From Savitreella phatthalungensis (taxonomy: Eukaryota), in the NCBI GenBank assembly GCA_051599415.1, contig AP039710.1:124001-188000 (forward strand): DNA of 64,000 nucleotides, in the 5' to 3' direction. The position numbers were made by a program, and so were the translations under genes. Under the pieces are notes generated by a model, which ran no database searches, had not been told where the DNA came from, and saw nothing but the letters and a program-made list of their open reading frames with translations. How positions within the stretch are numbered: the stretch's first letter is position 1; every line of letters starts with the position of its first letter. Below are positions 1 to 64,000 of this stretch, piece after piece.

Positions 1-3000
1 AGGTTGAGCACTCGGAGTTCTTGCAGGAGGGAGACACTCTCGAAGCAGGCGTCGTCCAGACGGTTGTCACCGAGGTAGAGATATCTGAGAGTCTGTGCCA
101 TGGTGTTTGACGAACGTGACGAGATCGAAGGGACGGATCCCTTACGTGCTGCGGCTGCGGCGTTGGTGGTGGCGCTGGCGACGAGGTTGCTGGTAGCCAT
201 CATGTCAGGATCGATTGGAAGCTCTGTGGTCGGTGTGCCTGGACTCGACTGTTGGGGACCTTGACCTTGTCCTGAGAATGACTGACTGTGTTGCTGGACA
301 GGAGGCTCTGGGAAGGCGGTGAGGAGGTTGGATGAGGCGTTGAGTGAGACGAGTCCGTGAATGAGCCAGACCGAGGGTGGAAGCGACTTGATGTTGTTGG
401 AATGGACGTCAAGGAATCGAAGGTTGCCAACTTGGCCAATCTCGTCAGGCAGGGTCGTGAGCTGGTTGTTCTTGCAGGAGAGGTGCTGAAGCTTTGTGAG
501 CTTGGCGATCTGAGGTGGTAGGTAGGTCAGATGGTTGTCGTCGAGGACGAGCTTGACAAGGTTTTTCAGCTGATCAAACATCTCGTCTGCGAACGATGGG
601 AGCTTGGCCATCGAGAGGTCGAGCGACGTCAGTGCTTCTCCTGTCGTGAGCAGGGAGAACTTTGTGACTGGACACTTGTCGAGCATGAATAGCTTGGCCT
701 TCGGGAAGGCTGCTTCGACGACGGTGATAGCGTTGTGACCTGCACTGATGCTTTCTAGGAGTGGCAACTCGGTGAGGATGTCGAGCGTTGTGAGCTGATT
801 GAAACGTACATCGATCTCTCTTAGCGATTGGAGTTCTCTGAAGGCTCTTGGGAGTGAGCCGATGACCCTGTTGTTGTTGATCAGGAGACGCTGAAGCTTG
901 GTGAGTCGACCGATGTCGTTCGGGATGGCTGTGATGCGGTTGAAGGAGACGTCGAGGTCTTCGAGGTTGATGAGCTCGCACAGTTCCTTGGGGAAGACCT
1001 TGAAGTCGTTGGAGGACATGTTGATGCGGCGAAGGGAGGTCATGGCTGCAAGGGAGGCAGGTAGCTTCGATAGCCTGTTGTTACGAATGATGAGGGTGAC
1101 GAGGTTTGCGAGGTCGCTCATGGAGTCATGGAGCTCTACCATCTTGTTGAATGAGCAGTCGAGGAAGACGAGTGACTTGGCTGCGACGATGTTTGTCTGG
1201 ACCTTTGAGAGTTCATTGTGTGTTGAGACGATAGACTCTAGGGCTGGACAGCTCTGGATGAAGTCGATGGGGATGTCGAGTGAGAGGTTGCGAGAGAGGT
1301 CTAGCGACTTGATCTTGCCAGCGTGCTTGTACAGGACGACTGGGATGGTCTGGAGATTTCGTCCACTGAGATCGAAGTGCTCGACCACGGTGTTCTCGCC
1401 ACCGTTCTCACGCTCGACGTCTGCGTCAGAGTAGTCGCCGATCGAGATGGTGCTGAAGATGAATCGACACAGGTACGAGTTGTCCTCTCGTCCGAGCTCT
1501 TCTAGCTTGTCTTCCTGCTTGTACCCAGCTTGCTCGAGTAGGGCCTTTTGTATGTGGAAGGGCCGCTCGTGTGACTGGAGGACTCGGCTGAGTCCGTTAC
1601 GCTGTATGGCGATCTGGTAGTTTGCTACTGATGGCAGGAAGAACTTGCGTGCAAGGACGGCCATGAGTCCTTCGGTGGTGATGTTCATGCCGCAGGCGAC
1701 TGTGGCGAATGTCCAGTCTCCTCGGTAGATGCGCATCTGGTGGATAGGTCCACGACGTGCGGCAAGCGCTGCTGCGTCCATCGGCACCTCCGACTTTGTC
1801 GACTCTCTGCGTTGCTGCGAGGTCGTTGCTGGCATGATTGCGTTCGATAGGTTGGGCGGGAACGAGGATTCCTGGTGAACCCCTTCCTGGTGTGCGCCTG
1901 CTACTTCCTCGAGCGGGTCTGTCTCTGCGAGGATGGCGTCGGCTGTTCGGGATGGGTCTTCGACCTTTCGAACTGCCCATGACTCAGGCGGCGCCCAGGC
2001 GGCTTGCTGGAGCTGCTGCTGGTCGGTGAGCGATGTATCTGCTTGACCGTCAGCTGCGTTGCCGAAGCTGAAGTCTGACGTCGGCAGAGAGTCTCTCTCG
2101 CCACCACTACCGGAGGCTGAGGCCGGATCGAACGTGCCGGCGGACATGGGACCACCGAGACCTGCTGCGGTGTCGGAGAGGTCGATGATGCCTTGCATCT
2201 GGGAGAAGTCCATGTCGAGGACGAGCTCCTGGGAGACGCGGTTCTGTGCGTCTGGTTGATCTGCTGTATAACCGCCTGTTGAGGAGATGCCCGTGACGGA
2301 GGAGTTGTGACGAGTACTGCTCGGTCCGAGACTGTATGCACCTTGGGCAACTGATGTACCTGGAGACACTGTCGTGCTTCGCTTGCCCCTGAGTAAAGGG
2401 ATAGAGCCTCTGACTGTGCCTTGCCTTCGGATCTGTCCGGGCAGCCTCAGGAAGGAGGCGCTGGATGACTTGTGTAGCTGCTGCTGCTGCTGCTGCTGGA
2501 TCGTGTTGCGGGTGGTTGGACCTAGTGGGATACCTGGGACGCCCATGGTCTGACCTGGGAACTGAGCCTGATTGCCTTGCGAGAGGACGTCGTCGCCACT
2601 GTTATTCCTGTTGCTGGTAGAAGTAGAGGCGTTGATGTTGGCGTTCGGGTCAGGGTCGAATGGGGATGTGAAGTTCATGGCTGGGACTGGGATGTCGTCC
2701 GAGGACATGGGCGGGTTCGTGCTGCTGGGGGTGGCTGAGGCCGGGGAGACGACTTTTTTGTTAGGTGAGTCGGTACCATCGTTCGAGTGCTTGTTACGCT
2801 TGATGAGGGACGAGAAGAAGCCTCTGGACTTGGCTGGTGTCGCCGTGGCTGTCGCTGGGGGATGAACAGGTGGACTTGGCATGGCTACATTGGCGTCCCG
2901 ACGCTCGTGGGAGATGGTCCTTGCAAACGCCTGCGACTGAGGGAATACCTCTGCCTGTACGCCAGGAGGTACAGGGTTGTGCGGTTGTCTCGTGTACATG

Positions 3001-4034
3001 GCGTCGAACGGGTTCACTAGCTCGAGTGAGGGCGACGGTTGGACTGCGGATGCTGCGCTGTCGTAGTTCTTCAGGTCAGCGTACCCGCTGAAGAGGAAGG
3101 GTGCGAGTTCGGACGTCGGCGCAGGCGTTTGATCTGGGACTTGACCTGCGAGCGGGGGTGCAGAGGGATAGGGATGAGGTTGCTGGCCAGGACGGCTAGA
3201 GCCCTGGGCCGAGTCTGGCTTTGGAGCTGGTGTGGCTTCGCCTGACTTTGAGGATCTGTTGAAGATGGAGTGGTGTGGGAAGTGTAACCCTCCAAAAGAC
3301 GAGTTGCCTTGCGCTTGTGCCTGCCCTTGTCCTTGCTCCTGCACTCGGCCGAGGACTTGAGGTGAGGAGGATAGGTCTGCCTGTGGGATTCCGCCGATGT
3401 ACGTGTAGTTGGTGGTCCGCGGCTGTTGCTGTTGCTGTTGAGGTTGCTGTTGTCCGTGGTAAACGTACGTGGACGAGGTGGGTGGGGCGATGACAGGCGC
3501 TTGAGGGAGTAGCTTTGAGCTACCTGCTGCCGCTGGAACTCTGCTACCGTTGACTTCCCTGCCACCGATGCGCTTGCCTGCGCTCGATCCTGAGCCTGAT
3601 CCTGAACCTGATCCTGGTCCTGAGCCTGGTCCTGAGCCGGAGCCTGCTGCTGTACTGCCTCCAGCTGGGGCAGATGAGAAGGTCGAGGTGGATGTGCCTG
3701 CGCCTTGGCCGATGCCTCGGTTGAAGGCGCTGAATGGATCTGACATCTGAGTGCCTAATGGACTTGTCGGATTGCTCCCGTCAGAAGGGGCTCTGGTCGG
3801 GTAGTACATTCCGCCAGTGGGTGTCGCTGGACTGTCGGGATTGACTGGACCTGCTGCGATTCCGCCTGTAGATGGTGGAATTTGACGGATGTTGTTGAGC
3901 ATTATGCCGGACGGTGTTGTTCCACTAAGGTCTAGCTGTCCAGGAGGACCGCGTGAAGGTGTAGGACGATGCTCTTCATGTAGACCTGCTGGTAGGACAC
4001 CTTTTGCGCCTGCAGCTGTCGTCGAAGGAGACAT
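1..4034 (-). CDS. CYR1: Adenylate cyclase, 5' part (low-complexity N-terminus, G-alpha-binding motif, Ras-association domain, leucine-rich repeats); truncated at window edge
   Basis: Not in the ORF track because it runs off the edge. Manual translation from ATG at 4034 (MSPSTTAAGAKG...) appears open to position 1. It contains WAPPESWAV, an RA-like segment (QMRIYRGDWTFATVACGMNITTEGLMAVLARKFFL...GREDNSYLCRFIF) and many LRRs (e.g. LEDLDVSFNRITAIPNDIGRLTKL, LVKLVLDDNHLTYLPPQI). PP2C and cyclase domains would lie beyond the left edge. Confidence 0.92.
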   Translation of the reverse strand, partial: MSPSTTAAGAKGVLPAGLHEEHRPTPSRGPPGQLDLSGTTPSGIMLNNIRQIPPSTGGIAAGPVNPDSPATPTGGMYYPTRAPSDGSNPTSPLGTQMSDPFSAFNRGIGQGAGTSTSTFSSAPAGGSTAAGSGSGPGSGPGSGSGSGSGSSAGKRIGGREVNGSRVPAAAGSSKLLPQAPVIAPPTSSTYVYHGQQQPQQQQQQPRTTNYTYIGGIPQADLSSSPQVLGRVQEQGQGQAQAQGNSSFGGLHFPHHSIFNRSSKSGEATPAPKPDSAQGSSRPGQQPHPYPSAPPLAGQVPDQTPAPTSELAPFLFSGYADLKNYDSAASAVQPSPSLELVNPFDAMYTRQPHNPVPPGVQAEVFPQSQAFARTISHERRDANVAMPSPPVHPPATATATPAKSRGFFSSLIKRNKHSNDGTDSPNKKVVSPASATPSSTNPPMSSDDIPVPAMNFTSPFDPDPNANINASTSTSNRNNSGDDVLSQGNQAQFPGQTMGVPGIPLGPTTRNTIQQQQQQQLHKSSSASFLRLPGQIRRQGTVRGSIPLLRGKRSTTVSPGTSVAQGAYSLGPSSTRHNSSVTGISSTGGYTADQPDAQNRVSQELVLDMDFSQMQGIIDLSDTAAGLGGPMSAGTFDPASASGSGGERDSLPTSDFSFGNAADGQADTSLTDQQQLQQAAWAPPESWAVRKVEDPSRTADAILAETDPLEEVAGAHQEGVHQESSFPPNLSNAIMPATTSQQRRESTKSEVPMDAAALAARRGPIHQMRIYRGDWTFATVACGMNITTEGLMAVLARKFFLPSVANYQIAIQRNGLSRVLQSHERPFHIQKALLEQAGYKQEDKLEELGREDNSYLCRFIFSTISIGDYSDADVERENGGENTVVEHFDLSGRNLQTIPVVLYKHAGKIKSLDLSRNLSLDIPIDFIQSCPALESIVSTHNELSKVQTNIVAAKSLVFLDCSFNKMVELHDSMSDLANLVTLIIRNNRLSKLPASLAAMTSLRRINMSSNDFKVFPKELCELINLEDLDVSFNRITAIPNDIGRLTKLQRLLINNNRVIGSLPRAFRELQSLREIDVRFNQLTTLDILTELPLLESISAGHNAITVVEAAFPKAKLFMLDKCPVTKFSLLTTGEALTSLDLSMAKLPSFADEMFDQLKNLVKLVLDDNHLTYLPPQIAKLTKLQHLSCKNNQLTTLPDEIGQVGNLRFLDVHSNNIKSLPPSVWLIHGLVSLNASSNLLTAFPEPPVQQHSQSFSGQGQGPQQSSPGTPTTELPIDPDMMATSNLVASATTNAAAAARKGSVPSISSRSSNTMAQTLRYLYLGDNRLDDACFESVSLLQELRVLN

Positions 4035-4697
4035 CTGTGGATTTCTGTGTAGAGGGATGTGTATGTGCGTGTGCTGTTCAACGAGGGAGGTACAGATGAC
4101 GTTGTTACAGCCAGTTTATCATGTTTCTCCTGTTGGTGCGAGGTTGTTGTCTTGAGGGTTGTGCGAGTCTGGGGCAAGAGCGCGTGTCCTTGACAGTTTT
4201 GACAGTTATGACAGGTTTGACAGGTGAACGGCAGGCGCGCGTGTGTGCAAGGAGGCGCGTGGAGGTGGCGTGTTGTACAAGGAGCTGAAGAAGACAGGAA
4301 GAGAGGTGTACAGAGGGTAGTGTACGTGTAGGTCTCCCTGTGAGTCTCTGTGTGAGTCTCTGTGTGAGTCTCTAGGTGTGAATTTCTCTGTGTGTTTGGT
4401 TAGGCTGTAAAGAAGGTGCAAAGTACTTGGGGTGACGCGCGCGCTCTTCCACACAAGACGAAGATACGATTGCGCAAGTCTGAAGAGCCTTTGATCGACG
4501 TGTGTACGTGTGAGGATGTGTTGTAGGTGTGTGAGTGTGAGAGGCAGTCTCCAAATTAACGTTCATTCGTTTGTTGGTTAGATCGATTACACATGTGGAG
4601 AGAGAGAGACAGAGAGAGTGACAGAGAGAGCACAGAAGATGAACACAAAGGATCGATCGTAGAGTCTTTCAACGGGGTACTAGGCTGTGATTATAGA

Positions 4698-5444
4698 ATG
4701 ACCATGTCGTCGACGGAGCCTGACGTTGCTTCTACTCCTGCTGCTGCTACTGCTGGAGCTCTTCCTGCTCCTGCCACTGCTGATGCGGCTGCTTCAGCTG
4801 AGCTACCAAAGATCGACGAGATGCCATCAGATGCTATGGATGATCTGATACGGAGACGGATAGCTATTGACGAGCGTGCGCTTCGTCGTGTTGTCCAGCG
4901 TGTTGGCGCGGGCGTTGATGATCTAGCGACCCCTGGACTGGAAGAGGATCTGTCGCTGTTGCGATCGTCAATCCGCCGACTGGGATTTGCGTCGAGGGCG
5001 ACGTTGGAGGACAGACAGATGTACATGGATGAGAGGGAGACGATGGCTGTGGAGACTGCGGAAGTACGAGCGTCTGTAGAGAAGCTGTATACTGAGCTGG
5101 AAGCGGCGATCAAGGATCGGGATGATCGTCGAGCATTCGATGCTGCTGCAAAGACAATCAGGGACTCTGGTCTTCCGTCAAGGGAGGATGGGATGAAGGC
5201 TTGTAGTGGGTTGCGTGAGGAGGTGGATAAGCTGAAGGCGGACAAGGAGAACTTGTTGGGTGATTGGCGTCGGCGGAAGACGTTGTTTGAGGAGATCGAG
5301 AAGGCAGTTGGAAGGTACGCAGCTGCGATCGAGACACGAGCGCCAGGAGAGGAGCGGTCTACCAACGGTGACGTGGAGATGGTTGATGCCAATACTACCA
5401 CGACGATATCAACACAACCGTCAACAGACACACCTACGACGTGA
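4698..5444 (+). CDS. THOC7: THO complex subunit 7 / Mft1-like coiled-coil protein
   Basis: ORF 4593..5444; likely start ATG 4698 or 4704. The motif DDLIRRRIAIDERALRRVVQR followed by a long coiled coil (...FDAAAKTI...WRRRK) resembles fungal Thoc7/Mft1. Confidence 0.7.
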   Translation: MTMSSTEPDVASTPAAATAGALPAPATADAAASAELPKIDEMPSDAMDDLIRRRIAIDERALRRVVQRVGAGVDDLATPGLEEDLSLLRSSIRRLGFASRATLEDRQMYMDERETMAVETAEVRASVEKLYTELEAAIKDRDDRRAFDAAAKTIRDSGLPSREDGMKACSGLREEVDKLKADKENLLGDWRRRKTLFEEIEKAVGRYAAAIETRAPGEERSTNGDVEMVDANTTTTISTQPSTDTPTT

Positions 5445-5972
5445 TGTTCCACCTTCTTTAAAACTATCCTGTACAACAACGACGACAAGAAGCATACACT
5501 TGAACATGTACATGAACATGAACATGAACTTGAACACAATTATGACCATGACTGACGGGTTCCTCTGAGTGTATGAGTGTTTGTGTGTGTGTAGAGAGAG
5601 AGACAGAGAAAGAAGTCCTTGGAGGACATCGGCTCCCAGTGAATTACGAAATAGTATGAAGAGAGTTTATGGTAGGTGTAGTGTAGTGTTGTGTAGTGTT
5701 GTGTAGAGTGGTTGACTCGGAAGTGTGATTGAGTGTGTTCATGATCGTGGAGACGAAGGCCGTTGATGCTTGGTTTGTGTGCGCTGATGATGATGATGAT
5801 GTTGGCAATGATGAAGAAGACGATTAAGAAGAAGATGTTGTTGTGAGAATGAGATTGACGCCGCGCTTTACTTTCCTTTCCTTTCCGATGGTCCTGCTTG
5901 TTGTTATGTTCCCTGCCTTGAAGTCCTCGCGAGAGAGAGTTTGTGTGCTCGAGAGAGCGCGCTCTGAAGAGA

Positions 5973-5976
5973 GTGT

Positions 5977-6008
<32 letters not shown>
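5973..6008. repeat. (GT)n microsatellite in the convergent 3' region between THOC7 and CDC25
   Basis: gtgtgtgtatgtgtgtgtgtgtgtgtgtgtgtgt seen directly. Confidence 0.9.
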
Positions 6009-6020
6009 TGGTGGTCGAGG

Positions 6021-8771
6021 CTAGTATGACGATAGCCTGCGTGGGTCGATCCTGCCTGACGGTGTTCTCGCATGGCCGTAGAACGGCGATGGATGGTGCT
6101 GCTGCTGCTGATGCTGCTGTTGGAAAGACTCCTGGCGATAGACTGGTGCTGCACCTTGTGACAGACTGCCGCTGCCACTGAAGAAATCGCCATCGAGTTG
6201 CTGCGCGATCGACATTGGCCCATGATGGTGATGGCTCAGCTGCTCTGCTGGTGCACTGAACGATGACCCGTGGAAGAGTGAGACACCTGCGAGTGGACCG
6301 TTCGCTGGAGCTGGTGAGCTGTTGGATAGGAGATCTCTGTCGTCGACAGTTGTGTCGCAGTCCATCATCGATGCGTCGCCGTCACCTTCGTCCTCGATGG
6401 CTGAGCCACCGTCGCGAGAACACTGCGATTGACCTTCTGCACGAAGAGCTTGCCGAATTGACGCGACAGCCTGCTTGCCCACATCAAGCTGGGTGACCAT
6501 GACCATGGAATTGTCCTCGTCCGCGTCAGTCTCGTCACCGGACATCACATCGTTCGATTCTATTCGCGCTAGCGGCATCGTCGTCGAAGACGTTGTTGCC
6601 TGCGGCATGGAGAAGGCGGCTTGTAAGGTAGATGAGTGGGCGATCGGAGGAGACTGCTTCCTGGGTACTTGCGGCCGCACGTCTTGCTTCGGTGGCGAGA
6701 GTCTGATGGTCTGTAGACTGTATCCACGCTGAAGCACACCTAGCTTCGGTCTTTGAAGTCCTGTGGGTGGGTTCGGCTGCTGGGACAGATGAAGTCTGAA
6801 GTTACTCTCCCGTTCCATCCTTTCACCGCCACCTACGATACCACCACCACCACCACCACCACCACCACCACCACCACCACCACCACCACCACTGCTGCTG
6901 CTGCTGGCTGAGGTGTCAGCCTGACCGAACGTGTAGCTCTGTGTTCTCGCGAGGTTGGCACATCTTGACTTTGTCCGGAAGTCGTGCATTTGCTTGGACG
7001 CAAGCGGCTTGTGACTCGGGTCGTTCATTGCCACGTACCCTGCTGCATCTCCGCCGACGAGGTGGCGGTAGTCCTTGAAGAACGCTGAATACCCGCCGTT
7101 CAGGATGTATACTTCCGGGTAGAAGAGCTTCGGGTATCTGTGAGCGTTCAGGGCGCGGTCGCGGTTGCGGAGGTGGAGTGCGACACGGGGTGCCCTGTGC
7201 GCGCTGTACTCGCAGTGAAACACGAGCAAAGTTCGACCGATCGAAGCCTGCCCGGCGTGCGTCAGCAGCTCGTGCTTGTCCATCGCATCAAGTGACGAGA
7301 TGTTGAGCGCATCTGGAATGTGTCCACCATTGTACTCGTGCGGGAATCGGCAGTCGATCACGACAAGCCGGTCGTAAGCATGCTTGTACGCACCTCCGAG
7401 GACGTCAGCGAATGTCGATCCAGAAATCCGTCGTAGCTGGTCCTGCTTCGACTGGAAGGATGGTAGGATCTGACACTCGTTCGCCTGGCTGTTGGCCTCT
7501 GGCGAGAGCGGTGATAGCATTGTATGGACTACTGTTCGTGGCGTCTGATGGATTTGCCGCTGTTGCTGGTGTTGCTGCTGGGCAATTTCAGGAGCGAGGA
7601 ACTCCTCATTGCTGCCAATCATGCTCTGCGTCCGCCTGAACATGGCAGGTGCACGGAACGTTGGCCTTGGGAGCGCGTTGCTCGATGGTGAGTCCAGTTG
7701 AGCGAGTGGTGACCGCTGTTCGTCCTCTCGCATCGCTTCTTCCAGCGACGGCACAGGTCTCCGCTTGACTGCAGGAAAGGCGAATCCATCGTTAGGTGAT
7801 TGCCCGCGAGTGAGACCATCCGTGCCTCTTGATCTCGGTCTGTCTTCACTCGGTGGCGGTGTATTTTCCTGACCAGAGAGGAAAGCGACCTTGTGGGAGG
7901 ATAGGACTGGTACGGCGAAGGAAGAGACTGCCTTGTTGCGGATGAGTCCAGGTCGGATGGCTGATGGTCTGTCTATCTTGCGCATCTGAGGTAGGGAAGG
8001 TGACGATTCTAGTGATCCCGTTAAGCCGAGTCCAAAGCCAAATCCTGAGCCTGGGCCTGAGCTTGAACTCACGCTCGATCCTGCGCCTGAGCCTGAGATG
8101 TGGTTAGGGAACGTGCCTGGTGGAGAGCTTGCAGACGTCCTGAGTATCCGGGCGTCAACCATCGAGGTAGCCCTGCCTAGCGTTCTCCTGGGCACAGGTA
8201 CGGGTGAGGTCTCCATGCCTTCGCCTGGAGAACTGAGGTCGTACGGCGTGGTGTTGCCGCTGCCGATACCGTTACCGTAGGGCGACTGCATGGAAGCTGA
8301 CGGTGCAGTTGGCCTAGAAGATGCTGATATCGTTGTAGCTGCAGAAGCAGTAGCTGCTGCGGCTGCTGCGTCTGCCGCCGTGAATGAGAATTGTGCCATG
8401 AGTGAGCGCCTCGGGGTCGGTGCAGCTGGTGACGCGCCGAGATGGAAGTTCTGAGAGAGGTCTGCAGCTAGAGAAGCTGTAGGAGATGCGGTTGAGCGTG
8501 ATGGCCTGCGATCAAAGTAGGATGCGTCGTGTGCTATGTCCTTGCGCCGAACATGTGCAGTTGAAGATGCTCTGGCGATACCGCCAAATGCGGAGGAAAG
8601 CGGTGGGCCGTCATTTGAGACGGCGATTGTGATAGAGGGGCAGGAGGACGTGGAAGAGGAAGGGTCAGAGGATGATGCAGAGACAGCGCTGTGAGGATGG
8701 TGGTGGTGGTGGTTGGCTGAATCTGTTCGACGCCCTCCTCTTGTCGGAGAGTCGAAGAACGGCAACGGCAT
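6021..8771 (-). CDS. CDC25: M-phase inducer phosphatase (Cdc25/Mih1)
   Basis: 916 aa ORF with rhodanese-type catalytic domain: VIDCRFPHEYNGGHI, active-site HCEYSAHRAP, YPEVYILNGGY; long SP-rich regulatory N-terminus. Confidence 0.95.
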   Translation of the reverse strand: MPLPFFDSPTRGGRRTDSANHHHHHPHSAVSASSSDPSSSTSSCPSITIAVSNDGPPLSSAFGGIARASSTAHVRRKDIAHDASYFDRRPSRSTASPTASLAADLSQNFHLGASPAAPTPRRSLMAQFSFTAADAAAAAATASAATTISASSRPTAPSASMQSPYGNGIGSGNTTPYDLSSPGEGMETSPVPVPRRTLGRATSMVDARILRTSASSPPGTFPNHISGSGAGSSVSSSSGPGSGFGFGLGLTGSLESSPSLPQMRKIDRPSAIRPGLIRNKAVSSFAVPVLSSHKVAFLSGQENTPPPSEDRPRSRGTDGLTRGQSPNDGFAFPAVKRRPVPSLEEAMREDEQRSPLAQLDSPSSNALPRPTFRAPAMFRRTQSMIGSNEEFLAPEIAQQQHQQQRQIHQTPRTVVHTMLSPLSPEANSQANECQILPSFQSKQDQLRRISGSTFADVLGGAYKHAYDRLVVIDCRFPHEYNGGHIPDALNISSLDAMDKHELLTHAGQASIGRTLLVFHCEYSAHRAPRVALHLRNRDRALNAHRYPKLFYPEVYILNGGYSAFFKDYRHLVGGDAAGYVAMNDPSHKPLASKQMHDFRTKSRCANLARTQSYTFGQADTSASSSSSGGGGGGGGGGGGGGGGGIVGGGERMERESNFRLHLSQQPNPPTGLQRPKLGVLQRGYSLQTIRLSPPKQDVRPQVPRKQSPPIAHSSTLQAAFSMPQATTSSTTMPLARIESNDVMSGDETDADEDNSMVMVTQLDVGKQAVASIRQALRAEGQSQCSRDGGSAIEDEGDGDASMMDCDTTVDDRDLLSNSSPAPANGPLAGVSLFHGSSFSAPAEQLSHHHHGPMSIAQQLDGDFFSGSGSLSQGAAPVYRQESFQQQHQQQQHHPSPFYGHARTPSGRIDPRRLSSY
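6841..6892 (-). repeat. (GGT)n coding microsatellite encoding a ~17-residue poly-Gly tract in Cdc25
   Basis: Pure CCA run on the + strand; GGGGGGGGGGGGGGGGG in the translation. Confidence 0.95.
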
Positions 8772-9267
8772 CCCTTGCAGAGATCAGAAAGAGCGAGAGT
8801 GAGAAGAGAGAGAGAGACAGAGGGGGAGATAGAGAGTGAGAGTGGCTTGAAGCTAGCTCTAGCGTTGTAATAGCATCTCGAAAGCGTCTGATACTGTCTT
8901 GATGATGCGAGTGCGAGTGCGAGTACGAATACGAGTGCGAGTTGGAGGGGTGTGTATGAGTATATGGATGCGGTGCAGTAGGGAGATAGGGAAGATCGTC
9001 CTGTCTACAAGCCTGTTAGAAACCCACGACAGACTAGCTTATGGTGTTGAATGTCCTGTCAAAAGGCGATGCGCGCGCCTTGTATGATAGAGAGACGGCT
9101 AGATCGAGCGTGAGGACTCTGGGCGCGATCTTTAGAGCTTAAGAGTGCTTGTTTGAGGGGGTGTTTGAGGACTGTATTGTCGAGCGCAGATGATGTCCTT
9201 TGACTCTAGAGCTTGATAGAGAAGAAGACTGTGTAGATGAAGAAGGTTTGAGGACGTTGTTGGTGAG

Positions 9268-9269
<2 letters not shown>

Positions 9270-9320
<51 letters not shown>

Positions 9321-9352
9321 GAGAGAGGTGTGTGGGTGTGTGTGTGTGTGTG
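9270..9352. repeat. Compound (GA)n/(GT)n microsatellite upstream of CDC25
   Basis: Long GA run (~9270-9317) followed by a GT run (~9328-9352). Confidence 0.92.
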
Positions 9353-10634
9353 CGAGGGTGTCTGTGCGAGTGTTGCTGTTGCCGTTGCTATCCTGGGTCA
9401 GAATTAATGAATTTATTAAAACTTGGGTAAATTTTATTAGTTTTTGGAAGGATGAATTAATGAATGCACGTACCAGGCTCCTTTCTACAACCACACACAC
9501 CTCTTCCTTCTTCATCTTCTTCTACTTCTCCCCTTCTACCTCTGTCTCTACCCTCATCTACACCTTTCTCATCTACAGAAGACGCTTCTCTCTTGTGTGT
9601 ACCAGGTAGCGTGTCTGTTGAGGCTGTTTATGGGGTGCAAGAGAGCCTTTGCTGGAGGTTCTAAGCTAGGCTCTATGCTAGGCTCTATGCTAGGCTTCGA
9701 GCTGGGCATTCCATATCTTCCGGCTACTCATCTTTCCTGCGCTCATCTCACTCCTAAAGTTATCTGTCGCGGGGAAGGATCTTCCTGCTTCTCATGTCCA
9801 ACGTCAGACATCCGCTCCCTTGTATTACCTTCTCGCGGGCACATAGGTGGCACTAGGGCTATGGCACATTGCCTCTTACCTTGATTGGTTCGAGAAAGAG
9901 TGAGGGAGAGTGAGCAAGAGAGATGAAGCGTCCACTCAGAGACATGCCTCACAGAGAGTGTGAGAGAGTGAGACAGAGCAAGAATGATAGACTCTCAGAG
10001 AGAGAGATACGCTCAAGTCAAGTCACGAACAAGAACGGGGAAAAAGCTTAAAGATCTTGTCATAGAGATAGGCATCGCTCATGGGAGTTCAGATTGGACA
10101 GGCCAGGATGGAGAGCATGATCCAACGGACGCGTCTGACGCGGGTGAAGGGCAAGCACTCCGGACAAATGGAAGGAAGCAAGTAAGCCAGAACGAAGCAA
10201 GTAAGTCAGAAAGAAGCAAGTAAGCCAGGAAGAAGCATGCGTTACAGGCAGACTTTCCGTCACGAGCACATATATCGTTGTGCCATGAGAATGCATATCG
10301 GGAGATTCATGGCTTTCAACGAGGCACATTCCTCGAGATTGAGAACGAGCATATGAGCGAGGACCACCGCAGCTCTCTGTCAGTCTGTCTGTTGGTGGAC
10401 TAGGGACGCTTTGGATGATGACAGGCAAGCTTGACGAGGTGGGTGACCCAAAAGGGTAGATCCGACTGCGCGGGAAGTCAAGACAAGTTAGGCAAGGAAG
10501 AGAAATTGAAGCTCGGCGGCTTAAGGTGTTATGGAAGCGAGTCTTCGAGACTTCCAAGCGAACGAGCTCGCGGTTGGTTCTATCCTTTTAACTTCACTCC
10601 CAAATGGGATGACAGCACACGAGGGATCGATGCG

Positions 10635-10680
10635 GACACAGACACAGACATAGATACCGACACAGACACAGACACAGATA
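10635..10680. repeat. Hexamer (GACACA/GATACA) tandem repeat
   Basis: gacacagacacagacatagataccgacacagacacagacacagata seen directly. Confidence 0.85.
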
Positions 10681-12837
10681 CCTTCAGCCGCTTCCACCAT
10701 ACTTGATTGACCATCACATTTCTCGGGCTGGGTCTCATGCAAGCCAAAAGAAGGACGACCACACGATACAGGAAGGTGATGGATCTTCATTCCCGAGATG
10801 CACTTTGTCTCCGATGTTTCCCCAGGAATTTCACGTCCGAGACATACATACCAAGCAGTGTCTATAACGTTCTTTCCCGGCGTCTTACCTCGAATGCCCA
10901 GAGTCAGACTAGGACTTTGTGTCTGACAGAAGAACTCGAGTCGTGTGCATCGAAGAGGTGTCCTTGGGGGAATGACAGGGCTGACTGAGGAATCGATCGG
11001 GAGACGGAACCCATAACCTGCCTGAATAAGGGAGAGGCGGTCTCCTGTGAAGCCCCCTTTTGGACCCTCACGCTGGCAGACCTGCTACAGCCTTGCTTCT
11101 CACCCTGTTGAGAGCAATCCGACGACCATCTGCTTGTCTATTATTTGTCCTCTTCCTTCAGTCTTCTCAGCTTTGACATTGACAAGGGGTAAACAAACAC
11201 AAACGGCTCAGCCAAAACAAAAACAGGTAACCGGAGACTGTCAAATGACAATTTCATCTAGCTTCCACCTCGACGAGAAGGATTCTCAATCTACATCGAG
11301 TCAATCACCTAGACGCGACCATTTCGCATCCTCAAAGCGTGGGCCCGTCTAGTCTTCCTCTTACGGTCCAAGGGTCACCAAGTCACGTCAAGTCACGTCG
11401 AGTCAAAACAAGTCAAGTCACCTCGAGTCAGGTCACTGGGTACAACGTGACAAAGGCCCTTTTCTTCACCCGTTTGCCGATCGGATTATCAAATTTGTCC
11501 GAGGATATAGTGTCAAGGTGTGCATGCTTATCATAGCTGCATGATTGACTTCTTCCTCTAAAGATCTTACACGGCCGGCGATGAAGGCTCCAGGTGACTG
11601 AACCGATCCACAAATAGGTGATGGACCGAGTGAGTCGTTGTCTATGCCATGCACCCGTGCATCAACGCATCTTGGCAAGAACCTCTCTCCCAGCCTGCAT
11701 TCTTCAACTATGTCATGTCCTACACCAGAAGGACCTTTCCGTGAACGCGTGACCTAGTTGTACGGAGGATGAGACCAAGAAAAGACAAGAGATGAAGTGG
11801 AATGGGTTTCCATTCATCTATCTCTCTCTCTTTCTCTCTTTGTCTCTTTCTCTTTTTCGCTAAGCTTCACTAGACGAGACTTCCGATCCACCTGGACTAC
11901 ATCATCGCTCCTTTTGGGCGGTGGGTCCTGTTTTGATCATGCATGTGGATGTGGTCGCGGGAAAACTACTTCGGATGACGCAGTTGCCGCCCATCAAGGA
12001 GTTCTCCAGGAATGTACCACACCAATCTTCGCGCTCTACCACGCCTACGGTAAACTTGCAGGATCACATGCACTTCTACTCTTTATATCCCCGACCACCC
12101 CCATCAACCCTGTCCCATGACCTCATTTGAACTCCTCGCTGAGCTCTCTGTCGATTTCACAGATCGGGGAGGTACAAATCCAGATTGAGTGGAAGCCCAC
12201 ACAGTTCCCACCTGGCGATCCGTACATTCTCCCCAAGGCCTTCGTCATCCTGCAGGACCGCGGAAACGGAATGTCAACAACGGCTGTGCTGCAGGGCGTG
12301 ACAGATTCCTGTGAAGCCACACAGTATTTCTGTGACGTGATCGCTTACGGTTGCTCAATGTGCTTGTTTGTTTGTTGTTGTTAGATGGGTCCTTGTCTTC
12401 GAGCTGGGTGACGTAGCTGGGCGCACACCTTTCACCATCAACACCCTATCCATCAACACCCTATCCAGCCAGGGCCCATTCCACGCCCTCACAAGACCTT
12501 GCCGGTCGCTTCCTCCTGTGCCCTCGGACGCCTTCTCAACACTCGTGAATGATTCCCCTGTCCCTTGCCCTCGCACACAGTCAAATACTTCCGTCCGCGT
12601 GCAGCCCTGACCCACCTGTCACCAACACGTGTCACTTCAACATGAAACCTCGATCTTCATCTTATCTTATCACACGTGGACGAGATCAAGGTTTCAGGAT
12701 TAGACGTGTCGTGCTGATAGCGTTTCAGGTAGATACTCATACATGTCAGATCTCACCCACTCCACAATATACCTGCTCTACTCTTCTTGAGTACATGTCA
12801 TCGTTATTGCTGCGCCTTACTCTTCTAGACACCTGTG

Positions 12838-14235
12838 TTACTGACTCGATTGTCGACTTGCTCGCCAGCTTGCCTGCGATCGCGGACCGAGAGCGGCGAC
12901 GGCTGCGCTTGCTACCATGCAGGATCCTGTGAAAAGGACGATGGGCTGGTACCTGCTTGCCGCGTACGCCACTCTGTCGATGCCTCTGTTGATTAGACCG
13001 GCCGAGATTGGTCCTGCGAGGACATTGCCAAGTCCCTTGCCAAAGTTCAACAACCCAAACGCTGCGAATGCACTTGTCGAGTCGCTTGTGACAGCAGTGC
13101 CCATGCGACCCCAGAGCGCAGTGTACCCTGCGCCGAAAAAGCCGTAGATAATGGCAAATACGCACAGGAGTGCGAGATTCTTCGACAGTCCCCAGATTGC
13201 CAGGACCGCGACAGCCGTAACAGCAGTCGACGTGACGGCGAGCACATTGATTGATAGTCGGCCATCCGACATATACCCAAACCCAAACTGTCCAAACACC
13301 TGGCTCACGCACATCAGTGCCAGCAGAAGAGCTCCCATGCGTCCGCTTAGTCCGATGCTCGTCGCGTATGACGGCAGGTAGAGTGACGGGAAGAAGTAGC
13401 CAAATCCCTGAGCGAGATTCGACACGGAGTAGACCCAGAAGAGCGGCACTCGGAGAAAGCCCCAGTCTGTGTGGGAAGACGATGGGTTCGCCGAAGGGTG
13501 TCGGTCTCGAGCGACGTGCTTTTTGCCCTTTAAAAAGATGATCAGGGGTGCTGTAGCGATGACGAGACCGACTGCGACTGCTCGCAGGGTGGTCGCCGAG
13601 CCGTACTTTGTGAGCATCGCCTCGAGTGTGAATGGAAACAGGACGCCTGAGAACCCTGAAGCACTGCACAGCAAGCCGTATGCCATCCCTCGCCGGCCCA
13701 CCCAGTACTCGTTCACCATCCCAAGGATTGGGTAGTACGAGAGCGTGAATCCGAGCCCATATATGACGCCCTGGCAGAAGATCACGCCGCCGATACTGTG
13801 GGTGAACGAGCTCGCGAGCACCCCACCAATACACAAGCCCCACCCAACCCAGATCATCGCCGCCCTGTACGGCCTGGTCCGTTTCAGCAATGGAATCACC
13901 ACCGGCGCGCCCATGTACGAGATCCCGGAAGCCACGGTGCCGATGACCGAGACGAAGCGGTGGTCGGAGAAGGTCGCAGACGATGCGTAGTAGTTCTGGA
14001 ACACGCCGAACGAGAGCGGGAAACCCCACATCAGAGACTCAAACACAAATGCAGTGATAAGGATCCGCCATGCCGCTTTACCGCCGTCAATGCGCTCCTC
14101 CTCGTCATCAGCCACGACTGCAGTGTCGGTAGGCGTCTGTGCATCAATCGCGGACAGGTCCCTGCCATCACGGCTCACAGTCCCAAGCTCTACTTGCGTC
14201 GGTGGCTGCGTCTGCGTCTGAGCAGGTACACCCAT
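12838..14235 (-). CDS. MFS transporter, monocarboxylate porter (MCT/MCH)-like
   Basis: 465 aa, ~12 hydrophobic segments, N-terminal DGGKAAW...WGFPLSFGVFQNYY and EYWVGRRGMAYG motifs typical of fungal MCT-family permeases. Confidence 0.88.
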   Translation of the reverse strand: MGVPAQTQTQPPTQVELGTVSRDGRDLSAIDAQTPTDTAVVADDEEERIDGGKAAWRILITAFVFESLMWGFPLSFGVFQNYYASSATFSDHRFVSVIGTVASGISYMGAPVVIPLLKRTRPYRAAMIWVGWGLCIGGVLASSFTHSIGGVIFCQGVIYGLGFTLSYYPILGMVNEYWVGRRGMAYGLLCSASGFSGVLFPFTLEAMLTKYGSATTLRAVAVGLVIATAPLIIFLKGKKHVARDRHPSANPSSSHTDWGFLRVPLFWVYSVSNLAQGFGYFFPSLYLPSYATSIGLSGRMGALLLALMCVSQVFGQFGFGYMSDGRLSINVLAVTSTAVTAVAVLAIWGLSKNLALLCVFAIIYGFFGAGYTALWGRMGTAVTSDSTSAFAAFGLLNFGKGLGNVLAGPISAGLINRGIDRVAYAASRYQPIVLFTGSCMVASAAVAALGPRSQASWRASRQSSQ

Positions 14236-14653
14236 ACGTCAGTCGATCTCAAGGCGGACGTTCTTCCGCCTGTGCTTCCAAGTAGTCTACTCGTAGACGT
14301 GCCTGGTCATACGATCCCCCGCACTCTCTGCGCATTAAACCTCCGGAACTCCGAGGCTGTTTCGAGATTTGATGGATTTGATCAAATTGATTGCGTTTCA
14401 GGTTGATTTATGGATGCATGTGATTCTGATACTGTTTCAGATTGCGTTTCAGACAGATCGAGGTCATTGTCACGTGCGCGTGAGTGTCTTTGGAAGCTCG
14501 TACAAGGAGCACTACATGGCAAAGTCGAGCTTCCAGGTCGAAGTTGTTGACGTACACTTCTGAGGACGTCTGATTACAACCTGTTTGATCACTTGTGCTG
14601 CTGCTACTTCTCGATCCCCTGGCCAGTCCTCAACCGCACGCCACACGTCCGTG

Positions 14654-15877
14654 ATGCCACTCCCACCTAACCTCACACCGACTCATGAAGCTCTTCTGAC
14701 CGCTTTACTACATTTATCCTCTCGAATTTGGCCATGCTTGCCTCTGCCGCTTCCTCAACTGCACGTCGTGCTCTGCGAGGCGGATGCAGACTGGAGCAAC
14801 GCCGACGGCTGGACGTTTCGACAATTAGTGACTCAACTTGCTCTCGATCGTCCTCACCTGCTGTGTGCACAGGAAGACCGTCTGGTATACCTGACCCGTG
14901 CTCCAATACCTCTTGCCTCTACAAGACACCCTCGTGCACCCCCTGCTTCGCACCGGGACATCTGCGTCGCGCAGCTATCATCACAGCGGCAGGATCCTCG
15001 GACGTACCTGTGTCCATTCAGATCCCTTCGCCTTTGCGTTGGTGAGCGAGGTGCTGGGAACTGCCCGCTGGTCCACTTCAGCGAGCTTGTTGGTGGGTGC
15101 ACGGATGTGCGACTTGGAGACTGCTCGTACCTCGATACCTGTCACCGCCCGCACCTCTGCAGGTTCCTCCATTACGCTGACCCCGTCCCTCCAATCCCCA
15201 CACCCCTAAAGCCCCAGCCACCAAACCCAAGACTCCCGCACGTCCCACCACCATCACCAATCCGCGCTGACCTCAGCGCAATCAACCTCCCAAAAACCCT
15301 AGGCACTCACTGGGACGTCATCATCGCAGACCCACCATGGGATATTGCCATGCAGTTACCGTACACGACGCTGGGTGACAGCGTGCTGCTGGGGTTGGAT
15401 GTGGGTGGGTTGCAGGTGGATGGTGGATTGATGGCGCTGTGGACGACGAATCGGACGTCAGAGCTGGGTCGTCGGTGTCTGAGTGTGTGGGGATACGAGG
15501 TTGTGGAGGAGGTTGTGTGGGTGAAGGTGAATGGTCTCCATCGGACGATCAAGTCAGGCAGGACGGGACACTGGCTCAATCACTCCAAGGAGCACGTCCT
15601 GGTCGCAGTCAAGGGAGGCAAGCACGCCGCCAGATTTCACGGCAAGATCGACACCAACGTGATTGTCGCAGAGGTCATGGAAACCTCTCGGAAACCAGTC
15701 GACCTGTACCAGATGCTCGAGAGACTGGTGGATGGGTGGGTGTCTGGAGAGCCGTGGCTACGGTCGTTTGAGTACGAAGGGGATCTCACAGGGTTGAAGT
15801 GTAGCAAGAAGCTGGAGTTGTTCGGCAGGACACACAATTTGAGACCTGGCTGGACGACAGTCGGCGACCAAGTCTAG
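14654..15877 (+). CDS. IME4: mRNA N6-adenosine methyltransferase catalytic subunit (IME4/METTL3, MT-A70 family)
   Basis: First ATG 14654 in ORF 14585..15877. Two CCCH-type fingers (CPFRSLRLC...CPLVHF; CSYLDTCHRPHLCRFLHY), catalytic DVIIADPPW, GRTGHWLNHSKEH, TSRKP and KLELFGRTHNLRPGW motifs characteristic of METTL3. Confidence 0.93.
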   Translation: MPLPPNLTPTHEALLTALLHLSSRIWPCLPLPLPQLHVVLCEADADWSNADGWTFRQLVTQLALDRPHLLCAQEDRLVYLTRAPIPLASTRHPRAPPASHRDICVAQLSSQRQDPRTYLCPFRSLRLCVGERGAGNCPLVHFSELVGGCTDVRLGDCSYLDTCHRPHLCRFLHYADPVPPIPTPLKPQPPNPRLPHVPPPSPIRADLSAINLPKTLGTHWDVIIADPPWDIAMQLPYTTLGDSVLLGLDVGGLQVDGGLMALWTTNRTSELGRRCLSVWGYEVVEEVVWVKVNGLHRTIKSGRTGHWLNHSKEHVLVAVKGGKHAARFHGKIDTNVIVAEVMETSRKPVDLYQMLERLVDGWVSGEPWLRSFEYEGDLTGLKCSKKLELFGRTHNLRPGWTTVGDQV

Positions 15878-15912
15878 CAATTGACATTACAGCAGAGGAG
15901 ATATCTCTAGGT

Positions 15913-17763
15913 CTACGATGCGGCCGCATACGGCTTACCCAGCTCGTCGTAGTCGATTGGTTCACCTTCAGCATCGTCCCATCGACCTGCACTCTTTGCG
16001 AGCGACGTCAGCAGTCTGCCGCCGTCAAACTCTGGCAGGTGAATCTCGACAAACTTGACGCCACTGACCGACAGGAATCGTGGGTTCGAGAGCAGGCAGG
16101 TGAGCTGTGACTCTGTGTGGATGGAGTACGTCGAGGTGTGGTATTCGTCTGCGGCGGCAGCAGACGATGAGGATGCATCGAGCTCGGATGTGCGATCATG
16201 GGAGTCTGCACCGAGGAATCGCAGGGTCTCGGTGTATCGCCAGGCCGTGTTGATCTGGTTGTAGTCTCTCCTGGCGCCGTGGAGGAACTTCTCGACGGTG
16301 TAGCCGTTGTTGTTGATGAGGAAGATGGTGGCGTCGAGTTTGTTACGGACGAGGGTGGAGAGCTCCTGGCAGGTCATCTGGAAAGATCCGTCACCCAGGA
16401 AACCAATCACCCTGCCTCCAGGTGTTTGGGTGGATGTCCGAGTCTTGTTCGCTACAGACGCGCCAACCAACGCAGCAGTACCGAATCCGATCGAGGCCCA
16501 CAGGTACTGGACCACGATCGATGCACGTGCAGGTAGCTTGAGGTCGAGGACGCCGAAGCCACAGGTGCCAGGCTCGGCACAAAGGACATCGCCTTCTCCT
16601 AGGAACTTCTCGATTGATCTCCAGAAGAATGGGTACGAGAGCTTGCCCTGGCCATCTTTGGATGGTTGTGGGTCTGGGAGTGAGAGTCCCTTGGGGACCT
16701 TGACGGCCGACTTGATCGGCAGGTCTGTGGTCTGCTGGTGGTTGATGGCTTTTACGAGTTTCGGGAGGAGACGCTTCATGCCGACTTGCTCGAACTTACC
16801 GCCTCGAACGAGGGTGTATGCTGCGTGGAGTTCGACCACTTTCTGGTGTGTAGTGTCAAGGGAGAACATGCCCGTGTTGAGGTCTGTCGGGATGTGACCG
16901 ACAAACAGAACCATGTCGGCCGAGTAGAAGGCCTCTGCGACAGATGCCAGCGAAAGCTTCCCTGCGTACACACCCGCATAATTTGGCAGGTGCTCGCTCA
17001 CTGACCCCTTGCCCATCGCAGACACAAAGTAAGGGACCTCTGGGAGGGAGCGGACGAGTGCATCGACCTCACCGAGGATATTGTCACGATTGCCACCGGC
17101 GTCACACAGGATGATGGGTGACTTGGAGTTCTTCAGCAGGCCGACGATATGGTCAATCACAATCTCCTCCAGAGCGTCCCAGTTGTCGGGTTGATCGAGA
17201 TCAAGCGGCTTGTCGAGGTTCTGTGCTGGGAACTGAAGCTGATTGACGAGGTCCTGCGGAAGGGAGATGTATATGGGCTGGTTGCGACGCATCGAGAGAG
17301 CCAGTGCGGAATCAAGTTCCTCAGCTGTCGTTCGATCATGAACATTCACCTGTGCGACAGTGCAGGACTTCCACATATCCGGGAAGCAGGTGGGTGAGTG
17401 GTTTGGTCCGAGTGTGTGGTGGAGGATCTTGCCTGCGCGAGTGGCCTGCGTCGACGGCACGCCGACAAGGTGGATCACTGGCACCTGCTCGGCGTAAGAC
17501 CCTGCAAGAGCGTTCAGCGCAGACAGTTCGCCGACGCCACATGTCGAAACAAACATGGCCGCACCATTCACGCGCGAGTACCCATCGGCCGCATAGGCAC
17601 CGTTCAACTCGTTCGTCGAGCCGCGCCAGGTCAGATCCTTGTCATCCTCAATTGCGTCGAGGAAGTGCAGGTTGAAGTCGCCAGGGACGCCAAAGATGTC
17701 TCTGATTCCGAGCTGCTTGATGCGCGTTAGGAGGTACTGCGAAAACGGCACAGTCTTTGTCAT
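15913..17763 (-). CDS. PDC: Pyruvate decarboxylase-family ThDP-dependent 2-oxoacid decarboxylase
   Basis: First ATG 17763 (MTKTVPFSQYLLTRIKQLG). Motifs FGVPGDFNL, NELNGAYAADGYSR, ILHHTLG and ThDP motif GDGSFQMT...INNNGYTVE. Substrate specificity (PDC versus ARO10-like) not determined. Confidence 0.92.
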   Translation of the reverse strand: MTKTVPFSQYLLTRIKQLGIRDIFGVPGDFNLHFLDAIEDDKDLTWRGSTNELNGAYAADGYSRVNGAAMFVSTCGVGELSALNALAGSYAEQVPVIHLVGVPSTQATRAGKILHHTLGPNHSPTCFPDMWKSCTVAQVNVHDRTTAEELDSALALSMRRNQPIYISLPQDLVNQLQFPAQNLDKPLDLDQPDNWDALEEIVIDHIVGLLKNSKSPIILCDAGGNRDNILGEVDALVRSLPEVPYFVSAMGKGSVSEHLPNYAGVYAGKLSLASVAEAFYSADMVLFVGHIPTDLNTGMFSLDTTHQKVVELHAAYTLVRGGKFEQVGMKRLLPKLVKAINHQQTTDLPIKSAVKVPKGLSLPDPQPSKDGQGKLSYPFFWRSIEKFLGEGDVLCAEPGTCGFGVLDLKLPARASIVVQYLWASIGFGTAALVGASVANKTRTSTQTPGGRVIGFLGDGSFQMTCQELSTLVRNKLDATIFLINNNGYTVEKFLHGARRDYNQINTAWRYTETLRFLGADSHDRTSELDASSSSAAAADEYHTSTYSIHTESQLTCLLSNPRFLSVSGVKFVEIHLPEFDGGRLLTSLAKSAGRWDDAEGEPIDYDELGKPYAAAS

Positions 17764-18064
17764 GGTGGTGGAAGTGAAGTTAAATGCCTGAGAAGGTGCG
17801 GAACGCTGATGTAGGCAAAGGGCCTGGGCAACAGTGATGATAGATGGGCGAAGCTCTGGAACAGAAATGCGGAGAACTGCGTTGACCTTTCGGCAGTATA
17901 GGGCTGTACTGTGGATCAAGCGATCCGAAACAGAGCCAATGACGACAAGACACTGCGAGAGTACCGAACTCACCAAGAACTTCGAGGATACGGGTTGAGA
18001 GGCAGAGTCTGAGGATGATACGGGTGCTGTACGAGGAGGTACGTGTCAGAGAACTGAGAGTTTG

Positions 18065-18072
18065 TGTGACTG
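18065..18072 (-). promoter_or_regulatory. HomolD-like box (CAGTCACA) upstream of the PDC gene
   Basis: TGTGACTG on the + strand equals CAGTCACA on the - strand, followed in the PDC direction by a pyrimidine-rich leader. HomolD is a known fission-yeast core promoter element; function here is inferred. Confidence 0.35.
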
Positions 18073-18426
18073 AAGTGGATGACCTTTCTCGGCACTTCCG
18101 AACTTTTGTGTTTTCCCTCGTGATCAGATCAAGTTTACGATAGATTGAACTCTAATTTTCGTATCTGACCTTGATTAGATTCAAATTTGGTTTTGTGACA
18201 CCTTGAAAGATCACAAATTACCTGATTCGGAAGGTGTCACAGAGAACAAGCAATCAATCTGAAACTGATAACCCGAAGTCACGTGCACGACAGGTTACGT
18301 CGTCCATCTGAAGACGTCACTCGAGGTAAAGGTGGAAAGAGTGTTTATACGGGTTCAGAGGTCGATTACTTCGACTCAGAGGGCGCTCACTGCGACATGA
18401 GTGGATGTAGACTACTCAATGGCACT

Positions 18427-19971
18427 ATGAGACAGTTTCAGAGGATTCAAGTGAGGCTCTTACGTACATTACCGTCAGGAAGACCAGGTTTACGCTCTTC
18501 AAGACCTCGATATGGTGCTCCGACTGCTGCAGGCGCAAGCGTCAGAGCCAGAGCCCGAGCTCAAGCTCGCGCAGGTGAAAGCACAGGAGCTCGGATACCT
18601 CGTGAAAGATCAACTGTTGCTCCTGACGAAGATGTTCGATCAACAGCAGTGACAATCGCCGAGGACCAGGACTCCATTCTGTCACGCCACGGCACGTCCG
18701 GTGCAGTAACACTCGTCAGTCAGCCTGCATTAGTCGTATGTCGTCAGATCGAGATGCTGAATATCTTTGCTGGTTTCGAGGAGGCGAATCGGTATGTGAT
18801 TTACGGCGGAGATGGCTCGGTGATTGGGTACATTGCAGAGGAAGGTGGTGGGCTGGGAAAGGGTATTGCCAGGCAGATGGCAGGTACACACAGAGCCTTC
18901 TCCTGCGCTGTGCTCGATCCTGCAGGCAACGTGATCCTCCGCATCCGCAGACCATTCTCCTGGGTGAACTCGCGCATCCAGGTCCTGACCGTGGACGCAG
19001 CCACTGGAGATGAGACGCTCGTCGGAGAGACACTCCAGCGATGGCACCCGCTCAGGCGTAAATACGAGCTCTACCTGAACCGCACGACATCGATGGTTCA
19101 GTTTGGGGCGGTGGATGAGCCGCCACTCTCTTGGGACTTCAGCGTTCTGGGAGAGGGCGGAAAGCTGCTGGGAAGTGTAAATCGAAACATGCGCGGGCTG
19201 ATGAGGGAGCTCTTCTCGGACACAGGACACTACGTGCTGCGGATGGATGCTGCATCTCCGCGCACCACAAATCTATCGACTTCCGGCATCGTCGCATCCC
19301 CTGCCGCAGCTTCAGGCGAGGCCGCTGAGGCGAGAGACGCGATCGCTGCCACTGCACACCGACAGGTTCTCAATCAAGCAAATAACACGACACAGGGACA
19401 GACAGCACTGGCGACTGTACCGACGCGAAGCATGTCGCTCGATGAGCGCGCCGTGCTTTTAGCTACTGCTGTCACGATCGATTTCGACTACTTCTCGAAG
19501 CTCTCGCGGGCTGGTCCTGGTATGGGTGGTGGGTTTGGCATGCCCCTGCCGATCTTCATGCCGATTCCTGGGTTTGGTGGCGGCGGAGGCGGCGGCCAAC
19601 AGACCCCACAGGACTCAATCGGCACGGAATCCACACCTGGCGCACTCACTCCAGAGCAGGTCCAGCAAGACGTCGCAGATACCGCAGGAGCCTCGGGACA
19701 AGATATGCCGTGGTGGCAGCAGGAAGCAGAAGCTTCCGATTCCGACTATGCGCCTAGCGACACGGGTATGCAGGGAGGGTACAACGACAGCAACGGCGGC
19801 GGGTTCTCTCAACCACAGGGCCAAGAAGGCGGTAATTGGTGGGACAACGCTGGCGGACCAGGCATGCAAGATGACGGTGATCCGTGGGCAGACACTGACC
19901 GAGACCTGTGGGGCGGTGACGATGGCGGTGGCGGCGATTGGGGAGGCGGTGGTGGCGACGGTGGATGGTGA
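18427..19971 (+). CDS. AIM25: Phospholipid scramblase-family protein (AIM25-like), probably mitochondrial
   Basis: Likely ATG 18427 (another in-frame ATG lies just upstream) giving an Arg-rich presequence MRQFQRIQVRLLRTL. Scramblase motifs RQIEMLNIFAGFEEANRY, RRPFSWVNS, WHPLRRKYEL and DERAVLLATAVTIDFDYFS; Gly/Asp/Trp-rich tail. Confidence 0.85.
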   Translation: MRQFQRIQVRLLRTLPSGRPGLRSSRPRYGAPTAAGASVRARARAQARAGESTGARIPRERSTVAPDEDVRSTAVTIAEDQDSILSRHGTSGAVTLVSQPALVVCRQIEMLNIFAGFEEANRYVIYGGDGSVIGYIAEEGGGLGKGIARQMAGTHRAFSCAVLDPAGNVILRIRRPFSWVNSRIQVLTVDAATGDETLVGETLQRWHPLRRKYELYLNRTTSMVQFGAVDEPPLSWDFSVLGEGGKLLGSVNRNMRGLMRELFSDTGHYVLRMDAASPRTTNLSTSGIVASPAAASGEAAEARDAIAATAHRQVLNQANNTTQGQTALATVPTRSMSLDERAVLLATAVTIDFDYFSKLSRAGPGMGGGFGMPLPIFMPIPGFGGGGGGGQQTPQDSIGTESTPGALTPEQVQQDVADTAGASGQDMPWWQQEAEASDSDYAPSDTGMQGGYNDSNGGGFSQPQGQEGGNWWDNAGGPGMQDDGDPWADTDRDLWGGDDGGGGDWGGGGGDGGW

Positions 19972-21133
19972 ACGTCTATTCGACGAAATTTGCGCATGAC
20001 ATAGAGCATCATGCCGGTGCGCCGCGCCAATATCGAGAACGTCAGAGCGATTATAGAGACATGTCGACACGTATTGTCACGATGAGAGTGACCGGACTCT
20101 CTGGGTTCCTGATATCGGTGCAAGTGCCAGTACTCAAGCCCATGTTATAGATAGCCTTCTTCGGAGACATTGGATCAGGAGTTCACACAAGCCAGAGGCA
20201 ACAGAGCTATGATGGTGATCGGCCTGAGAAGAGCAGATCAAAGCAAGGCAGCCTTTGAGTATTGGGACAACGGAGCACACCGAGCGCATAGGCACGCTTA
20301 CATTGTGTGGTTGGCACCTCAGCTGCAAGAGTCTGCCAGGTGATATGCAAAGTTTATGCGCATCACACAGAGCTTGTAAGGCCTGATGAGAGGCAGAGAG
20401 GTGGATGAGCATCACAAAAAGGAAAGACAGGCGCGTCTTCAATGACTCGCGTTTGACCAAGGACAGCTTCTGCGTGGGTAGTTGCCTATGTGTACGGTCT
20501 CTACTCCCACATCGGATGGACCTGGGACGCGACTACATTTAATCTTCTTTGTCCCTGGGACCATTGGTCAGAGTGACCGGGCTCTGGTTGACGGGAAAGA
20601 GAAAGGTCGAGAGGACAAGTATCAAGGTTGGCAAGACTCCTGCCTCACGCGTCCTGGTCAGGCAAGGTCAGATACCTGAATGCCATGAGACCTGTATCTG
20701 CATGGCTGGCTTTCTCATATCTCCCATGGGCATAACCATTACTTTGGTTCTTTCGGTTGGTACCCATCCCTCCTTCCCCCTTCAGCCTAAGGCCAACTTA
20801 AGAGTTTTCACCCGTCAAATCAGAATTGACACAGGGTTCTGGCTAGGAAGCATACGCTAGCTCGTCAGGCTCACCAGCGTCCGTCTCATCAGGCCTCCTA
20901 TCAGGGTACACTGGGAACTTTAATTTGCCTGCCGTGTTGTCGTCCATCGTGTCTGTCGTTCTAGGTCTCAAGAAGGTTCTACAACGAATCACCGGGCTCG
21001 AGGATCTGCTCCAGTGAGACCATGAGCTCTCGACTCTCGGGCGCACTCGCGCTCGCGTTTGAAGCAATGCCATATAACGGAACGTTGACCCACTCGATTC
21101 TCCTCTCCACTATCGGAGACTTCCACAGTCATC

Positions 21134-22591
21134 ATGCTCTTTCACGCCGTACTCCTACTGGGCCTTGCCCTGGAGCATGTGTCCGCTACCCCGGCGGATG
21201 ATATTGTGGCGGCCGGACGGGACTGCCGACGAGTGGGCAGCATTGTCAGCAGCCTCGGGACGGCGTCCGTGTCGTCTGCGAGGGCTTTCTGCAACAACTA
21301 TGTAGGTGCAAAATCGATAGCGAGCTCGATGGTGACTGCGTCGGCGGTCACGTCGACAGTGACGCAAGCGTGTGGCGCCTCGCCGTCAAGAGCGCTGGTC
21401 AAGCGGGCGACCTCCGGCAGTGGGTTTGTCCGACAGCCCGCGGCGTTGTGTCCGCAATTCATGACTGCAATTGGGACTGCAGGTCTGTCGACGGCATGCA
21501 GCTGTCTCACTGGGTCTGCGACGACGACAACAACATCCGTCGCCACCTTCACGCCGACCTCTACCGTCACAAAGTACATCCAGGGCACGAGTACTGTCAC
21601 ATCCACATCCACGGTCACAGCACCTGTCAGGATCGTCAACAGCACGATCGACGTCGTCTCCACCAGGACCACCACCATTATCGACAGCACCACGATCGTC
21701 TCCACCAGCTTCACCCAGGGAACCGACGTGACGACCACTGTCACCATCACCCCATCCCACACGCTGACCATTCTTGATATGTCACATGCAGTGACTGTCT
21801 ACTCATCCGTCACCGTAACAGGTGCAAATGCAGGGGCAGGTGCAGGTACAAGCGTAGCTACAGGAAGCAAGCTCGCTAAACGTGCAGCCTCTACGAATGC
21901 AGTCGCCACTGCCGCAAGCGGCTCGGACGCCTGCAAGCCTGTATTGTCTACGACTGTTGTCGTCGTCACAGTCTCTCCTGTCTCGACAGCGACGATTTAC
22001 AGAAGCTCGGTCGCGGTCAAGTCAACGAACTCGATCGCGATGGGATCCGCTTCGATCACACAGCTAACACGGTATCCCACATTAACGAGCACCGTCACTG
22101 ACTCTGCTCGTATCAAGACGGTCAAAGTCACGCCCACGATGACTGCCTACAATTACCTCCTCAACGGCAAGTTGGATGGTACTCCAGGAGAGGTTCCAGA
22201 CGACTGGGATTGGGAGAACAGGGCCGACACCTTTGTCTCTCCTCAACCGGTCATCAGCCCCGGCCGCGGTGTCGATGGCTCGAACGCTGTTCTGTTAACA
22301 TATAGAACTGATATCTATCAAACGCTGCACGACTTGCCGCCTCGTATGAAAATCTCGGGCTATCATTCAGGCTTCGGCGCGCAATGTCCCGTCGAAATAG
22401 CGGCATACAACGGGCCGTCTTTTTACTGGTACGCTAGTACCGGGTACGTCAATACGCCGACACCTGCTGGCAAATTTGGACCCTTCGAAATCGACAATGT
22501 AACCTCGACCACAACTTTTTACTTTTCTAACGCTTGCGGAACAGCGGCTAATCCAGTATATCTCAGCCAGCTTTTCGTCGGTCAAATGTGA
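21134..22591 (+). CDS. Secreted Ser/Thr-rich protein with Cys motifs and a C-terminal globular (CBM-like) domain
   Basis: Signal peptide MLFHAVLLLGLALEHVSA, KR dibasic sites (LVKR, LAKR), STACSCL motif, Thr/Val-rich stalk and an aromatic-rich C-terminal domain starting YNYLLNGKLD. Confidence 0.75.
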   Translation: MLFHAVLLLGLALEHVSATPADDIVAAGRDCRRVGSIVSSLGTASVSSARAFCNNYVGAKSIASSMVTASAVTSTVTQACGASPSRALVKRATSGSGFVRQPAALCPQFMTAIGTAGLSTACSCLTGSATTTTTSVATFTPTSTVTKYIQGTSTVTSTSTVTAPVRIVNSTIDVVSTRTTTIIDSTTIVSTSFTQGTDVTTTVTITPSHTLTILDMSHAVTVYSSVTVTGANAGAGAGTSVATGSKLAKRAASTNAVATAASGSDACKPVLSTTVVVVTVSPVSTATIYRSSVAVKSTNSIAMGSASITQLTRYPTLTSTVTDSARIKTVKVTPTMTAYNYLLNGKLDGTPGEVPDDWDWENRADTFVSPQPVISPGRGVDGSNAVLLTYRTDIYQTLHDLPPRMKISGYHSGFGAQCPVEIAAYNGPSFYWYASTGYVNTPTPAGKFGPFEIDNVTSTTTFYFSNACGTAANPVYLSQLFVGQM

Positions 22592-22708
22592 GGCGTAAGA
22601 TAAGACGCAGGATCGTCCGAGTCGTAGCGCCTCGTAGCCAATGTACAGTAGATCCATTGCCTCCGTGTGACGATTGACGATATTCGATATTCACCCGAAC
22701 GCCTGACA

Positions 22709-24715
22709 CTATGACGACGGCGACGACTGCTTGTGATCGGTCGTGCCGTCTGGTGCATCTGGCGCATACTTCGCGGTCAGATAGTCTCCTGCTGAGCTTG
22801 ACTTCTCCAGATGCTCGTCTGCTGGCTCTTGATCGAGGTGGTCGTCCTGGTCGTCGTGTAGGTGGTCGGGGTCTGTCGGCTGGTGTGGACTGAGTGAGTC
22901 GTCAGAGAGGATGCTCTCGACGTCGTCTGCGTCTGCGTGTGCGGGCGCGAGGTCGGCCGTGTTGAGCTGCGGGGTGAGCGGGCGACGGGTGTCGTGGACT
23001 TCGTCGGAGAAGATGACAGAAGACTGGCGGGAGGCGGTGGTGCGCTGGGAGGCGCCGGAATGCGCTCGGGAGCGGTACCCGCGACGGCCTGCGAGCGACG
23101 CAGACGAGGACGCGAACGTCGTGTGCGAAGAGGACGTGATGGCGCCGTTGTTGTTCATGTACGGCGATCTGCCGGAAGGGAGGTCCTGCACCGATGCGGA
23201 CGCCAAAGTTTTCAAGGGAGACGCTGGCTCGAGCAGCTCTGAAGGCAGCGGCACGCCTGGAGATTTGGTCTGCAGGTGTCTGCGGGCGTGAAGCTCTCTG
23301 GCCGCTCTGACTTCATCCGAAAACTCTCGGAGTGATTGGAGCTCCCACCAGCCAAAGAAGCTTCCAAGCATACCGTCTGCGAGGCCCGTGATGAGGTTGA
23401 CGGCATTTGCTAGATGTAGCCAGAAGCTTGGCCATCCGCGCCGCACGTAGAACGACCCGCACTGCGCTCCTGCCCAGCAGGCGATCGAGCACCAGAAATG
23501 GAGCATCCGCAACTTGGAGTGACGGCGCTCACGACGGACGTACCATGAAATATGCTGCTCCATCTCTTCGAAATCGCGCTCGTCCGTTGGCCGGTAGCGG
23601 TAGACTGATCGCATTGTGCCACGCCGCGTCGATAGACCGGGCCGAGGTGTCTTCTCTGGCGTGGCAGAGGATGGCACGGCCGCTGATGCGTTTGGAAACA
23701 GACTAGATGCTGGTACTTGCAACGTACTTGAAGACGAGATATCGGAAGCATGCTCGAGACGAGCTGCGGATCCAAGGGCGCCGCCGAACATCGGATTGAT
23801 GCGGTATCGGCAGAACAGGCCAAAGTGGTCGCTGGCAGAGCAGCCTACGCCCGGGATCGGATCCGTGAGAATGACTTCGCATGTGAGTGGGAGTACCTGG
23901 TTGTCGTGAAAGATATAGTCGAGACGCTTTGCACGCATGTGTGGTGCCTGGAGCCGCCGCCAGGTGTTGAGCGGCGACACGTCACACGTGCAGCCATAGA
24001 TATCGACGAGTTCGCGAGCGGTCGGAGCTTTTATACCGGCTTGCGGATTTGCTTCCGGCGGGAAAAGCGGAAGCTCAGGGTTGAGCGTAAGAAATGTGTC
24101 GGACAAATCCGTGGTGAGGAAGCGATGTACGAGACTGCCAGGGACAGAATTGAAGTCGCCAGTAACAAAGGTGATGTATCCAGCCATCACAGAAGCTCTA
24201 AGTATCTTGCGCAATTCCCAGCCCTGTGAGATCCGATGACACAGGTACGTGTCTACTTTCTCGTTGTAGGGAGCGTGCATGTGTGTATTGAAAAGCTGCA
24301 TTTGGCGACCATCTGGAAGATCGACGACTGCGGAAGCGACGCCCTTGCCAACGTACCAGTCTCCTCTCCAGAAAGCCTGAGGCCGACCGTTGAGCGTGTA
24401 AGGCCGCATCTGTGTCTGAGTGATGGGATACTTCGATAGGATGGCGAGGCCTGAACCCATGATGCCGCTGTAGAAGTACTTGGCATAAGGATGTGTCTCT
24501 CGAAGCTTGCCAGCCACAAGTCGCCAGTGACGCTGCTGCCAGATCTCCTGTAGGCACACAATGTCGGGCTCGCGAGAGCGCAGGTAGTCAGCAATGTAGC
24601 TCATCCGCTCGTCCGTGCTCTGAGCCACATACTTCAGGCCCCAGCAGTTGAGCGAGACGATCGTGACGTCCTTCCCATCCATGCCCAGGCCGGTACCACC
24701 TCCTAACCGGTCCAT
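22709..24715 (-). CDS. ISC1: Inositol phosphosphingolipid phospholipase C / neutral sphingomyelinase (ISC1/Css1)
   Basis: First ATG 24715. EEP-fold motifs SLNCWGLKY, DIVCLQEIW, GRPQAFWRGDWYVGKGV, NTHMHAPY, GDFN, RLDYIF and SDHFG, plus two C-terminal TM segments. Confidence 0.92.
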   Translation of the reverse strand: MDRLGGGTGLGMDGKDVTIVSLNCWGLKYVAQSTDERMSYIADYLRSREPDIVCLQEIWQQRHWRLVAGKLRETHPYAKYFYSGIMGSGLAILSKYPITQTQMRPYTLNGRPQAFWRGDWYVGKGVASAVVDLPDGRQMQLFNTHMHAPYNEKVDTYLCHRISQGWELRKILRASVMAGYITFVTGDFNSVPGSLVHRFLTTDLSDTFLTLNPELPLFPPEANPQAGIKAPTARELVDIYGCTCDVSPLNTWRRLQAPHMRAKRLDYIFHDNQVLPLTCEVILTDPIPGVGCSASDHFGLFCRYRINPMFGGALGSAARLEHASDISSSSTLQVPASSLFPNASAAVPSSATPEKTPRPGLSTRRGTMRSVYRYRPTDERDFEEMEQHISWYVRRERRHSKLRMLHFWCSIACWAGAQCGSFYVRRGWPSFWLHLANAVNLITGLADGMLGSFFGWWELQSLREFSDEVRAARELHARRHLQTKSPGVPLPSELLEPASPLKTLASASVQDLPSGRSPYMNNNGAITSSSHTTFASSSASLAGRRGYRSRAHSGASQRTTASRQSSVIFSDEVHDTRRPLTPQLNTADLAPAHADADDVESILSDDSLSPHQPTDPDHLHDDQDDHLDQEPADEHLEKSSSAGDYLTAKYAPDAPDGTTDHKQSSPSS

Positions 24716-24929
24716 CTCTCTCTGGTGATGCCTCAAAGAATCCAATGACCTATATCAGGTTCCTGGTGTAGATCGAGTTGCATATGTTTACAATTTCTGG
24801 GGATTGAGTGGTCGTGCATCCACCTATGTAGCCAATCCAATGCACGTAATGCCATTTGCACGACGACATGCACATCTCTGGAAGAAGGGTTGTCTAATAG
24901 ACAGAAAGCGGTGTTTTGACGGTCGTTCG

Positions 24930-26258
24930 ATGGATCGATCGCCGAAGCGGCTGCGTCTAGATGATGACGTCCGATCGAGTCCTTCGAATACTGGTCAGTC
25001 GACGCCGTTGACGCGTCATGGTGCAGCCACGGGAACGCCAGGAGATCGTGATTTGGGTTTTCGCCCGTACAAGCTCGTCCGTACAACAAAGCTGCATGTG
25101 AAGGCCGCGACGAGGGTCCGATTCTCGCGTGACGGAAGCCTACTGGCGACGTGCTCGGCAGATGCTACGATCAAATTGATAGATTATCGGACCGGAACGG
25201 TAGCGAAGACGTTGACTGGTCATACGAAGGGGATCAGCGATGTGTGCTGGTCCTCCGACGGGAAGCTGCTGGCGAGTGCTTCTGACGACTGCAGCGTACG
25301 TGTTTGGGAAGCCTCTTCCGGGAAGACGCTGAGAGTGCTGCGCGGGCATACGAGCTTGGCGACCTGCTGTGCCTTCAACAGAGCAGGGACGATACTCGCT
25401 TCCGGCAGCTACGACGAGACTGTGCGCCTGTGGGACGTGAGGTCCGGCACACTGGTGAGAACGCTGCCTGCGCATAGTGATCCTGTCACAAGTGTGGATT
25501 TCTGCATCGATGGGACCATGCTCCTCTCCAGCTCATCAGATGGGCTCATCCGGATCTGGGATATCGCCGCCGGTGGACAGTGCCTGAAGACGCTAACAGA
25601 CAAGGATTCGCCAGCGATCGGATTTGCTGCGTTCGCACCCAACGGAAGATACCTGATGAGCTGTACGCTGGACGGGACGATCCGTGTGTGGGACTACGTG
25701 ACAGCGCTGCCGAGGAAGACGTTCACAGGGCATAGGAATGGCAAGTATGCGATCTCTGCCGTGATGAGCAACGATGAGATTGTCGCTGGCGGAGAGGATG
25801 GAGCTGTAAGTGTCTGGCACACCCAAGCGAAAGAACTCGTCCAGAGGATTGTTCTTGAAAAGCAGGACACGAAGGAAGTGGAGGATATGAAGACAGGGAT
25901 CGTTGCGCAAGCATCTGATGTGTCCACAACATCGACGCAGACGCAGACACAGACCCAACCACCGACAGCAGCACCTCCAATGCCGTCGGAGGAATTAACG
26001 ACAACACAGGGAGCCCTCGCTCGCAGTGCTGATACTAATGGCAATAGGGATGGTGATACGGACGGTGTTGCGGATGGCGATGCCGACGGTGATGCTGACG
26101 GTGATGCTGCTGCTGCTGCTGCTGCTGCAGTGGCTGTCGCTGTGGACAGGTTTGTGGATGGCGAGGGAACTCGGTGGCTGTCTGTGGCCTACCTGGACGG
26201 CCGTATCGCCATCTTCCAGGGTGACAGGCATCTGCCAGACGACGCTGAAGCACATTGA
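24930..26258 (+). CDS. SWD3: WD40 protein WDR5/Swd3 (COMPASS subunit)
   Basis: Probable ATG 24930 (an in-frame ATG also exists ~90 nt upstream). WD repeats GHTKGISDVCWS, ASGSYDETVRLWD, TLPAHSDPVTSVDF, DGLIRIWD...GQCLKTL and GHRNGKYAI match WDR5. Confidence 0.88.
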   Translation: MDRSPKRLRLDDDVRSSPSNTGQSTPLTRHGAATGTPGDRDLGFRPYKLVRTTKLHVKAATRVRFSRDGSLLATCSADATIKLIDYRTGTVAKTLTGHTKGISDVCWSSDGKLLASASDDCSVRVWEASSGKTLRVLRGHTSLATCCAFNRAGTILASGSYDETVRLWDVRSGTLVRTLPAHSDPVTSVDFCIDGTMLLSSSSDGLIRIWDIAAGGQCLKTLTDKDSPAIGFAAFAPNGRYLMSCTLDGTIRVWDYVTALPRKTFTGHRNGKYAISAVMSNDEIVAGGEDGAVSVWHTQAKELVQRIVLEKQDTKEVEDMKTGIVAQASDVSTTSTQTQTQTQPPTAAPPMPSEELTTTQGALARSADTNGNRDGDTDGVADGDADGDADGDAAAAAAAAVAVAVDRFVDGEGTRWLSVAYLDGRIAIFQGDRHLPDDAEAH

Positions 26259-28416
26259 GGCTGTGGCAAATCCCGTACAAGAAGACCCGTGACCCACATC
26301 TCAAAGAGTCAGAAACGATCAGCCTCGAAATTGACCCTCTATTTCTACCTGAAACATCGTCTCCGATATCTCAGCTGGGTATCTGTATATCGATTTTGCA
26401 AATGACTGTTCACATGGCAACTCTTGACGTAACGTCATCCTTGCAGGTTAGTCTAGACGCAACGGCTGAATGAGCGCATGGCAATCGTGCATGCGTGAAT
26501 AGATTGATGAGGGATGGATGGATGGAGAAGTCAATGACAATCTTGCTAACGAGCAACGGCCAAACCCAATGTACCACAGTCTAGCCGTGCTGGAGTACTC
26601 GATTTGGATACGGTGAGTTGAAACAGCTCGTGGAAGTCGTGGGTCAACATGCAATCTACTTGAAACGCAGCCTCTTGCTTCTATTCCTGTAATCAGGCTA
26701 CAGCAGGTGTAAGAAGCTCATCACATATCTGTCTCCCTCTCTTCTCAAGTGACGAGTGACGAAATACACTTCTGCAGCACCAGCAGCACGCTGCTTGATC
26801 AAGACCAGATGCATAGACGACGTGCATGACAGGGGTCTCCCATGCGCCCGTCTAGAATCACGACACCTAGTGAGGAATCCATGGCGCTGAATTTTTATAG
26901 CACAAGAAACGACCCAGTATCTGACTGTGATGAGCTACGATGCGTGTTGCTCATCCCATTCCGGTCTTGTACATCAAAGAGCGGCTGCTACCCGTTGGAT
27001 GCCGTTGCCAAGCGTACAATCTTGACCTTGGCTAGAACGGTCAATGATCGTGTTGGCATTGGATAGATTAATGGACTGCTATAAATAGAGGCGTCCTCTG
27101 AACTTCACTAGGAACAGAGGAAGGAGATGTTTTCGAGGGTGGTCAGATTCAGTAATCAAATGGAAACGGCCATGGAAGCCACCTGGCAAGGCTGAAACAG
27201 GGGAGATTGAAGAACGAGCGAATGACTAGATTGAGCCTGAATCCGAGTTGTGAATCTGGACGTAGTCGGAACGATTGAATGGATCTACTTCATCCAAAGC
27301 AAGGTGTATCAGGTAAAGAATTTGTATCTGACACAGGTTGGATCATTCTTACAGGATACTCAGAGATCAAAGCGGCGTCATGCATGGCGTCAAGGATACA
27401 TAACGACAGGAATGTTCTCTTTATAGCATGGAGCCAGAAGGCACTGTACCTTTGAGGCATCCGGAGACTCACAGGTCAGCTCAGCCCAGCTCAGGTCAGG
27501 CAACTTCAGGTCAGGTCAGGTCAAATGATTCGACCACAAGCAAATGTCGCTCCAACGGCCAGGATGAATATGTATATGATCATTCCTTCAAGCAGACGCA
27601 TCATAAGCTATCCGATTGCCAAGCAGTCAGGCTATCAGACCAACAGAGACAGAGCGTCAGAGTGTCAGACGCCAGGTTAGACGCTCGAGCCAAGACTCCG
27701 GGGGTCTTTCAGAAGCTGTTCATGCATTGTCAGAGATCATCTACCTTTAGACTGCTCAGTGCACGGTCAGCTTTCCTTTGACGTCTCCTTGTCCTGGCAC
27801 TTTCGATCCGACAAGAGCTGATTGACTGAAGGGAAATTTCTCTGGGTCAGCTTTGTCCAAGCAAGCGTTGTATAGCAGCTCGTAGGACGCTCTTTGAAGA
27901 AGGGAGACGACAATTGATCTCCACACCATCGACAGCTCGGCAAGATCTATTTTCAGACCTGGTAGAACCCTTCCCAGGTCACTGCTATCAAGACACGACA
28001 AGTGCTGCGCTTCACGTTTCAAAACATTCTCGCGAATCGTCCTAGATCGACAGAAACATCGGCAGCGTTCTCGTATCGACGACTCTCTAGGTCTTATAAC
28101 TGAACGTCAGTCCTCTGCCGGTGTAGTCACAGTCGCCAGAGATACGCTCATTTCCGCTTCTGCCAAGATCGCTATCAGTCGCTCAACTGTCACGCGAGCT
28201 CGGGTCTATATCACGCGCACACGCGCTCACGTGAGGTTCCAAAAGCCGAAGGGACGACCGTCACCTTTGTCAAGATTATCACCGACGACTTTCATCGCAG
28301 ACAGCATTGAAGAAGGAACTTCGTAACGTCGATCAAGTACCCGGGCACTACACGTCGCTTTCTCCTGTGTTCGTTTTCCTCATCATTCACTTCCTCCCTT
28401 TGGATACACCGCCAGG

Positions 28417-30795
28417 ATGCTCGCATGGATGTGGCCCATCTTGGCAATGTCGCCCATGGCTGTCCTCGCAAGCGACATTATCTCCGCAGACTCCTTCACC
28501 CCGTGTGCCAACGCCTCAGCTGCAAATACGCCAATGACCGTCAAGGCGTTCAGCTTCCGGTTCAATAGGGACAATTCCTCGATCAGCTTCAGTGTCACTG
28601 GGTACTCCAACGTCACTGCAAATGTCACAGCAGTCATCAAGGTTTCCGCGTATGGCATCTCTGCGCTCGAAAAGACCTTGAATCCGTGTGACTACGATAT
28701 TCCAAAGCTGTGCCCCGTAAGCCAGGGAGACTTCTATGCCAGCGGTCTCGTCACCCTTGGTGCCGACATCATCAAACAGATCCCAGCCGCAGCCTTCCAA
28801 GTGCCTGATCTCGACGGCCAAGTTACCCTGAATCTGTTATCTGCAGATACTGGCGAGCAGGAGCTGTGTCTCAGCGCTCCGATCGGCAACGGCGAGAGCG
28901 CTGCCACGGCAGCAGCTAGTTACTCGACTGCTGGTATTGCAGCCGGAGCGGTGGCCGTCTCCATCGGAGCTTCGATTGCAGCATCGATGGGTGCCGCTGC
29001 AGCCGGTGGCGGCGCAGCAGGTGTCTCAGGCGCTGGCACAAGCGTCATTTCCACGTCTCCGAACGCTGGAGACGTCCTGATGTATTTCCAAGCTGTCGCC
29101 ACAAACGGCATGCTCTCCGTCGCCTATCCGGCCATCGTTCGGTCGTACTACCAGAATTTTGCCTGGGCCACAGGCCTGATCCCGCTTGAGCGAGTCCAGG
29201 ACGCCATCGACGACTTTCGCAAGAAAACTGGCGGTAACCTCGAGCGCAGCTCATACCAGGGACTGAAAAACACCACGCTCGTCTTCACCAAGACCTCGAG
29301 TGAATCAGCTGAAACGACTCAGAGCTCATCCAGCACTTTCACTCGGCGTGCCGTCGACTACACGGATACTAGCAACACCACGGTCTCGGCGGACACCTCC
29401 AAGGTATCCAAGTACGTCCAGGGCATCACTGCTTTCAGCGAACAGGTACGAATCCCTTCAGAAAACACCTTCATGACACTTTTTATCGTCTTCCTGGGCG
29501 TCATCGGCGGTATCATCGCACTTTGCATCCTTTTCAGACTCCTGCTCGAGGCATGGTACCGCCTCGGAAAATTCCCGAAGAAGCTCTCAAACTTGAGAGC
29601 GCACTACTGGACCAACGTTCAAGGACTCGTCGTACGCACGATTCTCATTGTTTACGGCACCTGGGCTCTATTCTGTTTCTACCAGTTCCGCAATGGCGAC
29701 TCATGGGCGGCTGCACTCGTTGCTGGCGGTTCCCTTGCGGTGTTCTCCCTGATTCTTCTCTTCTTCACCGTCAAAATCACGTTGATTGCCTGGAAGCGTT
29801 CCCGCGACGAGGAAGGCGGCGTCTCAAAGAGCGGCATCGATAAACTCTATGCAAATGACTCAACACGGAGACGGTACGGTATTTTCTACGATCAATTCAA
29901 GGCCAAATTCTGGTGGTGGTTCATCCCATGTATCGTCTACACCGTCATTAAAGCCGGCTTCATTGTATGGGGCGAAGGTCACGGACTCGTCCAGGTCATC
30001 GGCTGTCTCGCCCTCGAGACCGTCTTCCTCCTGTTCTTCTTCTTCACAAGAGCATACGACGGTCGACAGGCGAACGTGGTCAACTCGATGATCGGTATCG
30101 TCCGGATCGTCTCACTCGTCGGTACCCTCGTCTTTGTCGATATCCTCGCGTTCGCGGAAACGACCAAGACGGTGAGTGGGATCGTGATCGTCGTCCTCCA
30201 GTCCCTCCTTACCGTCATTCTGGCCATTCTCATCATCCTGAATGCTGTACTGCCCTTGTTCAAGAAGAAGCAGCCTGAGAAGAAGGCGGAAGACGAAGAG
30301 AAGGATACTGGAGACGATGCAGACGAGCTAACACCGCTTGGTCCGTGCCCCAAGCACACCAGCGGTGTGACTTCGAAATCTCTTGGTGATCGAAGCTCGT
30401 TTGACTCCGACTGGACTCTGTCTGACAGCGACGCACACAAGCTCGGTCTCATCTCCAAAACAGACCCGAAAGGCTTCCGTCGGAGCCCGCTCGGTGGTAC
30501 CACAGGTGCACCAAACTCCTCCGACTCACCGCGCGCAGCCTTACTCGAGCGCACATCCTCACAGGGTTCCTCCAGCGACAGCGACGGCATTGACCCAACT
30601 CGTCCTCACTCAACACCTATCGACCTCGAGCGTCCTAAACCAACCCTACCGAGCTACGACTCGGCTCAGCGCCTAGCCTCTGTAGACACGGCATACCACG
30701 GCAACCGAGCAAGCAGAGTCTCATCTAGAGCCGATATCGATCGAGATCGCCACGAGATTGCTCACGACATTTTCGGTTCTCGACCGAGATCATAA
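28417..30795 (+). CDS. Fungal TRP-like / flavin carrier protein (FLC/Pkd2 family)
   Basis: Signal peptide, ML-like N-terminal domain (LNPCDYDIPKLCPV, IPAAAFQVPDLDG), YFQAVATNGMLSVAYP...YQNFAW, multiple TMs and YGIFYDQFKAKFWWW. Confidence 0.88.
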   Translation: MLAWMWPILAMSPMAVLASDIISADSFTPCANASAANTPMTVKAFSFRFNRDNSSISFSVTGYSNVTANVTAVIKVSAYGISALEKTLNPCDYDIPKLCPVSQGDFYASGLVTLGADIIKQIPAAAFQVPDLDGQVTLNLLSADTGEQELCLSAPIGNGESAATAAASYSTAGIAAGAVAVSIGASIAASMGAAAAGGGAAGVSGAGTSVISTSPNAGDVLMYFQAVATNGMLSVAYPAIVRSYYQNFAWATGLIPLERVQDAIDDFRKKTGGNLERSSYQGLKNTTLVFTKTSSESAETTQSSSSTFTRRAVDYTDTSNTTVSADTSKVSKYVQGITAFSEQVRIPSENTFMTLFIVFLGVIGGIIALCILFRLLLEAWYRLGKFPKKLSNLRAHYWTNVQGLVVRTILIVYGTWALFCFYQFRNGDSWAAALVAGGSLAVFSLILLFFTVKITLIAWKRSRDEEGGVSKSGIDKLYANDSTRRRYGIFYDQFKAKFWWWFIPCIVYTVIKAGFIVWGEGHGLVQVIGCLALETVFLLFFFFTRAYDGRQANVVNSMIGIVRIVSLVGTLVFVDILAFAETTKTVSGIVIVVLQSLLTVILAILIILNAVLPLFKKKQPEKKAEDEEKDTGDDADELTPLGPCPKHTSGVTSKSLGDRSSFDSDWTLSDSDAHKLGLISKTDPKGFRRSPLGGTTGAPNSSDSPRAALLERTSSQGSSSDSDGIDPTRPHSTPIDLERPKPTLPSYDSAQRLASVDTAYHGNRASRVSSRADIDRDRHEIAHDIFGSRPRS

Positions 30796-31028
30796 TTTCC
30801 CCCCCACTATGATTAGTCTGCATGAAGCGTATCAAAATGCTATTGATGACCTGACTACGCTGTACGTTGACGTTTGATCTTGGTCCACCGTAGAGTGTAA
30901 ATCACCAATCCTCCATGATGCAATTAGGCGTTAGCGATGTGACGTCGAGAGCCGGAGATGTAGTAGCAAGTCTGCTGCGGCTCTAGAGGTTACAGGGGTA
31001 AACAAAAGGTGAGAACGACATGGATTTG

Positions 31029-31541
31029 CTACAAGGGGGACGGGAGAGAGGATGGTGGATCGGGATGTCGTTCTTGGCCATTGCATGGTTTCCAGTATGC
31101 GTACCTGATCTCTTCTTCGAAGAACTTGGCTCCGTGCCAGCGGAAGTGGATTTGCCGGTGGTGGCGATCGACGTCATAGGGGAGGACGATAGTGAATTTG
31201 CCGAATCGAGGACTGTCGATGCGGCGGACAAAGACCTGAGAGGTAGAGGTCTCAAAGGGGAATAGCTCTGATCGAGCAGATCGCCAGGACTCGCCGTCAG
31301 AGATGATCTGCTCACCAGGGTAGAAGACGTAGAACTGAGGGCGGAGGTGACAGTGGATCCAGCCGTCGTTGTAGTACATCGATGCCGACGCGCTGTAGGC
31401 CGCAAAGGCACCAGGCCACAGGTGCAGGCGTGAAAATAAGAATGCGGATGGTGCAAGACGAGGAGCATCGCGAACGCGACAGCTCAATATGATGATGCAT
31501 AAAATTGGTAGGAATATGTGGGACACCGGTACTGCGTCCAT
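31029..31541 (-). CDS. Hypothetical small protein (possibly secreted)
   Basis: 170 aa ATG ORF with a hydrophobic N-terminal stretch and an aromatic-rich, non-repetitive C-terminal half; no family recognised. Confidence 0.3.
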   Translation of the reverse strand: MDAVPVSHIFLPILCIIILSCRVRDAPRLAPSAFLFSRLHLWPGAFAAYSASASMYYNDGWIHCHLRPQFYVFYPGEQIISDGESWRSARSELFPFETSTSQVFVRRIDSPRFGKFTIVLPYDVDRHHRQIHFRWHGAKFFEEEIRYAYWKPCNGQERHPDPPSSLPSPL

Positions 31542-31912
31542 CTCCAGTCCGTGATACGGGATTATGTGCGCGTGATTGTTCAGTCGACCAGTGTACCGCG
31601 TCGAGGAACTGGATGACTGACCTCAATGTTGCCGATGCCGGTACTGTCGTGATACTGGCCGAGATTGAGGCCGACGGCGAGATCGAGACTAAGCTCGAGA
31701 ATGATGCAGTGTCGCGTCTGTAGTTCGCGACCAAGCTTTCATCACAGTGACAGCTCACCCGACTTTTGTACGGCCGGAGTCGGGTGGAGGATTCCGAACG
31801 TTGTTGGTCATGTCCGCGTGGGGGCTGATGATTGTCTCGGAAGAGAGCATTTTCTGTGGGAGGAGATAAGGATCTGATCATGCATCCGAAGTTCGGATGA
31901 GAATGTTCTTCA

Positions 31913-32929
31913 TCACACGCCCATCAGCAAGGATCCCGCACTGTCGACTTCCCAGAAGTGGGAGCCCCTCAGGCTGTGACTGCTGGCACGAACGCTGCGC
32001 GTACACCTGGATCTACTGGCTGCGACGCTGCTGGCGGTCGTCGTCCCTCCACATCGGGAACGTACGGATCGGGCGACGAGCTGAGAGCGAGAGGTCCGGC
32101 CTGTCGTGTCCCTGCGCACGGTCGATACGCTTCTGACGGCGGTGGATGCGGCGACGGAGGAGGGCGGGCGAACGTGTGAAGAGGGCTCTTTTCGGTCTGT
32201 CGCTGATTTCTGTAGAGGTTTCTCCTCTTCGACAACCTCGAGTTCTGGCCGTAGCACACGCCAGAGATATTTGAGGAGAGAGGTGATGGCAGATTCGTCT
32301 TGCTGCTCCTGAGGAAGCCCCCACGGAGTGTGAGGTACGGACCGGCCGACTCTGAGAGCGGCGGTGTCACGTGCACTGATGTCATGCCACTCGTTCAGGA
32401 GTTGCTCGACGTTTGCGACGCCGAGCGAGCGAAAGATGCGATCTGCGTAACGGCGCTTCCTCCGACGTTCTGCGGGATCTCTTCGAAGACGCTTCTCCCT
32501 GCGTGTATCGTTGTCATCGTGAATTGTCTCTCGGTCACGTGCGTCATCCTGATGTGTCAGCCACTGGTGTATTCTAGCAGCTGATCGTCTTCGCGCAAGC
32601 ATCTCTGCAGCTTCGTCTACAGCATCAAGCACTTCCTCAAGCACGCTATCCAAGGACTCGTCATCATCCTCCTGATCTTGGTCGTCCTCTGTGTAGGAAT
32701 TGTCCAATGCAAAAGGCGCTTGCACTTGATCTTGTTCTTCCTCGTAGAGTGCTCCTCTGGCTTCGTGCGTCGGTAGGACTGCACGAAGAGAGTCATTGGC
32801 AGAGAAGATTGTGATTGGATCACTTGCTCTGCGTATTGTATTGTGATGTGGTCTGATTGGTGATGCGGTACGCGTGAACGTAGCATCGGATGACTCCTGC
32901 GGCTGCCGTGCATACACTGGACGTAGCAT
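31913..32929 (-). CDS. Hypothetical protein, acidic and Arg-rich segments, Ser-rich tail ending in an HFWE motif
   Basis: 338 aa ATG ORF preceded by a long pyrimidine/CA-rich leader typical of genes in this window. RRRSAARIHQW and ..SHFWEVDSAGS resemble an uncharacterised ascomycete family as I recall it (unverified). Confidence 0.65.
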   Translation of the reverse strand: MLRPVYARQPQESSDATFTRTASPIRPHHNTIRRASDPITIFSANDSLRAVLPTHEARGALYEEEQDQVQAPFALDNSYTEDDQDQEDDDESLDSVLEEVLDAVDEAAEMLARRRSAARIHQWLTHQDDARDRETIHDDNDTRREKRLRRDPAERRRKRRYADRIFRSLGVANVEQLLNEWHDISARDTAALRVGRSVPHTPWGLPQEQQDESAITSLLKYLWRVLRPELEVVEEEKPLQKSATDRKEPSSHVRPPSSVAASTAVRSVSTVRRDTTGRTSRSQLVARSVRSRCGGTTTASSVAASRSRCTRSVRASSHSLRGSHFWEVDSAGSLLMGV

Positions 32930-35287
32930 GGCGACGGTCGTAGGTGAGGTAGAGCTAAATGCTAGGTGCTAGATGGGTGTGTGACGACTGAATAGGGAGG
33001 GCTGAATGCTAGAGCGGGAGCGCGAGAGAGGGAGATATGAGGGGGGATGGAAGGGAGTATACAGTTACAGAACCACAAACTCACAGACTGTTGGCGAGAA
33101 TGAAATAGAGAGGAGATCAGCGCGCGCGCGCGTGTGTGTGTTCGTCGGTCGAATACGACACTACGGACGCTTGCGAGGAGGAGGACGGTGTTGCGCGTTC
33201 GATGAGCGCTTGAGAAAGAGAGTTCTGTGAGTGCGTCGAGGGTGAGTGAGTGAGTGAGTGAGTGTTGTGGCTCTACTTACAGCGTGTAGTGTAGTGAGCG
33301 TGTAGTATAGTGAGCGCAGAGTGTAGTGTAGATGTCGCTGCGACTCTCTGTACAGTAGAGTAGGATGTGTGATGCCCTATAGCGTTCAGAAGAGAGAGAG
33401 AGTATGTATCTGCGCTTATCTCCTTCGATCCCGCTCCGCCCGCTCATGAGTGTCTGTGAGTAGCAAGTGAGTGATTGATTGATGGGTACGTGATTCCAGA
33501 TGTGTGTGCGTGGGTGTGTCTGTGTGGGTGCCCAATCCGCTATCGCCCTTTCAGGTCTTTCTTGTAAGTGTGACCTGTATCAGATTAGGATGATCTTGCA
33601 TATTGAGTTTCAGAAATTTATGAATCTGACAGGAGTCAAATGAAACTCCTGCTTTCGATCTCCCTATCTAATAGCGGTTGACGTTCATCGGAAGTTCAGG
33701 AGCGCATGGCAAGTGATGAACTCATTTGATCACAGATTTCGTGACTCCAATCTGATACAGGTCAATCGACAACCAAATCGATCAAATCCGATTTCAGATA
33801 GATTGACATCCATAAATATCTCACCCACTCGGAGTAGGATCCAGCGGTTCTAAACGAAATCCCTGTTCCGGATAGATTGGATCGTGCATCTTACATCGTA
33901 TATCGTGCATCGGCAAAAAGTGATGATCGTCCATGGTAGTCTATTCCGCAACCCCAACAGAACCAACCTGAATCGATTCACAGTCAATTCGGAGGATACA
34001 CAGACAATCTATCTGGATCAAGTCTCAATCACGCAACAAGAAGGGTAAATCTCATTTTTGAATCTATACAAGGTCTAACGGAGAAGTATCGTCATGAAAC
34101 ACGGGGGATCACGCGTACGCACCCACACATCCACGCACACGCATGCACACGTAGCTAGTACATGAATCCTTCACGACATAGAAGACTCATTGATTACGTA
34201 TGGAAGACTTGATCTGTGGCCGTAAAAAACAGACAAGTCATCATTCAATAAGCTCATTGACAGCTGAATAACGGCAGACGTCTTCATGCAGGCGCTATTC
34301 ACGTGAGCGCCCACGGGGCAAAGTCTATTTATGGAAAACTCTTCAAACAAACCCCTATACTCAATCGAACTCGTCAGTCATCAGGTATGAATGATAGTTG
34401 GGACGGGAAAGAGAAGAGCTGTGAAGTTGCCACCGATTCTATTCTCGTCATCAAACGTGCGTTTCATGCTTCATCCGTAGATTGGTGGTTGACGTCATGC
34501 TTCGGTGCTCTGTCGTGTCGGCATCAGTGTCAGAGTGACCGTTAGTCATGAGATAACGTAGTGTTCCCCGTCGACCCTGATGACGGCTCAGAGAAGCAAA
34601 TTACTGGACAGGAGACTCTTGAACAGCCAGCGTGTTGACAATCAGTATATCATGTCGAACCCTCCTCTACATACCTTTGCCTAGAATACGACCTTCACAT
34701 ACATTTGTCTAGAAGACCAAAGTGATGAGAATGATCTAGACTATTCCTGCTTTACGCTTCCGACTGACAGAATCGACACTGTGTCTCCGTCACCCTGAAT
34801 CGCACTGTCGATATCAAAGGTGAAAGCTGTTTGCAAATCTTCGCCATCGCGCCTGCTAAACGATAACAGGCAAATATCTCGCTTGGTTCTGTGATAGACG
34901 CCTGTGTCTGGCGCATCACAGCAGTCAGCACGCCGTTTAACAAAAAGGACAATCAAAGAGCAAGTGTAAATACGTAATCGCTACGATACACTACTGAAGG
35001 AGAAACTATCGGCAAGTCGGCAAGTGTCAAGGATGAGCGCAGTGTAAACTCGAGTTGAGTCACTCCAGACACATCAATCTTCTGCGCTTGAAAGAGCCAC
35101 AGAACTTCGACTCTCGAGCTTCAGTGACTGATCGGCTGACAGTATATACGCTGTCCCTGACTCTTCAGTACTGGAAACTGTACCGTTTTATTGATTCTCC
35201 GCGTACATGCATCTCTTCTGACCACCGCAATCGCTTCACATCACTTCTTAGCAAGACACTGGAAGCGTCGAATGACCGCAAGCTCTC

Positions 35288-35692
35288 ACGCGTGTGGCTC
35301 AAATTCGTGTACAAGCAGGACTAAGCCCTTGTCAACTTCGGCTCTCTGCTCGTGCTCCTAATCCTGCTCTCTCGTCCCAGTCGTTGCTCGGGTTTCCTGA
35401 AGACCACGCACTCTACAACACTGGATCTCAATTATGGACGTGGTCGTGCATTCAAACGAATCGTTGGAATTTTTCACCGAGAGAAAAAAGAAAGCGTAAA
35501 CAATGGAATTTCCTTCGTCAGTCGACAAGCACAGGAAGAACAACGATTGAGAGAAACATCAATCGCCGACAACCAACAACAGCTGACGAACAATTTTATG
35601 CACGCGTCAGACGCACAACACTGAGACCAACACAGACGCGATATTTGCTTCTACATCTCCCTAAAGACTCATTGAGTCGTCTCATCACGCGT
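35288..35692. promoter_or_regulatory. Cluster of MCB-like ACGCGT boxes upstream of SRC1/HEH1
   Basis: Perfect ACGCGT at 35288, 35602 and 35687 (plus ACGCGA at ~35636). Confidence 0.4.
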
Positions 35693-35729
35693 CAAGTCCA
35701 TCCGGGTAGCCTTACAAGGAGTCTTACAG

Positions 35730-38014
35730 ATGGACGATCCAGTATCGTCCGGAGCCTGGCTCAACAGGGACTTTGACTACCGCAAACTCACAGTCCTTGA
35801 GCTAAGAAGAATCTTCATCGAGCACGACATCGACTTCAAGTCGACTCAGAAAAAGGCAGAACTGGTCGGCGTGTACGAGGAGAGCGTTCTCCCTCGGCTG
35901 GAAGAGTTCAAGACAGGAGGCTCATCTACGGTGCCGGCGATCCCAGCGACCCCAGCAACAGCAAAGCGATCTGTCGGCAGACCTCGCAAAGACGGAGCGG
36001 CTAGTGTCAAGAGGAGGAAACAAGGACAGGACGCTGGTCTTGAAGCTGAGCAGCAGCAGGAGGAGCACAGTCAATCTCTTGAAGAGTCTTCGCCAGCACC
36101 GAAGCGTCCTCACGAGGCAGAAATCGAATCACCACGCAAGTCTCCGCGGAAATCCACTACAAAGGCTGATGGATCCACGAAGACTCCACGCAAAACAGCC
36201 AAGACGCCTCGGAAGAAAGCTGTCAAGGACGAACCTGAGCTTGCAGCGGAGGTTAAAGCTGATCCTGAGATCGAGGCCGATCCTGAGCAAGAACTTGAAG
36301 TGCCAAAAACAGTGCCTCGTACAGGGCGCAAGTCCAAGGTGGACGGAGCACAGGTAGCTTCAAAGTCGTCCCGCAAGCAGTCAGTTGCCGCCGCCGCCGC
36401 CGCCGCTGCTGCCGTTGCGCCTCCTTTAGCTCCTGCGCTTGTTCCTGCAAAAGAGACACCTCGGCAAAGTAAGAGCGAGGATAGTGCTGCTTTGCCAGCA
36501 GTCATCGCCAACAAGCTCAACCTGACTCCTCGAGCCGCAGACTTGTCAACCCCGGCTGACAGAAGGGCACGTTTCTCCACCGACAATGTCTTCCAGACCG
36601 GCACACCGCCGCCGATCAAGTCTGCAGTGCGCAGACACACAGCCGTGCCACGGTCAGCTGAGAGGCTTCTGCCCCCGAGCGCATCCGTAGACGACGAAGT
36701 TGCGGCCGACCAGCTCGTCGAGCTATCAGACGGCTCCGCCGCTTCCGCGTCATCTTCAACATCATCAATCTTGCGAACTGCACTGCTGACGCTTCTTGCT
36801 GCCGCAGCTGCTCTAGCATTAGCTCAGTACAGGGCAGAGAAAATCACAGCCGGCTACTGCTACATCGACAGCGTCCCACACCCGCAGCAACCCTTTAAGC
36901 CAGTCTGTCAGCCGTGCCCGGAGCACGGAACCTGTATGCCAGGGTTCAAACTTAGGTGCAATGATGGGTTCGTTCCGTCCGGCGGTTTCCCTCAGCTTGG
37001 ATTCTCGCCGAGCTGCGTGCCAGACACAGAGCGTCTGAGACGCGTCCGCCTGGTGGCCGACGAAGCGGTACGCGAGCTTCGAACTCAAAATGCACGCGCA
37101 GTGTGTACCGGAGATATCACGCCAGAGTTGACAGTGGCGGACTTACACGAGAGCTTGCTCGCTCGCAAATCGGCTGCTGTGTCGCGAGAGCAATTTGACG
37201 AGCTGTTCAATCACGCCATCGATGAGGTCCAGGCAAGAGACGAGATCGTGCAAGAGACAAACGGGTACGAGAATCCACCTCCACAGGCTATTGAGATCGA
37301 GGAGCAGGAGCAGCGTCCGTTGGAAACTTTTACACAGGTCGTGACAGTGACCCTTCAGGAGGACGCTATTGTCGTGACTTCTGCAGAAGAGACCCTTCCC
37401 ACGGAATTGCCGTTGCCCATTCCCGAGATCGTAGAAGCCTCTATCGAGAATTCCATCGCTGACCCTCTAGCACCCTCCGATCAACCTCACTCGCAGACGC
37501 AGGCATCGTCTGTAGAGCAAGACGATCCTTCACAGCAGTCCTGGAACGATATCGTGCGACAGCTGCTGCGGTTTTGATCCTTATCATCCTCGGCATTGTT
37601 GGCAAGCAACGACTAGATAGGAGAGCGCGCGACAGGAAGCGAGTCGTCGAACTCGTCGCTCGATGCTTCGATGAGCTCGTTCGACAGAAGCGTAGAGCTG
37701 TCACACTCTCTACCACCTCCAACGGCATCAGCGCCAACGCCTCGGGCGCAGTCGAGGCCACCCTAGGCGTCTCCCAGCTACGCGACGGCATCCTCAGGGA
37801 AGTTTTTTCATCACGCGAGAGAGAGCGACTGTGGCGCGACGTCGCAGCCGTCGTCGAAGCCAACAGCAACGTCAGGCCAACCCAAGCGGAAATCGAAGGA
37901 GAATGGCTACGTGCATGGGAGTGGATTGGGCATGTCCAGCCACTAACCCAAAGAGAGCAGCGTCTAGAACAAGGTCTTCAGGACGGCGACGACTTTGTCA
38001 GACCATTATACTAG
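35730..38014 (+). CDS. SRC1: Inner nuclear membrane LEM/HeH-MSC protein (Src1/Heh1/Man1 family); exons 35730..37264 and 37471..38014, 692 aa spliced
   Basis: N-terminal HeH domain (FDYRKLTVLELRRIFIEHDI...KKAELV), FSTDNVFQ motif, TM1, luminal Cys cluster (GYC...CQPCPEHGTC...C...CVPD). Donor GTACGA at 37265, branch GCTGAC 37458-37463 and acceptor TAG ending at 37470 join in frame to ETNG-TLRSTSLADAGIVC, followed by TM2 and the WEWIG C-terminal motif. Joined CDS is 2079 nt. Confidence 0.88.
37265..37470 (+). other. Spliceosomal intron (206 nt) of SRC1/HEH1
   Basis: GTACGA...GCTGACCCTCTAG; its removal fuses the two ORF-track frames and restores the family-typical LRSTSLA...C segment. Confidence 0.82.
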
Positions 38015-38261
38015 GCACTAAAAACGGGCTTCAGTCAGCGGTTTGCATCCTGTATCATGTATCTCTATTTTGTAACTCAGCGATGACAAACACGTCCGAA
38101 CGATATGTCCTTGTACAAAATGACGTACACTCTGAACACATACCCTGAAGACAAAATGTCGCGCTTTTCCCGAGACGCGTGATCACAGAGGGCAAGCGAG
38201 TGGACGCCGTGATGAAGCTGCTGTATTTGAACAGTCTCGCTAGCTAGTAGATTGAGCGCCC

Positions 38262-40721
38262 ATGTCTGCGCGCCATCTGCAGTCGACACACCGCAATGCT
38301 TCTCTTTCAGAGCACCGTCTAACAGACATCGATCGGGACGAGGAAGCCTATGCGGAGTCTGAGTTCGGCGGATTCAAAGACTACGATCGTCGGAAGCGCG
38401 TTAAGCTTCAGAACCAGGATGCGCTCCTCCGCCAGCAGTCTGGCACCACTGATATCTTCAAAGGCTGCGTCGTCCACATCAATGGTTACACAAAGCCTTC
38501 CAGAGTCGATCTCTGGCATATGCTGGTGGTTAATGGCGCCGTCTACAAGCAGTACCTCGAGGGCAAGACAGACGTCACCCACATCGTCGCCACGAACCTC
38601 ACACCAAAGAAGCAAGAAGACTTTGCAAAGTACCGTGTCGTCACCCCAGACTGGATCGTCCAAAGCATCGCACAAGGCAAATGCTTACCTTGGCAGCGCT
38701 ACAGATTGTACGGTGAGAAGACACTCGATTTCGAAGCTACGCCTGCCGTTGTACCAGTCAAGATCGATGACGAACACGTTCAGGCGCCCGCCAGATCTGA
38801 ACCGACGCCGCTTCACCCACCACAGGCACCACTGCAGCCACCACAGCAACAACAACAGCAACAAGAGACGCGCGACTACATTCGGACGGCGACCGATCCG
38901 GACTTCATTCAAGACTACTACCGCAAGTCGCGATTACACCATCTTTCCACCTGGAAGGCCAACCTTCGTACAAAGATCCACAATCTGACACCGCAGACCA
39001 ACAAGCAGACAGTCGTCATGCACATCGATTTCGACTGCTTCTTCTGTGCGGTCTCGTCCAAGGGCAAAGAACTACATGGCCGTCCATGCGCAGTCACCCA
39101 CGGTGGCAGTAATAGCGGCGAGATTGCGTCATGTAACTACGAAGCTCGCGCCTTTGGCGTCCGGAACGGGATGTGGATGAAGGAGGCCGTTCAACTTTGT
39201 CCCGAGATCGTATCGATCGGGTACGACTTTGATGCGTACGAGCGAGCGTCAGACGCCTTCTACGAGACCTTGCTTGCGCTCGGAGCCCAAGTAGAAGCAG
39301 TATCGATTGACGAGGCTCTCGTGAATCTCTCCGACCTCCTGCCGGATCCAGACGATCCAGCGTACTTCGATCGTGCGAACGCATTCGTCAGTCGCGTCCG
39401 TGCGGAAATCAGCGCGAAGACAGGCGTCCAGGTTTCCGCCGGCGTCGGAGCCAACGTGCTCCAAGCCAAGCTCGCCACACGCAAGGCCAAACCAGCAGGA
39501 CAGCGCTGTGTCAACGGCATCGACGGGCTCATGGAGGACGTCGAGGAAGTGCCGGGGATTGGCCATGCGACTGCTAAAAAGCTGCAGGAAGCGATAGGAA
39601 CCACGGCGGTCGATGCCCTACGTGATGTGCCCCTAGCGCGCCTCCAGGAGCTTCTCGGTCCTAAAAACGGGGAATCTCTTCAGCAGGCGCTACGAGGCAT
39701 TGACAGCACCCGCGTAGGCGACATCTCCCCTCGCAAGCTCGTTTCTATCGAGATCAACTGGGGCATTCGATTCACAACGGAGGAAGAAGTCAAGGACTAT
39801 ATGGGCCGCGTCGCCCTCGCACTCTCGCAGAAACTGAAGGATGTCGGATTCGTCTCGGCAGCACATGTCCTAGTGAAAGTGATGCGCCGGGCGAAAGACG
39901 CACCCATCGACCCGCCAAAATTCCTCGGCCACGGTAGGTGTGACAAGGTCAACAACGGGCGAGAAATCTCAGACACAGGTGATCCGGCAACCCTCCACAG
40001 GCACGCGTACGCGCTTCTCAAGGCGCTCGAGATCCCACCTGACGAGCTCAGAGGCATCGGCGTCGCCCTTACACGTCTCAAAGCAGTCACACCCACACGG
40101 CAATCCAGCTTCAAATTCCCGGAAGCACGACCTCAAAAGTCCATTCCGACCACCAGTGCAAACCTCGCCGCTTTCGCAACCACCACCAGCACACGCAAGC
40201 GCACCGCTGTCCAGCCCACCCTCGCCACAACGTCCCACTCAGCCACCACGACGCTTACAAATCTCGACATGTCTGTGCTGGCTGCGCTGCCGGACGATAT
40301 CCGGCGTGAGGTCCTGGCTGAAGAGCGGCTGATGCGTCAGATGGACAAGCGTAAGCGCGTGCAGACGCGACTGCTCACGAAAGCGGCCGTACGCGCGGAT
40401 GCAGCCAAGAAAGAGCGACTCCTGAACCGCAAGTACGCTGACCTACCCCCACCTCCAGACCACCTCACCCAGGGCGACCTCGCCACAGCCTCAACTCACG
40501 AAATCCTGGACTACCTCTCAAGCTGGATCGCCGCATCCACAGCAGAACATCAAGATCAACCACCAGACGAAGATGACTGGCGTGACTTCGAAAACTACCT
40601 ACACCTAATCGATGTCGACCGCGCCTGCGCCATCGTCGACTGGCTAGACAACAGAGCACGTATCGACGACGGCGTCGGGCACGGTTGGCGTGAGAGAATC
40701 CGTGCACTCAGAGACCTGTAG
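38262..40721 (+). CDS. REV1: DNA repair protein REV1 (BRCT + Y-family deoxycytidyl transferase)
   Basis: BRCT (IFKGCVVHINGYTKP...VVTPDWIVQSI), SRLHHLSTWK, MHIDFDCFF, ASCNYEARAFGVRNGM, VSIDE, a UBM-like LAALPDDIRREV and a C-terminal helical domain. Confidence 0.95.
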   Translation: MSARHLQSTHRNASLSEHRLTDIDRDEEAYAESEFGGFKDYDRRKRVKLQNQDALLRQQSGTTDIFKGCVVHINGYTKPSRVDLWHMLVVNGAVYKQYLEGKTDVTHIVATNLTPKKQEDFAKYRVVTPDWIVQSIAQGKCLPWQRYRLYGEKTLDFEATPAVVPVKIDDEHVQAPARSEPTPLHPPQAPLQPPQQQQQQQETRDYIRTATDPDFIQDYYRKSRLHHLSTWKANLRTKIHNLTPQTNKQTVVMHIDFDCFFCAVSSKGKELHGRPCAVTHGGSNSGEIASCNYEARAFGVRNGMWMKEAVQLCPEIVSIGYDFDAYERASDAFYETLLALGAQVEAVSIDEALVNLSDLLPDPDDPAYFDRANAFVSRVRAEISAKTGVQVSAGVGANVLQAKLATRKAKPAGQRCVNGIDGLMEDVEEVPGIGHATAKKLQEAIGTTAVDALRDVPLARLQELLGPKNGESLQQALRGIDSTRVGDISPRKLVSIEINWGIRFTTEEEVKDYMGRVALALSQKLKDVGFVSAAHVLVKVMRRAKDAPIDPPKFLGHGRCDKVNNGREISDTGDPATLHRHAYALLKALEIPPDELRGIGVALTRLKAVTPTRQSSFKFPEARPQKSIPTTSANLAAFATTTSTRKRTAVQPTLATTSHSATTTLTNLDMSVLAALPDDIRREVLAEERLMRQMDKRKRVQTRLLTKAAVRADAAKKERLLNRKYADLPPPPDHLTQGDLATASTHEILDYLSSWIAASTAEHQDQPPDEDDWRDFENYLHLIDVDRACAIVDWLDNRARIDDGVGHGWRERIRALRDL

Positions 40722-40770
40722 GATCTATGACTATGATTACGAATGAATGAATTGATGACGACAGACAACT

Positions 40771-42738
40771 CTATAGCTTGGCACCAGCGCTGAACCCGCG
40801 AGCAACCTCCGGCATGTGTCGGAGGTAGCGTTCCCATCCGGGAACAACACTGCCAGGCAGCGCAGTCGTGTTGATCGGGTTCTTCTCATTCACCTGCTTC
40901 CACAGAGCATCGTACACAGCACCGTCGTGTCTGCCCAAGCACGAGTTGAGCTCAAAGTCCGTAAATCCAAAGGCATCCGTCAGCGGAACAGCTAGCGAAT
41001 CCAGCGCACCGAGCGCTTTCGGCCAAGCCTCGTACCGCAACCGGTGACACGACGCAGGACTCGGCAGCAGACCAGGCCGCTCCGACAAGTCTGTGAGTGC
41101 TTCAATCGCGTTCGAGAGGAGGTAGATGTGTCCGAGTGGGTGTAAGGGTTGCGGAGCGGTGTCGAAGAACTGGATGGCGGTGTAGTGCTCGATGAAGGCC
41201 TTTGTGAGTCTGACGCAGAGGAAGTTGAGGTCGTTCCAAGGTCGAGATTGAGCCTGCTCACCGAGCTCAAGCAGGATGGACGCCGTCCGCCGACACAACA
41301 ACGCCAGCACAGCATCCCGAGAATCCCAATCAACATCTCCAGTCTCAGCGGAACCACCGACAATCTCCTGGACAGCCTCCCCGAGTGGTCGGAAGCACGA
41401 CATCGTCGGCTTTCCAGACATCCCGTTCTGCAGGTTCTTCAGCAGGCCGCGCGCAGTTTGCTGCGTCAGCACATAGTTGTCACCCTCGTACGTCTGGCCA
41501 GGGACCTCTCTGGCGAAGCGCTCGCCAATGCCAGAGTACATCGAAAAGCCATGACCGCCGAGCGCCTTGCGCGATTCCTCCATGCCGTCTGCAACGCGCC
41601 ACGACAGGGACGCCTTGAGACCAGCCGTGAGCAGGTGGACTTCTGCGAGGAGGGAGGCGTCGTGTGGTGGAGCGACCAGCTTCGCGAGCATCTCGCGGTA
41701 CAGGGACATGGTGGTGTGGCCGGTGAGGACGTAGACGTAGGCGCGCGCGAGGATCGGAAACAGCCGCTCGCGCACCGAAGAGTACTTGATCACCTGCTGC
41801 TCCACACCATCCTTCCCAGAGAACTGCCGCCGCACAGTCGTGTACCGCACAGCAATCGTTGCGCACTTCGCAAGCTCGAGACCCTGGACGAGCGGCATGC
41901 CAGCACGCAGAGCAACCATCGAGCCATACCCGATTTTCGCGTGCTTCGCAGGCGTGTACACACCCTCCCGAGAAAGGCTGGCGTACCGGCACAGGAAGTT
42001 CTCGAGCGGTACGCGGACCTTGTCGAATCGAGCAAAACCGTTGTCGTTCATATTGAAGCCGCCGTAGTGTTTCGGTCCGATGTCGCCAATCACAATTCCA
42101 GGCAGAGTCTTGTGAGTCTGCAGGTCTCTCAGCTGGACAATGAACAGGTGCGGCCCAAGTGACCTGCCCTTCACAATCAGCTGCGCCTGCACCACAGCGT
42201 GGTTGGCAACGGTCCCGAGGCCGCCCACCCACCACTTGGCAGCCGTCACCGAGGGTGACTGCAGGATCAGTTCACCATTTTCAAATGTCGCCGTCGTCTC
42301 GAGACCCTGGACGTTCGATCCGTGGCCGAGCTCTGTCTGAGCGTAGCACCCAACGACTTCCATATCCAGACACCTCGGCAGCCAGCGAGCGATCTGTTCG
42401 TCGCTGCCCTGGCTCTTCAGAACAGGAATAAAGGCATTGAAGTGAAGACCGTAAGGGACATGGTCATCCACGAGCATCATCGCCGTCTCGAATTGCTCCT
42501 GAGACCATCGGTGGTCACGACGGAGCTCCAATAGTCGCAACTGGATCGCATACCCACGCTCCAACAGCTCAGACCGAGACAAATGCCGCCGAGCATCCTT
42601 GTCGAACACAGGGTCGTTAGATAGGATAGGTACGACCGCATCGATCGCCTCACGCCGACCTTCAGGCCATAGCACAGATGTCAACGAAGGCAATGAAGCC
42701 GTCGACCGAGCTGCTTTGAGATCCTCTTGCTGTGTCAT
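40771..42738 (-). CDS. POX1: Peroxisomal acyl-CoA oxidase
   Basis: ATG 42738. Motifs GCYAQTELGHGSNVQGLETTATF, AAKWWVGGLG, GDIGPK, RKALGGHGFS and TYEGDNYVL; C-terminal PTS1 tripeptide AKL. Confidence 0.94.
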   Translation of the reverse strand: MTQQEDLKAARSTASLPSLTSVLWPEGRREAIDAVVPILSNDPVFDKDARRHLSRSELLERGYAIQLRLLELRRDHRWSQEQFETAMMLVDDHVPYGLHFNAFIPVLKSQGSDEQIARWLPRCLDMEVVGCYAQTELGHGSNVQGLETTATFENGELILQSPSVTAAKWWVGGLGTVANHAVVQAQLIVKGRSLGPHLFIVQLRDLQTHKTLPGIVIGDIGPKHYGGFNMNDNGFARFDKVRVPLENFLCRYASLSREGVYTPAKHAKIGYGSMVALRAGMPLVQGLELAKCATIAVRYTTVRRQFSGKDGVEQQVIKYSSVRERLFPILARAYVYVLTGHTTMSLYREMLAKLVAPPHDASLLAEVHLLTAGLKASLSWRVADGMEESRKALGGHGFSMYSGIGERFAREVPGQTYEGDNYVLTQQTARGLLKNLQNGMSGKPTMSCFRPLGEAVQEIVGGSAETGDVDWDSRDAVLALLCRRTASILLELGEQAQSRPWNDLNFLCVRLTKAFIEHYTAIQFFDTAPQPLHPLGHIYLLSNAIEALTDLSERPGLLPSPASCHRLRYEAWPKALGALDSLAVPLTDAFGFTDFELNSCLGRHDGAVYDALWKQVNEKNPINTTALPGSVVPGWERYLRHMPEVARGFSAGAKL

Positions 42739-43284
42739 ATTCCTCGGCACGAGTCAAAGGGTCAGCAACAGTACCTAGTGACAGACAGAAGACCGTCGAC
42801 TCGGAGCGTGAAGTCTAGGAAGATGAAGGTCTTGGAGTGAGATATATCCTCGTAGACCTCTGCCGGCAGCTGCCGACGACGATCTTCTCCATCTTTTTTT
42901 AACTTCAATCCACTCAGAAGGGATTCCGGGGTAAATGGCCAGCAGGCAAGCCGCACGGACGTAGCACAGAATGTGGGGAAGGAGTACCACCAGCAGGCGG
43001 CCAGTCAGGCAGCACTGACTCTGTCACAGCCCTTCCGTCGTCCTCCAGACCTCGAACAGCTCACGCCAAGTCCTTCAATCTCACGTCAGCTCAAGTCAAA
43101 TCCTCCCAGCTTGCTCAAACAGCCAGATGAACCATTGTCAGTCGACATGTGATGATGGACGTCGGTAACCACACGGCTCCGACGAAGCTCTCATCCTTCA
43201 ATCTGTTGTTCATCGTGCCTCAGCTCCATCTCGCCTCTGTCTCATGCTTCCATTCGGCAGTCAAAATAATTCCATAGATGTCCT

Positions 43285-44574
43285 TCACAGGAGAGCATAG
43301 CCTAGGGGTTCAAGGCTAGATCCGATCCCGCTCGGGACATCCTCACGGACCACGCCTCGCTGACTGACCATCGGCAGCTCGACCATCGGCAGTTCGATCA
43401 TCGCCTGTCCAATCCTGCCGTCAGACCAGAGCACGTACAGCTCAGCCCTACCGTCCGGCAAGTCGACAATGTCCATGCCAGCGATACAGAGAGATCTCTC
43501 GGGATCGAAGACGAGGTCAGTGTCTGAGAGTCGTTCACTCGGGTCAAGCCCAGGAGCGGGGATAATGCCTTCGGTGTAAAAGCATCGGCTGTCGGTGTTG
43601 ATGCCGTACAGGTGAACAACCCTTAACTGTCCAAGAACGGCCAGCTTAAGGTTCTTGCTGTAGCAGAGATGTTTGAGCTGGCTGAAGGACTCGTAGAAGT
43701 CTCGCTCTTCCCGCACTACGTGGACCTCTTCTAGATTATCGTCCTCGACGATATTGTTGTTGTCCTCTGTACATCCGCCAATAGGCAGGTAGACGTCGGC
43801 CTCGTCCAGGACCGTCGCTGTCTTGTCAAGCATCAGTAGGTGATTCTCTTCTGCAAGCAGAACAACCCCGATCTCGTCAATCCGAAGGAGTGACCATCCA
43901 GGCTCATCCCTGTCGATCCCATGCATGTCCAGGTACATGTCCTCCCCAGGCTCGAACATGGCTACCCGGCCTGTCATGTCAGCCGCACAGATAGTGTCCC
44001 CGAGGAAGGCGACAGAAGGCACATTGTCTTCCATCGTGACGGACTCCATCCCGCAGAACCCAACCACGTTGCCTCTGTCGTCGTCCGGGTCGAGGTAGTA
44101 GATATCGACTGCGTGTGTGTTGTTGCCTACAGCGAGCATCCTGCCCTCGGCGAACAAATCGCATCCCCAGGCTGACTCTGTGGTCGGGAACGCGAGTGTG
44201 TTTGACATATCCTCAACGTACCGCAGGAGTGCGCCGTGACCATTGCACGTCACCAACACCTCCCTGTCCCCGAGCATGCCGAGCTTCATGTTGGTGATGT
44301 TGTCGTCCGCGAACGGGTGGAACCTGCTACGTCGAGACTCCCCAGCCATCGCTCGCCACCGCGACACAACCTCAAGCCCACACCCAGCACTCACATCAGC
44401 ACGAGAAAACACCAGCACCTCGTTCCCAATCCCAACGTATATCCATCTGAAAGAAACTTGGAGCAGATCCTTTCGCCACCGAAGAGGGGCTACACCGTCA
44501 CCCAGGCGGCCAACAAGCCGCACAGTCCCACAAAACCCAGCACGTCCGTGCCAGAGCTTCTCCCGAGTGCTCAT
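43285..44574 (-). CDS. CRT10-like beta-propeller protein
   Basis: First ATG 44574. ITNMKLGMLGDREVLV, ESAWGCDL...RMLAVGNNTHAVDIY and NVPSVAF resemble the CRT10 family pattern; divergent. Confidence 0.6.
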   Translation of the reverse strand: MSTREKLWHGRAGFCGTVRLVGRLGDGVAPLRWRKDLLQVSFRWIYVGIGNEVLVFSRADVSAGCGLEVVSRWRAMAGESRRSRFHPFADDNITNMKLGMLGDREVLVTCNGHGALLRYVEDMSNTLAFPTTESAWGCDLFAEGRMLAVGNNTHAVDIYYLDPDDDRGNVVGFCGMESVTMEDNVPSVAFLGDTICAADMTGRVAMFEPGEDMYLDMHGIDRDEPGWSLLRIDEIGVVLLAEENHLLMLDKTATVLDEADVYLPIGGCTEDNNNIVEDDNLEEVHVVREERDFYESFSQLKHLCYSKNLKLAVLGQLRVVHLYGINTDSRCFYTEGIIPAPGLDPSERLSDTDLVFDPERSLCIAGMDIVDLPDGRAELYVLWSDGRIGQAMIELPMVELPMVSQRGVVREDVPSGIGSSLEPLGYALL

Positions 44575-44989
44575 ACTCACAAGGGATGAGGAGAAGGTCG
44601 TCTACAATACGCAATCACGCCGAAGGTCCTCCAGGCGCTCGGGAGGGTACGATTACGAGAGCACCTGGTGTTCACAAAGTTGTGCGCTGGAGCATTTAGC
44701 GCTTCGTGTTCTGATCTTGAAAGTATGTGTCCTTGCACGTTGTTCTGTCGCCGTGTAGACAGGTGTCTGTGTGTGACGTCGTGGAAACGCTCACGTGAGT
44801 TCTATAAGAGGAGGTCTATGCGTTACCCTCCTTGTGACCATCTCTATCGAAGATGACTATCTCTATCGAAGATATCGATGCACAGATCAGACGGAACAAG
44901 GTGTGTAAGGTTACATTATGGCTAGTCTGATGGCTGGGCCTGGAGGTCGGGCTTGGCTACAGAAGGAAAGGAAGGGGAGGGCACCTTCA

Positions 44990-47185
44990 CTATGCTAAAT
45001 ATCTGTACATGCGCCTGTCGAGGGCGTCGCGCTCGAGGTACTCTCGTTCGATGAGTGATTCGATCCTGGCCTTGATGGCTGAGGGATCAGGCATGAACTT
45101 GACTGCGAGCTGACGTGTGACTTCGGTGACGAGGTTGTTGTAGTCCATCTGCTGGCGAGCTTTCATCGTCCTTACAATGGCAGCCTCGATCTGGTGCTTC
45201 CGCGTCTCTTCCACTCGAGAAATCGTCTCCTTCCGCTCAGTGTCTGTCTCTGCGCGTCCTGCGACCTGAGCAATCTTGATCCGCACTGTCGGCGCGGTGA
45301 AGGAGTTGTTGACCTGGAAGACGTCTGTCTTGGCGACGTCTCTCGATTTCGGCGTCTTTGTAAGGACGCGGTACTTGCCACACGCTAGCGATTGAAGAGT
45401 TCTCACGAGATCTGCATCTTCAATCCCCGTGGCTGTCTTGATGGCCGCGTACGAGTGCACAGCATCATCTCCAACCGCCATCAGCACCACCATCGCATAA
45501 GTCGATACGTTCAGCTCGTACTTGCGTCCGTTGAATGTAGCGCGGATGTCGGCTGTTCCCTGAGACGGTAGCCAGGTCAACTGCCTGCCGGAGTGACGCT
45601 GCAGATAGTACTGCGTGAAGCTAGCACGAGCTGCCTCGACAGATGCAGGCATCACGCATCCTGATGTGCCCTCGCTCGTCACAGGCCAGTATGTGCTCGT
45701 CAGCACAGACACGCTCAAATCGTCACGTTTGTATTCTCGCGCCATGTCTGCTGATACGCGCATGTCCTTGAACATTCCCTCCATCTTGGAAGTGAATGTC
45801 GAGCCGACCTCGAGCTTCAGCTTACTGATAAGGCCCCGCTCAGCGTCATCACTCACTGATCGGCCACCGAGTAACCGCTTGGCGAGATGCGTCTTGTAGT
45901 ACCGCTCAAAGACGTCCTTGTCGCTGACGAATCTGAAGAGGGCAACAGTCTTGTCAAGCACGTCAGCCACCTCGGCTTCCGTTTTGCCCTTCAGCCCGCG
46001 TTTCATGTGGTCGTCGATGAAGAGCGAGATGAATTCGGGAGCGCGTGGATTACGGTCGACAAAGTCGGAGAAGGCTCTGGTGATTGTGTTGGCGACGTGC
46101 TGGGAGCCTCCATACGCCTCTGTAAGCAGCCGCTCATACCTATCGCGGAGGGCGAGCACATCCTCGACCCATTTGAGCGAGCCCGACCGATCGCAAGGGA
46201 TGGCACTGCCGGCCTTGACGATGATGGTAGACAGCTCTGCGTCGTGCATGATCGTCTCTGGGTCGACAAGTGAGACAAGTCGGAATAGTCGAGACAGGTC
46301 CTCCGTCCGGCCGTCCACCATCCGCGATAAACCAGACTCGTCCTCCAGCAATCGACGCATGTATACCGCCACAAGCTCATGCTCGACCACTCGTCGCAGC
46401 CTGCCAAGCGTCTGGCCCACCAGATAGTGTTCCACCCTTGCGTCCTCCTCCTTCAAACGCCGCTCGGCGTACTGAAGGTATTCGGGCACGCCGACCTGGT
46501 CGATCATCTGGAGTGACTCCTTCTCGTAGAACTCTCGAGTCGATGTGAGTAATATGTCCTCAAACGTCTCGTAGGGCGTGCTGAGGGAAGCGAGGATATC
46601 GACTGTGGACTTCATTGCTGCTCTTGGTACGAGAGCGCCCCTGCGTTCTTCCTCGACCAGGTCAAGCAGGACCTGTGTCAATCTCTCGCCTGTATTGACA
46701 CCAAGCAGTCTGTCTTTGAAGATGACGAGACCTGCTTCGTAGACAACCGGCTCATTTGCCTGCTTGGCATACACCTTGTCAAGGTACATGAGCACGTCTG
46801 ACATCATCATTGTCGAGGTCAGATGATGTGACCAAGCGTCAGAAACAGCAACAAGGTATGCAGCTCTTGCCTCCTGCAGCTCAAGAGGTGTTGCAGCCTT
46901 CCCTATCCTCCTCCATACATGTTCAAGTCCAGCATTCACCTCATCCAAATGACCTTCCACGACGGTCTTGAAGCCGGCATACAGCCGAGCACCGTTCTTC
47001 TTCAGCACAATCCCATAAGCCTTGCGGTAGAGATTCTCAAAAAGGTAATCACCGGCATTCTTTTGATGAATCCCGTGGAAAGCGTCCTCCAATACAGCCC
47101 AAGACGCGTCATATTCTGCAGCAACATCAACAGAAGACTCCTGACGGCGCAAGGGACCTTTGATCTTGCCTTTAAACTTGCTCAT
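44990..47185 (-). CDS. CUL3: Cullin-3
   Basis: 731 aa. FENLYRKAYGIVLKKNG, DVLMYLDKVY, PEFISLFIDD, DKDVFERYYKTHLAKRLL, KMEGMFKDM and neddylation-site motif IEAAIVRTMKAR...SLIEREYLER. Confidence 0.93.
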   Translation of the reverse strand: MSKFKGKIKGPLRRQESSVDVAAEYDASWAVLEDAFHGIHQKNAGDYLFENLYRKAYGIVLKKNGARLYAGFKTVVEGHLDEVNAGLEHVWRRIGKAATPLELQEARAAYLVAVSDAWSHHLTSTMMMSDVLMYLDKVYAKQANEPVVYEAGLVIFKDRLLGVNTGERLTQVLLDLVEEERRGALVPRAAMKSTVDILASLSTPYETFEDILLTSTREFYEKESLQMIDQVGVPEYLQYAERRLKEEDARVEHYLVGQTLGRLRRVVEHELVAVYMRRLLEDESGLSRMVDGRTEDLSRLFRLVSLVDPETIMHDAELSTIIVKAGSAIPCDRSGSLKWVEDVLALRDRYERLLTEAYGGSQHVANTITRAFSDFVDRNPRAPEFISLFIDDHMKRGLKGKTEAEVADVLDKTVALFRFVSDKDVFERYYKTHLAKRLLGGRSVSDDAERGLISKLKLEVGSTFTSKMEGMFKDMRVSADMAREYKRDDLSVSVLTSTYWPVTSEGTSGCVMPASVEAARASFTQYYLQRHSGRQLTWLPSQGTADIRATFNGRKYELNVSTYAMVVLMAVGDDAVHSYAAIKTATGIEDADLVRTLQSLACGKYRVLTKTPKSRDVAKTDVFQVNNSFTAPTVRIKIAQVAGRAETDTERKETISRVEETRKHQIEAAIVRTMKARQQMDYNNLVTEVTRQLAVKFMPDPSAIKARIESLIEREYLERDALDRRMYRYLA

Positions 47186-47722
47186 AGGAGATTATACATC
47201 GATAAAAGTGTGAGTGATCTGTCAAAGAGCCTTAGATCACTTTCAATGACTCTGTAGAGCGTGTTGTCGAGTGCGTTGATGGTGTTGCGTAAGTCTTAGA
47301 TGACGTCTCTTCAGACCTGGTACAGAACTATAGACATACACGTGACCTGGTCTAATCCCGTGCAAGCACAAGGATTGAATCAAATGCACGAATGCAGGAA
47401 GAACCTACAAACCACTACAGGTTACACACCCACCTTTCACCTTTACAACCACATCATCATCCTCCCTATAGTTCTACCTCTCTCTCAGGCTTATCCTGAA
47501 CCCAGTTCTTGTGCGCTTCACCTCCTGACTGAACCTGCTTATAGAGAGTTACAGAGTGCGCTCACAGATACTGAAAATCCCTGAAGTTAAGAGAGATCCA
47601 GGCTGTATACAAGACCAGGGAGTAGTACATCACACGGAGTACAGTCTAGAAGCGATCAAATCTACAGCGCTCCTGCCTGTAGTTGGATTCGCGCTCTAGA
47701 AACCTACGATCTTCCAGAAGTG

Positions 47723-47785
47723 CAAGACGTGGTAGACGTACAAGACGTTCAAGACGATCAAGACGTTCAAGACGATCAAGACGTT
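47723..47785. repeat. 9-bp tandem repeat (CAAGACGTT/CAAGACGAT), ~7 units, just upstream of UBR1
   Basis: caagacgtg gtagacgta caagacgtt caagacgat caagacgtt caagacgat caagacgtt seen directly. Confidence 0.9.
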
Positions 47786-47810
47786 CGAGAGTGACAAGGT
47801 GTATCATGGA

Positions 47811-50800
47811 ATGAGCGCTCTAGAAGTGTTACAGGGATTTGGCGCAGCGTATGGCTGGCGCTGGAATGATCTAGCAAAGACAAGGCTGGCTGAGCTTGTC
47901 TATGACCTAGTCGTATCACACTTCCCTCAAGACCCCTTCTTCCCCTCAAACAGACCGCTCTTCTCGCTTTCCCTTCGACCCCAGCAGGGCATCACGTCTG
48001 AATACGATGACGCTCACGGGAGACCGTGCGGTCATGTGTTTGCCAAGGACGAGACAGTCTTCAGATGTCGAAATTGTGGGATGGACGATACCTGCGTCAT
48101 GTGCCAGCGCTGCTTTCGTGGCAGTAATCATGCAGGTCATGACGTCGTCATGAGCATCAACGCAGGCAGTGGTGGATGCTGCGACTGTGGTGATGCAGAG
48201 GCGTGGAAAACAGATATAGGCTGTTGCTATCACAGCGGTGATAGACTCTCGAGTGATCGACTAAAGGCCGCACTTCCTGTCTCTATCGCTGACCCAGTCA
48301 GGCAGACCATCTCAATGCTTCTTGACTTCTGTCTGCAAGTACTTGCCCGAGCGCCAGACTCCATGCGAGCACCGACAGAGGATGACGTCCTCGCAGATGA
48401 TACGCGAGACTCTTCAGATTTCTCCTGCGTGTTGTGGAACGACGAGAAGCACAACTTTGACGAAGTCATCGATATTGTGAAGCGCGCCTGCCGAAAGCCT
48501 CGGGCATTCGGTCAGAGCACAGCGACGACAGTTGATGCACGAGGCAGAGCCACAGTCTATACCGGTGATTTGGCAGAAGCCTTGCGCATCGCTCGCATGC
48601 TCGGCAGAATACGACTCGGCGTGACCGTTCGAGCTGCATGTGATGTCTTCATGGAGGACATGATTGAGGTCATCGTGGGCATCCTTTATGACCTTGCAAA
48701 TATGACCGACTCGACGGGCGCTCAGCCAGTAAGACAGCTCATCTGTGAGGCCATGACCGGCGAGGTCGACGTCAATGTCGGGGTCAATGCTAACACGAAT
48801 GTGTCCATCAATGAGGCGCTCGGTCTCGTACCGCGGCATTGGTCCAGCTGTCCAGTGATCCCACCCGCCGCAAAACGGTCTCGGCTCGCACAGCTCATGT
48901 TACGCGACCTGAGGCTATGGAAACAGGCGAGGTTGTCGCTGAGAGAGCTCTACATCACCACGATGGTTGCTCTTCCGCACTTCAAGGCCATCATGGGTAC
49001 ATGCTTTGCTCTCAATTACAAGGAGCTCGCTGAGATCTACTTCTTCGCAGACAGAGAACCAGAGCATTCGATGATCATCTTCTCCGTCCAACTCTTTACT
49101 GTCCCAAGCATCACGGCCATGCTCGTGCGCGAGCATCACTTCCTCACACATCTCCTAGCAGTCCTGTATACATACTTCACCACTCAGACGCCCGGCACGC
49201 CCAGAGACGTCGACCCGACAGCCACAGTTGCCACAGACGTCTACACCTTCAGGTGGAAGCGCCACTACCACGCCATCAATGACCTCAAATACATCCTAGC
49301 CACCCCGCTCGTCTACCCACACATCACACATGACATTCTCCTCCAGTTTGTTGACTGGCTCGAATTGTTCCACGGTATGGACGCACAGCAGCGCATCACG
49401 GGCACGCACGTCGAGTACGAGTCAGAGAGCTGGATCTCGGCTTTCAATCTAACGCTGCAGCTCGCGAAGCAGATCGAGTCATTCGCAGCAGCCTTCAAGG
49501 ATCGGCCGGAGGATGCACGTCGTGCAGCAGAGACCATCCTGGAGAGAGTCCAGTTGCGTGCTGAGACACCACGGATGCCACTGTTTGAGCCACGTCAGCT
49601 GCTCCAGGACGAATTGAGAACGCCAGAAGGCCGGTTCCTCAGTTTCCACCATCCGCTCAACTGGCTTCTTTCGAGCCTCGTGCCGCACACTGACAGTGTC
49701 GGCGACCTCTGGGTTGCGTCCGTCGTCTCTCTGAGAGTCATCGTCTGGACATGGGAGATCAGGTGCAGGCAGTGGGTTAGGAACGGTCACAGCATCGTTA
49801 TGCAGATGTGGCATTACACTGAGCCTCTCGTCAGAGAGTTCTGTATCGACAAGGACATCAGACTCGTTCAAGCCTGGCTGTCAGAGAAGACGTGCGACGA
49901 TCGACTCGAGAATCTGCAAGTCCTCGACAAGCGATTCCGAGATGTGTCATGCGTGTTCGGGAGCTTGCCTGCCGCAGACTACACTGGTGTGGATCCTCGC
50001 ATGATTCAGCTTCACCACCATCTCATCCTTTTCCTCATTGGCCTCACCACCGACAGGGACTGGATTCTTGGCTGTACAGACGAGCAGATCGTTGCGAGGG
50101 AACTCCGACATGGACTCGTTTTTGGACCCCGCGCCTACAGCGACCTCATCAAGCTCGTGAGCGAGCGCCATGCAGATGACCCGTGCTTCGAGCGTGCGCT
50201 GACCGCCGTCGCAGATTTCAAGCCACCCGGTGGGCTAGACGACGTCGGCATGTACTCTCTCAAGCCAGGACAGAAGGATCTCGTCGACCCTTACTATTTC
50301 CACTACAGCAGATCGCAATCCGAAGAAGCCGTCGACAAGATCAAGAAAGGACCTTTCCCGCCTCCGGTACCCGCCACAAGCGTCTACGCAGCCGTGGGTG
50401 ACTTCCTCCTCGGCACTGGTGTAGCCGATTGGGTCGTTACCTACTTTGCAACACTCTCGAGCCTGGATGACGAGGGCCGCCAATGCAGGGAATCCCTCAC
50501 AGACGCCGTCGTCCAGCTCTGCCGCCTAGCACTCGAGCAGGCAAAGCATCTAAGACACGACTCCACTGGACCGCAGACGGCTGACTATCTGCGCGAGCAC
50601 TCGCTCTTGCAAGTCTTTTCCAGCGGGACAGTCGTACAGCGCGCGAGAGACCTACAAGAACAGGTCCGGGAGTTCTTTGGACAGCCTATGGAAGTCGAGG
50701 CAGCGGAGGCAGCTCCATCTGACGAGGCTGCGCGGAAGAAGGCGCTTGCACGGGCCCGGCAAGCGAAGCTTCTTTCGGAGATGCAAGCCTCACAGTCTGC

Positions 50801-52544
50801 GTTCCTGCTAGCAAACGCGGACGAGGAAGCGATGAGCGAGGACGAGCGCGAGGTGCCTGACAACTGTATGGTTTGCCAGCGACCGTTCACGGAAGGCGAG
50901 CTGTACGGAATGCTCGGAACCGTGCAAGAGAGTAGACTTGAGCGAACGTCGAACCCCGCAGACGACCCTGCAGCTCTCGCAGATCTGCTCTCACATCCGC
51001 TCACCATGGACAGGGACCTCGAGTGGGAGCCAAGAGCGAAGCCAGCGCGTGGAAATGCGCGAGAAGTCGTCACTACATGCGGACACATGATCCATTGGGC
51101 CTGCTACACCTCCTTCACCGACAGCTTCCGGAACGAGCTCTTACGGCTGTCGAGTCTCGGTCGGAATGTTCCACTCAGACTTGAATTCAGCTGCCCGCTC
51201 TGTCAGACAGTCCGAAACATCTTCCTGCCGACGTACCATCGCGAGGTGTCGCATCACGAAGAAGCAGCCGCAGCAGCAGCGGTCGCTGCACCGTTCAGAG
51301 GATCGCAATACGAGCTGGATGCTGCAATCGTCGCAGCCTCGATTGCTGATGTCGAGATCGCCCTCAGGGACAAGACGACGATGAAGAGCGATTTCCCAGT
51401 GGACGATGAGTCCTGTAGTATCATCAGCGGCATCACAGACCAATCTGCGATGGCGCTCAGGTCGATTGTGGAGATTGTGCGACGGCGAGGTCTATCGTCT
51501 CCAGCTGACAGCGTGTATGCCGAATCGATCGTCAAGTCGCGCAACAAGTGGCAAACAGCATTGTCAGCCAGTTCCTCCACCGATAGTGGCATCGCACTCC
51601 TGGCAAACGACCCCTTCGAGGTCCTCGTCAAGGTCATTCTCCAGCCAGGAGAACACGAAAACCTGAGGGAGGATATCCAGAAGCTCTACCTCGCGCACGT
51701 CACACGCATCGTCCTCCTGTCGAGGGACGTCAAGCCAGCTCAAGGGCTCGAGCAATCGACGCCGCCACCAGGCTTCGATGGCTGGTGTAGGACGACCTTT
51801 CACCAAGCCTTTTCGGAGGATCGATTGGGGGTGCTGTGGAGATTGGTAGAGATGTACAGCCTGCCATTCGTTCGGAGGACTGCGATTCTGGTCAACATGG
51901 CTCTCGGGTTGCGTGTGGCGCCTGTGAGGAATGGGAATGAGCTGGTGCGACTGCATCAGGCATTGGAGATTCCAGAAATCCGTGATCTGCTCGATGGATC
52001 CCTGTCGGGAGCGTGGGTCGAGCACCTCTTCCGAGACGAAGGTCAAGTCCACGGGGCCACACCAATGACATCGCCTTTGCCATTCACACTCGCAAAACTA
52101 CCATCTGAACTCGACCGGCTTCTGGAAGACTGCCTGCACACGCGGTGTGACGCGTGCGGTCTAGTGCCAGCACAGCCTGCCGTGTGTCTGCTGTGCGGCC
52201 AGGTGGTGTGCTTCCAGACGCAGTGCTGCTTCGACTCTGCCTCATCCACAGGCGAGTGCACCCAGCACCGTCGACTCTGCTCAGGCAGCCAAGGCATCTT
52301 CCTGATCCCAAAACGAGCAGCACTCCTATTCCTAAGGCACGATACAGGATGCTTCGTCCCACCACCCTACCTAGACATCCACGGAGAAACAGACCCAGAC
52401 CTGAAGCGCGGCAAACCACAATTTCTATCGAAAAAGAGGTACGAGTTGGGCGTGCGGCAAGTGTATCTCAGGCACGGTCTAGCTACCTTACTAGCACGCA
52501 GATACGACAATCAGCCAGACGTCGGTGGCTGGACGACCCTGTGA
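47811..52544 (+). CDS. UBR1: N-end rule E3 ubiquitin ligase UBR1/Ubr11
   Basis: First in-frame ATG 47811. UBR box (CGHVF...CRNCGMDDTCVMCQRCF...HAGH...GGCCDCGDAEAW), ClpS-like LWNDEKHNFDEV, DREPEHS, RING (CMVC...CGHMIHWAC...CPLC) and C-terminal PYLDIHGETD. Confidence 0.95.
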   Translation: MSALEVLQGFGAAYGWRWNDLAKTRLAELVYDLVVSHFPQDPFFPSNRPLFSLSLRPQQGITSEYDDAHGRPCGHVFAKDETVFRCRNCGMDDTCVMCQRCFRGSNHAGHDVVMSINAGSGGCCDCGDAEAWKTDIGCCYHSGDRLSSDRLKAALPVSIADPVRQTISMLLDFCLQVLARAPDSMRAPTEDDVLADDTRDSSDFSCVLWNDEKHNFDEVIDIVKRACRKPRAFGQSTATTVDARGRATVYTGDLAEALRIARMLGRIRLGVTVRAACDVFMEDMIEVIVGILYDLANMTDSTGAQPVRQLICEAMTGEVDVNVGVNANTNVSINEALGLVPRHWSSCPVIPPAAKRSRLAQLMLRDLRLWKQARLSLRELYITTMVALPHFKAIMGTCFALNYKELAEIYFFADREPEHSMIIFSVQLFTVPSITAMLVREHHFLTHLLAVLYTYFTTQTPGTPRDVDPTATVATDVYTFRWKRHYHAINDLKYILATPLVYPHITHDILLQFVDWLELFHGMDAQQRITGTHVEYESESWISAFNLTLQLAKQIESFAAAFKDRPEDARRAAETILERVQLRAETPRMPLFEPRQLLQDELRTPEGRFLSFHHPLNWLLSSLVPHTDSVGDLWVASVVSLRVIVWTWEIRCRQWVRNGHSIVMQMWHYTEPLVREFCIDKDIRLVQAWLSEKTCDDRLENLQVLDKRFRDVSCVFGSLPAADYTGVDPRMIQLHHHLILFLIGLTTDRDWILGCTDEQIVARELRHGLVFGPRAYSDLIKLVSERHADDPCFERALTAVADFKPPGGLDDVGMYSLKPGQKDLVDPYYFHYSRSQSEEAVDKIKKGPFPPPVPATSVYAAVGDFLLGTGVADWVVTYFATLSSLDDEGRQCRESLTDAVVQLCRLALEQAKHLRHDSTGPQTADYLREHSLLQVFSSGTVVQRARDLQEQVREFFGQPMEVEAAEAAPSDEAARKKALARARQAKLLSEMQASQSAFLLANADEEAMSEDEREVPDNCMVCQRPFTEGELYGMLGTVQESRLERTSNPADDPAALADLLSHPLTMDRDLEWEPRAKPARGNAREVVTTCGHMIHWACYTSFTDSFRNELLRLSSLGRNVPLRLEFSCPLCQTVRNIFLPTYHREVSHHEEAAAAAAVAAPFRGSQYELDAAIVAASIADVEIALRDKTTMKSDFPVDDESCSIISGITDQSAMALRSIVEIVRRRGLSSPADSVYAESIVKSRNKWQTALSASSSTDSGIALLANDPFEVLVKVILQPGEHENLREDIQKLYLAHVTRIVLLSRDVKPAQGLEQSTPPPGFDGWCRTTFHQAFSEDRLGVLWRLVEMYSLPFVRRTAILVNMALGLRVAPVRNGNELVRLHQALEIPEIRDLLDGSLSGAWVEHLFRDEGQVHGATPMTSPLPFTLAKLPSELDRLLEDCLHTRCDACGLVPAQPAVCLLCGQVVCFQTQCCFDSASSTGECTQHRRLCSGSQGIFLIPKRAALLFLRHDTGCFVPPPYLDIHGETDPDLKRGKPQFLSKKRYELGVRQVYLRHGLATLLARRYDNQPDVGGWTTL

Positions 52545-53533
52545 TAGGATAGACTCGGGCAGTGTCACCATGAACGAGAAAAGGACATAGGAGAGGACCC
52601 AGAGCATTAGAAGCTTGGAGGAGCGTCACTAAGAAGAGATCTCCGATCGTTCTAAGATGGATGGAACCACCTGAGGAAGGCGTCAGAGGAGATGTGGAGG
52701 ATGTATAAAGCTTCAGAGTGGGAGGACGGTCAACCAGTTCAACGTCTTCCCTGTCAACTACGCTCTCCCCTCTGCGTGATTTCCATCAGAGGATCAGAGG
52801 ACTAGCTATCTATCGACTGATGTCAGTCCTGAAATGGACACGGCCAGGCCGAGGAAGGCGACGCGACATTCTGATTTGGAGATTTTCTATTTCGAGGAAT
52901 TCGAAGTCTTCCCAATCTACCAACACTCGTACGACCCTCAAGCCTCTTCAGTCAATTCTATTCAGCTGCCAGAGACTCTCATCCTCATCCTCGCTCATCT
53001 TCCTGCTCTGGTTCAGTTGAGTCAGACTCACTGAAAGGACTGTCTACGGGTTACCGGCCTCAGGTGTCAGGTCTATCTATCCTCCTTCTCGAGGCTTAGT
53101 TTGATGTACAAGCACTCACTCGTGACGTCTCCTCCATGAGCCTTGCTCAGAACGGATGTCCTCGATCAGGTCTTTGAACGAGGGCAGTCTGGTGCGGCTT
53201 CTAACCGAGCACCCACGCTATCTATCCTCAATTGACCGACAGAGTCAATGAGTACCTGGCGAGAGTGATCTACCCAGCTTCAGCACTCAGTTCCGACTCG
53301 AGAAACTCCTCGGCGATCATCCACACTGGCGCAGGTGTCTGGGCGCGAGCAGCGGTCGTGATGCAGATCTTTTTCAAAAAGCTGCAAACGTGTAAGCCGC
53401 TCTTCCCATCACCCCGGCCGGAAGCCTCTAGGTCGGTCAACTTGACGACCTACTTGATTTATTTAGACCTGTCCACCTTACCCGATCCTCCGGACCTTCC
53501 GAGCTACCAGGTTACCGGGCTCATGCCACCTCA

Positions 53534-53592
53534 GCAAGCAAGCACGGAAGGGAGTAAGCAAGGAAGTGAGCAAGGGAGTAAGCAAGGGAGGG
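53534..53592. repeat. Imperfect 12-bp tandem repeat (GAGTAAGCAAGG)
   Basis: gagtaagcaagg aagtgagcaagg gagtaagcaagg plus degenerate flanks. Confidence 0.75.
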
Positions 53593-53933
53593 AGGAAACC
53601 CACGGCTTCTTCCTCGGGAACACTTCCATCTCTCAGCAGCCTATGACACATGCCACTCCATCCTCCTCGACATTAGCCTTTTCTCTCTCCAAATAAACCA
53701 CCCTTTATCTGTCGATTCTCTTCCAACCCACCGCGCTGCCTTACCTTCTCTGCATCTCTCTCTTTCTCTCACCCGTCGTCATCCTCCCGGTAGTCTCCAT
53801 CTCCATCACCATCTCCATCGCCCTCGACATATCCATCATCGCAAGCTTCCATCACCTTTGCAGCGTCTCAACACAAAACACTGTCTAAACGCCGTCTTCT
53901 TTTCCCCCTCAGTGATCTTCACACCTCTTGCGC

Positions 53934-55931
53934 ATGGTCACTGCAGGCGGCGTGCCGCCAAACGTCGCGTACGGCCGCGCCCCAGCTCAATGGACTACCG
54001 TATGGCCATTCCTTTGCAGTTTTGCATTTACCTTTGCGCCGACGCTAGGTCTGTTGATCTACCTGTTGAAGACAAGGGTAGCAACGGTCACAGGCACCTG
54101 CGACGGCAATGACCCGACCAATGCCTGTGGCGTGCTCGGAAACGTCGTCATCAAAGGACGCAACCTCATCATCACCGAGCCAGTCGGAAGATTCCTCACA
54201 GTCACAAAAGTTGTCGACACCATCCAGAACCTCGCCATCACTTTCGTACTCGCCCTTGCAGCCTTTCCAATCGCAAGAACCTGGATCCACGCCTCTGACC
54301 TCACCACTCACTCACTCGCCATGGTTACAAACATGTATGCGTCAGGGAGGTGGTGGGCGCTCTGGGAGGCGTCCAGGTCGATGCTCAGAAAGCCGTCAAA
54401 GGCGTTTGTCCAGGCGTTCGTGATGCTTCTCATCGCACTAGGACTCAGCAAGCTTGCAACGGCGGCAGATCTCTGGCTCCATTACTCGACTCAGGAAGCC
54501 TCTTTCGTCCTCACCAACAACTTTACCCCGCGAACCTTGTCCGGCAAGGACTTTGGCAGACAGGTCAACACATCATGCGAGCCCCCTGATCAATACCACT
54601 CTCCCTATGCATCCTGCCTGATGAACCCGTCTGCTCTAGGCAGCGACATCTTCTCCTGGCCAGCTCAAGCTCTCTCCCTCGCGACAAATGCATCGACCAG
54701 TGACTTGATCGAACTCGTCTTTGACCCAGTCACACAGTTCAACCTGACAAACGGCAACTTTACCACGCCTGACAACACAGCCATCGTCGTCCCTGCACGT
54801 ACAGAGTCGGGTCTGGCGTACAACGCGAGCACGGTCGGCATCTCCGCCTCCTGTCATGCCATCAGCACTCCCTGCCGGCTGCTCAATGTCGCACACGGCT
54901 CAGGCAGCTACAATTGCACCGCAGCGGGCTACAACTACACCGGGTACTTTGCCTCACCGAGCCCAGGCAGCGTCGAACCGTACTTCCCTGACTATGCCAC
55001 CAACACAAGCACCTTTGAAGCTGTCTACTTGATGGCAATTGTCTCCGGAAACGGGTCAGACTTTCAGGCGAGCGGCTACACGACAGCGTACGCGATCATG
55101 GAGGCATGCCGCGTCCAGGCATGGCAGGTCGAGTATGAGTCGCGTCAATACAACGATGCGAATCTTCAGTCGCAGAAGCGGATCCTCTCTCGCACACCAC
55201 TCAGAGGAAACGACTCGGACACGATTTTATCTGTCGTCGCGGCATCCCTCCAGCCGATCAAGGACGCGCTGTCAGCGTCCCGTGGCGCTGCGCAGATCTC
55301 AGGAGAAACATTCTCACACACGCTGTCATACGAGCTCGCGAGATTCTCACTGGCTTACGCGGCCAAGGGCTGGTATGACACTTCAGCGCTAGAAGTCACT
55401 TCACTGCCGGACGTGCAGCCGTACACGATTGTCCCGTTAGGGCCGCTCGCCTGGTTCTTCGCGATGGTGTTCAGCTACAGCGTGTTTGTGGTGATCCTGT
55501 TTGTCTGGGCATTCCCTAGGCACGCCGTCGTCCACGACGACAACAGGAAGATCTCCCTCGAGCACCTCGTCCAGCGCAGACTCGTCCGCACAGACTTCCT
55601 CCTGTACCAGCTGTTGTCGGAGGACGGGGCAAAGTCGACAGAGACAGACGCCGATCAGATCATGCGTGGAGAGAGCGGCACAGTCGTCGTGCCTGACTAC
55701 GTCGGCGGCAGATTCGGTCTATACCCGGCAAACGGCTCAAAGGCGGAAGAACTCGAGCAGCGCAGAACCTCGATCCGCAGAGCCGTCGCCACAGCTTCCA
55801 GAAAACCATCCACAACAGCAGGTCGAGCACCATCCAGAAAACAATCCATTGCAACCACAGACTCATCCTCACCCACCAGTATCCTTCGTCTGCCGACATT
55901 CAGGCTCGACAAGGATGGCAAGCCGGTGTAA
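53934..55931 (+). CDS. Uncharacterised multi-pass membrane glycoprotein
   Basis: ATG 53934. About three N-terminal hydrophobic segments, a large Cys- and N-x-S/T-rich ectodomain after ADLWLHYST, one C-terminal TM and a basic Ser-rich tail. Confidence 0.8.
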   Translation: MVTAGGVPPNVAYGRAPAQWTTVWPFLCSFAFTFAPTLGLLIYLLKTRVATVTGTCDGNDPTNACGVLGNVVIKGRNLIITEPVGRFLTVTKVVDTIQNLAITFVLALAAFPIARTWIHASDLTTHSLAMVTNMYASGRWWALWEASRSMLRKPSKAFVQAFVMLLIALGLSKLATAADLWLHYSTQEASFVLTNNFTPRTLSGKDFGRQVNTSCEPPDQYHSPYASCLMNPSALGSDIFSWPAQALSLATNASTSDLIELVFDPVTQFNLTNGNFTTPDNTAIVVPARTESGLAYNASTVGISASCHAISTPCRLLNVAHGSGSYNCTAAGYNYTGYFASPSPGSVEPYFPDYATNTSTFEAVYLMAIVSGNGSDFQASGYTTAYAIMEACRVQAWQVEYESRQYNDANLQSQKRILSRTPLRGNDSDTILSVVAASLQPIKDALSASRGAAQISGETFSHTLSYELARFSLAYAAKGWYDTSALEVTSLPDVQPYTIVPLGPLAWFFAMVFSYSVFVVILFVWAFPRHAVVHDDNRKISLEHLVQRRLVRTDFLLYQLLSEDGAKSTETDADQIMRGESGTVVVPDYVGGRFGLYPANGSKAEELEQRRTSIRRAVATASRKPSTTAGRAPSRKQSIATTDSSSPTSILRLPTFRLDKDGKPV

Positions 55932-56050
55932 CCCAGGATTCCTGGAAACCATCAGCGATATACAAAAAAAGAGTGCTATATATCACAGGAACGGCGTTTG
56001 GGATCTCTTATTCTCCTCAGTACGCTATACTACTATCCCCTCCATCACTA

Positions 56051-56965
56051 CTAGTCTACTTTATCCTCTAATGAATCTACATGACGACGCAGAAGCCTGC
56101 GCATCTCCTCCTCAGACCTATCCTCCTTCCAGAGACCACGTTCTTCAAGTGCAAGTTCGAGCTCATCGTTTGAGAGATCTTCGTCTGCCACTTCTCCCTG
56201 TCTGCCATCAGATGACCTTTGTCGTCCAGCCGAATCAAGCTCAGATTCATATCCAGATCCAGCCACAGACTCAGATCCACCTTTCCACCACTCCTTCAGC
56301 AATCGGTCGTCCTGTAGCAGGTATCTGCGATGTCTGTCAAGTCGAGTCTCCAGCCAGCCTCGAGGATATACCGGTGCAAGATACCTTGATACCACACCGA
56401 GTCGAGCAGCTTCTGCCCTCACATCACCACTCGCCACCTCGATCTTGGCTCTGCGAAGCCGCCGTGACTTGATCTGCTTTGGGAGTAGCACTGTACCTGG
56501 AAGAATCGGTGTGAGAATCCCCACAAATAGCGGCAGCCATTCACCTAGAACTGCAAAAAGCACAGCGAAAGGTGCGAGCTTTTTCAAATCAGCTGCATGC
56601 CGTCTCACAAGCTGGAACTCGGATCTCGTCAACCGAGGTGGTAACCCGGGCGGCGGTGGTTTCGGTGAGTCGATCACTTTCCCAGTCAAGTGATCTACAG
56701 CGTCACCAGGGATCGAAATCGAAGTCCGATCAGACATCACTAGCTTGATCTGCTTGCTCAACCGGCGATTCGTCATCACCTGACGGGCACCAGCCTTGTA
56801 GAATCCCAAGTAGGCTTTCCCAACCTTGATCAAGTGACGAAATAGTCCAGTGTCGCGGTCCCGAGACGGGAGCTCTAGCGGAGGAGGTAGCGTCGTTGGA
56901 GCATTGATTACGGAAGAGAGTACTCTAGCCCTCAAGCCAGACTGTACCACTCCAGATCTACTCAT
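56051..56965 (-). CDS. LETM1-domain mitochondrial protein (Pnt1-like)
   Basis: INAPTTLPPPLELP...GKAYLGFYKAG, LTRSEFQLVRRHAADLKKLAPF, GEWLP...PGT, YLLQDDRLL and ELELALEERGL are typical of fungal LETM1-like proteins. Confidence 0.75.
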   Translation of the reverse strand: MSRSGVVQSGLRARVLSSVINAPTTLPPPLELPSRDRDTGLFRHLIKVGKAYLGFYKAGARQVMTNRRLSKQIKLVMSDRTSISIPGDAVDHLTGKVIDSPKPPPPGLPPRLTRSEFQLVRRHAADLKKLAPFAVLFAVLGEWLPLFVGILTPILPGTVLLPKQIKSRRLRRAKIEVASGDVRAEAARLGVVSRYLAPVYPRGWLETRLDRHRRYLLQDDRLLKEWWKGGSESVAGSGYESELDSAGRQRSSDGRQGEVADEDLSNDELELALEERGLWKEDRSEEEMRRLLRRHVDSLEDKVD

Positions 56966-57474
56966 AGACTTTGCAGCAGATCAATCGATCAACCCAAAGA
57001 GGCTTATGACACACTGGGTTGCTCCTAAATCCACCGTTTACTGCATTTACAGGTGTATATACGTGTGTTTAGAGATGTTTTCTCTGTGTGAAGATGGAAT
57101 CGATGTATGTGTATTTATGTATATATGTGAGTGATGTCACCGTTCAACTGGAAGATGAGAGTAACCTGTTGCATCTAAAAATAACAACTTTCACGTGATC
57201 TAGATCAAATCCAAATCAATCCAGGTACACATGCATCAATGCACATATGTGTACAGTATCATATACAACACTCCATCGTACACACAACGACAACATCATC
57301 CCTTCTACCTTCTCTTCTTCCTCTCTATCACTCTCATACTCCCCTTGTTAACCTTCAGACAGGTCTATCAAAGGTCGCCAGGTCGTTAGCCCTCTAAAGA
57401 TCATCCCATTCACTTATCAGACCCTCAAATGACGTCCATTTGACACCATCTATCCTTCCAAAACCTCTTCATCG

Positions 57475-60400
57475 ATGATACCATCAAAGCGTCTAAAGAC
57501 TCAATCAACCAAGCGCACGCATGTCTGGAAGTCTTTCAACCAGCGTCTAGAGTCAATCGATGTCCACATCACTCGTAAAGTCGATCGCAGGCTTGGAGAC
57601 TCTCAGAATGTCACTTCATTCTTCCTTGACGCTCTCGCTCACTGGGCAGAGCTCAACCTTACAGTCTCATTCAAAATCTTCCTTGACGATATTGAACCCC
57701 TCGCAGGCTCACTCCCGCAGGTCCTACATCACCAACACGCCATCTTCACACGTCTAAGTCAACTAATCCAAACCCGAGATCCTCTGGTGGAGGAGCCTGC
57801 ATTGGCGTTACTTGTAGCCCTTGCCAGAGACCTTCAAGCAGACTTCACACCTATTGCTCCAGATGCGTTGTCACTGCTCGTACATCTGGCAGACCACGAA
57901 GACGTCCAAGTGGTCGAGGCAGTCTTCACATCCATGGCACATCTTTTCCGCTTTCTTGCAAAGCATCTCATCAAGGCTCTGCCACAGATATTCACAGTAC
58001 TCCGGCCATTGCTTGCACACAAGCGTCCACACCTCGTCCGATTCACATCACAAGCATTCTCATACTTGCTCAGGCGGCAGCGCGACGGCTCAATCTTTGA
58101 CCACATGCTCGTGGCCAACGACTGTATCGAAGGATGTGGACTTGTCGTTGCCGAAGCACTCTTCGGTCCAGGCAGAAGCTTCGACAGCAGGGGTCTTGAG
58201 AAGTACAGCATGTTGTTGACGAAGGAAGGAGCAGTCAAAGTCGCTCGGTACGCTGCCATTGCCGCAGTCCACCACAGCGATATCGACCACTTTCCTCCAT
58301 TCCTTGACACCATCCTCTCACACAAGACTCCAGCAGCCACGGCAGCGCTCGCAGCATGCTGCACCGTCCGCAAGGGAACTCGCATTCCACCTGAATACTG
58401 GCATGGCATTGTCGATCGCACCACCGATGCAAAGCTTCTCGCAGTCGCCTTCGCCTATGCACCTCTCACAAAAGTCATGGGCGATGTACCTACTACCGTC
58501 GCAAAGCTACAAGACCAAGATCAAGACAAGGACAGTCTGTCTGTATTTGCAATGACCTTGGCCAAGCTCAATATCGACACCTTCAACGCCTTGTTCCTAC
58601 CGAAGTGCAGGAACATCAACCACCCGGCCGTCCTCCTCACAATCCCACAGCTTGGCAAACTCACAGATCCAAAAGGACTCAATTCGAATGACAAAGCCGA
58701 GGTCAAGGCGGTTGTCGACCTCCTCGACGGTCACGAGAAGCAATTACATGCCTTGTGGAAGCGGACTCCCGCGACGCAGCCTGTCCTCCTCGCTGCGATC
58801 CTCGATCGTCTTCGAGATCCAGCACTCCTCACAGGCGTGCTCGACAAGCCTGTGTGGACGAGTGCGGCTTTCCTCGAGGCGGCCCATGCCACCATTCAGC
58901 AGACAAAGACTCAAATTCCAGAAATCATCCCGCTCGCGCTCGCAAACCTCGACAAGCCAGGCAGACAACGACGTCTCTGGTCGATTCGTCTCCTTGCAAC
59001 GCAACCACAACTTCAGAGTGACGTCTTCTCATCACTCGAATCCCTCGAAGCCATCGAGCTCGACCTACATGCGCCGAGAGCGCTAGCCATGCAGGGACGT
59101 CGGATAGCACAACTGTACCCTTCTCTCACGCCAGAGGTGCGACGAGTATGTCTCCGACAATCCTTTGGTCTCCTCACAGGCAACTTCACACCGCTCTGGG
59201 ACATCGCTATCGATAATCTCAAAGCCATGAGCGAGGACGACGTCTGGCAGGTTGTGTACCGGTGGCTGACGAAAGCATCCTTTGGCGAGCAGCCAGACGA
59301 GGACGTGCCTGAGGTTGCAGAAGAGGAGACCATTCCAGAGCCACAGATGGACGCCCTCAAGTGCTTCAACACAGCCGAGGTAGAGCAGATCTTTGCGCAA
59401 AATGAAGCCGCCCTCACCAATCCACAAACACTGTACGCACGTCGGTATGCGGCGTGTCTACCGACTGAGCGTACAAGTGACCCTCGATCGCAGGCCATTA
59501 AGATCCTGATGGGTCTGACGTCTCTCGCGGAGCAGCATAATCGAGATCTCGTTCCGCTCTTCCTCGAAGGAACCTCTCTGCTCGAGCTGTTTTCCAAATT
59601 TGATAATCCGGGAGCAGCATACCGGGCGGACGAGGTCCGGGCAAAGGCCATGTCCCTGCTGGGTACGCGCGACAACCGCACTCAGACACATGCGCTAGAC
59701 CTTCTCATGCACTTCCGCGACAAGGCGCTGACGCCGTACGAGGACAACTTGAAGAACCTGCTCGGTCAGACACGCTCGCGCGACGAAATTACCACGTTCC
59801 TCCAGGTCAACGAAGGAGATTCGCCGATCGAAGACGACCATCGCGCCGCAGTCATCCCTGTCGTCGCACGAATCCTCTACGGCAAAATGATGGATCGCCG
59901 TCACAACACCTCGGCTAAGCACGGTCAGGCCAATACCCGGACCATCATTCTCAGCGCCGTCGCCACACTGCGTCAGCAGGATATCGCAGAATTCATTCCC
60001 CTCTTCATCCCATCAGCCTTAGATACCGCTCCTCTGCCAGTTCTTACAGGCTTCTGCAACATGATGGAGGAGGCATTTGAACAGCTTGGTAGCAAGCTGA
60101 CCCCGTTCCTCGGCAGTCTACTGCCAGCTATCCTGCTGTGCCATGAGCGCGAGCCAGCTGTGCGTCAGACGTGCTCGCGCATCATCGCCCTCGCCATGGC
60201 ATCCTGCCGCAAGTATGACTGGCCTGCAGTCCTGAGCGAGCTCATGCGCGTCGTGGTCGCTCCGAGGCTCGACAAATTCGCTACCGAGTCAACACAGGCT
60301 CCATCTCCGCTCCTCAGGCTCTTCGCTACCTGGGCAGAGGAGAAATCCTTCAACGCCTTCCTCCTGAAAGACGACAGGATTCTCCCACAGACTTTCGCCC

Positions 60401-63400
60401 TACTATCACAGCCCACAGTCAAAGACACTGTCATTCGAACCGTCCTCACCCTTGTCCAAGCCCTTGTAGACAACGAGGCTACCAGCTGTCTCTCTCCAGC
60501 GCACTGCAATCAGCTCTTCGGGCATCTCCTCCATGTCAAACCCGAAGGTGAGCTCCTTCGGCTCCAGGCCAGCGTTCTCGGCAAGCTTGCTCACGTCGTT
60601 AACGACACCTCGACGCTCGATCTACTGCTAGACCTGCTCATCCCGCTTCTCACCAGACCAGAACGCCTTGTGCCAAGGGACGCCAAGGACGACATTCTCA
60701 TCCTCGTTCGCGCCACCTTGCCCAGAGTCCTGCCAAGTAAATTCGAAGACCGCTATCTCGCCCTGACCTCCCTCTTCCGCGTCGTTCCGTCCCCAAAGAC
60801 CAGGCAGGTCCTCTGCGACATCCTTACAGCATTTGCAAACCACGACTCCCGATACGCCCACACTGCATCGATCGTATCAGACCTGAACGCCATGTCACGC
60901 AAGCGGTTCGATACCCCGGACTTCGACCGTCGTCTAGCGGCGTTCACGCTCCTGAACGAGACGGCATGGCAAGAACTCGATCGTCTTCAATGGCATCCCA
61001 TTCTCCAGAACCTCGTCTTTGCACTTAATGACAAGGACGAGCTTGCGATTCGCACAAACGCTGGCTACGCCTTTGATCGATTCTTCCAGGCGACAGAGCT
61101 CAATGACCTCTCATCACTTCTGGACGACGTGTACGACGCCGTCGTCAAAGGGTTCCGCATCACAGACGAGTCTTTGCGTAGCGAGTGGGTCAATGTGCTC
61201 GGGTCAGCCGTCAGGACATGCACCGGATGGACGCGAATCTCGGACCTCCGTCCACTGCTGATGGAGGACGACGAGGCCAACTTCTTCAGCAATATCCTTC
61301 ACATCCAGCAGCACCGTCGACTTCGAGCCCTTGCCAGACTCGCCACAATGTCGCGCGACATGCAGCCGTCCAATATCGCACACCTGCTCATGCCACTCGT
61401 CGAGCACTTCTGCAACCTCGACAACCACAACATCCGCGCCTCAGCCATCACCACCCTCGGCCAACTCGCAGCCGGACTACAGTACCCGCAATTCCTGGCA
61501 GTCTACAAGCGTCATGCTGCCGCCCTCAAAGAAGGCTCATCGATCACAGTCCGGTTGATAGGTAACCTCGTCGACGCTTTCGTCTCCCATGAGCCATCGC
61601 GTCTGCTCGATTCACGTCCGAAGGCCGAAAAGCTCGAGACCGCTCTAACAAACTCCCTCCTGCCGCCACTTGTATCCTTCTTGGAAGACAAGGACGAGGC
61701 AACCCTGCCGCTCCGCGTTCCGCTCACTCTGACAATCGTCAAGCTCACGCTTGAGCAGGCAGATTCAAACCTCGCGCCTGTTCTTACGCATATCGCGCAC
61801 GTTCTTCGAAGCAGATCGCAGGACGCTCGCGACAAAGCTCGTGCTGTCATTGGAGATATCGCTGGGCTGCTCGGTCCACAAGGACTCCCAAAGCTCCTGC
61901 AGCATCTCGTCGATGCACTCCAACGAGGCTACCAGCTCCACGTCCTCGGCTTCACCGTCCATGGTCTGCTGGCGAAGCTAGATGTCGAGCCTGGCGCGAT
62001 CGACGGGTGTCTGGCACTCATCGTTCGAGTCCTCGTCGATGATCTGTTTGGCGAAACGGGTGCGGAAAAGGACGCGGAAGGGTACGTGTCGTCAATGAAA
62101 GAGGTCAAGGCTCACAGGAGTTACGACTCGTTCGAGATCATCGCGCGCATCGCCTCACTCACCGCCATCGGTACCATCATACACCCAGTCCGACAACTCC
62201 TGATCGAATCGTCCTCTATCAAGTCACTCCGCAAGATAGACGAAGTACTGCGGCGGATGTCGTTGGGACTTCTGAAGAACGATCAAGCAGCCTCACGCGA
62301 AGGTCTCACCCTGTGCTACAACATCTACGAGCAGGCAGCCACAGCACCAAAGAACGGTCACAAGCTCATCCGATTCTCTCTCGACATCCTCCGAAATCTG
62401 CTGACAGGACATCCGGAATTGTGCGTGCCATCCAACGTCGCTGCATTCGTGCCGGTGATTGGCGACGCGGTCATGTCGCCGCACGAGGACGTCCAGATGT
62501 CGAGTCTCCGAATACTCACCCATCTCGTCAAGCTGGACGAGGCGGAGTTGCAAGCCGGCATGTCTGTCTTTGTCGATCGAGCCATGCAGCTGATTCGGTC
62601 ATCCCCATCAACAAAGACAGAGCTCGCGCAGACAGCTCTCAAGTTCATGGCAGCAGTACTTCGTGACCGTCAATCGACACGCGTTCAAGACAGAGCGATT
62701 GCCTACCTCCTCACCCGCGTCCGAGCAGACCTCGAGGAACCAGATCGCCAAGCCACAAGTTTCGCCCTCGTTCGAGCAGTTCTCAATCGCAAAACCATGC
62801 TCACAGAAGTGTACGAGACGATGGATGCGATAGCGGAGATGGTCGTGACAAGTCAGAGCAGTAGTGGGCGAGCGATTGCGAGATCAGCGCTGTTTGCCTT
62901 CCTACTCGACTACCCGCAAGGTAAAGCGCGATTCCGGAAGCAGATCTCATTCGTTCTAGGGAACCTGACATACATTCACTCCTCAGGCAGGCAATCGGTC
63001 CTCCAGCTGCTCGACCAGATCGTCAGCACCTTCCCACAGGAACTTCTGAAGGAAGACCATCTGGCAATCGCCCTAGCACTGACGATGTGCATGGTCAACG
63101 ACGACGAGGCAATCTGTCGCGAAGGCGCAGCCAAAGTCCTCAAGCGCCTCATCGACCGCACAGACGATAACAGACAACTAATGTCAGCTGTCAAGCAGTG
63201 GTTCCTTAACGGCGAAAACCCAACGCTAATCCGTGCAGCTGCCCAGGTCTTCGGCATCGTCTTCGAAGCAGGCGCAGCAAAATCCGACGACATCAAGGTC
63301 TTCATCGACATGGTCCGACTCCAAATCAAGTCTCACACAGCAGACCAGCAAGCCGACTGGCAACCACTATACTACTGTCTGATCGGTTTTACAAAGCTCC

Positions 63401-64000
63401 TAGCTTCTGACCCCGATACATACCTGAGTGCAGCGTTCCTGGAGATGTGGGTCGGTATCACAGATCTGCTGATGTTCCAGCACGCCTGGGTTCGGCTGGC
63501 TGCGTGTAGGCTGTTGGGCAACGCTTTTGGTGGGAAATCGAAAGTGACGACGACGGCTTTGGTGATGGGAAAGAATCTGAGTCTGACATCCGTTCAGCTA
63601 GTGACGGTCTCGAGGAAGCTTGTCCAGCAACTGAGATCGCCACACGTCACGCAAGATCTGTCATCGCAAGTGTCCAAGAACCTCGTCTTCCTCCTGAGGC
63701 TCTTCGACGAAGCCGCCTGGCAGATGGACGAGACGTCCTGTGTCGAGTGGCTTACACGCAAGCTCGCATCCCTCCTCCAGACAGACAAGGATCTCGACAA
63801 GGCGGTTGCAGGAATGATTCGCAGCGACCTGATCCGGATCCTAGCAGCGACCACGCAAAAGCTCGCGTCACCAACAATCGAACACCTCGCAGGAGTCATC
63901 ACCAGACCGCTGTACAAGTACGCGGAAGCAGAAGAAGCTTCATCGACCGACAAGGAAGACCTGCGTGAGCTTGCAAAGGAAGCGCTAGACCTTCTGAGGG
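57475..64000 (+). CDS. UTP20: U3 snoRNP/SSU processome HEAT-repeat protein UTP20, 5' part; truncated at window edge
   Basis: Not in the ORF track because it runs off the edge. ATG 57475 (MIPSKRLKTQSTKRTHVWKSFNQRLESI...SFFLDALAHWAELNL); the frame contains DFDRRLAAF, EANFFSNILHIQQHRRLRAL, LQRGYQLHVLGFTVH, MKEVKAHRSYDSFE and FLLDYPQGK motifs. Confidence 0.92.
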   Translation, partial: MIPSKRLKTQSTKRTHVWKSFNQRLESIDVHITRKVDRRLGDSQNVTSFFLDALAHWAELNLTVSFKIFLDDIEPLAGSLPQVLHHQHAIFTRLSQLIQTRDPLVEEPALALLVALARDLQADFTPIAPDALSLLVHLADHEDVQVVEAVFTSMAHLFRFLAKHLIKALPQIFTVLRPLLAHKRPHLVRFTSQAFSYLLRRQRDGSIFDHMLVANDCIEGCGLVVAEALFGPGRSFDSRGLEKYSMLLTKEGAVKVARYAAIAAVHHSDIDHFPPFLDTILSHKTPAATAALAACCTVRKGTRIPPEYWHGIVDRTTDAKLLAVAFAYAPLTKVMGDVPTTVAKLQDQDQDKDSLSVFAMTLAKLNIDTFNALFLPKCRNINHPAVLLTIPQLGKLTDPKGLNSNDKAEVKAVVDLLDGHEKQLHALWKRTPATQPVLLAAILDRLRDPALLTGVLDKPVWTSAAFLEAAHATIQQTKTQIPEIIPLALANLDKPGRQRRLWSIRLLATQPQLQSDVFSSLESLEAIELDLHAPRALAMQGRRIAQLYPSLTPEVRRVCLRQSFGLLTGNFTPLWDIAIDNLKAMSEDDVWQVVYRWLTKASFGEQPDEDVPEVAEEETIPEPQMDALKCFNTAEVEQIFAQNEAALTNPQTLYARRYAACLPTERTSDPRSQAIKILMGLTSLAEQHNRDLVPLFLEGTSLLELFSKFDNPGAAYRADEVRAKAMSLLGTRDNRTQTHALDLLMHFRDKALTPYEDNLKNLLGQTRSRDEITTFLQVNEGDSPIEDDHRAAVIPVVARILYGKMMDRRHNTSAKHGQANTRTIILSAVATLRQQDIAEFIPLFIPSALDTAPLPVLTGFCNMMEEAFEQLGSKLTPFLGSLLPAILLCHEREPAVRQTCSRIIALAMASCRKYDWPAVLSELMRVVVAPRLDKFATESTQAPSPLLRLFATWAEEKSFNAFLLKDDRILPQTFALLSQPTVKDTVIRTVLTLVQALVDNEATSCLSPAHCNQLFGHLLHVKPEGELLRLQASVLGKLAHVVNDTSTLDLLLDLLIPLLTRPERLVPRDAKDDILILVRATLPRVLPSKFEDRYLALTSLFRVVPSPKTRQVLCDILTAFANHDSRYAHTASIVSDLNAMSRKRFDTPDFDRRLAAFTLLNETAWQELDRLQWHPILQNLVFALNDKDELAIRTNAGYAFDRFFQATELNDLSSLLDDVYDAVVKGFRITDESLRSEWVNVLGSAVRTCTGWTRISDLRPLLMEDDEANFFSNILHIQQHRRLRALARLATMSRDMQPSNIAHLLMPLVEHFCNLDNHNIRASAITTLGQLAAGLQYPQFLAVYKRHAAALKEGSSITVRLIGNLVDAFVSHEPSRLLDSRPKAEKLETALTNSLLPPLVSFLEDKDEATLPLRVPLTLTIVKLTLEQADSNLAPVLTHIAHVLRSRSQDARDKARAVIGDIAGLLGPQGLPKLLQHLVDALQRGYQLHVLGFTVHGLLAKLDVEPGAIDGCLALIVRVLVDDLFGETGAEKDAEGYVSSMKEVKAHRSYDSFEIIARIASLTAIGTIIHPVRQLLIESSSIKSLRKIDEVLRRMSLGLLKNDQAASREGLTLCYNIYEQAATAPKNGHKLIRFSLDILRNLLTGHPELCVPSNVAAFVPVIGDAVMSPHEDVQMSSLRILTHLVKLDEAELQAGMSVFVDRAMQLIRSSPSTKTELAQTALKFMAAVLRDRQSTRVQDRAIAYLLTRVRADLEEPDRQATSFALVRAVLNRKTMLTEVYETMDAIAEMVVTSQSSSGRAIARSALFAFLLDYPQGKARFRKQISFVLGNLTYIHSSGRQSVLQLLDQIVSTFPQELLKEDHLAIALALTMCMVNDDEAICREGAAKVLKRLIDRTDDNRQLMSAVKQWFLNGENPTLIRAAAQVFGIVFEAGAAKSDDIKVFIDMVRLQIKSHTADQQADWQPLYYCLIGFTKLLASDPDTYLSAAFLEMWVGITDLLMFQHAWVRLAACRLLGNAFGGKSKVTTTALVMGKNLSLTSVQLVTVSRKLVQQLRSPHVTQDLSSQVSKNLVFLLRLFDEAAWQMDETSCVEWLTRKLASLLQTDKDLDKAVAGMIRSDLIRILAATTQKLASPTIEHLAGVITRPLYKYAEAEEASSTDKEDLRELAKEALDLLR

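Follow-up and report, generated by a model that had tools for sequence, protein, structure and literature searches.

SRC1/HEH1 is the textbook example of functional alternative splicing in intron-poor yeasts. In Saccharomyces cerevisiae, the short product Heh1-S pairs with the long product Heh1-L via the luminal domain and damps the recruitment of Chm7/ESCRT by means of its unique tail. These two products result from competing 5' splice sites located 4 nt apart (PMC2528585; PMC7491326; PMC12830679; bioRxiv 10.1101/2020.06.25.171694). Yeasts conserve the 49 C-terminal residues that only Heh1-S has, and these residues are needed for function (bioRxiv 10.1101/2020.06.25.171694). PMC7491326 describes the alternative splicing of SRC1 as ancient, with exon 2 read in two frames, and alternative 3' or 5' sites as the rule for this gene in other fungi. 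The same source reports that in the ZT clade (Zygosaccharomyces/Torulaspora) all stops have been lost from the SRC1/HEH2 intron, leading to a third, intron-retained isoform.

Here, we focus on the corresponding gene of Savitreella phatthalungensis, a leaf yeast of the Taphrinales (Taphrinomycotina), which occupies 35730–38014 of the window, that is, of the whole 64,000-nt stretch of DNA analysed; all its features lie on the plus strand. An ORF starting with ATG extends from 35730 to 37577 and codes for 615 residues, and the joining of exon 1 (35730–37264, 511 codons plus 2 nt) to exon 2 (37471–38014, main-frame codons from 37472 and stop at 38012–38014) gives a protein of 692 residues, every letter of which agrees with NCBI protein P0003. 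Exon 1 harbours a HeH/LEM domain, a first transmembrane segment (TM1; residues 345–366, nt 36762–36827) and the luminal part of the MSC domain, and the main frame of exon 2 carries a conserved luminal STSLA..C..RR stretch, followed by TM2 (residues about 538–561, nt about 37547–37618) and the C-terminal part of MSC. Pfam assigns HeH (PF12949) to residues 19–48 (E 1.5e-9; 37.8 bits for a cutoff of 28.9), and MSC (PF09402) to both exons, with profile positions 3–181 on exon 1 (9.7e-37) and 195–336 of 337 on exon 2 (1e-35), the two halves being colinear only after splicing. Hydropathy places TM1 in both products and confines TM2 to the spliced one, these Kyte–Doolittle calls being crude, with a third segment at 219–238 corresponding to an Ala run. 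The long form thus combines the traits of LEM2/MAN1/Src1 proteins, namely, HeH/LEM, MSC and two TM segments, and an alignment spanning the exon junction (A1) contains the invariant Cys and the motif columns. With its HeH and its split but colinear MSC, the gene is, as judged by domain content, of the SRC1/HEH1/LEM2 type. In AlphaFold2 models, the luminal domain is confidently predicted, and a terminal helix moderately so.

The closest relatives found, P0004–P0007 and P0016, share 37–45% identity with the protein by phmmer (34% for P0006). All of them end at the exon-1 boundary, so that the open intron described below is not common to them. A protein search among 8000 word-sharing candidates returned the window's own protein as the only one passing the E-value cutoff, and low-complexity words are suspected as the cause. 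With regard to the rest of the window, 26 ORFs were scanned with Pfam, and most of those matching a family possess unbroken domains (e.g., Cullin, 1–620 of 620). A crude splice-motif scan yielded one other clean intron candidate of 67 nt (4454–4388, minus strand) and seven ambiguous ones at two junctions of ORF pieces (10.5–10.9 kb and 12.9–14.2 kb, minus strand), all of them motif-level calls that provide no baseline of normal intron composition or retention.

The intron itself (37265–37470) is 206 nt long, in phase 2, bounded by GT..AG, and exitron-like in that it is open in the exon-1 frame, with two and six stops in its other two frames; its length is 2 modulo 3. In the 5' splice site GTACGA (37265–37270), the in-frame codon at +2 to +4 is TAC (Tyr), where most orthologues have TAA, TAG or TGA. 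A branch-site-like CTGAC, placed by consensus only, is present at 37459–37463 (A at 37462), and the acceptor TAG at 37468–37470. Upon retention, the intron encodes 68 acidic residues rich in Glu, Pro, Thr and Ile. Openness of this kind is reached by chance in 6.5% of mononucleotide and 7.9% of dinucleotide shuffles (5000 each). The codon log-likelihood in the exon-1 frame amounts to 0.132 per codon (0.116 with SRC1 out of the training set), and to −0.25 and −0.54 in the other two frames. By way of reference, real in-frame ORF windows score 0.164 ± 0.088 (n = 410) and their off-frames −0.20 and −0.23, and the value of the intron is matched by 8 of 1500 open dinucleotide shuffles and by one of 84 non-coding windows. 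The intron looks like coding sequence in its codon usage, which falls within the range of real ORFs in the retained frame. A BLAST of the tail against 150 homologue matches detected no homologue of the 68 intron-encoded residues. AlphaFold2 assigns this part a pLDDT of 39–57, and it is thus probably disordered.

Both forms of the transcript are found as contigs of sequencing run X2, whose library label is a guess ('DNA?'), no listed run being recorded as RNA; we infer that X2 is RNA, since it contains the splice joint and its contigs break at the gene ends. A spliced contig of 59 nt joins 37263/37264 to 37470/37471, skipping 206 nt from GT to AG, with a depth of 210.3, and a retained contig covers 37235–37499 with a depth of 117.8. 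The two depths sum to 328, compared with 334 for the exon-2 contig, and indicate that about one third of the transcripts retain the intron (~36% of the two arms), on a rough measure, as depth is a single figure per contig and rare variants are dropped by contigs. The two arms of this bubble extend only 29–30 letters past each junction, just below the 31-letter bridging rule, as a k = 31 graph yields. The transcript-like contigs span 35648–38097, which approximates the mRNA ends without fixing the true ones, and the depth falls from 118–334 inside the gene to 2.1 and 0.37 in two bins upstream of it. In contrast, the DNA run X1 from the same sample covers the whole stretch in one flat contig with a depth of 34.1 and no joint. 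The SRC1 intron is present in two mRNA forms, spliced and retained, observed as contigs and with the RNA nature of X2 deduced as above.

The retained mRNA continues the exon-1 frame over 107 nt into exon 2 as far as the TGA at 37575–37577, so that 37471–37577 is open in two frames. The dual-coded part, which is read in the +1 frame in the unspliced mRNA only, comprises 34 codons plus TGA (37473–37577), and its end (37509–37574) carries the conserved C-terminal peptide of short isoforms, ..DDPS..W..I..L..F, a predicted amphipathic helix. Within the tail, the helical hydrophobic moment peaks over the last 11 residues (0.90), and AlphaFold2 places a helix at residues 600–614 with a pLDDT of 72–76. 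Several of these features had been described in a first-pass annotation of the sequence, and recomputation bears them out: the assignment to SRC1/HEH1 is confirmed by the HeH and the split, colinear MSC, the 692-residue spliced protein with TM2 and MSC by P0003, Pfam and hydropathy, and the 615-residue unspliced protein lacking TM2 and ending in an amphipathic stretch by hydropathy and the moment given above. The figures for the intron (206 nt, not a multiple of three, donor GTACGA, no stop in the exon-1 frame) and the 107-nt run into exon 2 also agree. Its count of this intron as the sole coding one among ~22 genes stands as provisional beside the other candidates of the motif scan. The strongest point, the conservation of the +1-frame tail, had been missed at that stage.

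To assess this conservation, 57 distinct orthologous loci from other fungi, outside the window, were used. The +1-frame stop lies 112 nt from the block-B anchor in the window and 103–112 nt from it in 54 of the 57 loci, the motif being common; the individual offsets are 103 (20 loci), 106 (2), 109 (30), 112 (2) and 133 (3). When scored against the +1-frame profile of the other fungi, the window peptide ranks best among 127,882 six-frame windows (10.64, with 6.55 for the next one), and only 14 of 20,000 synonymous recodings of exon 2 reach the score of the observed peptide. Openness of the +1 frame is weak evidence when taken alone, since of the 20,000 recodings 5,619 (28%) end at the observed position and 6,867 lack a stop altogether, and the +2 frame is an unclean negative control, with a stop at offset 80 in 19 of the 57 loci. 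At positions with the same amino acid, the fraction of identical codons is 0.51–0.56 in the dual-coded part versus 0.33–0.34 downstream. Part of the +1-frame similarity is owed to conservation of the main frame. A coordinate-based alignment and a PSSM were employed because MAFFT aligns such short Ser/Pro-rich tails poorly: when a MAFFT/HMMER profile of the last 30 +1-frame residues was run on the six-frame pieces of the window, the SRC1 ORF was unlisted and the best hit (E 0.0084) was an unrelated piece. Likewise, the BLAST matches of the tail are weak (E 1–6) and convincing only through their C-terminal position. The last ~20 residues of the tail are not lineage-specific but recur throughout Ascomycota as the conserved end of the truncated isoform. 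In run X3, from a close relative, a 207-nt contig differs from the window by seven letters, six of which are listed: none lies in 37475–37570, one at 37571 is synonymous in the +1 frame and changes V to I in the main frame, and five are at downstream third positions. These differences, too few to count, agree with a possible extra constraint on the dual-coded part.

The position of the intron, before STSLA..TM2, is conserved, and among the homologues listed, 73 of 149 are ORFs ending at most 14 residues from this boundary. A stop precedes exon 2 at 51 loci; at 48 of them it lies inside the phase-2 GT donor, the tally of donors being GTAAGT (36), GTAAGC (6), GTAGGT (3), GTGAGT (2) and GTAAGA (1). 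Orthologous introns full of in-frame stops had been named in the first-pass annotation as grounds for abandoning intron retention; such stops are indeed what other fungi possess, but the idea survives, because at least one fungus with a donor stop can be shown to gain this tail through an alternative 3' splice site. In this case, the comparison of locus L042 (spliced) with L056 (genomic) reveals a transcript in the truncated frame, spliced by removal of a 68-nt intron. By our own reading of the alignment, the acceptor leading to the tail and that of the full-length form are about 20 nt apart. Podosphaera aphanis has products of 545 and 691 residues under one locus tag. For Diplodia seriata, the entries are of 303, 534/535, 578 and 853 residues. 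In the Savitreella gene, by comparison, none of the AGs in 37300–37577 gives a length divisible by three with the donor at 37265, the in-frame GT/GC donors available to the acceptor at 37470 are limited to GCTTGC, GCAAAT and GTCCGT, and a search of 37200–37520 for nested GT[AG]NG..YAG pairs that have a CTRAY branch and whose length is a multiple of three found none. This region also has no usable pair of competing splice sites, 5' or 3', at the spacing of a few nt typical of SRC1/HEH1. Since no alternative splice site leads to the +1 frame, retention is the only visible route to the tail, and together with the X2 contigs and the coding-type codon usage this supports the earlier proposal of a short isoform made by intron retention.

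When set against the described systems, the locus resembles S. cerevisiae SRC1/HEH1 in having one intron just before TM2, a long form with TM2 and MSC, and a short form with one TM and a unique end encoded by a shifted frame of exon 2. The shifts are equal modulo 3, at +5 or −4 at the donor in S. cerevisiae and +206 here, all of them 2 modulo 3. However, the Savitreella gene keeps the whole intron, adding 68 residues, where S. cerevisiae shifts to a donor 4 nt away; the likeness described is one of architecture and frame. The orthologues of Aspergillus fumigatus and other Pezizomycotina, which use alternative 3' splice sites (PMC7491326), share the phase-2 intron at the same position, the +1 tail motif and the position of its stop. 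Their donor, mostly GTAAGT, differs in holding an in-frame stop, so that retention there would end the protein at the boundary, and in L056/L042 the tail is gained through an acceptor for which the window has no counterpart. The ZT clade has exonised the same intron by loss of stops, the retained mRNA encoding a protein, but retention adds there a third product beside two made from alternative 5' sites, whereas it is here the sole route to the truncated isoform; as the two lineages belong to different subphyla, retention in Savitreella would have arisen independently. By its codon score, the intron has coding potential and is flanked by coding sequence, and both mRNAs contain open frames, translation of the retained one being presumed, as in exitrons, whose retained and spliced mRNAs are both protein-coding ('Enter exitrons', PMC4494720). 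It departs from exitrons as described there in two ways: splicing yields the canonical, conserved protein at full length, and it shifts the frame in which the next exon is read, because the intron length is not a multiple of three. The same architecture occurs at L076, a Pezizomycotina-like orthologue on a metagenome contig, with a GTACGT donor and an 80-nt phase-2 open intron (2 modulo 3) reading through to the conserved tail. This intron is, in contrast to that of Savitreella, short, which makes chance openness likely.

The retained RNA might reflect leaky splicing of an ordinary weak-donor intron, in which case it would be precursor or noise, degraded or never translated, and the open frame coincidental. 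Such an intron could well have a donor that departs from the GTAAGT found at 36 of the 51 loci whose frame stops ahead of exon 2, an openness attained in 6.5–7.9% of shuffles, nearest relatives stopping at the boundary and a long 3' UTR on its retained mRNA. These features notwithstanding, the codon usage of the intron is ORF-like to a degree seen in 8 of 1500 open shuffles, the open frame runs exactly to the conserved tail and its conserved stop, and the synonymous sites of exon 2 are chosen such that the +1 peptide fits the family profile, a score equalled by only 14 of 20,000 recodings. Moreover, the retained arm makes up about 36% of both arms, and the conserved tail would be left without any other route, so that we consider mere leakiness unlikely.

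The nature of X2 and the completeness of its contigs bear on two further readings. The label 'DNA?', and the fact that no listed run is recorded as RNA, would allow X2 to contain genomic DNA, or to be a DNA run with a cDNA-like copy, the two arms then not being two mRNAs. This is very improbable, as the deletion in X2 is an exact GT..AG one equal to the annotated splice, the contigs break at the ends of the gene, and the depth is uneven, unlike that of X1, flat at 34.1 and jointless; with depths of 2.1 and 0.37 upstream compared with 118–334 inside, DNA carry-over could not give an arm of depth 118. As contigs drop rare variants, and as other fungi generally rely on alternative 3' or 5' sites (PMC7491326; L056/L042), the short isoform could also arise here from another splice site, or from a nested intron in frame, that the contigs missed, full retention being then a by-product. 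The sequence leaves such a site hardly any room, with no AG in 37300–37577 at a length divisible by three from donor 37265, only GCTTGC, GCAAAT and GTCCGT in frame with acceptor 37470, and no nested pair in 37200–37520, and we regard this reading, too, as very improbable.

We favour intron retention as the source of the short form: the SRC1/HEH1 gene probably makes two mRNAs from one intron, with retention in place of the choice between alternative splice sites. Removal of the 206 nt would produce the 692-residue long form, with HeH/LEM, TM1, the luminal domain, TM2 and the nucleoplasmic MSC. About one transcript in three would keep the intron, probably because the donor GTACGA is weak. Ribosomes would then read the 68 intron-encoded residues, enter exon 2 in the +1 frame and end at the TGA at 37575–37577, giving a short form of 615 residues that has a single TM, lacks the MSC domain and carries the conserved amphipathic peptide at its luminal C-terminus. 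The short mRNA would be translated, and its product would act as Heh1-S does in S. cerevisiae. The retained mRNA could also be a target of NMD, the stop at 37577 leaving about 520 nt of 3' UTR, or the retained reads could stem from nuclear pre-mRNA of a slowly spliced weak intron. In a bolder version, to which we give slightly less than an even chance, the intron is a translated and selected exitron: a change at donor position +4 (from GTAAGT-type to GTAC..) would have removed the in-frame stop and weakened the site, so that retention took over from an ancestral switch between alternative splice sites, in Savitreella and, on at least one separate occasion, in Pezizomycotina (L076). The +1 tail would then go back to the ascomycete root and be present in all three subphyla.

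The ancient two-isoform system of SRC1/HEH1 was already known; the probable retention route is what is new here. The SRC1 short form tunes the recruitment of ESCRT at the nuclear envelope. The Savitreella gene offers a test system in which the isoform ratio would be set by one weak splice site, not by two competing close ones. Automatic annotation gives the long form only in this species, and inconsistent models in other fungi (e.g., D. seriata). The occurrence of the same tail in a Taphrinomycotina yeast and at dozens of Pezizomycotina loci, by different RNA-processing routes, argues that the tail peptide itself is selected. If the exitron scenario holds true, the +1-frame tail would rank among the oldest overlapping frames known for nuclear genes.

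The SRC1/HEH1 open reading frame begins with an ATG at 35730 on the forward strand and, translated without splicing, runs to 37577, coding for a 615-aa product (P0001). It encloses a 206-nt GT..AG intron (37265-37470, +) with the donor GTACGA, a CTGAC element at 37459-37463 and a TAG acceptor; joining 35730-37264 to 37471-38014 (+) gives a spliced product of 692 aa. In the exon-1 frame (codons from 37266), the intron harbours no stop and the frame continues to a TGA at 37575-37577, while the remaining two intron frames contain 2 and 6 stops. The lengths, donor, open frame and product sizes (692 and 615 aa) of the first-pass annotation all proved correct when the region was re-read and translated. 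The protein search returned a single match with 100% identity across exon 1, a 692-aa protein of Savitreella phatthalungensis (a genus of the Taphrinales, Taphrinomycotina) named by NCBI 'inner nuclear membrane protein enriched at telomere/subtelomere region', and the spliced model is identical to it at every letter. Pfam places an HeH/LEM domain at residues 19-48 and splits the MSC domain, with profile positions 3-181 encoded by exon 1 and 195-336 of 337 by exon 2, and therefore the domain is whole only once spliced. With 20 full-length homologues, the alignment is uninterrupted over the junction into an invariant STSLA..C..RR stretch. Both products have TM1 by hydropathy (345-366); only the spliced one also has TM2 (about 538-561). 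A GCC/GCT run at 36379-36420, encoding nine alanines in the N-terminal disordered region, is falsely scored as TM-like by hydropathy (residues 219-238).

The spliced and retained RNA forms predicted from the genomic sequence both exist at this intron, being present as contigs of a run (X2) whose RNA nature we infer, since none of the runs is recorded as RNA and this one is labelled 'DNA?' by guess. Four runs were examined over 35400-38300. X1, the likely source of the assembly, spans this whole stretch as a single joint-free contig at a depth of 34.1. X2, from the same sample, behaves like a transcriptome: its contigs cover 35648-37264 at depth 134.5 and 37470-38097 at depth 334, and between them the assembly forks, the spliced and the retained form each having an alternative contig of its own. 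The intron-keeping contig (37235-37499) has a depth of 117.8, and the intron-skipping contig, 59 nt long and omitting exactly 206 nt with GT..AG ends, a depth of 210.3. These depths total 328, near the 334 of the exon-2 contig, so the retained form makes up about 36% of the two forms, as estimated from one depth figure per contig. Each alternative contig extends just 29-30 letters beyond the junction, 1-2 below the rule for a bridging record.

The openness of the intron is not rare on its own, as it occurs by chance in 6.5% of mononucleotide and 7.9% of dinucleotide shuffles (5000 each). With regard to codon usage, the intron scores a log-likelihood of 0.132 per codon in the exon-1 frame, compared with 0.164 +/- 0.088 for 410 in-frame windows of the long ORFs, -0.20 and -0.23 for the off-frames of these windows, and -0.25 and -0.54 for the other two frames of the intron itself. 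When SRC1 was excluded from training the score was 0.116, a value reached by 8 of 1500 open shuffles and 1 of 84 non-coding windows. The G+C content of the intron (53%) is near the exon value. The intron thus has the codon usage of real genes in its open frame; it is exon-like DNA and, in that sense, an exitron (PMC4494720). A BLAST search of the tail against the best 150 of 336 homologous proteins detected no homologue of the 68 intron-encoded residues.

Conservation of the second exon-2 frame, entered when the intron is retained (+1 frame), was analysed in 80 orthologous loci taken from metagenome contigs, with small HMMs used to place block A, where exon 1 ends, and block B, where exon 2 starts. 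From these loci and the window (81 sequences), 8 lacking block B, 2 scoring below 30 bits and 13 further duplicates were removed, leaving 57 distinct loci and the window. In all 57 loci the +1 frame is already open before exon 2 begins, and its stop falls, counted from the block-B anchor, at offset 103 (20 loci), 106 (2), 109 (30), 112 (2) or 133 (3), with 112 in the window; stops of the +2 frame are scattered over 26 different offsets, from 80 (19 loci) to 875. Aligned by coordinate and ungapped, the +1 peptides have the common motif ..S[DE]DP...[RL][WL]..I.S.L... A PSSM built from 53 unique +1 peptides of other loci was run over the 127,882 six-frame windows of the 64-kb stretch (mean -26.3, sd 6.3) and gave its top score at 37509 (10.64), the next being 6.55. 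When the main frame of the window was rewritten with random synonymous codons following its codon usage, 14 of 20,000 recodings gave a +1 peptide scoring at least as high as the real one (observed 11.08; null -10.96 +/- 6.51). Among the 1442 of 1596 pairs with an amino-acid identity below 60% (57 sequences including the window, one short locus being dropped), the fraction of positions with matching amino acids that also had the same codon was 0.51 over codons 5-37 and 0.56 over codons 17-37, compared with 0.33 and 0.34 downstream, figures that are descriptive as the pairs are non-independent. At the sequence level, the +1-frame C-terminal peptide is conserved, and conservation of the main frame accounts for part of the similarity. 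This agrees with the published finding of two reading frames in exon 2 of the SRC1 orthologues of Saccharomycotina and A. fumigatus, the first ~150 nt of the exon being more conserved in the truncated frame (PMC7491326). A phyllosphere metagenome run (X3) contains a 207-nt contig over 37475-37681 that differs from the window by 7 letters, showing that a Savitreella strain or close relative occurs on leaves elsewhere; none of the 6 listed differences lies in the dual-coded 37475-37570.

The way into this frame differs among fungi. A stop precedes exon 2 in 51 of the 58 distinct sequences, and in 48 of these it is formed by donor positions +2 to +4 (GTAAGT 36, GTAAGC 6, GTAGGT 3, GTGAGT 2, GTAAGA 1). 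In three loci (L001, L009 and L014), exon 1 continues directly in the main frame, and these look like spliced full-length transcripts; 113 nt of locus L054 are absent from L001. Exon 1 reads through to the +1 tail in the remaining 4 of 58, namely, the window, L076, L042 and L053. L042 equals L056 minus a 68-nt GTAAGT..CAG intron, which places exon 1 in the +1 frame, and, as read from the aligned sequence, the full-length frame would require an acceptor 20 nt downstream; this is an alternative 3' splice site like the published A. fumigatus case. Some of the 'metagenome' contigs are spliced, transcript-like copies (L042, L053, L001, L009, L014), one species being represented by genomic L056 and truncated-frame-spliced L042, and another by genomic L054 and full-length-spliced L001. 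The unrelated, Pezizomycotina-like L076 parallels the window, with a GTACGT donor, an open 80-nt phase-2 intron at 3558-3637 (length 2 mod 3) and a read-through entering the conserved tail. In the window, no AG within 37300-37577 yields an intron length divisible by 3 from donor 37265, the in-frame GT/GC donors for acceptor 37470 are only GCTTGC, GCAAAT and GTCCGT, and 37200-37520 holds no nested intron that is in frame and has a branch motif. Retention is thus the one visible route by which the conserved frame can be entered here, a route that would be closed if the donor had TAA or TGA in place of TAC (Tyr).

The 615-aa product matched 336 proteins at E <= 1e-3 when searched exhaustively with HMMER. 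Among the best 150, the window's own being excluded, 58 of 149 have exon-2 homology, 73 are ORFs terminating at most 14 residues from the exon-1 boundary, 9 have a tail of 15-90 residues that lacks exon-2 homology, and 9 fit none of these groups. A '..D-G-stop' ending, which a phase-2 intron starting GTAA or GTGA yields, is found in many of the 73. Five of the 9 tailed proteins, including a Diplodia seriata 'SRC1' and a 545-aa Podosphaera aphanis product, finish with the window-like motif ..DDPS..RW..I..L... The nearest relatives by phmmer (P0004, P0005, P0007 and P0016, 37-45% identity; P0006, 34%) terminate at the exon-1 boundary, so the open intron is not common to them. Public entries are inconsistent in D. 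seriata (P0012 and P0153-P0157: 303, 534/535, 578 and 853 aa), and in P. aphanis a single locus tag carries 545-aa and 691-aa products (P0122/P0159); such annotations probably reflect an unrecognised two-isoform structure.

The neighbouring genes are ordinary and for the most part unbroken ORFs. A candidate 67-nt intron (4388-4454, -; GTGTGG...CCTAAC...CAG; ORF pieces 3935-4668, -) sits in the 5' part of an RA/LRR gene running off the left end of the window, presumably adenylate-cyclase-like, and the first-pass claim that the SRC1 intron is the only one may therefore be slightly too strong. Downstream of SRC1 lies a REV1-like polymerase with BRCT, IMS and UBM domains (38262-40721, +); other neighbours code for an acyl-CoA oxidase, a cullin, a UBR1-type E3, UTP20, a TRP-like channel, a scramblase, an MT-A70 methyltransferase and a WDR5-like protein. 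A gene for a THOC7/Mft1-type THO complex subunit (4593-5441, +) is located 30 kb from SRC1. A genetic interaction of SRC1 with THO/TREX is reported in S. cerevisiae (PMC2528585), and the two genes probably lie near each other here by chance.

Earlier work has already described the two isoforms, the age of this system and the dual coding of the exon (PMC2528585; PMC7491326), as well as exonisation of the SRC1/HEH1 intron in the Zygosaccharomyces/Torulaspora clade, where it gives a third protein beside the two from alternative 5' sites (PMC7491326). What is new here is retention as the sole route to the truncated isoform, a long and codon-adapted intron, and the lineage, Taphrinomycotina, a subphylum unmentioned in the accessible part of PMC7491326. 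Our literature search returned nothing on the Savitreella SRC1/HEH1 gene or on a retention-based Src1-S, and papers mentioning Savitreella appear, from titles and abstract openings, to be taxonomic.

With regard to mechanism, the donor GTACGA is devoid of +4A and +6U, and U6 m6A favours +4A sites in S. pombe (PMC12830679); with so weak a donor, some of the transcripts could remain unspliced. They would be translated to a 615-aa protein with a nucleoplasmic HeH domain, one TM, a luminal domain and a 68-residue acidic linker (AlphaFold2 pLDDT 39-57), terminating in a predicted amphipathic helix at residues 600-614 (pLDDT 72-76; hydrophobic moment 0.90); the whole 104-residue tail has a net charge of -17. 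In S. cerevisiae, Heh1-S is devoid of the MSC domain that binds Chm7, pairs with Heh1-L via the luminal domain, and damps the toxicity of Heh1-L/Chm7 only when its 49 unique C-terminal residues, which are conserved, are present (bioRxiv 10.1101/2020.06.25.171694). By analogy, the Savitreella short form would have a function like that of Heh1-S and may modulate ESCRT recruitment at the nuclear envelope.
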